From the NCBI GenBank assembly GCA_030830875.1, contig JAURMD010000161.1, positions 1 to 34,087 on the forward strand: a stretch of DNA of 34,087 nucleotides, read 5' to 3'. This document shows positions 1-34,087 of this stretch, one piece after another. Position 1 is the first letter of the stretch; every line of letters starts with the position of its first letter. The position numbers were made by a program, and so were the translations under genes. The notes under the pieces are model-generated. The model had not been told where the DNA came from. It was given only the letters and a program-made list of their open reading frames with translations, and did not search any database. Source of the DNA: Thermoplasmatota archaeon (GTDB taxonomy: Archaea; Thermoplasmatota; Poseidoniia; Poseidoniales; Poseidoniaceae).

Positions 1-480
1 GAACAACAGCACCTCGATGTCCTCGTTGCCCCCAACTTCGTAATTTGAGCACCCGGTGTTGGTAGGGTAGTTCACGGGGATGTTGCTGCTGTCGAACCCC
101 ACCTCGGTGCCGTCGCTGAGGGTGATTCGGGACGACGACACCGTGAAACTCCACTGGCTGTTGCCATCGCTGTCGGTGGTGCAGGACGCATAGCCGAACG
201 GCACGCCCGGCGTTGTGGCCTGCGTGCGCACCCACACGCCTTCGCTGCCGCTTGTCTTGTACAGCAGCACAGGGTCGCTCATGTCGACGTCCTCCATCGC
301 GTCAACGGTTGGCACGTCCGCGACCGGGGGCACGTCGATCATCGTGGTGCCCGCGAGGAAGACAACCGCTGCGCCTCCGGCCAGAAGCACGCCGAGCACG
401 AGTGCGCCCCAGCCGGTCCATCCCATTGGGAGGCCCGGGACAAAGAAGCCCTGATGGAGGTCTTGACGCGGGTCGCTCAT
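1..480 (-). CDS. Hypothetical membrane-anchored protein, truncated at the window edge
   Basis: Not in the ORF track because it has no stop inside the window. Manual translation from ATG at 480 (MSDPRQDLHQGFFVPGLPMGWTGWGALVLGVLLAGGAAVVFLAGTT...) stays open to position 1. One N-terminal TM helix, then a Ser/Thr/Asp-rich, probably extracellular domain. Confidence 0.75.
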   Translation of the reverse strand, partial: MSDPRQDLHQGFFVPGLPMGWTGWGALVLGVLLAGGAAVVFLAGTTMIDVPPVADVPTVDAMEDVDMSDPVLLYKTSGSEGVWVRTQATTPGVPFGYASCTTDSDGNSQWSFTVSSSRITLSDGTEVGFDSSNIPVNYPTNTGCSNYEVGGNEDIEVLLF

Positions 481-514
481 GGTTTCACGTCACAGGACTG
501 AGGGATGAGCCTTC

Positions 515-1555
515 TTACCACGCAGGGAACGTGAGCACCACCTTTCCGCACTCGCCACTTCCGGCCAAGGCCATACCCGCCTTGAACTCAGACACAGGGA
601 GGGTGTGGGTGACCACACGTGAGACGTCGATGGCGCCCCGCTCGAGGAGGCCGTGCATTGTGTCCCAGGTGCTCCACATGCGTCGCCCGTTGATGCCTTT
701 GAGGTGCAGGTATCGGAAGACCACCTCGTTCATCGGCACCTGCGTCATCTGATGCCCATAGACGCTGAGGACGTTGACGAACCCGCCCATTCGCGTGCTG
801 CGGATGGCGTTGTTGAGTGCTGCAGGAGATCCGGAAAATTCGCAGGCGTTGTCCACGCCCCGCCCCTCCGTGGCCTCAAGGATCCTCTCGACCACGTCGT
901 CGTCCTTACCGAGCACGAGGTCGGCCCCGAGGTCTGCCGCCATGTCCATGCGGAATCGGTTGTCCCAGTCCACGGCGATGACCTTGTTCGCTCCCATCGC
1001 TTTTGCAGCGTTGACGGCGAAGAGACCGATGGGTCCGAGGCCGTGAACGGCCACGGTGGCTCCCTCAATCGGTCCTCCCGTGAGCGTGTGGATGGCGTTG
1101 CCGAGCGGGTCCTGCACCGAGGCCAAGGCCGGGTCGAGTCCCAAAGGGACAGGCCGAGCGTTCACGGCAGGCACAACGAACCATGGCGCAAAAGCGCCGT
1201 GCTGATGGACACCGAAAATGGATCCGTCTTCGCAGACGTGGGCGTTTCCTTCCTCGCACCGGGGGCAGGACCAATCCGCAAGATGGCATTCCACTGCGAT
1301 GAGGTCCCCAACCGTCAACCCGTCCACGCCCTCACCAATCATGGCCACCTCCCCGCTGGTCTCGTGGCCCGTGATGGTGCCAAGCGGGACGTTTGCGCGG
1401 CTCCACTCGTCCCAGGCCCAAATGTGGAGGTCGGTTCCGCAGATGCTGGTGGCTCGGGTGCGCACCAAAACTTCACCCGGTCCCGGGAGGGGGACTGGGT
1501 GCTCAACGAGGTCGAAACCGTCCGCTTCGTCCCGTACTTTCGTCCAAGCAAGCAT
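515..1555 (-). CDS. tdh: L-threonine 3-dehydrogenase (Zn-dependent MDR family)
   Basis: ICGTDLHI, WDEW, GHE catalytic Zn motif, GLGPIG Rossmann motif, GINGRRMWSTW and C-terminal GKVVL typical of Tdh. First structural-Zn Cys appears replaced by Asp (ADWSCPRC...C). Start ATG 1555; GTG 1609 is an alternative. Confidence 0.85.
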   Translation of the reverse strand: MLAWTKVRDEADGFDLVEHPVPLPGPGEVLVRTRATSICGTDLHIWAWDEWSRANVPLGTITGHETSGEVAMIGEGVDGLTVGDLIAVECHLADWSCPRCEEGNAHVCEDGSIFGVHQHGAFAPWFVVPAVNARPVPLGLDPALASVQDPLGNAIHTLTGGPIEGATVAVHGLGPIGLFAVNAAKAMGANKVIAVDWDNRFRMDMAADLGADLVLGKDDDVVERILEATEGRGVDNACEFSGSPAALNNAIRSTRMGGFVNVLSVYGHQMTQVPMNEVVFRYLHLKGINGRRMWSTWDTMHGLLERGAIDVSRVVTHTLPVSEFKAGMALAGSGECGKVVLTFPAW

Positions 1556-1618
1556 GGTCGTTGGCCGTTCCACGCCATCGGGTCGCGTGGTCGACCCTTG
1601 AGGTTTCACCCTTGCCGG

Positions 1619-3205
1619 TCAGGAGGAAATCCATGAGTACCGGCGGGCTCCCTCAAGGTCGTCTTCCGCTTCCTCAGAGCGTACGAATTCGTCGGTTGGG
1701 GGAACCACGGAGTCTTCGCGGACGCCCTTGTGAAGTTCTTCGTAGACCGCGGCATCGATAGCGACGCGGCCCGCGAGGCGCTCAAACAAGTTCCATCGAG
1801 AGACGACCTCGCGCCAGCGTGGGTCCACGACCCCCTCGAAGACCTTCGCTTTAGCACCGGATCCATAGCCGCAGAGTCCGAAGCGCGTACCATCGAGGTC
1901 TGTGTTGTCCTCGAGGTCGGACTCAAACGTGGACATCAGCGCAAGGAAAATGCTACCCGTGTACTGGTTTCCGATGAGGCTGCTGGCTCGCTGACCTTTT
2001 TCGATGCACTCCGTGTGGAACTTGGTGTAGGCTTCAGTTTTCGAAATCGCCCTCCTGTACGCATCCATGGTGTCGTGCCAAGCGTCGTCGTCCATTCCTT
2101 CGGCGCGCTCTGGCGCTGGACCAACCACCGCTTCGACATCAGGCCACATCGTGGTGCCGGTACGGTCCCTGTGAAACACAGCAGGAAACATGCGCTTGGC
2201 TTGGAAGGCGTAGGGGAGGTGCATGATGATGCGGCCCCATTGTTCGGTAAACCGGGGGTCTTCTCCGTGGGTGTAGCGGCCGCTTCGTTCAGCGCGACGT
2301 TGGAAATCCAAGAATGCGTCCCGCACCGCGTCTTGGTAGCATCGGTTGGAGTATTGCCCGTCGAACACGGGCTCGTCCCTGTGGATGCTGATGGTGTCTT
2401 CACCGTGGGCGAATATGCCCAAGCGGCGGAGGGCAGACTTTGGAAGATGACGGACCATCCGATCGAGGATGCCTTCCTTCAGGTTGGCCCCTGCTTCGCG
2501 TGCAAGGTCGAGGACGTCCCCCATCATGGAGCGAACGGACACCTCCCGTCGCGGCTTGAAGAAATCATGGGCGGGGCTCGTGGAAATTCCCCAGCAGTCA
2601 GGAATCACAAGGAGGCGAGGGTTGCGACGGATGAGCAACGCACCGCCTCCAGCGCCTTGGGTGTACTCGCCGGGTGAGCCAAGTTCGTACTTTGCGTTGT
2701 CCGCGTAAACCACGATCCCCATCCGTTCGTCGTCGTCCGTGCTTCGAGCACACCAATCGAGCGTGGTGTGCAAGGCATCCACAGCCCCGATGCAGGCGAA
2801 GGTCATGTCGACCACGTCGCAATTTTGGAAGCAGTCATGGCCGAATCGGTCACCGTAGCGTTGGGTCAACATTTCGACGATGTAGGTCGCCGTCGGCTTT
2901 GCACCGTCGAGCGCGGATTCCGTACCGAGGTACAACCTGCCGATCTTCCGTGGGTCGAGCCCGTTTCGGTCAATGAGGCGCATGACGGCCATGGCGCCCA
3001 TCGTGGCGGTGTCTTCGTGAACGTCAGGAATGGCCATCGCAGAGAGGCCCAAACCCTTGTTCAGTTTGTCGTAATCGGCCTCACGCAGCGCGGCGAAGTC
3101 ACGCATGTCGAGGTACAGACGTGGCACGTGAATGGCCAAGTCATCGATACCGACATGCACTCCGGTGCTGATGGTGGTCACAGGCCCCGGGCTGTCGGAC
3201 TGCAT
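1619..3205 (-). CDS. mvaS: Hydroxymethylglutaryl-CoA synthase, bacterial (MvaS-like) type
   Basis: GIDDLAIHVP, EDTATM, GTES (catalytic Glu), FACIGA (catalytic Cys), GEYTQGAG, HLPY (His), GNQYTGS, GYGSG. Start set at ATG 3205 because the upstream ORF extension overlaps the thermosome gene. Confidence 0.9.
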   Translation of the reverse strand: MQSDSPGPVTTISTGVHVGIDDLAIHVPRLYLDMRDFAALREADYDKLNKGLGLSAMAIPDVHEDTATMGAMAVMRLIDRNGLDPRKIGRLYLGTESALDGAKPTATYIVEMLTQRYGDRFGHDCFQNCDVVDMTFACIGAVDALHTTLDWCARSTDDDERMGIVVYADNAKYELGSPGEYTQGAGGGALLIRRNPRLLVIPDCWGISTSPAHDFFKPRREVSVRSMMGDVLDLAREAGANLKEGILDRMVRHLPKSALRRLGIFAHGEDTISIHRDEPVFDGQYSNRCYQDAVRDAFLDFQRRAERSGRYTHGEDPRFTEQWGRIIMHLPYAFQAKRMFPAVFHRDRTGTTMWPDVEAVVGPAPERAEGMDDDAWHDTMDAYRRAISKTEAYTKFHTECIEKGQRASSLIGNQYTGSIFLALMSTFESDLEDNTDLDGTRFGLCGYGSGAKAKVFEGVVDPRWREVVSRWNLFERLAGRVAIDAAVYEELHKGVREDSVVPPTDEFVRSEEAEDDLEGARRYSWISS

Positions 3206-3254
3206 ATGAATGCTGAGGCGGTCACCGTGGTTGCAGGGTCTGCTTTCACATCCC

Positions 3255-4877
3255 TCAAGCGTCAGCGTCGCGCTCTCCCATCGCGTCAAGTTGTGCTTGG
3301 ATGTCGTCAGGAATCTGTGCTTCAAGGCGTGCCCACAGCACGTCATCGATTCGAAGCACGGCGCATGCTGCTTCGGTGGCACCATGAATCGTCGGACGCA
3401 CCACGCTCAGGGGTTCGAGAACACCGATGGCGCCAAGGTCCTTCGGCGTGCCATCGGTCAAATCAAGCCCGATTCGGTGTGCGTCCGACCCACCATCGGC
3501 CTGCGCAGCGGTCACGTCGAGCAGCGCGTCGATTGGATCGAGTCCGGCATTTTCTGCTAAGGCGCGAGGAATGGATTCAAGCGCGTCGGCGTAGGCTTCC
3601 ATGGCCAATTGCTCGCGGCCGGGGGTTGCTTCAGCTCGTCGTCTCAAATGACGTGCAATGGCCACGTGGGCCGCACCTCCACCCACGAGCAAGCGTCGGT
3701 CGATGCGAACTTGTGCAGCGACGCCAACTGCGTCATCAAAGCACCTCGATGTCTCCTCGACCACATGATCGCTGCTGCCACGAGCAATGAAGGTCGCTGC
3801 GACGCCCTCGCCTCGAACGGTCCAGTGGTGCATGTCCCCGATGAGGTGAGAACGGCTCTCGATGACGTTCCCAACGTCGGATGTGCCGGCTTGGTCGGCC
3901 CGGAGGACCACACGTGCTCCCGTCGCGAGGGCGAGCAGGTCGAGGTCACTTGCGGGCACGCGCCGGAAGGCTTGGATCCCCGCGTCCATCAAGGACCGAT
4001 GGGCCTCGTCGTCGATGGCCCCGGAGACGGCAAGGACGTTCACGCCGAGGTCCGTCACGTGCTTCACGTCGAGCTTCATCCGTTCACCTTCTCGGCGCCG
4101 CAACGCGTTCAGAACCTCTGGCGAGGTGGCTTGGAAACTGACGTCGCTGCGCATACCACGTCGCTCAAGACCGCCGTCGACGAGCAGGATTCGACCGTTC
4201 TCTACCACTTTCACCATGGAGGGGTTGGCAAGCCGCTTCGCAAGAACGAGGCCGTTGACGACCTCTGAGTCGGTGGCCGGGCGGCCAACCGCCATCACCG
4301 TGGAAATGCGTGTTGGGTCGACGTCGATTCGCCCGTCCACTTCGCGCTCGATGGCTTTGGCCGCTTCAGCGGCCAAGACGGCCAGTCGTGCCTGCACTGC
4401 AGTGCTTGATTTTCCGGCAAGGCTCGAGCGAACGGCGGTGACGAGGTCGTCATCCGTGCCCTCCATGGCGAGTCGCTCGAGCATCGCGAGGGCTTCCGCT
4501 TCCGCACGACGGTAGCCGCGCACGATGGTGCTGGGATGCACACCTTCCACCACGAGGTGCCATGCATTTCGCAACAATTCCGCTGCGATGATCACCGCCG
4601 AGGTGGTCCCGTCCCGCGCGGTTCGATCCTGGGCGGAGGATGCATCGATCAGCATGCGAGCAACCGGATGTTCAACGCGTGCCGTTTCAAGCACGGTCAC
4701 ACCATCGTTGGTGACCAGGGTACGACCTTCCTCGTCGAGCAGTAGCTTGTCGAGGCCCTTTGGACCGAGCGTGCTCCGCACCGCACCTGACAACGCCATG
4801 GCGGCTGCGATGTTCTTGCGGAGTGCGGTCCGCCCGGTGGTTCGGGCGGTGTCCTCCAGCAAGGGGGCCTCGCTCAT
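3255..4877 (-). CDS. Group II chaperonin (thermosome) subunit, divergent
   Basis: STLGPKGLDKLL, TNDGVTVL, HPVARML, DGTTS, GGGA, LAENAGLDPID, LRIDDV. Start at ATG 4877. Confidence 0.9.
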   Translation of the reverse strand: MSEAPLLEDTARTTGRTALRKNIAAAMALSGAVRSTLGPKGLDKLLLDEEGRTLVTNDGVTVLETARVEHPVARMLIDASSAQDRTARDGTTSAVIIAAELLRNAWHLVVEGVHPSTIVRGYRRAEAEALAMLERLAMEGTDDDLVTAVRSSLAGKSSTAVQARLAVLAAEAAKAIEREVDGRIDVDPTRISTVMAVGRPATDSEVVNGLVLAKRLANPSMVKVVENGRILLVDGGLERRGMRSDVSFQATSPEVLNALRRREGERMKLDVKHVTDLGVNVLAVSGAIDDEAHRSLMDAGIQAFRRVPASDLDLLALATGARVVLRADQAGTSDVGNVIESRSHLIGDMHHWTVRGEGVAATFIARGSSDHVVEETSRCFDDAVGVAAQVRIDRRLLVGGGAAHVAIARHLRRRAEATPGREQLAMEAYADALESIPRALAENAGLDPIDALLDVTAAQADGGSDAHRIGLDLTDGTPKDLGAIGVLEPLSVVRPTIHGATEAACAVLRIDDVLWARLEAQIPDDIQAQLDAMGERDADA

Positions 4878-4919
4878 GGCGCCGCCACCGGTGGGCACGT
4901 CTTGAAGCGTCCGACCGCT

Positions 4920-6797
4920 TCAGTCCTCGTCGACGACCTCGAAATCTGCGTCAACGACGTCGTCGGCTACGGGGATGCTCCCGTCCCCGTCCTCTTCGGC
5001 GTCGACCTTCGCAGCCGCGGCTTCGTACAACTTGGCTGAGACCGCGTGCATGCTTTGCTCGATTTCGGCCACCTTGGCTTGGACCGCCGCTTCATCGAGG
5101 TCTTCGATGGACTTGGGCCGACCTTCGCCGTCCTGCACCATCGCCTCAAGGTCATCGAGAAGGCCTCGAACAACGGCGGTGTCGTCGTCCGTCAAGGTCT
5201 CGCCCGCCTCGTCCAACGTGCGTCGGGTTTGGTAGACGATCTGGTCGGCCATGTTGCGCAACTCGACCTTGGCTTTGCGGGCCTTGTCGGCCTCTGCGAA
5301 TTCCTCCGCTTCAGCAATCTTTGCCTTTATTTCGTCCTCGGAGAGGGAGGTCTGGGATTCAATCTTGATCGATTGCTCCTTCCCGGTTCCAAGGTCTTTG
5401 GCGCTCACGTTCACGATGCCGTTCGCGTCGATGTCGAAGGTCACTTCGATCTGCGGCATCCCACGTGGTGCAGGAGGAATGCCGACCAGTTGGAATTGAC
5501 CGAGCGTGATGTTGTCCTTCGCAAACTCCCGCTCGCCCTGAAGCACGTGGATTTCCACGGCAGGTTGGTTGTCGGATGCCGTCGAGAAGGTCTCGGAGCG
5601 GCGCGTTGGGATTGTTGTGTTGCGCTCGATCATGGTGGTGGTCACTCCACCAAGCGTTTCGATGCCGAGGGTCAGCGGCGTCACGTCAAGGAGCAGGACA
5701 TCGGACACGCCCTGGTCTCCAGCGATGATCCCAGCCTGCAGGGCTGCTCCGAGTGCGACGGCTTCGTCAGGGTTGATGCCACGGTACGGGGTCTTTCCGG
5801 TCTCCTTTTGGATGGCCTCTTGGACTGCAGGAATCCGAGTCGAGCCTCCAACAAGGATGACCTTATCGATGTCACCGGCTTTGAGTCCTGCGTCCTTCAT
5901 CGCTTGACGCGTCGGCTTCATGGTCTTCTCCACCAGACCGGACGTCATCTTCTCGAAGGTGCTGCGGGCCAGGCTCATGTCCAGATGCGCTGGATTTCCA
6001 TCGCTCATCGTGATGAAGGGCAAGCTGATTTGCGTCTGTTGAGTACCGGAGAGTTCGATCTTGGCCTTTTCTGCCGCTTCTTTGAGCCTGCTCATGGCCT
6101 GTGCATCGCTGGAAAGGTCGACGCCGGTGCTCTTCTTGAACTCGGCAATGAGCCAAGCGATGATAGCATCGTCGAAGTCGTCCCCGCCGAGAAGGTTGTT
6201 GCCCGCGGTCGCCTTGACCTCAATCTGTGGTTGCCCGTCCACATCGTAGATCTCAAGGACGGAGACGTCGAACGTCCCCCCGCCAAGGTCGTAGACGAGG
6301 ATGGTTTGGTCGACGTCCTTGTCCACGCCGTAGGCCAACGCCGCTGCGGTTGGCTCGTTGATGATGCGAAGGACCTCAAGACCTGCGATTCGGCCCGCAT
6401 CGCGGGTCGCTTTTCGCTGTGCATCTGAGAAGTACGCGGGGCAGGTGATGACGGCCTTTGTGACCTCATGACCAAGGTATGACTCAGCGTCGGCCTTCAA
6501 CTTCTGAAGGACGAAGGCGCTGACCTCCTGAGGGGTGTAGGTGGATCCGTCCACCTCTGTGGTCCAGTCGGTGCCCATGTGCCGCTTGACGGAGATCATC
6601 GTTCGGGCCGGATTCGTCACCGCTTGCCGCTTTGCGGTGATGCCAACCAATCGTTCACCGCCGTCCTTAGCGAAGGCCACCACGGAGGGTGTTGTTCGTG
6701 CACCTTCCGCGTTTGGAATGATGACGGCTTCTCCGTTTTCGATGGTTGCGACGCAGCTGTTGGTGGTGCCTAGATCAATACCGATGACGTTGCTCAT
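4920..6797 (-). CDS. dnaK: Chaperone DnaK (Hsp70)
   Basis: [48 protein letters not shown] linker, C-terminal VVDADFEVV. Has the short N-terminal subdomain typical of archaeal and Gram-positive DnaK. RBS GAGGAGG upstream. Confidence 0.98.
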
Positions 6798-6817
6798 GGT
6801 GTGTTCCTCCTCGGGGA

Positions 6818-7534
6818 TTACAAGATCGGGATGCCACCATCATCGTCGTCATCGTCCTCGTCCTCGGAGAGGTCGATGGCGATGGTGCCATCCTCGAAGG
6901 TGTTGGGTTCGTCGTCGTTGAGCTCATCAGGGTCCTCATTTTCGTCGACCGAGGGGAGGTCGCCGACGGGGACCAGACGCAAGGTGATGTCGAGAACGCC
7001 GTTGTTGAGGGTCCAGTCCACAACGTCCTCGCAGCGATGAGGCAGACGCACCCTCGCAACAGGGGTGACTTGTGTGCGCCGTAGAACTTCGATCTGCTGG
7101 CCTTGTTCCACGAGGGTGAGTTCAACCTGGTCAGAGGTGAGGTCCGCACGGCGTGCCACGTCCAAGGTGATGATCATGTTCCAATCTTCAAGGAACACAT
7201 CGCTGGGTGGAAGGTCAATGTCAGGAGTTGACGGATGGGCGGATTCATCCAACTCCACCTGCTTGGCGTCAACGGTAACGTCGAGTCCAAGACCCCGGAG
7301 CAATTCGTCGAGTCCGCCTCCCCCATTGAAGACCTTGGCAAGGTCGTCCATGTCGAAGTTGAATCGGACGTCACCTCCAGCCTTCTCGAGGTCGATTCCT
7401 AGACCTTCCATGTGCGTCTTGAAGTGCTCCATCATGCGGTCAAGGTCGTCCCGGTTGAGGTTGATGCCGAGGTTCTTCAGCATGGCAAGCAACTGTTCGA
7501 GGAGCCGTTCCTCCCAGTCGTCTTTGCCAGCCAT
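6818..7534 (-). CDS. Small heat shock protein (Hsp20/alpha-crystallin domain) with acidic tail
   Basis: Alpha-crystallin signature LPHRC...[12 protein letters not shown] and C-terminal IxI motif (GGIPIL). GGTGAGG RBS before ATG 7534. Directly upstream of dnaK. Confidence 0.8.
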
Positions 7535-7550
7535 CTCCCTCACCCACTAC

Positions 7551-7595
7551 TGAACCATTGGTTACATAATCCGCTGCCCTTCGGGGGTATTTCAA
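7551..7595 (-). promoter_or_regulatory. Putative promoter (TTGAAATA, 7595-7588) and palindromic operator GTAAC-N5-GTTCA (7565-7551) of the hsp20-dnaK operon
   Basis: AT-rich island in the divergent intergenic region. The inverted repeat AACCA-T-TGGTT resembles the archaeal heat-shock repressor box CTAAC-N5-GTTAG. Confidence 0.5.
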
Positions 7596-7660
7596 GGTAT
7601 GGCGATGACGGTGATGGAGTCAAAGGCAAGTTCATGGGGCGGGAGCAGGAGGGCCCCACG

Positions 7661-9157
7661 ATGTCTCCCATTGAGGTGCTCAATGGCCTCAACGCCCTTC
7701 GAGACCGCCAGGGGGTTCGGGGAACACCGGGCCTTCCAGACAAGGTAATCCTCGACTTTGCGGCCAAGGATCCGGCCATCGGACGTGCCGTTGAAGAAGC
7801 CACGGTACGGTTGCAGGCCCTCATCGATGAACTCGGTGCTGAGCGTGTCCTCTGCGACGAGCATGCCCTCGTCGCTTTCCTTCAATCCGGCTTCGTGAAT
7901 TTTTACGCCGCTGCAACCGTCAATCCGTACGTCGCCTTGGCCGCGCGTGGCCCGTGGATCGTGACGTCTCATGGCGCCCTGTTGCACGACAACGGTGGCT
8001 ACGGGATGCTTGGCGCAGGACACGGGCCGGACGATGTGATTGAGGCGATGTCGCAGAACCATGTCATGGCGAACGTCATGACGCCTTCGTTCAGCCAGCA
8101 TCGCTTCGTGGAGCGCATGCGGCGTGAAGTGGGCCATGCTCGAGTGGACGGTTGTCCTTTTTCACGCTTCATTTGCATGAATTCGGGTTCGGAATCCATG
8201 ACGGTCGCGATGCGAATTTCGGACGTCAACGCCCTGCGTCACACGTCAACAGGCGGTGCCTACGAAGGAAAACCCACCCGAATGTTGGCCATTGAGCGCG
8301 CCTTTCACGGCCGCACCGACCGCCCTGCCCAGATTTCTCACTCGTGCATGGAAGGCTACGACCGAAACCTCCGCACCTTCCAAGGGAGGAACAACCTTCA
8401 CCTCATTCCTGCAAACAACATCGATGCGCTCCGAGCCGCCTTCGATAAAGCAAACAACGACGGTGTTTTTGTCGAACTCCTCGCGATTGAACCTGTCCAG
8501 GGAGAGGGTGCTCCAGGTGTTCGCGTGGAACGTGCGTTCTACGATGAAGCAAGACGGCTCACGCTCGAGCATGGCAGCATGCTCATCGTCGACTCTGTTC
8601 AGGCGGGATTCCGAGGCCAAGGCTGCCTCAGCCTTGTCGACTATCCCGGCTTTGAGGACGCGGAAGCTCCGGACATGGAGGCGTGGTCCAAAGCGATCAA
8701 TGCCGGTCAATACCCGCTCTCGGTCCTCGGCATGACCGAGCGGGCGGCCTCCATCTACGTCACGGGCATCTATGGCAACACGATGACGACGAACCCGCGA
8801 GCCCTCGAAACAGCGATTGCTGTGCTCGACCGTGTGACGCCAGAGATGCGAAAGAACATCCTCGAGCGCGGTGAAGAACTCGTCGCTGGGCTTCGGACGT
8901 TGATGAAGGAGTACCCGAACGAGGTGCTGGGCGTGACGGGCTCCGGCCTGCTCGTCGCGGCAGAACTCGACCCAGTTCGCCTCAAAGTGGTCGGCGACGA
9001 ATTGGTCGAAATGTGGTGCCGAAGGCACGGGCTCGGCATCATCCATGGTGGTATCAACGCCCTCCGTTACACGCCACACTTTGGCATCACGAGCGATGAG
9101 GTGGCCTTGGTGGTCGAGATGACCCGGCAGGCCATCGAACACTTCCGAAACCTCTGA
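7661..9157 (+). CDS. lat: Class III PLP aminotransferase, probable L-lysine 6-aminotransferase (Flavobacterium lutescens/Xanthomonas Lat type)
   Basis: GFVNFY..TVNPYVALAARGPW..GGYGMLG.GH N-terminal signature of this Lat subfamily; NSGSE, FHGRT, EPVQGEG, DSVQ, WSKA (PLP Lys). GGAGG RBS before ATG 7661. Confidence 0.75.
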   Translation: MSPIEVLNGLNALRDRQGVRGTPGLPDKVILDFAAKDPAIGRAVEEATVRLQALIDELGAERVLCDEHALVAFLQSGFVNFYAAATVNPYVALAARGPWIVTSHGALLHDNGGYGMLGAGHGPDDVIEAMSQNHVMANVMTPSFSQHRFVERMRREVGHARVDGCPFSRFICMNSGSESMTVAMRISDVNALRHTSTGGAYEGKPTRMLAIERAFHGRTDRPAQISHSCMEGYDRNLRTFQGRNNLHLIPANNIDALRAAFDKANNDGVFVELLAIEPVQGEGAPGVRVERAFYDEARRLTLEHGSMLIVDSVQAGFRGQGCLSLVDYPGFEDAEAPDMEAWSKAINAGQYPLSVLGMTERAASIYVTGIYGNTMTTNPRALETAIAVLDRVTPEMRKNILERGEELVAGLRTLMKEYPNEVLGVTGSGLLVAAELDPVRLKVVGDELVEMWCRRHGLGIIHGGINALRYTPHFGITSDEVALVVEMTRQAIEHFRNL

Positions 9158-9199
9158 GGAATGCACGAAGGCTGATGGCCGAGCCTTCCATCGAGGTCC

Positions 9200-10009
9200 A
9201 TGGTACGAGTCCCAAAGAAACGGTACGAGGCGGAACTTTCCCGCTTGCAGCTTGAATTGTTGCAGATGCAGGCGTGGGTGCAATCGACGGGCGCTCGCCT
9301 TGTGGTCATCTTCGAAGGGCGGGATGCTGCCGGAAAAGGAGGGGTCATCAAGCGCATCATCGAGCACCTCAACCCACGGGCGGTGCGGGTGGTCGCCCTG
9401 CCAAAGCCAACCGAACGTGAGCGTGGTGAATGGTACTTCCAGCGTTACGTGTCTCACCTCCCAACCGCGGGTGAGGTGGTCTTGTTCGACCGTTCATGGT
9501 ACAATAGGGCAGGTGTTGAACGGGTGATGGGCTTCTGCAGCGACGAGGAGCACGCACGGTTTCTGAAGGCCGTGCCGGCCTTCGAGCAGATGCTCATTGA
9601 CGATGGCATCATGCTCAGGAAATACTGGTTCTCCGTGTCGGCCGAGGAGCAGCACGCACGCTTTCAGGCCCGCGCCGATGAGGCGCACAAACGTTGGAAA
9701 TTGAGCCCAATGGATCTTGCCTCCCTTGACAAGTGGTCCGAGTACAGCCATGCGAAGGACGAGATGTTCGCACACACCGACACGGAAGCGTCTCCTTGGT
9801 ACGTGGTCGATGCTGAAGACCAGCGCCACGCTCGATTGGATTGCATACATCACCTTCTCAGCACCGTGCCGTACGAGGGAAGGGAGCCACAACCGCTCGA
9901 CGTCCCGCCACGTCCGGTGACCTCAGACGCTCCACGTCCTCCGAAGCACGACCTCCATTGGGTGCCAGCCTGGCACGAGACCTTGCTTGAAGGGTTGAAA
10001 ACCCGTTGA
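9200..10009 (+). CDS. ppk2: Polyphosphate kinase 2, single domain, class I-like
   Basis: FEGRDAAGKGG Walker A, WYFQRY, FDRSWYNR (Asn typical of class I), WKLSPMD. Confidence 0.95.
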   Translation: MVRVPKKRYEAELSRLQLELLQMQAWVQSTGARLVVIFEGRDAAGKGGVIKRIIEHLNPRAVRVVALPKPTERERGEWYFQRYVSHLPTAGEVVLFDRSWYNRAGVERVMGFCSDEEHARFLKAVPAFEQMLIDDGIMLRKYWFSVSAEEQHARFQARADEAHKRWKLSPMDLASLDKWSEYSHAKDEMFAHTDTEASPWYVVDAEDQRHARLDCIHHLLSTVPYEGREPQPLDVPPRPVTSDAPRPPKHDLHWVPAWHETLLEGLKTR

Positions 10010-10034
10010 TATTCTCAACCTCACCTTTCAAATC

Positions 10035-10243
10035 GTGAGAAACGTCGGTGGTGCAGAGCGGTTGGCTCGGGTCATCTTTGGAACAGGTTTCGTGGTCGCC
10101 GATTTCTTCGCGAGCGTTCAGATTGAATTCCTCTTTCTTGGGGTGGGCCTGTGGGGGTGCTCACGTCCGCATTCGGTTACTGTCCCTTCAACGGCTTGAT
10201 GGGGCGAAACACGTGTGCAGTGGACTTCAACTCCGGTGCGTGA
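10035..10243 (+). pseudogene. DUF2892/YgaP-like small membrane protein with a frameshift in a G-run
   Basis: From GTG 10035: MRNVGGAERLARVIFGTGF...LGVGLWG. Adding one G to the G5 run at 10153-10157 continues as VLTSAFGYCPFNGLMGRNTCAVDFNSGA*, matching the NVG..(D/E)R..R / G(Y/F)CP...G.NTC pattern of DUF2892. May be a sequencing error. Confidence 0.75.
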
Positions 10244-10246
10244 GGG

Positions 10247-11743
10247 TCAGGCACCGGTGATCAGCCGATGCAGGGTTCGCACGTGCACACCTGTGGCGCC
10301 ATGCGCAACCATCGTGTTGGATTTCGCGCCCCAAAAGGTCCCTGCGATGTCCATGTGGGCCCACGGCACCTGCTCCGCGTCCTTGCCTTCGCTTTGGTTC
10401 GGCACGAACTGCTTGAGGAAGGCCGCGGCGGTGTTTGCACCCCCCCAACGGCCGGCCCCGAGGTTTCGGGTGTCGGCGATCTTTGAGTCGGTCATTTCCT
10501 TCTCGAACGCAGGCAGCAGCGGCATCGGCCATGCGAGTTCACCGACGGCGTTGCCCGCGTCATGGATGCGGGCCCGCAGGTCGTCGTCGTTGGACCACAG
10601 ACCCGTGGCTTCGTGACCAAGCGCCACGACGCATGCGCCCGTCAGCGTGGCCAGGTCGACGATGTACTCCGGCTCATATTCACCGGCCTTCCAAAGGCCA
10701 TCGGCGAGGACCAGGCGGCCTTCGGCGTCGGTGTTGAGGACTTCGATGGTCTTGCCGGAATAGCTTCGGATGACGTCCCCAGGGCGCGTCGCGTTGGCCG
10801 AGGGCATGTTCTCGGCCATGCAGGCGATGCCCGTGACCTTGCCTTCCCAGCCGGTTTCAACAAGCGCTTGAATCAGGCCGAAGACCACGGTGGAACCCCC
10901 CATGTCGTACTTCATCTCGTCCATGCCTGCAGCAGGTTTGATTGAAATGCCGCCGGTGTCGAAGGTGATGCCCTTGCCCACGATGACAGGGGCCTTGCCG
11001 GACACCTGCTTGTTCAGACTGAAAATAACCATGCAGGGTTTCCGTTCTGAGCCTTGGCCAACGGCACAGAGGCCACCCATACCTTTGTCTCGGGCTTCCT
11101 CGTAACGGATCACCGTCACCTCAAGGTTGGGCACAGACTTCGCATATTCTTCCGCCAATGAAGCGTATGCCATTGGGTACATGTCGTTCGGAGGGCAGTT
11201 TCCAAGGTCACGGGAGCGGTGAACGCCCTTCACCACGCCAGCGATGTGCTTCACACGCTCGGTGAGGGGGCCCGTGTCTTCGTCCTTGCAATGCAGACGA
11301 ACCACAAGTTCGGCCCCGTCGTCCTCGTCGTCCTCGTCCTTGGACAGGTAGGCGTCGTAGCGGTAATCGCGAAGGAGCAACCCCTCCGCCATGGCGGACA
11401 GCTCGTCCAAACTCGCACCTTCGGTGGCGACGGTGAGTTCCTTTCCATGGCTTGGTTTGATGGCGGCCACAACAGCTGCACCCGTCTCCCTCCAGACGTC
11501 GAGGTCCACCTTGTCCTCAGGGCCGAGGCCGATGAGCAACGCACGCCCGTCTTCAGCACCCACGAGGCTCAGGACCTCGCCCTTCTTTCCTTTGAAATCG
11601 CCACCCTCGAGGGCACGAGCGACCTGGTGCTTCAGCGAAGCGGGCACGCCTGTAAGCGTGGCTTCCGCCACATCGTCCCCCTTGACGAGTGGAAGGACAA
11701 GCGTGCCGTTGCTGGTGTTGGTTGGACTGACGTCGATGCGCAT
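10247..11743 (-). CDS. pepA: Leucyl aminopeptidase (peptidase M17)
   Basis: VGKGITFDTGGISIKP, MKYDMGG, AENMP, NTDAEGRL, ATLTGA, WAHMDIAG. Start ATG 11743. Confidence 0.95.
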   Translation of the reverse strand: MRIDVSPTNTSNGTLVLPLVKGDDVAEATLTGVPASLKHQVARALEGGDFKGKKGEVLSLVGAEDGRALLIGLGPEDKVDLDVWRETGAAVVAAIKPSHGKELTVATEGASLDELSAMAEGLLLRDYRYDAYLSKDEDDEDDGAELVVRLHCKDEDTGPLTERVKHIAGVVKGVHRSRDLGNCPPNDMYPMAYASLAEEYAKSVPNLEVTVIRYEEARDKGMGGLCAVGQGSERKPCMVIFSLNKQVSGKAPVIVGKGITFDTGGISIKPAAGMDEMKYDMGGSTVVFGLIQALVETGWEGKVTGIACMAENMPSANATRPGDVIRSYSGKTIEVLNTDAEGRLVLADGLWKAGEYEPEYIVDLATLTGACVVALGHEATGLWSNDDDLRARIHDAGNAVGELAWPMPLLPAFEKEMTDSKIADTRNLGAGRWGGANTAAAFLKQFVPNQSEGKDAEQVPWAHMDIAGTFWGAKSNTMVAHGATGVHVRTLHRLITGA

Positions 11744-11777
11744 AGGAAGCCCCGATGCCGCTCCGGGGCGAAGCACT

Positions 11778-13139
11778 TCAATGCTCGCCACGGTCGTTGT
11801 CCTCGTCACGTTCACGGGCTTTTCGCTCGACGGCCACGGCTGCGATGAGGCTGGCGACAAGGAGCGGGGCCGTTCCAAAGGGCAACGCGGAGCCTTCGAT
11901 TGACGGTCGGAGGTTCACCACCGTCGACGGGACGCTTTCGTTCACCCACTGGGCAGCGTCAATCACGCGTTTCTGGTAGTTCAGGTTCCACGTGCCGCCC
12001 TGCTCAACCAGACTTCGTTTGAATGGAAAAACCGCTGCGGCATTGGCGCTCGCGTTGACCGTGAACATCGAAGATGCCCAAAGCACCTCACCTTCTTGGT
12101 TGTGGTATTCCAGCGAGGCGTTCGCGGTGGTGGCGTGGCCGAGGTTTTCCACGTTGATGGTGACCTCGTCGTCACCGATGACAAGGGAAGCAACCTCGAG
12201 CCGAGCACGCCAATACCACACGTTCTCAATCAGGTACTCCATCACATCGAGTTCCTCACCAAGCCTGCTTGAGAGGGGCTCGGTGGTTCCCGGCAGCCAT
12301 TGTTCGTCGTCTGTTTCGAAGGTGAAGGTTGGAAAACCCATCACGCCATAGCCGTAGTCACGGCTCGTACCCGAATTTGGGTAGAGGCCTTGGTTCGCGT
12401 TCTGAATCGGGATGTCCGAAATGCCGTCATGGACGACGTCCCGGATGTAATGGAAGAGTTCCCAATCCACCGGCTGGTCAGGGACAATACCCCACGGGTA
12501 GAGCATGATCCACACGCCGGTGTGCATGGTGACGTACAGGTCGGCGTTCGGAACCACCTCGCGCATGTAGATCCCGTTGGCCGTCGTTTCAGGCTCGCTG
12601 AAGGGGCCGCTTCCCGGCTGGGTTTCGTCGTGTTCGTTCCAATGGTGGTCGTAGTTCCGATTCAAGTCAACCTGCCGAACATTCCAGCGCGTGTCCATGT
12701 CGTTTCCGTCGGCGTTCAGCATGACCAAGATGTGCAACTCCGTGGTTTGAAGCACCTTGACGACTGCTTCGTCCCCCTCAGCCCAGCCTTCGATGTAGTG
12801 CTCCGCCACCAAGAAAGCGAGGGCGGTCCCAAGGTGCTCGTTCCCGTGATGACCCCCGTCGATGTAGACCACTTCCTTCTTGGTCCCGTCGGGTTTGGTG
12901 TCTACGCTCCAATCGGAGATGCGCACCACGTGGAGCGCGCGCCCAAGGACCGTTTCGCCCGCAGACGTGAGGTCCACGATGTCAGGATGGTCATCGGCCC
13001 ATGCGTTGACGTCGAGCGTCAGTTGAGCATGGGTGTGGTAGATGTGCTCCTGCACAATGTCGGGCTGCTGGGCCTGCACCACGCCGGAACAGAGGGTCGC
13101 AAGGACGATGGTTGCGAGAAGGATGGCTCGCCCGCGCAT
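11778..13139 (-). CDS. Secreted, C-terminally anchored zinc carboxypeptidase (peptidase M14)
   Basis: Signal peptide (MRGRAILLATIVLATLCSGVVQA), HHGNE, DLNRNY, SEPET, TMHTG, catalytic Glu in FET, and a C-terminal hydrophobic helix followed by charged residues. Confidence 0.9.
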   Translation of the reverse strand: MRGRAILLATIVLATLCSGVVQAQQPDIVQEHIYHTHAQLTLDVNAWADDHPDIVDLTSAGETVLGRALHVVRISDWSVDTKPDGTKKEVVYIDGGHHGNEHLGTALAFLVAEHYIEGWAEGDEAVVKVLQTTELHILVMLNADGNDMDTRWNVRQVDLNRNYDHHWNEHDETQPGSGPFSEPETTANGIYMREVVPNADLYVTMHTGVWIMLYPWGIVPDQPVDWELFHYIRDVVHDGISDIPIQNANQGLYPNSGTSRDYGYGVMGFPTFTFETDDEQWLPGTTEPLSSRLGEELDVMEYLIENVWYWRARLEVASLVIGDDEVTINVENLGHATTANASLEYHNQEGEVLWASSMFTVNASANAAAVFPFKRSLVEQGGTWNLNYQKRVIDAAQWVNESVPSTVVNLRPSIEGSALPFGTAPLLVASLIAAVAVERKARERDEDNDRGEH

Positions 13140-13194
13140 GGCATGACCACGCAATATGGTCTGAAGACCCTTGCCGCTGGTCCGCATCACGCGT

Positions 13195-13614
13195 TCACCA
13201 GTCGGAGGTGAAGGCGTTGGGGTTCGTTACACGTTCGGATTCACGCATCCAGATCGTGGAGCCGTCGCCAGCGTAGATGTCGGCGTACGGGTCCGCGTCG
13301 TCGCTGTCGAGGTTGCGCTGCATGTACGCCTCGACGCGCTCGCGAAGGTCGGGCTTGAATTTCCAGTAGTGAATGCGCCATTCGCGACCGTCCCAGAGCG
13401 TGGTTTCTTCGGATTCCGTGGTGAGCAGGTCCCAATCTTGGAACATGTAGAACAAGTTGCGGTCGTTGGGTTCCAAGGCATTGTCAATGATGCGGTTGTA
13501 GAAACCAAAGAAGCCGAGGGCGTGTTCTGCCATGCCGCGGGCGACCTCCATGTCCATGTCCGTGTCGATGTGCTGCTGGATGGCGCGCGTCAGGTCCTCA
13601 AGGGTCATGCTCAT
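13195..13614 (-). CDS. Conserved Thermoplasmatota protein (DUF6015-like)
   Basis: Only the 3' 139 codons of the 490-aa track ORF look real: LGFFGFYNRIIDNALEP.DR..FY...D..LLTTE.EETTL.DGREWRIHYW. GGTGA RBS before ATG 13614. Confidence 0.8.
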   Translation of the reverse strand: MSMTLEDLTRAIQQHIDTDMDMEVARGMAEHALGFFGFYNRIIDNALEPNDRNLFYMFQDWDLLTTESEETTLWDGREWRIHYWKFKPDLRERVEAYMQRNLDSDDADPYADIYAGDGSTIWMRESERVTNPNAFTSDW

Positions 13615-13661
13615 CCGAATCACCGTTTCCGCCGCGTGACAACATTCTCCCGCGACGGTAG

Positions 13662-13690
13662 TGTATATTGTTCGACACCCTATATGAACA
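13662..13690. promoter_or_regulatory. AT-rich divergent promoter region (TATA-like elements on both strands)
   Basis: GTGTATATTG and CCTATATGAA in a GC-rich background, between the divergent DUF6015-like and agmatinase genes. Confidence 0.5.
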
Positions 13691-13719
13691 ATCCGAGGGA
13701 TGTGCTGACCTGAAGGACG

Positions 13720-14766
13720 TTGGCCTACGCCAATCCTCATCATCTTGCACCGTTCCGAGGAAGCATGGAGGGCAAGGTTCCAACCATGCTCGGGCTCGAT
13801 GAGGATGCATGGGCCGCGCCGGACGTGGTCGTGCTTCCACTGCCGTACGAGCTGACAACCTCCTACGGGCAAGGGACGGCGGACGGCCCAATGGCCTGCC
13901 TGGAGGCCAGCGCACAGGTAGAACTGCACGACGTCGTCCTTGAGGAGGACCTCCCTGCGGGGTTGACGTTTCGAACGGAACGCCCTTGGTCGAGCGAGGC
14001 GGGCAACCTTCTCGAGCAACTCGATGATCTGGAAGGTTACGTCCGACCATGGGCTGCAGGTGATGTGTTTCCCCTCGCCCTTGGTGGAGAGCACGGCATC
14101 CTCCCTCCGGTGCTGGCCGCGATGCGGGATCACCCCGCGCTTGAGGGCGACCTCAGCCGCCTTACCGTGGTACAGATCGACGCACACGCCGACCTCCGTT
14201 CGGAATTGGACGGCGAAGTCTGGTCGCACGCATGCGCCGCTGCACGCGCCCTTGATTTGGGTGTAGGCCGCCTTATCCAACTCGGCATTCGAGCACATTC
14301 GCTCGAGGAAGAGCAGCGAATACGAGATGACGACCGCATCGAAACCCATTTCGCTCGAAATCTGATGTCCCCCTGCGGTGGTGCCGCAGCGTGGGCACGC
14401 CTCATAGCGTCGTTGAACGCCATCGAAGGACCGGTTCATCTGACCATTGACATCGACGGATTGGACGGAACGCTTGTTCCCGCGACCGGAACGCCGGTGC
14501 CAGGAGGCCTTACGTTTTGGCACGCCTTCGAGGCCATCGATGCCGTGTTTGGAGCGGCGAAAGCCACCGTCGTCAGTGCCGACGTCAACGAAATTTGCCG
14601 GCAGGAAGGCTCTCCTTTGACCCAATTTACCGCTGCAATGTTGGCCACGAAGGTGATTGGAGCGCACGTAAACGCACGACGGGAGGGTCGCTGGACTGCA
14701 TCTTGTTCTTCGACACCGGGGCCACGCCCGTCCGCTCCTCGGAACACGTTTTCATGGTGGAATTGA
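13720..14766 (+). CDS. speB: Agmatinase (ureohydrolase family)
   Basis: PYELTTSYGQGT..GP, GGEH, DAHADL, DIDGLD, ATGTPVPGGL. Start uncertain (TTG 13720 or a downstream ATG). Confidence 0.9.
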   Translation: MAYANPHHLAPFRGSMEGKVPTMLGLDEDAWAAPDVVVLPLPYELTTSYGQGTADGPMACLEASAQVELHDVVLEEDLPAGLTFRTERPWSSEAGNLLEQLDDLEGYVRPWAAGDVFPLALGGEHGILPPVLAAMRDHPALEGDLSRLTVVQIDAHADLRSELDGEVWSHACAAARALDLGVGRLIQLGIRAHSLEEEQRIRDDDRIETHFARNLMSPCGGAAAWARLIASLNAIEGPVHLTIDIDGLDGTLVPATGTPVPGGLTFWHAFEAIDAVFGAAKATVVSADVNEICRQEGSPLTQFTAAMLATKVIGAHVNARREGRWTASCSSTPGPRPSAPRNTFSWWN

Positions 14767-14783
14767 AACATCCTTGACAGGAT

Positions 14784-15230
14784 ATGCATAAAAGCCCGAG
14801 TTCATCCGCTCGCGCATTGACCCACCAACCGCCTGAAGGCTCCCACGGCAAGCATGTGGTGCTTGACTTCACCGGGTATGCCCCTCCGGTCGCTGACGAT
14901 GGCGGTTGGATGCTCGAGGTGATGCGCGCTGCGGTTGGGCGGAGCACCGCCCGCGAAGTGCACGCACACGTCGAACGGTTTGATGGTGCTGTGTCCCCTC
15001 CCGGCTTTGCCGCAGTGGTGCTTCTTGACGAAAGTCACGTGAGCGCGCACTGCTACTCCGAACTTGGTTGGCTCGCTGTTGACTGCTTTACCTGTGGCTC
15101 GACCGACCCGATCGGCATCGCGGACGACATTTCGGCAGCCCTCATTGCCGCGATGCCAGACCTTGTCCTGCGCCACCGCGCTGAAATGCCCCGCTTCGTG
15201 CACGGCGAGGTGGTACACCTGGGGGCCTGA
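14784..15230 (+). CDS. speD: Pyruvoyl-dependent decarboxylase proenzyme, SpeD/AdoMetDC class 1b family (substrate may be arginine)
   Basis: GKHVVLD, LLDE-SH autocleavage site, DCFTCG. The canonical HTWPE reads HCYSE here. Confidence 0.8.
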   Translation: MHKSPSSSARALTHQPPEGSHGKHVVLDFTGYAPPVADDGGWMLEVMRAAVGRSTAREVHAHVERFDGAVSPPGFAAVVLLDESHVSAHCYSELGWLAVDCFTCGSTDPIGIADDISAALIAAMPDLVLRHRAEMPRFVHGEVVHLGA

Positions 15231-15232
15231 GG

Positions 15233-16192
15233 ATGTCGGTCCGCGACTTCGTGGACCATCATTACGAACACTTCAACGCGGGTACGTTGCGAGAAACAGC
15301 CCACAGCCTTGTGCAGTTCCTCCACGATGGAGGGAAATTGATGCTGACCTTGGCGGGAGCGATGAGCACGGCGGGAATGGGGCGGCTCATCGCGCCAATG
15401 ATCCGTGCAGGTCACATCGGCGCGGTTTCCTGCACAGGTGCGAACCTCGAGGAAGACGTCTTTCGACTCGTGGCCCACGACCACTACGAGCGCCTCCCCA
15501 ATTGGCGCGACCTGTCCGCCGAAGATGAGGTGGCCCTTCTTGAGCGCGGCATGAACCGCGTGACCGACGTATGCATTCCCGAGGAAGAAGCGTTCCGAGC
15601 CCTCGAAGGGCACCTGCTCAAGCGCTGGCGCTCGGCCGGTGAAGCGGGCACGCGTGCCCTGCCGCATCGCTACCTCTACGACCTCCTCACCTCGGGCGAT
15701 TTGGACGGTGCGATGCAGGCCGACCCAACGACGAGTTGGCTGCTCGCCGCAGCCGAAGCCGACTTGCCCTTGCTCGTGCCGGGATGGGAGGATTCGACCT
15801 TGGGCAACATCCTGACTGCTCGCGTCCTGCAAGGTGAGGTGGCTTCCACGGATGTTGTGCGTGGAGGTTTGGACTACATGTTGGAGCTCGCGCAATGGTA
15901 TCAGGCACAACAAGGCCCCATTGGTTTCCTTCAGGTTGGTGGTGGAATCGCCGGAGATTTCCCAATTTGCGTGGTACCGATGCTGAATCAAGACCTCGAC
16001 CATGGCGTCCCGCTCTGGTCCTGGTTCGCTCAAATCTCGGAGTCGTCGACCTCCTACGGTGGCTATTCAGGAGCCCCTCCTAACGAGAAGATCACGTGGG
16101 GGAAACTCTCACCCACCACCCCCCGCTTCATCATCGAGTCTGACGCGACCATCGTGCTCCCGCTGCTGATCGGGTACGTGCTCGACCTCTGA
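15233..16192 (+). CDS. Deoxyhypusine synthase family protein, bacterial DHS-like/homospermidine synthase type
   Basis: HFNA, LAGAMST, TGANLEED, GGGIAGDFPIC, SYGGYSGAPPNEKITWGKL (catalytic Lys), IESDATIV. Confidence 0.88.
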   Translation: MSVRDFVDHHYEHFNAGTLRETAHSLVQFLHDGGKLMLTLAGAMSTAGMGRLIAPMIRAGHIGAVSCTGANLEEDVFRLVAHDHYERLPNWRDLSAEDEVALLERGMNRVTDVCIPEEEAFRALEGHLLKRWRSAGEAGTRALPHRYLYDLLTSGDLDGAMQADPTTSWLLAAAEADLPLLVPGWEDSTLGNILTARVLQGEVASTDVVRGGLDYMLELAQWYQAQQGPIGFLQVGGGIAGDFPICVVPMLNQDLDHGVPLWSWFAQISESSTSYGGYSGAPPNEKITWGKLSPTTPRFIIESDATIVLPLLIGYVLDL

Positions 16193-16236
16193 CAATTGGC
16201 AGACACCCATATGAGGGTCCATGATGAGGTTCTGTC

Positions 16237-19200
16237 ATGGGAGCGCGTGCCATCGGCCTTGTCCTGCTCTTGATGTTCGCCCTCATACCCTCTCCAGCGC
16301 AGGGAGACCTCGTCACGCCTGAATTGGTTGTGGACTGGCAAGGCGACGGTGCCGGGCACCGGTATGAACTCCGCATGGGCGATGATGCTTCGTACGATAT
16401 CAACGTCATCCTCGAGATTGAGCGGAGCCTACAGTCGCTGCAGCCTGAGGTCAATGTCACGTGGTCCACCGTCGAAGGTCGTTCTGTCGCGACACTCAAC
16501 GCCGACCTCGCCCCCGAATGGGGCGATGACGTTCATCTTGAAGTGACGGTGTTGACCAAGGACGGAGAGGCCGTAACTGGGCCGGTCCTCAACCGGGCGT
16601 TCACCGTCGGGCGGTGGAACCAACCGATGGACGACCACGAATTGACCACCACCTCATCATGGACCCTCGAGCAGCGCCGAACCAACAACGATGGACCGCA
16701 AGCCTTCGTGCTCGATTTTAGCGGTCATGGTTGGCAACAGCGCGTCGACAACCGGCTGGATTCCTGGGACCTTGGCGATGGCTCCCTCTTGATGCTCGAA
16801 ACCATCGATTCGTCCACCATGGATCTGAACCTTACCCTTGACCGGGTGTGGCGGAACCAATCGAGCATCGGTGGCGTGGTCACCAGCACGGTGTTCGATG
16901 CCTCGGGTTACGGCTCGCTCATCCTCATTGACACGTCTGGAGGACTCCGAAGCGTGGTGACGACAACGGTGTCGGAGGCCAGCCTCAACCGTTCTGTGGT
17001 GCTTGGCGTCGTTGACGAACGCCTTCGGATTGAGGCGAACGGAAGCCTGAGTGTGAACGAAGATGATCAGGAAGAGGCGGGTGGGCAGTACGACCTCGAT
17101 GGAACCGTTTCGGTGCTTCTGCTCGAGCTTTGGGACGAGAACGGAACCCGCAGACTTGACCACCAGCAGGTCGAGGCTCAGGCCAACCTGGTCCTGATTG
17201 AAGACGGGACAAGGATGGACCTGGATTTGGACGCATTCTCTTCTCTGCAGCGATGGGAAGACGGCGTGCGCGTCGATCAACACGAGTTGTTGAAAGGTGA
17301 AGGCACCTTTGGTTTTGAGGACCAAGATGAGAACGCGACCATGGTCGTGAACGGCACGGTGCACCGTTTCCATCAAGAAAGCGTCGACGGCATCACCACC
17401 CAAGACACGCTCCACGTGGACGGAACGCTTTCCGGTGATGTTCAGGGCACCTTCGGGGTCGTTCGCGGCATTGAGGCGACGACCACGACGATGAACGCTT
17501 CTGGCGTGACATTCGACGTAAACGTCATTCATCAGGAAGATTGGTTCAACATTTCGGGCCTTGGTGGTGGGTCTTTCCTCGATGGGGCTGGCGTAGGGGC
17601 CCACCACAACGAATCGTGGTCGTACGATGTGGTGGGCATCGATTACGACAACCGAACCGTTCGTCTCATTTGGGAACAAACAGGACCCGATCCCTCGGAG
17701 GGTGACGAACGACCACCCCGTTCACCGGTTCCTCTCGAGGCCCAAGCGCCAGAACCGGTTGACGGACTTGGGGAGGTTGACGTTGGGCGTGAGACAGGAC
17801 TTGTGCCAATCCCCATGCAGGCAGGAGACCGTGTCGTGCTCAATGGACAGGAAGGCCTCACGATGCAGGTTCAGGTGATCGAGCAGAGCACCGACGTCGC
17901 CGATGGGCGTACCTTCACCACCGTTCGATGGAGTGGGACCTACCTCGATGTTGAAGGAACGGCGAGCGGTCAGCTCGTTGCCGTAGGGCCGTTGTCCGGG
18001 CTCTCCACGAGCGTTGTTCGAAGCGTCGAAGTTCCCTATGGCGAAGAAAGCGACGTGGCGTGGCTCAATGAAACCCAACACCTCGATCGGGTCCTTTCCC
18101 CTTCGGTGGTGACGGAGGGCCAAAACACCCTTCCCGCACTTGTTTCGCTGTTGACCCCATCCGGCAGTGCCGTTGCAGAAGGTGGACGAAGTGCGGTGCT
18201 CGTCGCGGAGGTGGAGGACCCTGATTGGAACCTGCGGGAGGTCGTGGCGGACCTCTCGGCGCTCGGCCTTGGTCTTCGGTCTTTGAACGACAAGGGGCTT
18301 GACGGAGACACCTCCGTTGGGGACGACCGCTGGAGCACGGTGGTGTCCATCGTGGACGGCAACGTTGGCGTCTTCTCGGTCCCGGTCACGATGACCGATG
18401 CGTTTGGAGAGGTGATCGATGCCACGTGGTCCATCAATGTGGAAAACCCAGGGCCGCGGGCGGTTGGATTTGATATCGTTCCGGACCGAGTTGAACGCGG
18501 CTCGACCGTGATCATCGAGGTTACCGTGGTGGACCAGCACGGCGTGGAGTCCGTGAATCTCGATCTCTCGTTGCTCGGTGGAGGAGTGGAAGCGATGGAG
18601 CGTGTGGATGGAACCGACCGATGGGGCCTCAGCTTTGAGGTCCCTTCCACCTCAATACCTGGAACGGTGCAGTTGTTCTTGGAGATGACCGACGGTCAAG
18701 GTGCTACCCGCCGCAGCAGCGTGACCGTCGATTCCCGTCGTGGACTTGTGGGCCCCTTCTCGGGGGATGGGGTTGCTGAGCCCGTTCCGTTGGAGTTACT
18801 TGTGTTGAACGATGCGCCGAGCATTGTTGTTCCACCTCGTCTCGAGTTGAAGACCGACGACCGTGGTCGGTGCGTGCCGTACGAAGTCGAGGTCTCCGAC
18901 CTCGATGGTGTCCGCACCGTCCAAATTGACAGAGGAACCCTGACCCCCCTCGGAAGCAACGCTGGATGGTCCGATATGGTTGATGATGGAAGCCAAGGGG
19001 ACCTCGTCGCGGGTGACGGCATCTGGACCTCTTGCGTTGAAGTGCGGAGCGGTACCCCGTTGGGCGCCCATGAACTTCTGCTGAGGGCATCGGACGTGTT
19101 TGGGGCCGTTTCTCCGAGCGCTTCGGCGGTGGTCAGCCTTGCAGTGGGCGACGATCCGACTCAACCAGGTCGTGGGGTGTCGCAGGGTATCCTGTGGGTA

Positions 19201-19296
19201 GGTCTTGGAATCGGCGGTCTCGTTGTGCTTTTCGCTCTCGTGGTGATGCTCCGCCGCGGTCCGGTCTCGTTTGACGAAGCCTTCGGGGAGCGATGA
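16237..19296 (+). CDS. Large secreted, C-terminally anchored acidic surface protein with three Ig-like repeats
   Basis: Signal peptide; beta-rich acidic body; three repeats of the form V.V.D..G(V)..V..DLS.LG, two with (N/D)D.G..GD...GD..W; C-terminal TM helix followed by RRG. Confidence 0.85.
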   Translation: MGARAIGLVLLLMFALIPSPAQGDLVTPELVVDWQGDGAGHRYELRMGDDASYDINVILEIERSLQSLQPEVNVTWSTVEGRSVATLNADLAPEWGDDVHLEVTVLTKDGEAVTGPVLNRAFTVGRWNQPMDDHELTTTSSWTLEQRRTNNDGPQAFVLDFSGHGWQQRVDNRLDSWDLGDGSLLMLETIDSSTMDLNLTLDRVWRNQSSIGGVVTSTVFDASGYGSLILIDTSGGLRSVVTTTVSEASLNRSVVLGVVDERLRIEANGSLSVNEDDQEEAGGQYDLDGTVSVLLLELWDENGTRRLDHQQVEAQANLVLIEDGTRMDLDLDAFSSLQRWEDGVRVDQHELLKGEGTFGFEDQDENATMVVNGTVHRFHQESVDGITTQDTLHVDGTLSGDVQGTFGVVRGIEATTTTMNASGVTFDVNVIHQEDWFNISGLGGGSFLDGAGVGAHHNESWSYDVVGIDYDNRTVRLIWEQTGPDPSEGDERPPRSPVPLEAQAPEPVDGLGEVDVGRETGLVPIPMQAGDRVVLNGQEGLTMQVQVIEQSTDVADGRTFTTVRWSGTYLDVEGTASGQLVAVGPLSGLSTSVVRSVEVPYGEESDVAWLNETQHLDRVLSPSVVTEGQNTLPALVSLLTPSGSAVAEGGRSAVLVAEVEDPDWNLREVVADLSALGLGLRSLNDKGLDGDTSVGDDRWSTVVSIVDGNVGVFSVPVTMTDAFGEVIDATWSINVENPGPRAVGFDIVPDRVERGSTVIIEVTVVDQHGVESVNLDLSLLGGGVEAMERVDGTDRWGLSFEVPSTSIPGTVQLFLEMTDGQGATRRSSVTVDSRRGLVGPFSGDGVAEPVPLELLVLNDAPSIVVPPRLELKTDDRGRCVPYEVEVSDLDGVRTVQIDRGTLTPLGSNAGWSDMVDDGSQGDLVAGDGIWTSCVEVRSGTPLGAHELLLRASDVFGAVSPSASAVVSLAVGDDPTQPGRGVSQGILWVGLGIGGLVVLFALVVMLRRGPVSFDEAFGER

Positions 19297-19321
19297 GCCT
19301 TCAACACCCCGTCCGACAACC

Positions 19322-19330
19322 GTTTATACT
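19322..19330 (+). promoter_or_regulatory. TATA box of tRNA-Gly
   Basis: TTTATA about 30 nt upstream of the mature tRNA 5' end. Confidence 0.65.
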
Positions 19331-19355
19331 CCCGCCCGGTGGGCCGACTGCACAC

Positions 19356-19427
19356 GCGAGTGTAGTGTAGTGGTTATCACCTGGCGTTGCCAACGCTAGA
19401 ACCCGGGTTCGAGTCCCGGCACTCGCA
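19356..19427 (+). tRNA. tRNA-Gly (GCC)
   Basis: Acceptor stem GCGAGTG/CACTCGC plus discriminator A; anticodon arm TGGCG-TTGCCAA-CGCTA; T arm CCGGG-TTCGAGT-CCCGG. No intron and no encoded CCA. Confidence 0.97.
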
Positions 19428-19461
19428 TCTTCCTGTGTTCAATGAGGCGTGTCGCAGCATT

Positions 19462-19482
19462 GTAATTTCTATAATAATTCAT
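19462..19482 (+). promoter_or_regulatory. AT-rich putative promoter of alba
   Basis: GTAATTTCTATAATAATTC upstream of the alba start. Confidence 0.5.
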
Positions 19483-19537
19483 CAAGAGAGGGTTCTTTCG
19501 GCGGAGCCTTGATGATGTGGAGGGGGATGTTTGCCCT

Positions 19538-19855
19538 ATGTCCGACCGCGTTGTCTACATCGGAAGCAAGCCCGTGCATCTGTACGTCCGGGCCGTGGTG
19601 ACGGCGATGTCCAACGGGGACTCAACGGTGGTGCTGAACGCCAGAGGCACGACCATCTCAAAGGCGGTCGATGTGGCGGAGTTGTGCCGTCGACGCCACG
19701 GCCAAATCGCAGCAGGGCTTCCTGCATCCGTTCACGTTCGTGGTGTAGAGATCACAACCGAAGACGTCGAACGTCGGGATGGAGAAGGGACGCGGGGCGT
19801 AAGCGTCATCCGCATTACGCTTGAGGGCGAGGGCGACGTCCCCAATCAGGACTGA
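19538..19855 (+). CDS. albA: DNA/RNA-binding protein Alba (Sac10b family), divergent
   Basis: VYIGSKP..LYV, ARG..ISKAVDVAE, VEITTE, VSVIRITL. Confidence 0.88.
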   Translation: MSDRVVYIGSKPVHLYVRAVVTAMSNGDSTVVLNARGTTISKAVDVAELCRRRHGQIAAGLPASVHVRGVEITTEDVERRDGEGTRGVSVIRITLEGEGDVPNQD

Positions 19856-20217
19856 GCCTCAATGAGGCGTTGCAAACGACGAGTGATCTCGTCCGCGGTC
19901 GCTTCGTAGACCGCTCGCTCCTTGTGCACGGGGTCATCCAAACCCCAGTCATCGTCGAGGGGAAGGTTGGGGCATTGCACTCCACAACCCATCGAGAAAA
20001 TCATGTCCGCAGCGTCCACGTTGACCTCATCAATTGATTTGGGTCGTAGTCCTGACGTGTCGATGCCGCGGTCCTTCAGGACGGCCAAGGTGTGACCTGC
20101 GATTTCCATTCCGGGGTGCGTGCCAGCACTGCTCGCCTCAAATCCCAGGTGCCGTGCGATGGCTTCGGCAAGTTGTGAACGGCACGTGTTGCCAACGCAA
20201 ACAAAGAGCAGGTGCAT
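19846..20217 (-). CDS. arsC: Arsenate reductase ArsC (thioredoxin-coupled) / LMW phosphatase family
   Basis: P-loop CVGNTCRSQLAE, SAGT, second Cys pair MGCGVQCP, WGLDDP. Overlaps the alba 3' end by 10 nt. Confidence 0.85.
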   Translation of the reverse strand: MHLLFVCVGNTCRSQLAEAIARHLGFEASSAGTHPGMEIAGHTLAVLKDRGIDTSGLRPKSIDEVNVDAADMIFSMGCGVQCPNLPLDDDWGLDDPVHKERAVYEATADEITRRLQRLIEAQS

Positions 20218-20296
20218 GGTTGAGTGGGGTGGCCACCTGCTTTGAAGGCTCCGAAGGAAAGCATGTGTTCTCAAGGCCGAAGTGCCTCGCTGGGGC

Positions 20297-20659
20297 ATGG
20301 GTCGTTTGGTGGTGCTTGCTCCGCAGGCTTCGGCCTTGACGGTCTGGGTGCTGCTCTTTGCAGGCCACATCGTCGCTGCCTCCCAAGGCCATTGGGGACT
20401 GTTTGAGGTGATGTCGTGGACCTTGGGCCTTGTGGGGCTTTCCCTTGGTGGTGTGGCCGTGATGATGGCTCGTGCTTTTGACCTCGACGTGAACCACGTG
20501 AGCGTCTTGACACAGGGTCAACTCATCGCACTTCCCTTGTCGGCCTCGTTTGGTTGGGCACGGGACGGGATCGGCATTGAGTTGCTGTTGTGGCCGTCGC
20601 TCTCACTTCTTGCATGGTGGGCGCTTCGTCGATGGTTGTACGGCGTCACCAACGGCTGA
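20297..20659 (+). CDS. Hypothetical membrane protein (about 4 TM)
   Basis: Hydrophobic ORF filling the gap between arsC and mrp, co-oriented with mrp. Confidence 0.65.
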   Translation: MGRLVVLAPQASALTVWVLLFAGHIVAASQGHWGLFEVMSWTLGLVGLSLGGVAVMMARAFDLDVNHVSVLTQGQLIALPLSASFGWARDGIGIELLLWPSLSLLAWWALRRWLYGVTNG

Positions 20660-20694
20660 GCGCGACTTGAAAAGAGCCCCACCAATGGAGGGGC

Positions 20695-21708
20695 ATGGCC
20701 GGTTCCCCCGTCTCGACGCACGACCCCGCAGCAGGAGAAGGCGCTGCCCCCGCATCACCTTCACCGGACCAACAGCGGCAAATGGAGCAAGCCTACGCCC
20801 AGATGAAGCGAAAAATGGCGATGCAAGCCCTCGGAAAGCGCATCAAACACAAGATCATGGTCCTCTCAGGAAAGGGCGGGGTTGGCAAGTCCACCGTGTC
20901 CACGGGCCTCGCGCTGTCCTTGGCTCAGCAAGGGCACAACGTTGGCATTTTGGACATCGACATCACCGGTCCTAACGTGCCCAAAATGATGGGGCTGAGC
21001 GGCAAGCGCCTCCATGTCGAAGAAGGGCGAATACATCCTGCGGTCGGTCACAATGGTGTCAAGGTCATTTCCATGGCCTTCTTGCTGGACGACGATGACA
21101 CGCCCGTCGTGTGGCGAGGTCCCATCAAGCTCGGCGCCATCCAGCAATTCATTGGGGATGTCGAATGGGGTGACCTCGATTACCTCGTCATCGATTTTCC
21201 CCCCGGCACGTCCGATGAACCGTTGACGGTCGCCCAATCCCTTCCAGACATCGATGGGATGGTTATCGTGACCACGCCCCAGGACGTGGCCTTGCTTGAC
21301 AGCCGCAAGTCGATTGGCTTCGCTGAGTCCCTCAAGGTCCCGGTGCTCGGTGTCGTTGAGAACATGAGCGGCTACACGCTGAGCGGCCGTGCACCCGCCG
21401 GAACCGAACTTCAGATTGCAGGGCCCGGTGGTCGGATGCACAACATCACCGCCGATGCCTCCGGTACGTTCTCCGTCACCCTCGACCTGTTCAAGCAAGG
21501 CGGAGGAAAATCCACAGCAGAGGAATTTAACGTGCCTTTCTTGGGCGCCCTCCCCTTCGACCCGGGCTTCGTCCGTGGGGGAGACGATGGCGTTCACCGT
21601 ATCGTCAGTGACCCTGAAGGCCCGTCGGCTCAGGCCTTTGCTCAGGTCGTAGCGGCCATTCAAGATCGAATTGCCATTGGCGGAAGCAGCAGCCTCGAGA
21701 TTGTCTGA
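20695..21708 (+). CDS. mrp: Mrp/ApbC/NBP35 family P-loop ATPase lacking the CxxC motif
   Basis: SGKGGVGKST, DIDITGP, VVWRGP, WGDLDYLVIDFPPGTSD, VTTPQDVA, VENMS. No cysteine anywhere in the 337-aa translation. Confidence 0.92.
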   Translation: MAGSPVSTHDPAAGEGAAPASPSPDQQRQMEQAYAQMKRKMAMQALGKRIKHKIMVLSGKGGVGKSTVSTGLALSLAQQGHNVGILDIDITGPNVPKMMGLSGKRLHVEEGRIHPAVGHNGVKVISMAFLLDDDDTPVVWRGPIKLGAIQQFIGDVEWGDLDYLVIDFPPGTSDEPLTVAQSLPDIDGMVIVTTPQDVALLDSRKSIGFAESLKVPVLGVVENMSGYTLSGRAPAGTELQIAGPGGRMHNITADASGTFSVTLDLFKQGGGKSTAEEFNVPFLGALPFDPGFVRGGDDGVHRIVSDPEGPSAQAFAQVVAAIQDRIAIGGSSSLEIV

Positions 21709-21718
21709 GGTGAGGGTC

Positions 21719-22075
21719 ATGAGCGGCGACATCCCTCGGCTGGTCCGTCTGGAACGTCGACCGAGCGACCTTCACCTCACATGGGAAGACGGAACAGAGC
21801 ACGAGGTGACCTACGATGACCTCAGGCATGCATGCCCGTGCGCCAAGTGTGCGCCCTCGCGCAACGACGATGGCACCAGCGCCATCCTTCGGAGGGAGGT
21901 CGAATCCTTGCCTTCGACGCTGCCCACCGTGCGAACCGTGGGCCACTATGCAGTGACCTTTGAGTGGGACGACAAGGGATGCAGCTCCGGTATTTACCGC
22001 TTTGAACGACTGTGGGCCCTCGGACGTCGTGAAGACCCCGACGGCGGACGACCCTACGTGCACGGAGCGTGGTGA
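21719..22075 (+). CDS. DUF971 / gamma-butyrobetaine hydroxylase N-terminal-like metal-binding protein
   Basis: L.WEDG...LRHACPCAKC...VGHYAV.FEW..GCSSGIY. GAGGTGA RBS before ATG 21719. Confidence 0.85.
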   Translation: MSGDIPRLVRLERRPSDLHLTWEDGTEHEVTYDDLRHACPCAKCAPSRNDDGTSAILRREVESLPSTLPTVRTVGHYAVTFEWDDKGCSSGIYRFERLWALGRREDPDGGRPYVHGAW

Positions 22076-22076
22076 G

Positions 22077-22745
22077 GTGTTTGAGGCCGTGGAGGTGCTC
22101 CACCTCGGGGCAGAGGCCGAAGTGACCGCTGGCCGATGGCTTGGTCTTGATGCAATTCGTAAGCAACGCCGCTCCCGTTCCTGGCGCCATCCTGATCTTG
22201 ACGAGCGCCTTGGCCGTCAGCGGTTGCTTGGAGAAGCAAGGCTGCTGCTTCGGCTGCATCGTGCTGGATTGCGCGTCCCGGCCCTGTACGACGCTGACGT
22301 TGAGCGTGACGTGCTCATCATGGAACGATTGCACGGCCGGCCGCTGATCGACGTGCTTCGTGACCCCTCGACCCCCGACGTTCTTGCCGTGATGCGCGCT
22401 GTTGGGTCTGAAGTTCGTCGGCTTCACGCTCATGCTGTGACCCACGGTGACCTCTCCACGAACAACATCCTGGTGACCCCAGATGGGAACGTCGCCCTCA
22501 TCGACTTTGGATTGTCCACGATCGAGTACGATGTGGAACGCTTTGGTATTGACCTGCATGTGCTCGACGAAGTGCTTGGGGCCAGCCACCCCGATCGTCA
22601 GGGGGCGATGGAATCCCTGCTCGAGGGCTACCTCGCCTCTGACCTCGCAGCGGCACAGGAAGGCTCTGGCGGAACGGTTCCATCGGCGGTTGACGTCGTC
22701 GAGCGGTTGGACGTTGTTCGCACGCGAGTGCGCTATCACGGTTGA
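22077..22745 (+). CDS. bud32: KEOPS complex kinase/ATPase Bud32
   Basis: GAEA, K.R....RHPDLDERL...R...EARLL, HGDLSTNN, IDFGL, DLHVL, C-terminal RVRY. GTG start 1 nt after the DUF971 stop. Confidence 0.9.
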   Translation: MFEAVEVLHLGAEAEVTAGRWLGLDAIRKQRRSRSWRHPDLDERLGRQRLLGEARLLLRLHRAGLRVPALYDADVERDVLIMERLHGRPLIDVLRDPSTPDVLAVMRAVGSEVRRLHAHAVTHGDLSTNNILVTPDGNVALIDFGLSTIEYDVERFGIDLHVLDEVLGASHPDRQGAMESLLEGYLASDLAAAQEGSGGTVPSAVDVVERLDVVRTRVRYHG

Positions 22746-22748
22746 TGC

Positions 22749-24812
22749 TCATTCCTCTTCGGTGGCCGTTGAACGAATCGCGCGTTGGCGTTGAACGACG
22801 TTTGCAACGGTCAGCAACAACGCCACGACCAATCCGGTCTGAAGTACGATGTTGGCGTAGGGTTGGAGTTCGACGTGGCGGCTGTGAATTTCGACGCTGG
22901 TCGAACCATCGATCGCTTCCTCGAGGTAAATGATGTGGTGGTCAAGCACCGTGGGGGACCATTGATGCCTGAGGTCCGCCGTCAAGACTTCCGTCCGGTT
23001 GGTGGTCAGGTTGTGGAGGTGGATTTCACCGTCGAGGTACTTGTTCTCAGGGCTGCGTGGATCGAGGTGGTCCCACGCCGTGAAAGCCATGAGGTGCACT
23101 CCGAGGTCTGGATCGGCCGCGGAATATTTGCCGTCACCGATGAGCACCGACGTCGCCGTCGCTCGCTCGTACAGCACGAGCCGATCGACGGTGCTCACGT
23201 TGACCACAGCGGCAAGATGGGTCGGGCTGAGGTCGAGATCAATCACGGTTCTGTTGACGAGATCGACAGGCAAGCCCCATTCCATCATTGCCTGTTCCTG
23301 TTCGACAGGAGCGGAGGCGTTGAGGACGATGCCCACCGACCCTGTTGTTTGAAGCCGTGCGATTCGAACCACGCCCGGAGCATTGGAGGTGGACCACGCC
23401 AGTTCTCCCCCTGACGTGGCCAAGACGGTGACGTTGGTCGCTTCCTCTGGAAGAGCGACGGGCTCCCCTGTGGGGGACCATGCTTCGAGCACACCCTCCA
23501 CCACCGTCAGGACGACCCTACCTTCCGCGACGGCCACGGCCGTAGGTCGAGCCACCAAGGGCAAGTCGAGGACGAGGGGTGCCTCGGACGTTGCTTCGAC
23601 GGCCATCAACCGCGTCGAGTTCGCCATCACGAGCAACCCATGGTCGAGTGCGAAAGGGTCGCCTTCTCTCATCAGAGGTTGGTCCACGAGGAACGGCTCG
23701 TCAGGAAGGGTCAGGTCGTACAGCAGCATCACGTGGGTGCCGCTCTGGTTGTCGAGGGACGCCAACCATCCGTCGGCTGCCGTCGCCCCTTCTGGAGCGA
23801 CCGTCCCACCGGCAGGAAGGGCCTGATGCGTCAGGTCAAAGGTCACGACGAGGAAGACCACGACCAGAACACCGATCAAGGCGAGGCCGGTCTCACGCGC
23901 TTCAGGTCGGCGGTACCGTCGAGCAAGGTCCACCAACGGTGCTGCGAGCGCAGCAAGCGCGATGCGAGGACGCGTGAGCAAGGATGCCAACCGGGCGTTC
24001 ATGGTGCGCTCATCGCCAATTCGCCACACGAAATTCACGCTCCGCTCCGTCAAGGCGACGGCCAACGAGGCAACGAGCAACCCACCGAGGATGTCGGAAA
24101 GCCAGTGGATGCCCAGGTACACGATGGTGAATGCGGTCAGCAGGATGTACCCAAGGACGGTGTGCCTGTACCGTCGCCAGCGTCCGTCCTCATCCCAACG
24201 TAGCAACGTGAGGAAGACCACAGCGGGGATGCCGATGTGGAGGCTGGGCATGCCGTTCGTGAACGGGTCAATCCTTCGGAACCAGTCTGAGATTTCCGGA
24301 TTGAGATCGTAGGCAAGGGTCTCCATGCCTGGAATCACGTCACCGGTCACACGGACGTTGAAAAAGAGGTAGAAGGGGACAGCGAGGACGTAGACCCACG
24401 CGATGGAGAGGACGATTCGATCGGCCATCCAGCGGTCGTCGAAGTACGCGACATAGAACACGGACACGTAGCAGATGAACATGAACCCGGCCACGTAGAA
24501 GTGGGTGAGCAACGAGGTGAGCCACGCGGATTCGAAGGTCTCCTGAACCCTCAACACGAGGTCGCCTTCGATGGCGTAAATCCACGGTGTCATGTCGAAT
24601 CCGGCGCTCGCCATGAGGATCCGATCGATTTGGTCGAGTGAATCCTTGGCGTTGTAAATGATGAGCAGCAGAAGGACATGCACCCAATACCGTCGAATAA
24701 AATCCACAAATCCCGAGAGGGTTAGTTTTGCCCAAGGTGGGGCATAGACTGGAAGCAGGAGCACCCCCAAGGCGAGGGCGCTCATCATCCAGGTGAGGTA
24801 GACACCTTCCAC
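22749..24812 (-). CDS. PAP2_3/AUR1 (IPC synthase-like) membrane phosphotransferase fused to an extracytoplasmic beta-propeller-like domain
   Basis: Multi-TM N-terminal half with NGMPSLH and YLGIHWLSDILGG catalytic motifs, followed by a TM helix, about 320 aa of beta-rich TolB-like sequence, and a C-terminal TM helix. Confidence 0.75.
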   Translation of the reverse strand: MEGVYLTWMMSALALGVLLLPVYAPPWAKLTLSGFVDFIRRYWVHVLLLLIIYNAKDSLDQIDRILMASAGFDMTPWIYAIEGDLVLRVQETFESAWLTSLLTHFYVAGFMFICYVSVFYVAYFDDRWMADRIVLSIAWVYVLAVPFYLFFNVRVTGDVIPGMETLAYDLNPEISDWFRRIDPFTNGMPSLHIGIPAVVFLTLLRWDEDGRWRRYRHTVLGYILLTAFTIVYLGIHWLSDILGGLLVASLAVALTERSVNFVWRIGDERTMNARLASLLTRPRIALAALAAPLVDLARRYRRPEARETGLALIGVLVVVFLVVTFDLTHQALPAGGTVAPEGATAADGWLASLDNQSGTHVMLLYDLTLPDEPFLVDQPLMREGDPFALDHGLLVMANSTRLMAVEATSEAPLVLDLPLVARPTAVAVAEGRVVLTVVEGVLEAWSPTGEPVALPEEATNVTVLATSGGELAWSTSNAPGVVRIARLQTTGSVGIVLNASAPVEQEQAMMEWGLPVDLVNRTVIDLDLSPTHLAAVVNVSTVDRLVLYERATATSVLIGDGKYSAADPDLGVHLMAFTAWDHLDPRSPENKYLDGEIHLHNLTTNRTEVLTADLRHQWSPTVLDHHIIYLEEAIDGSTSVEIHSRHVELQPYANIVLQTGLVVALLLTVANVVQRQRAIRSTATEEE

Positions 24813-24917
24813 GTCCTCACCCGGTTGGCCCTCGCCACGCGTCGGACTTCAAGGTTCAGCGAGCTTGGGGCGAAAAGGTGCGTCTATCGGTGCGCTCATG
24901 AGGTGGGGAGTTGTGCG

Positions 24918-25760
24918 ATGGGCATGGGCGACGAGGTCCTGTTGGTCGAGCGTGTCCCCGTGGATGCAGAACGTCCTGAGGTGGGGGTCGTTGTTGTGGC
25001 CACCATCAACCGTCCAGACAAGTTGAACGCCCTGAATCAAACGGTCATGTCTGCCATCAAAGATTTCTGTGCTGATGTTGAGCGGGACGACAAGGTGCGA
25101 TGTATTGTCTTCACCGGCGCAGCCCCTGCCCCTGCTCCCGAAGGGAAGCGGGCGAAGCCGCACGCCTTCGTTGCCGGGGCCGACATCTCGGAATTCCAAG
25201 GCCTTGGAAGCGAGGAGGTCCGCCCGATGTTTTCAGACAACGGGTGGGAAGCCATTTGGCGGCTCTCCCTGCCCACCATCGCGATGGTGGACGGATTCGC
25301 CCTCGGTGGAGGCTGCGAGGTGGCGGTGTCCTGTGACCTTCGCGTGGCTAGCGACCGCTCTCGCTTTGGCACGCCTGAAATCAACCTCGGCCTCATTCCA
25401 GGAGGCGGCGGTACGCAGCGCTTGGCCCGTTTGATTGGGCACGGTCGCACGATGGAGATGGTGTACACCGGTGAGATGATTGACGCACAAGAGGCGCATC
25501 GCATCGGACTTGTCAACCACGTGACTGCGCCTGAGGAGTTGCGCGATCGCACCATGGCGCTCGCACGAAGCATCGGCAGCAAGTCCTCGCATACGTTGCG
25601 CGTGGCGAAAAGCACCATCCGAGCGGCGTTGGAGACATCGCTCAGTGATGGTGTTCAGGTCGAGGCTGACGCCTTTGCGAACCTCTTCGACACCGAGGAC
25701 AAGGAGATCGGCGTCAACGCCTTCCTCGCTCGCGAGCCTGCCGTCTGGAAGCATCGTTGA
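24918..25760 (+). CDS. Enoyl-CoA hydratase (crotonase family)
   Basis: NRPDKLNAL, FVAGADISEF, ALGGGCE, PEINLGLIPGGGGTQRL; both catalytic Glu present. Confidence 0.92.
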   Translation: MGMGDEVLLVERVPVDAERPEVGVVVVATINRPDKLNALNQTVMSAIKDFCADVERDDKVRCIVFTGAAPAPAPEGKRAKPHAFVAGADISEFQGLGSEEVRPMFSDNGWEAIWRLSLPTIAMVDGFALGGGCEVAVSCDLRVASDRSRFGTPEINLGLIPGGGGTQRLARLIGHGRTMEMVYTGEMIDAQEAHRIGLVNHVTAPEELRDRTMALARSIGSKSSHTLRVAKSTIRAALETSLSDGVQVEADAFANLFDTEDKEIGVNAFLAREPAVWKHR

Positions 25761-25771
25761 TGTGGGCAGCC

Positions 25772-25820
25772 CGGGGTCCCGCAGGACCCCGAGCCGCGGC
25801 CGCGGGACCGTTCGTCCCGT
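25772..25820. terminator. Tandem GC-rich hairpins between convergent genes
   Basis: CGGGGTCC-CGCA-GGACCCCG (25772-25791) and GCGGGAC-CGTTC-GTCCCGT (25802-25820). No U-tract. Confidence 0.4.
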
Positions 25821-25838
25821 ATGGCGCAGTTCAGCGGT

Positions 25839-26243
25839 TCACTGTCGTAGCCCGAGCCGCTTTCGCGTTTCGAGCGGAAGGTGGTGGAGGCAGCGCCGAT
25901 GACGCTTGAGCAGCCATTGTGGCGGTCGGTTGTCCCAACTTCCCGTGGCCTCGTTCCACACCTTCACCCAGTTGGTGTGCTGGAGGTCGTGAAGGATCTG
26001 CGTGTTCTTCGCCTCCTTGTCCGTACAGCACGGTGTTCGGCGACCGACGGTCGCTCGTTCACCGTTGAACGGATTCGGAACATCCGGACTGGCGCCTCGA
26101 CCGCTACGCCGTTGCGAGCCAGTCTCCTTCGGCGCCCTTTCCTTCGCCCTCTCCTTTTCCGCTTTCGCGGCCTGCGCCCTCTCCCACTTCCTGCGGGCAG
26201 ACCCCCCGGGCCGGGTCTTGTTCGTGTCGCTCCTCTTGTTCAT
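25839..26243 (-). CDS. Orphan basic (Arg/Lys-rich) hypothetical protein
   Basis: AGGAGG RBS before ATG 26243, GC3-rich codons, and a TATAAT element about 95 nt upstream. No recognisable family. Confidence 0.6.
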   Translation of the reverse strand: MNKRSDTNKTRPGGSARRKWERAQAAKAEKERAKERAPKETGSQRRSGRGASPDVPNPFNGERATVGRRTPCCTDKEAKNTQILHDLQHTNWVKVWNEATGSWDNRPPQWLLKRHRRCLHHLPLETRKRLGLRQ

Positions 26244-26540
26244 GTTCCTCCTTTCCTCGTGCATGTTCTGCGTTGCCTTCGGCCGTAGCCGTTGGAATGC
26301 AGATCAATCGAGGTCAGGCGGGTGCGTCACGATACATTATAGGCGCCCAAAGGATATCAACATGTCGCTTTCTTGTCGGGACATGATGGAAGAGGGGCAG
26401 GCAAGCCCTGCTGCTCTGCAACCTGCACCTTCCAATGCAGAAGGTGAGTTGGTGGGGAAAGGGGGAGATCGCTCCAGGTAGGCTTTCCTCGACCTATGTA
26501 ATCGATCTGACCCTATTTGAAGGGACTGGTCACACCCAGG

Positions 26541-27449
26541 TCAATCTTTGTCCGGCGACAGGGCTGCCAACGCCGCTGAGCGAGCCTCAACAGGGTTGAC
26601 TGGAAGGGCAGGGAGGGGTGGAAGGTCGCCGAGAGGAGGAAGGGGCAGCGGAGGTAGCGCTGCTTCCTCTTCTTCAGCGGCCTGGAACCCTTCATCGAGC
26701 GGGACACGCAACTTCAACACAACGTCATCGTCGAGGCGGAGGAACGCGGCTCCATAGGTCCGTCCTGGTTCAGGTGATTCAGGATGCTCGAGGATGTGCT
26801 GCCCATGGTTCGGTTGGCGAAGCAGGGCAACGAGGTCTTCTCGTTCCTCCGCCTCTTCCCACATGCGGGTGGTTGCTGCTCTGATTTCCGCCATACGGCC
26901 GCGACGACGCGCTTCGATCCGTTCCCTGACCTGTGCATGGAGTTCGCGACGCTGTTCAACGGTCACGGCGATGTCGGCGTCTTCCACCGAGTCCGCGGAC
27001 ACTTCGACCACGAATTCTTCAGCGACGTGAATGTCCTCCACTTCGACCTCAATGAGGGGACCATGCACGGCCGCCTCCACAACAGCCAACTCGGCCATGG
27101 CTTCAGCCTGTGCCGCACGTGCCGCCTCGACCTTCGCTCGCTTTCGCTCAGCGAGCGTCATCGGTGAGGTTTCGACCACAGGGGGGGGCAGGTCGAGCGC
27201 GGGCTGCTCCGTCGCAGCGACGCGTTCCTCAATCGAGCGTTCAACGGGCGCCATGGTGGTCGCAACAGAGGCTCGGCCAACAGGTGCAGGAGCCATGTCG
27301 CCGCCGGTACGGACCCAAACGATGGCCAGAAGGCCGAGGGTTGCAACGGCCCCCCATTGCATGCCTTCGGTCAATTCTGCAGCCAACTGAAGGTAGGCAG
27401 CGAGCACGCCGAGGAAGGCGAGGCCAACCAATAAGCGGAAGGTGCCCAT
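26541..27449 (-). CDS. Hypothetical membrane protein with coiled-coil and Pro-rich tail
   Basis: Two N-terminal TM helices, Glu/Arg/Ala-rich helices, C-terminal LPPLPLPPLGDLPPLPALP. GGGGTGA RBS before ATG 27449. Confidence 0.75.
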   Translation of the reverse strand: MGTFRLLVGLAFLGVLAAYLQLAAELTEGMQWGAVATLGLLAIVWVRTGGDMAPAPVGRASVATTMAPVERSIEERVAATEQPALDLPPPVVETSPMTLAERKRAKVEAARAAQAEAMAELAVVEAAVHGPLIEVEVEDIHVAEEFVVEVSADSVEDADIAVTVEQRRELHAQVRERIEARRRGRMAEIRAATTRMWEEAEEREDLVALLRQPNHGQHILEHPESPEPGRTYGAAFLRLDDDVVLKLRVPLDEGFQAAEEEEAALPPLPLPPLGDLPPLPALPVNPVEARSAALAALSPDKD

Positions 27450-27500
27450 GGTGCTCACCCCCTGCTCGCGCCCGTTGCTTATCACCGTGATGCTGGGCGG

Positions 27501-28151
27501 TCACCGCTCGGAGGGCACCTGAGCAAAGAGGTCCTTGAGGGCTCGGGCGCGGTGGCTGAAGACGTCCTTCGTTGCGGGTTCCACCGCTGCAAAGGTGCGT
27601 CCATGGGTCGAGATTTCGCCGTTTTCTCCTGCTTCAACGGGCTGTCCCGCAAGGTCGAGGTCACGTGGGATGAAGATAGGGTCGAATCCGAAGCCCCCTT
27701 CTCCGTCCTGTGTCGCGGCAATGCGGCCTGGGCAGCGACCGTGCCCAACGAGCACTCCCTCCGGGGTGCGTAAGCACGCCACGGCCCTGAATTCTGCTTC
27801 ACGAAGACCTGCCTCTACTCGCAGGTCCTTGCTTTGGAGGTGAGACAGCAGGCGCAGCAGACCTGCGCATCCGATGGTGTTCAGCGCATGGGCGGAGTAC
27901 ACACCCGGAAACCCGTCGAGGGATCGAACGAACAGGCCAGCGTCCTCGACGAGGATCCACGCATCCTTCGAAGGGAGGTGCGTTTTTGCTTGTTCGATTT
28001 TTGACCTTGCGACGGCTTCAAGGTCGTCGCTTTGCGGTTCAACGATGCCCTCGACGTGGAGCTGAAGCACGTCGTGCCCAAGGGGTTCAAGGTGAAGCGC
28101 GGCCTCACGCACTTTTCCCTGATTGGACGTGAGGAAATGGATGCGTGCCAT
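27501..28151 (-). CDS. rdgB: Non-canonical purine NTP pyrophosphatase (RdgB/HAM1)
   Basis: TSNQGK, EDAGL, GFPGVYS, GFGFDPIF, SHRARAL. Confidence 0.93.
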   Translation of the reverse strand: MARIHFLTSNQGKVREAALHLEPLGHDVLQLHVEGIVEPQSDDLEAVARSKIEQAKTHLPSKDAWILVEDAGLFVRSLDGFPGVYSAHALNTIGCAGLLRLLSHLQSKDLRVEAGLREAEFRAVACLRTPEGVLVGHGRCPGRIAATQDGEGGFGFDPIFIPRDLDLAGQPVEAGENGEISTHGRTFAAVEPATKDVFSHRARALKDLFAQVPSER

Positions 28152-28220
28152 GGACCGCGATGCGGGTCCTATGCTTCAAGCCGGCGGCAACGTTTCATGC
28201 CGTCACGCCCGCGGAATTGC

Positions 28221-28592
28221 ATGGTCGCCAACGTGCTGCTTGTGGCCCTCGGCGGTGCCGTCGGCGCTGTCCTTCGATGGAGTATCGCCCCTTCGGCCGA
28301 TGCGACGGGCCTCCCGTACGGCACCTTGACGGTCAACCTCCTCGGCTCGTTGCTGCTTGGTGCGACGGCCGTGTTGCTTGCTGAATCCGTGATGAGCAAG
28401 GAACAGGCCCTGATGCTCGGAACAGGTCTGCTTGGTGCGTTCACAACAATGTCGACCTTTGCGCTTGAACTGGTTCGGTTGAGCGATGAAGGCTCGTTGT
28501 CCCTTGCTGTCGTGTACTTCCTTCTCACGACGCTTGGCTGCCCCGCGCTGGCTTGGCTCGGATGGAGCGCGACGTCCAATGCGTTGGCGTGA
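28221..28592 (+). CDS. crcB: Fluoride channel Fluc/CrcB
   Basis: GGAVGAVLRW, PYGTLTVNLLGS, GLLGAFTTMSTF; 4 TM. Confidence 0.92.
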   Translation: MVANVLLVALGGAVGAVLRWSIAPSADATGLPYGTLTVNLLGSLLLGATAVLLAESVMSKEQALMLGTGLLGAFTTMSTFALELVRLSDEGSLSLAVVYFLLTTLGCPALAWLGWSATSNALA

Positions 28593-29708
28593 TCATCTCG
28601 GAGAGCGGATTTCGACCGCATCAACGGCCTCGATGGCGGCCACCGCCGTTCGACCTAGGTGCACCGTGGTGTCCGGGATGGCCGCAGCGCAGCACATCAC
28701 GGCCGTGACGCCAACACCGAGGAGGTGGAGGGTGACGTCGAGCAATGGGGCGTCGTCCGTCGCCTCAGCCCACACCGTCCGAATCTCCTGTTCCAAACGG
28801 AAACTGTCGGGCAAGTGGACGGGCGCATCATCGTCGTCTTCGGGGTCGATGTGGATGGTGATGTCTTCCATCCGTGGCACGGCTTTCAGGACCCGATGCA
28901 TGGCACGATGCGCGATTTCGTGACCTTGAGTCACGGAGATGTGGGGGTGAACCTGCACGTGGGCTTCGGCGAAAATCAGACCGCCAACCGTTTTTGTCTT
29001 CAGCACGTGGACGTCCTCAACCCCACCCGTTGCGAGGATGGTGTCCAGCATCCTCGCGTGGGTGGATTCGTCCACGGCGGCTTCGGAGAGTTCGAGGAGC
29101 GCTTCGGCAAGTATGCCCCAACCGCCGTGTAGGAAGAGCAGTCCGACCACCAATGCAGCGAGGAGGTCCCCGCTGGAGATGCCGGCCATCGCCGCACCAA
29201 GACCGAAGAGCACGGCAACGCTGGAGAGCGAGTCGGTTCGGTGGTGCACTGCGTTCGCTTTGAGGATGGGACGCGCATGTCGGTCAGCGATCCGGACCGT
29301 GATGTGGTACAGCGCCTCTTTCGTCACAATCGCAAACACGGCGATGCCGATGGCGGGGCTGTCTGGTGTGAGCCATTCTTGAGATTGGAGGCGCCTCGCG
29401 GTCTCAAGGATGAGCCCAACACCGGTCGCGATGACGAGCAGGCCAACGGCGAGGGAGGCGATGGTCTCGAATCGCCGGTGCCCGTACGGGTGGTTTTCGT
29501 CTGCCTCAGCGGAGCCGAACTTTACCGCGACGTAGACGACGACGTCTGAAATGAGGTCGGTAAGGGAATGCAGGGCGTCCGCAAGCAGGGCGATGCTTCC
29601 GTAAAGGAGGCCACCTGAGGCCTTGACAGCGATCAGCACGAGGTTGACCAGGCCACCGAGAAGGGTGACCCGCCGCGCGGCGAGGTCGCCTGCGTCCAGG
29701 TCTGCCAT
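28593..29708 (-). CDS. Cation diffusion facilitator family transporter (FieF-like)
   Basis: SIALLADALHSLTD, HPYGH.RFE, NAVHHRTD, C-terminal GHEIA...IHIDP dimerisation domain. Confidence 0.92.
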   Translation of the reverse strand: MADLDAGDLAARRVTLLGGLVNLVLIAVKASGGLLYGSIALLADALHSLTDLISDVVVYVAVKFGSAEADENHPYGHRRFETIASLAVGLLVIATGVGLILETARRLQSQEWLTPDSPAIGIAVFAIVTKEALYHITVRIADRHARPILKANAVHHRTDSLSSVAVLFGLGAAMAGISSGDLLAALVVGLLFLHGGWGILAEALLELSEAAVDESTHARMLDTILATGGVEDVHVLKTKTVGGLIFAEAHVQVHPHISVTQGHEIAHRAMHRVLKAVPRMEDITIHIDPEDDDDAPVHLPDSFRLEQEIRTVWAEATDDAPLLDVTLHLLGVGVTAVMCCAAAIPDTTVHLGRTAVAAIEAVDAVEIRSPR

Positions 29709-29757
29709 GCCGGGACTTTGGGGGCCACCCCAATAAGCGCACGGCAAGCGCGAGCCG

Positions 29758-30912
29758 TCATGCGGTGATGCTCAACATCCGCTCAAGGGCCACCAATGCC
29801 CCTTGCTGCACGTCCGCAGGAACGGCCACTTGGTTGGGCATCTCCCCCGCTTCCAAACGTTCCAGAACGTCGAGCAAGAACGCAGGGTGGATCATGTACA
29901 TCGTCGAACAGGGACACACCTCGGCATCAAGGCACTCAATGTGTTTGTCAGGATGTTCCTTGGCCATGCGAGCCACCATGTTGATTTCCGTGCCGACTGC
30001 GATGGCGGATCCGGCAGGCTGGGCTTCGATGAACCGCTTGATGTGTTCCGTGGACCCGTCATCATCGGCCGCCTCCACCGTCGCGCGTGGGCATTCAGGA
30101 TGCACCACCACCACACCGGTGGGATACCGCTCCCGAAAGGCGTCGATCTGGGGGACCGTAAACCGCTCGTGCACGCTGCAGTAGCCGTGCCAGAGCACGA
30201 TTCGGGCCTCATCCATGCTGGAATTAGCCCCCTCGTCTGGCGTCCACACCGGCATGACGGCTTCCTCAAGTCCGAGTTTCAATCCTGTGTTGCGGCCAAG
30301 GTGCTGGTCCGGAAAGAACAACACTGCCCCGTTCAGACCGGCTCGTTCGAAGGCCCACTCAAGAACGCCTTTGGCGTTGGACGACGTGCACACGACGCCT
30401 CCGTGCCGTCCGACAAAATCCTTCAATGCAGCACTGCTGTTCATGTAGGTCACAGGGACGAGGTAGGCTGCTCCTTCCTCGGCTGGTGCTCCGGGGTCGG
30501 TCCGCGTGGCCGGGTCCTTCCAGCCCCCCTCCGCAAGCATCGTCGGCCAATCCCGCTCCACTTCGGCCAGGGTCGCCATATCGGCCATCGAGCAGCCAGC
30601 GCGTAGCGTTGGCATCAACACGGCCTGGTCCTCCCTGGTCAGGATGTCGGCTGATTCGGCCATGAAGTGGACCCCACAAAACACGATCACGGTGGCGTCG
30701 GAGTCGGCTGCCTTTCGGCTGAGCATGAACGAGTCCCCGACGTAATCGGCGTGTTCGACGATGCCGTCACGCTGGTAGTGATGGCCGAGGATCAGCACGC
30801 GATTTCCCAAGCGTTTGCGCACGGCGCGGATGGCGTCCGCAATCTCCTGCTCCTCCACAGATTTGGTGGTGTCCATGTAGTCAACCACGCACATGGGCAG
30901 GTTGGTCGCCAT
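29758..30912 (-). CDS. nadA: Quinolinate synthase
   Basis: LGHHYQ, GDSF, FCGVHFMAE, GCSMADM, YMNSSA, PDQHLG, CSVH, HPEC, GSTE, CSTMY. Confidence 0.95.
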   Translation of the reverse strand: MATNLPMCVVDYMDTTKSVEEQEIADAIRAVRKRLGNRVLILGHHYQRDGIVEHADYVGDSFMLSRKAADSDATVIVFCGVHFMAESADILTREDQAVLMPTLRAGCSMADMATLAEVERDWPTMLAEGGWKDPATRTDPGAPAEEGAAYLVPVTYMNSSAALKDFVGRHGGVVCTSSNAKGVLEWAFERAGLNGAVLFFPDQHLGRNTGLKLGLEEAVMPVWTPDEGANSSMDEARIVLWHGYCSVHERFTVPQIDAFRERYPTGVVVVHPECPRATVEAADDDGSTEHIKRFIEAQPAGSAIAVGTEINMVARMAKEHPDKHIECLDAEVCPCSTMYMIHPAFLLDVLERLEAGEMPNQVAVPADVQQGALVALERMLSITA

Positions 30913-30998
30913 GGTCCTCGTTTCGGCCAACCGCCCCCCCCTTTTCAACGGATGGTGCGTGGGCGAGGCTCCATATGTGGGTGCTCGAAATTCCTCTC

Positions 30999-31775
30999 AT
31001 GGGCGATGACCGGCAGCTCCTTGTCGAGGCCAAAGACCTCGGCAAGCGCTACGGTGACTTCATTGCCTTGCATCCCCTTGATGTGCGGGTCCACGAGGGT
31101 GAGTTTTTCGGTGTCTTCGGGCCAAACGGTGCTGGAAAGTCGACCTTCATCAAACTCCTCACCGGGCAACTCCGGCCAAGCATTGGGCACATCGAGGTGC
31201 TTGGCATCGACGCCGTGGCCGACCCTCAGCACCTCAAAGCCAACATTGGAATCGTTCCAGAATCGGAATCTCCGCCTTCGTTCCTGACCCCACCGGAATT
31301 CCTCACCTTCGTGGCCCGGTTGCGGGGACTTGACGAGGTCGAGGCCAAGGTCGAGCACTGGCTAGCGTGGTTCGGGCTCCAAGACAAACGGGACACGATG
31401 TGCAAGGACCTGTCCAAGGGTCAACGTCAGAAGGTGATGCTGGCTTCTGCCTTCATTCATGCACCACGGTTGCTGTTCCTCGACGAACCGTTCGCAAACC
31501 TTGACCCGATTTATCAGAGGAAGTGCCGGGTTTGGTTGCTTGATCACGTTGCGGCCGGGGGCACCATCTTCCTCTGCTCCCACGTGCTCGAGACCGCAGA
31601 GCGTCTGTGCAACAGGATGGCGATCATCAACCAAGGGAAGGTGCTCGCGGCAGGCACGGTTGCGGAGCTTCGAACGCGCGACGATGAAACACTTGAGGAC
31701 GTCTTCATCCGATTGGTTGGGCACTCCATCGAAGAAGCGGAGCGACGCTCCAGCGATGTGAACGAGGAGGAATGA
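30999..31775 (+). CDS. ABC transporter ATP-binding protein (ABC-2 exporter type)
   Basis: GPNGAGKST, LSKGQRQK, LFLDEP, SH switch motif. Confidence 0.93.
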   Translation: MGDDRQLLVEAKDLGKRYGDFIALHPLDVRVHEGEFFGVFGPNGAGKSTFIKLLTGQLRPSIGHIEVLGIDAVADPQHLKANIGIVPESESPPSFLTPPEFLTFVARLRGLDEVEAKVEHWLAWFGLQDKRDTMCKDLSKGQRQKVMLASAFIHAPRLLFLDEPFANLDPIYQRKCRVWLLDHVAAGGTIFLCSHVLETAERLCNRMAIINQGKVLAAGTVAELRTRDDETLEDVFIRLVGHSIEEAERRSSDVNEEE

Positions 31776-33472
31776 AGATGGGCGTTCACATCGCCTCCCG
31801 TGATTGGGACACGGCGATGGCCGAGCCGGCCACTTCCCCCTGTGGAGGCACCCGCGTTGCAGACCTTGTGCTGAACGAACCGATGCGAGGCTGGGCGGCG
31901 TTTCGCACCACGTTTCGCGCGATGTTCCTTGAGGAATGGCGGGAAACGGTCGACTTTGCTCGTGCACGGCAGATTGTCCTCTTCCCACTGTTGTTGACGC
32001 TCATCACGACTGTGACCACCATCGGACTGCAATTTCTCGTCGGCACTGGAGCGGCGCAGGTCAGCGACATCGAGGAACGGACGTTCAGTTGGGACCAGAT
32101 GCGCGTTGCGCTTCACCTGCCCTTGCTGATGTTCTCCATTGGCATGGGCACCTTCGCCTTCAAAGGCCAAGAAGCCATCATGCAGCGAACGGGCTCAAAA
32201 AATCGCCTCCTAGCGGCTCCGGCGTTGCAACCGCTCACCACTGCAGCGGCGCACTTCACGTATTTTGTCAAGGACCTCGTCTATTACGTGCTGCTGATCC
32301 TCACGCCCATCGTCGCAGGGATGTCCTTGGGATTGCTGCTCGATGGACTTGGTGTCGTGGACACCCCGTTGCGCTGGGCGTCCGTGGGTTGGACGTGGGC
32401 GGCCATGGTCACCACCATCGCCGAAGGATTGGCCCTCGCCTTCCTCGCCTCCGTGCTGTGGCTTCGCGGCAGGCCATTCACCCTCATCGGGCCGTTGCTT
32501 GCGATTGCTGTTGGGATCGGTGCCGGGCTCGGCGTGCTCCCGTGGGACGGCTTGCTTGTTGGCCTTGCCGTGCAGCGTAGCCACGACGTTCTTCCGATGG
32601 CGTTTGGGCTGTTGGCCTCAGGTCTGGTCGGAGCCCTTGCCTCTTCGCTTCTTCTGGACGATTTTGAAGTGCGTGTAACGGCCAGGAAGGACTTGCTGAA
32701 CCCCATCCATGCACGTCTTGGATTCCTCGGACGTGGGACGCTGCGGTTGCTGGTCGCCAAGGAATTTGTCGACCTCTACCGCTCTGGGACGATTCAGAAA
32801 ATGACGGTTTCGTATTCCATCCCCCTGTTGGTGCTGTTGGGCATGGCGTGGTTGATCGATTTCGCTGCAGCCCCTATCCCCATCAACCTGCTCTCATACG
32901 CACCCTTCCTCGGCTTCTTTGGGTTCAATTTCTATTCGTGGCTGACCATCCTGGACTCCCCCGATTTCATGAACGGCCTTCCCCTTCGAGTGCCGCAGTT
33001 GCTGCGTGCAAAAGTGGTGGTGTATTTTCTTGCAACCTCGTGGATTTCGCTGATTTTCTTCGTGTTGATGGCGTGGCGCCTTGACGAATGGAGTGCTTTG
33101 CCGACCGGCCTCGCCGTGATGTTCGCGAATTCCATCTACATCGTCGCGCTCACTGCGTTCTTGATGGGTCTGAAGCCCAACAAAGCCATCTTCGACGGTC
33201 GTATCATGTTCTGGTTCTGGTTGGGTACGGTGTTGCCGCTGCTCTGCCTCTTCCTGCTTTCGTTCACGCAAGGAGACGTTGGCTTGTACGGCAACTGGTG
33301 GGAGCGCGTCAGCGAACAGGGGCTGGACGCGACCTCGACGGCGTACGACGTGTCCATGGTGCGCGGTGGCTACCTTGGCATCCTTGGCGTCTCTGGAATG
33401 CTTCTGCTTGGCTCAGCGGTGCTGTGGGCGCTCATCGACGTGCGATGGTCAAAGCGTCCCTTCGAAAACTGA
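31772..33472 (+). CDS. Polytopic membrane protein, probable ABC exporter permease
   Basis: ATGA overlap with the ATPase gene; about 12-14 TM helices in two halves (MFLEEWRE and LVAKEFVDLYR amphipathic starts). Confidence 0.8.
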   Translation: MKMGVHIASRDWDTAMAEPATSPCGGTRVADLVLNEPMRGWAAFRTTFRAMFLEEWRETVDFARARQIVLFPLLLTLITTVTTIGLQFLVGTGAAQVSDIEERTFSWDQMRVALHLPLLMFSIGMGTFAFKGQEAIMQRTGSKNRLLAAPALQPLTTAAAHFTYFVKDLVYYVLLILTPIVAGMSLGLLLDGLGVVDTPLRWASVGWTWAAMVTTIAEGLALAFLASVLWLRGRPFTLIGPLLAIAVGIGAGLGVLPWDGLLVGLAVQRSHDVLPMAFGLLASGLVGALASSLLLDDFEVRVTARKDLLNPIHARLGFLGRGTLRLLVAKEFVDLYRSGTIQKMTVSYSIPLLVLLGMAWLIDFAAAPIPINLLSYAPFLGFFGFNFYSWLTILDSPDFMNGLPLRVPQLLRAKVVVYFLATSWISLIFFVLMAWRLDEWSALPTGLAVMFANSIYIVALTAFLMGLKPNKAIFDGRIMFWFWLGTVLPLLCLFLLSFTQGDVGLYGNWWERVSEQGLDATSTAYDVSMVRGGYLGILGVSGMLLLGSAVLWALIDVRWSKRPFEN

Positions 33473-33510
33473 GCCGGCGCGTTCATGGGCTGCTGCCGCG
33501 AGGCAGGCCC

Positions 33511-34062
33511 ATGCTCGTCCTCGCCGTGTGCGGCTTGCCCGCGTCCGGGAAGGGGGAGTTTGCACAGGTCGCCCGCCGCCTTGGCGTGCCGGTCCGTTCC
33601 ATGGGCGACATGGTTCGAGCCGAGGTCGAAGCCAGGGGCCTCAAGGGTGGGCCTGAGGTGTTTGGCCACGTTGCGGTTGACTTGCGGGCGAAGCACGGCG
33701 ATGAGGTCCTCGCCGTCCGATTGGCCGACGCCATCGACGCAAGCGAACCTGCACCGTTGCTTGTGATCGATGGCATGCGCGGGACGGCGGAACGACGGGT
33801 GTTCAGGGAGCGTTGGGCTGAGGCCTTCAGGGTGGTGGCGATTGAGGCTGACCCGGAGGTCAGGTTTGCCCGAACGCAATCTCGAGGCCGAGCGGAAGAC
33901 GGAAGCCACGAGCAGTTTGAACAGCGGGACATACGAGAGCGCGGCTGGGGCGTGGAGGTGCTGATGTTGGAAGCGGAATTCACGCTCGTCAACCGGGACC
34001 CGTTGTCGGCGTTTCATGCCGATGCAGAGCATCTCCTGCGCCGGTTGCTTCCTGAGGGCTGA
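33511..34062 (+). CDS. Archaeal P-loop nucleotide kinase (UPF0200 / dephospho-CoA kinase-like)
   Basis: GLPASGKG, SMGDMVR, IDGMRG..E, RF.R...RGR.ED, F..RD.RE..WG. Confidence 0.85.
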   Translation: MLVLAVCGLPASGKGEFAQVARRLGVPVRSMGDMVRAEVEARGLKGGPEVFGHVAVDLRAKHGDEVLAVRLADAIDASEPAPLLVIDGMRGTAERRVFRERWAEAFRVVAIEADPEVRFARTQSRGRAEDGSHEQFEQRDIRERGWGVEVLMLEAEFTLVNRDPLSAFHADAEHLLRRLLPEG

Positions 34063-34087
34063 ACGGCGCTCCTGTTCGGGGTGCGTC

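Follow-up and report, generated by a model that had tools for sequence, protein, structure and literature searches.

Can an Mrp-type ATPase that has no cysteine take part in the handling of iron-sulfur (Fe-S) clusters when the gene behind it encodes a DUF971 protein with four? The question is raised by one locus of the window (the whole stretch of 34,087 nucleotides from a Thermoplasmatota archaeon that was analysed here), for which the initial annotation proposed a split, HCF101-like system: an ATPase deprived of its cluster ligands and a DUF971 partner that holds the cluster or metal in its place. The order concerned is named Poseidoniales in database matches; these are abundant archaea of marine surface waters.

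The deviant Walker A motif of Mrp/NBP35/ApbC proteins is defined as GKGGhGK[ST], and the CxxC is essential to the bridging [4Fe-4S] cluster in carriers of the Mrp/ApbC type (PMC6345978). HCF101 has the architecture DUF59-Mrp-DUF971, which is common to the bacterial PVC forms (PMC7980591); it binds a [4Fe-4S] cluster despite lacking the family CxxC, and Cys128, which is critical, is located in DUF59 (PMC2805927). What the initial annotation stated about HCF101 agrees with passages of the latter two papers.

Arrangement of the locus

The genes and the signal between them are as follows.

20695..21708, + strand: Mrp/NBP35-family P-loop ATPase, 337 aa (open reading frame and its translation)
21707..21716, + strand: purine-rich, Shine-Dalgarno-like stretch GAGGTGAGGG (from the sequence; putative function)
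21719..22075, + strand: DUF971 / GBBH-like_N protein, 118 aa, with four cysteines (open reading frame, PF06155)
22077..22745, + strand: KEOPS kinase Bud32 (TIGR03724, 166.8 bits with a cut-off of 125)

The stop codon TGA of the Mrp gene occupies positions 21706-21708 and the ATG of the DUF971 gene is at 21719, so that the spacer is 10 nt long; the DUF971 gene had been described as lying ten nucleotides downstream with a ribosome-binding site of its own; the distance is confirmed, and GAGGTGAGGG is the putative site. The GTG start of bud32 lies 1 nt past the DUF971 stop, and bud32 may therefore belong to the same operon; Bud32 is a neighbour outside the Fe-S reading. One metatranscriptome run (X20, share 0.13) yielded two 151-nt contigs, 21550-21700 and 21692-21842; the latter extends just 17 letters to the Mrp side of the stop and is not counted as bridging, and DNA carry-over is possible. 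Elsewhere in the genome, sufS-sufE-DUF59 (contig C139) and an A-type carrier are encoded, so that further cluster-holding parts exist.

The cysteine-free ATPase

Two features of the ATPase are considered below.

20869..20892, + strand: deviant Walker A motif GKGGVGKS, residues 59-66 (read from the translation)
21373..21483, + strand: 37-residue insert Y227-L263 in place of the CPxC loop of about 10 residues (break in the Pfam and PDB alignments)

The translation of 20695..21708 contains no cysteine (the count from the P-loop onward is also 0). Its membership of PF10609 (NUBPL/Mrp P-loop NTPase) is clear, with E 2.7e-89 and 299.2 bits at a cut-off of 27.1, in two stretches, the first of which covers residues 50-229 (profile positions 2-179) and the second of which resumes near residue 263. 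GKGGVGKS fits the family pattern GKGGhGK[ST], its residues G62, G64 and K65 are invariant in an alignment of 76 sequences (A2), and VVENMS is intact. The protein described earlier as a cysteine-free ATPase of 337 aa with its motifs in place is thus found as described. The conserved CxxC after ENMS, by which Mrp/NBP35/ApbC proteins are also recognised, is missing, and the scores do not reach the NCBIfam equivalog cut-offs for ApbC (210.1, cut-off 348) and MrpORP (319.9, cut-off 450). This is the single full-length member of the PF10609 family in the genome, which is 94.6% complete.

The AlphaFold2 (AF2) model of the ATPase (76-row alignment) has a mean pLDDT of 89, and its top Foldseek matches are ApbC 8ZKC, AF2382 2PH1 and Cfd1 6G2G; Foldseek also matches it to the ATPase-type HypB of HypAB complexes. 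By sequence, its nearest relatives in the PDB are Cfd1, ApbC and proteins of A. fulgidus, including AF2382 and AF_226 (E 1e-51 to 1e-55); the best match is Cfd1 6G2G (1.4e-54), and the HypB-type protein 3VX3 reaches only 1.9e-30.

The initial annotation noted the absence of CPxC after VENMS. The absence is real, though it is not a plain loss: the 37-residue insert occupies the site. The Pfam alignment and three PDB alignments are interrupted at about residue 229 and picked up again at about 263, and canonical relatives have ENMSGF-x-CPxC-G-x4-IF at this position. In the AF2 model, the insert is predicted as four beta strands (227-232, 238-242, 248-252 and 258-263) within a block of pLDDT 91-97; it gives a weak match to Big_6 (22.5 bits), which is under the cut-off. 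Among other Thermoplasmatota, ENMSGF-x-CPxC is found in 30 of 30 Mrp proteins, these being the 30 best-scoring loci of the rest of the phylum, with lower-scoring families, e.g., f28, outside this sample. Since the CPxC loop is exchanged for an insert with no conserved cysteine, the window's Mrp cannot act as a canonical cluster carrier. Our literature search found no description of the beta insert, nor of an Mrp-DUF971 pair in Poseidoniales.

The DUF971 protein and its putative metal site

Its cysteines are located as follows.

21833..21850, + strand: CPCAKC with C39, C41 and C44 (from the sequence)
21980..21982, + strand: the fourth cysteine, C88, in KGCSSGIY (HMMER alignments)

The gene is single-copy in the genome, and its product belongs to PF06155 (E 1.8e-17, 64.2 bits, cut-off 22.8). 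The solved DUF971 protein 3LUU matches it by HMMER with E 1.2e-8; the AF2 model (pLDDT 89) is matched by Foldseek to 2L6N (E 4e-4) and then, weakly, to the N-terminal domains of BBOX1. Residues C39, C41 and C44 are invariant in two alignments (A1 and A3). In HMMER alignments, C88 falls on the histidine (DGH..G) of 3LUU, 2L6N and 2L6P, so that the earlier reading of CPCAKC plus a fourth cysteine at the histidine position of the family is upheld. Compared with the CxCxxC and distal His (Cys3His) typical of DUF971 / GBBH-like_N, the protein keeps CxCxxC and has Cys as the distal ligand. The change was met only in the order Poseidoniales among the DUF971 sequences read.

The homologous Cys/His site of gamma-butyrobetaine hydroxylase presumably binds Zn; our literature search on the Zn site of this enzyme found nothing relevant. 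A change from Cys3His to Cys4 is common and neutral in Zn sites. Not all members of the family have the Cys/His site: it is lacking in 2L6N and, within the sister family considered below, in genus g25, and CxCxxC is absent from the DUF971 of plant (green-lineage) HCF101 (PMC7980591). Part of the family thus does without this site.

Conservation and linkage in the order

Of 151 genomes sampled from the order, 150 contain DUF971 and 147 contain Mrp, with one copy each apart from fragments. The 120 closest homologues of the window's Mrp are at least 77% identical to it, and the named ones belong to Poseidoniales, Poseidoniaceae or Poseidonia; 110 of them have no cysteine, which argues that the cysteine-free state is not a matter of chance, and the insert is recognised by pattern in 119. 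From the other two families of the order (f2 and f3) 20 regions were fetched, 19 of which gave the Mrp gene. The insert is present and CxxC absent in all 19; the number of cysteines is 0 in 12 of them, 1 in five and 2 in two, at places that are not conserved.

The fourth cysteine of DUF971 is found in all three families, in 35 of the 35 loci where the pattern found the gene, and is likewise unlikely to be accidental. The DUF971 of the window's family (f1) also has a C-terminal tail specific to that family. Database homologues agree with this: 56 of the 73 sequences that are long enough fit the strict pattern, and most of the remaining 17 keep the fourth cysteine by eye, two having Ser or Trp and four having aberrant tails.

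The two genes are adjacent in 73 of the 75 genomes of the window's family (f1); the exceptions are one genome without both genes and one with the genes on contig ends. No adjacency was observed in f3 (0/71), where the genes lie on the same contig in 4 genomes, 120-134 kb apart, or in f2 (0/2). From this tally, adjacency is a trait of one family and co-presence a trait of the order. In an f3 genome, Mrp keeps the neighbours that it has in the window, an LMW phosphatase gene upstream and a gene for a PAP2-type membrane protein downstream, and DUF971 is located beside Pus10 and a DnaJ-like gene. The initial annotation proposed to test whether the loss of CxxC co-occurs with an adjacent DUF971 gene; f3 and f2 do not support this, since the insert-type Mrp and the Cys4 DUF971 are both present there and not adjacent.

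Fusions in the phylum

Of 301 Thermoplasmatota genomes sampled, 79 belong to the window's class, and 77 of these have DUF971, versus 1 of the 222 others. DUF59-Mrp-DUF971 fusions were found in 8 loci, of which 7 belong to a sister family within the class, with one open frame truncated by the contig end, and 1 to another Thermoplasmatota genome. The fusions are about 460-490 aa long with DUF971 at the C-terminus, which is the architecture of HCF101. Two genera keep both CPEC and the DGH motif in their fusions; one genus has a short HCF101-like loop with no cysteine, and the histidine is also lost.

A second lineage with the insert: Planctomycetota

In a search of representatives, P0163 and P0183 were recognised as DUF59-Mrp proteins whose insert is similar. 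P0163 led to 80 loci, nearly all labelled Planctomycetota; the complete genome of Rohdeia mirabilis Pla163 is represented among them. CxxC is absent in all 80, and the segment that replaces it is 38-44 residues long in the 78 in which the end of the loop was found; these Mrp proteins have 0-4 cysteines, counted between a point shortly ahead of the P-loop and the end of the open frame. The flanking sequence fetched for the 80 loci, up to 6 kb, contains no DUF971 gene; elsewhere in the genome, DUF971 is present in 7 of the 8 insert-type genomes checked versus 63 of the 117 other sampled Planctomycetota.

The relationship between the two inserts was examined in a FastTree phylogeny of 161 chosen Mrp cores (246 columns, the loop masked, motif-less fragments left out), the SH-like supports of which are moderate, 0.70-0.93, at key nodes. 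The archaeal and the planctomycete insert clades have a support of 1.0 each, each is nested among CxxC-bearing relatives, and their common ancestor spans 156 of the 161 tips. As the two clades are nested apart among CxxC-bearing Mrp in a tree that ignores the loop, the inserts probably arose independently in archaea and Planctomycetota. A shared origin through gene transfer was considered and is not favoured by this tree.

The Planctomycetota also allow the supposed link between CxxC loss and DUF971 to be judged. DUF971 lies within 2 kb of Mrp in 25 of the 67 Planctomycetota genomes that bear it, and 10 of these 25 pairs are taken to be fusions, since the open-frame length given for the two matches is identical. 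Among 20 fetched regions with adjacent or fused pairs, the Mrp motif was found in 19; CxxC is kept in 12 of the 19 and absent in 7, so that its loss does not as a rule track the pairing with DUF971. The histidine motif is present in 18 of the 20 DUF971 proteins of these pairs, and the pattern found no motif in the other two. Nor does the change from His to Cys follow CxxC loss: in the insert-type, CxxC-less Planctomycetota, the histidine is kept in all four DUF971 proteins read. When Mrp is scored alone, with DUF971 put aside, 30 of 125 scorable representatives have no CxxC, and 10 of these 30 are cysteine-free (P0185, P0203, P0220, P0222 and P0232 among them). Compensation for CxxC loss by DUF971 is therefore not supported as a rule.

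Is there an Mrp-DUF971 module?

The proposal of a two-component Mrp-DUF971 system must accordingly be divided. Its first half, a functional pair, is supported: the two genes are adjacent in nearly all genomes of f1, are fused in 8 loci of the phylum, and stand close together in 25 of 67 Planctomycetota genomes, and DUF971 shows cofitness with Mrp in Shewanella and Pseudomonas (10.1101/072470). Its second half, the link to CxxC loss, is not supported as a rule, considering that 12 of the 19 pairs keep CxxC and that the histidine was retained in 4 of 4 cases. We regard the existence of a functional Mrp-DUF971 module as well supported. A complex prediction with two Mrp, two ATP and one DUF971 (alignments A2 and A3; no control runs) gave a score of 0.13 (mark 0.32) and is counted neither for nor against binding.

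Such a module is already known in bacteria and plastids. What is new here is its archaeal, order-wide version, in which the sole Mrp is cysteine-free; the beta insert that has taken the place of the cluster loop, an exchange that recurs in an unrelated bacterial clade; and the all-cysteine site of DUF971.

Discussion

We believe, with a probability of roughly 0.55, that the pair represents the Mrp/NBP35-DUF971 module of Fe-S protein maturation in the form that it takes in Poseidoniales, in which an ATP-driven clamp works with DUF971 as a metal-stabilised adaptor. The components of an HCF101-like set would then be divided among genes: Mrp and DUF971 are in the window, and DUF59/SufT follows sufS-sufE on another contig. 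The nucleotide switch of the ATPase is retained, and the CPxC loop, by which relatives hold a [4Fe-4S] cluster between the two subunits of the dimer, has given way to the insert, modelled as four-stranded and devoid of conserved cysteine. Mrp itself is most likely an ATP-driven dimeric clamp or adaptor, and its insert may form a protein surface at the axis of the dimer. The docking partner would be DUF971, an accessory domain that in other lineages is fused to Mrp, and its Cys4 site is likelier to be a structural Zn site, a Cys4 variant of Cys3His, than a cluster site. The structural role of the metal is suggested by the same absences of the Cys/His site, in plant HCF101 (PMC7980591), 2L6N and g25. 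Against the adaptor reading, the two genes are unlinked in f3 (0/71) and f2 (0/2), and a cysteine-free Mrp might act outside Fe-S metabolism altogether.

It is tempting to propose instead that the holding of the cluster has moved from Mrp to DUF971, whose four cysteines, alone or in two copies on the Mrp dimer, would ligate Fe or Fe-S, with the ATPase driving loading and release. Strict conservation of four cysteines in a lineage whose sole Mrp has none is what this proposal predicts; the sole Mrp is indeed cysteine-free in 110 of the 120 closest homologues and in 12 of the 19 proteins from the other families (7 having sporadic cysteines), all four DUF971 cysteines are kept throughout the order, and the change from His to Cys is confined to Poseidoniales among the sequences read. 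There is also a precedent, as HCF101 without CxxC binds [4Fe-4S] through other cysteines (PMC2805927). Against this proposal, the most critical cysteine of HCF101 sits in DUF59 (PMC2805927), and the plant DUF971 has no CxCxxC (PMC7980591). In Planctomycetota, moreover, the insert-type proteins without CxxC coexist with a DUF971 that keeps its histidine (4/4 read), and 12 of the 19 paired Mrp proteins are CxxC-bearing. The neutrality of Cys3His-to-Cys4 changes in Zn sites also weakens the argument from C88. We therefore consider a transfer of the cluster to DUF971 unlikely, and it is just as doubtful that Poseidoniales place a transferable cluster on the all-cysteine site of DUF971, two copies of which would pair over the ATPase dimer, supported by a platform of its two beta inserts. 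If the cluster did reside on DUF971, this would be the first defined biochemical function for DUF971, and the exchange of CxxC for a beta insert would make a pure ATP motor out of the carrier Mrp.

The absence of any specific partnership seems to us improbable, even more so than the relocation of the cluster. The adjacency would then be a recent rearrangement of no functional significance, and the cysteine-free Mrp would have been repurposed outside Fe-S maturation, as a protein of the MinD/ParA-like or metallochaperone type. Such an outcome is consistent with the limitation of adjacency to one family of the order and with the gene order around Mrp, which is otherwise kept (LMW phosphatase upstream, PAP2-type downstream) and suggests that DUF971 and bud32 were inserted beside Mrp; the scores under the ApbC and MrpORP equivalog cut-offs and the Foldseek match to the ATPase-type HypB point in the same direction. 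It is, however, difficult to reconcile with the independent fusions and adjacencies of the two families in the sister family and in Planctomycetota, or with the published cofitness (10.1101/072470). The nearest sequence relatives of the ATPase are Fe-S carriers (E 1e-51 to 1e-55 versus 1.9e-30 for the HypB type), and almost all genomes of the order retain both DUF971 and Mrp. We prefer the clamp with its DUF971 adaptor.

Comparison with known systems

HCF101, in its plastid, apicomplexan and bacterial PVC-type forms, is composed of the same three modules as the set considered here, and its ATPase domain has no canonical CxxC either (PMC2805927). The CxCxxC of the window's DUF971 matches the red-lineage and bacterial forms (PMC7980591). 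On the other hand, HCF101 is a single polypeptide, and here there are three separate genes, with DUF59 on C139; the ATPase in the window is free of cysteine and bears the beta insert, DUF971 has Cys for His, and in the FastTree phylogeny the ATPase groups with archaeal-type CxxC proteins rather than with the fused bacterial type. As the ATPase has no cysteine, the cluster ligands of an HCF101-like set could be provided here only by DUF971 or DUF59. With ApbC, Mrp, Nbp35 and Cfd1, the window's ATPase shares the fold and the nucleotide motifs (6G2G at 1.4e-54; the E. coli/Salmonella-type ApbC 8ZKC), but not their essential [4Fe-4S]-bridging CxxC (PMC6345978).

The stand-alone bacterial DUF971 proteins (3LUU, Pseudomonas PP_5002, Shewanella) resemble the one in the window in being small, single-domain, CxCxxC-containing and cofit with Mrp, and in Planctomycetota their genes are often directly downstream of mrp; they differ in having His as the fourth ligand and, in 12 of 19 pairs, an Mrp partner with CxxC. 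The DUF59-Mrp proteins of Planctomycetota (that of Rohdeia mirabilis Pla163 among them) share a beta-type insert at the position of CxxC and a DUF971 encoded elsewhere (7/8), but they are fused to DUF59, have 0-4 cysteines, coexist with a DUF971 that has His, and are not sister to the archaeal clade when the loop is masked. A structural match is provided by the Thermococcus ATPase-type HypB with the zinc-finger protein HypA (5AUN-5AUQ), a dimer of the Mrp/MinD fold with a small partner. Thermococcus HypA has a Cys4 Zn site. The sequence likeness is far weaker (3VX3, 1.9e-30) and DUF971 is not HypA, so that this is an analogy only.

Significance

The function of DUF971 was still termed undefined in 2025 (PMC11838916), despite its fusion in HCF101 and its cofitness with Mrp in bacteria. 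The exchange of CxxC for an insert in two unrelated lineages suggests a second, cluster-independent dimer interface of Mrp. In Poseidoniales, where the sole Mrp has no cysteine, DUF971 or further partners must be responsible if the pair binds a cluster at all, and the order thus presents a natural separation of functions in which the role of DUF971 can be tested.

Gene neighbourhood of DUF971

The coding sequences and terminal motifs considered here are as follows.

16237-19296, + strand: 1019-aa ORF, with hydrophobic N-terminal and C-terminal stretches (from translation only)
20695-20730: N-terminal short motif of Mrp, M-x-x-S-P-[VI]-S-H-H, also in the fetched loci L081-L100
22034-22072: conserved C-terminal tail of DUF971, DPDxGxPYVHGAW (columns 118-135 of the mixed DUF971 alignment A1)
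22077-22745, + strand: bud32, encoding the KEOPS kinase Bud32 (TIGR03724, 166.8 bits)

The GTG start of bud32 lies 1 nt past the DUF971 stop in the window, which suggests an mrp-duf971-bud32 operon in the window's family. Within the stretch of the window that was read, a Kae1 gene was not seen adjoining bud32. The 1019-aa ORF, whose product is probably a surface protein, has no relation to the Mrp-DUF971 finding.

The order's other large family encodes Pus10 directly downstream of DUF971 (locus L047, G023:C1:525514-528771), and a DnaJ-like gene is divergent from DUF971 at the same locus. The next gene after DUF971 is a tRNA-modification gene in both families (Bud32 in the window's, Pus10 in the other); this may be chance. 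Four genomes of the latter family (G023, G027, G055 and G103) have DUF971 and Mrp on one contig, 120-134 kb apart, and the similar distance points to conserved large-scale gene order.

Terminal motifs

The tail DPDxGxPYVHGAW closes DUF971 in the window's family (alignment A1) and is missing from DUF971 of the family where the gene does not adjoin mrp; we regard it as a candidate docking peptide. The short motif that begins Mrp is kept order-wide (SPVSTH in the window) and is followed by a variable acidic stretch and then by a conserved helix, EQAYxxxK.

Relatives without CxxC and the HCF101 modules

In DUF59-Mrp proteins of a large planctomycete clade (L103-L182, Planctomycetota, including Rohdeia mirabilis NZ_CP036290.1), CxxC is replaced by a beta-type insert of 38-44 residues at the same position as the archaeal one; according to the tree, the planctomycete insert seems to be of independent origin.

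The fused DUF59-Mrp-DUF971 protein encoded by one sister-family genus (L043 and L044, from genomes G326 and G321) has lost CxxC, and its short loop resembles that of HCF101; its DUF971 part has also lost the His (DPSPGAGAGIY) and retains CPCAHC. The window's genome has a SufT-like DUF59 gene with TSPGCP, located as follows.

G000:C139:7651-9569 (locus L101, another contig): sufS - sufE - DUF59 gene row

Considering that this gene stands behind sufS - sufE, the DUF59 module of HCF101 is separately encoded in the window's genome, within the SUF cluster.
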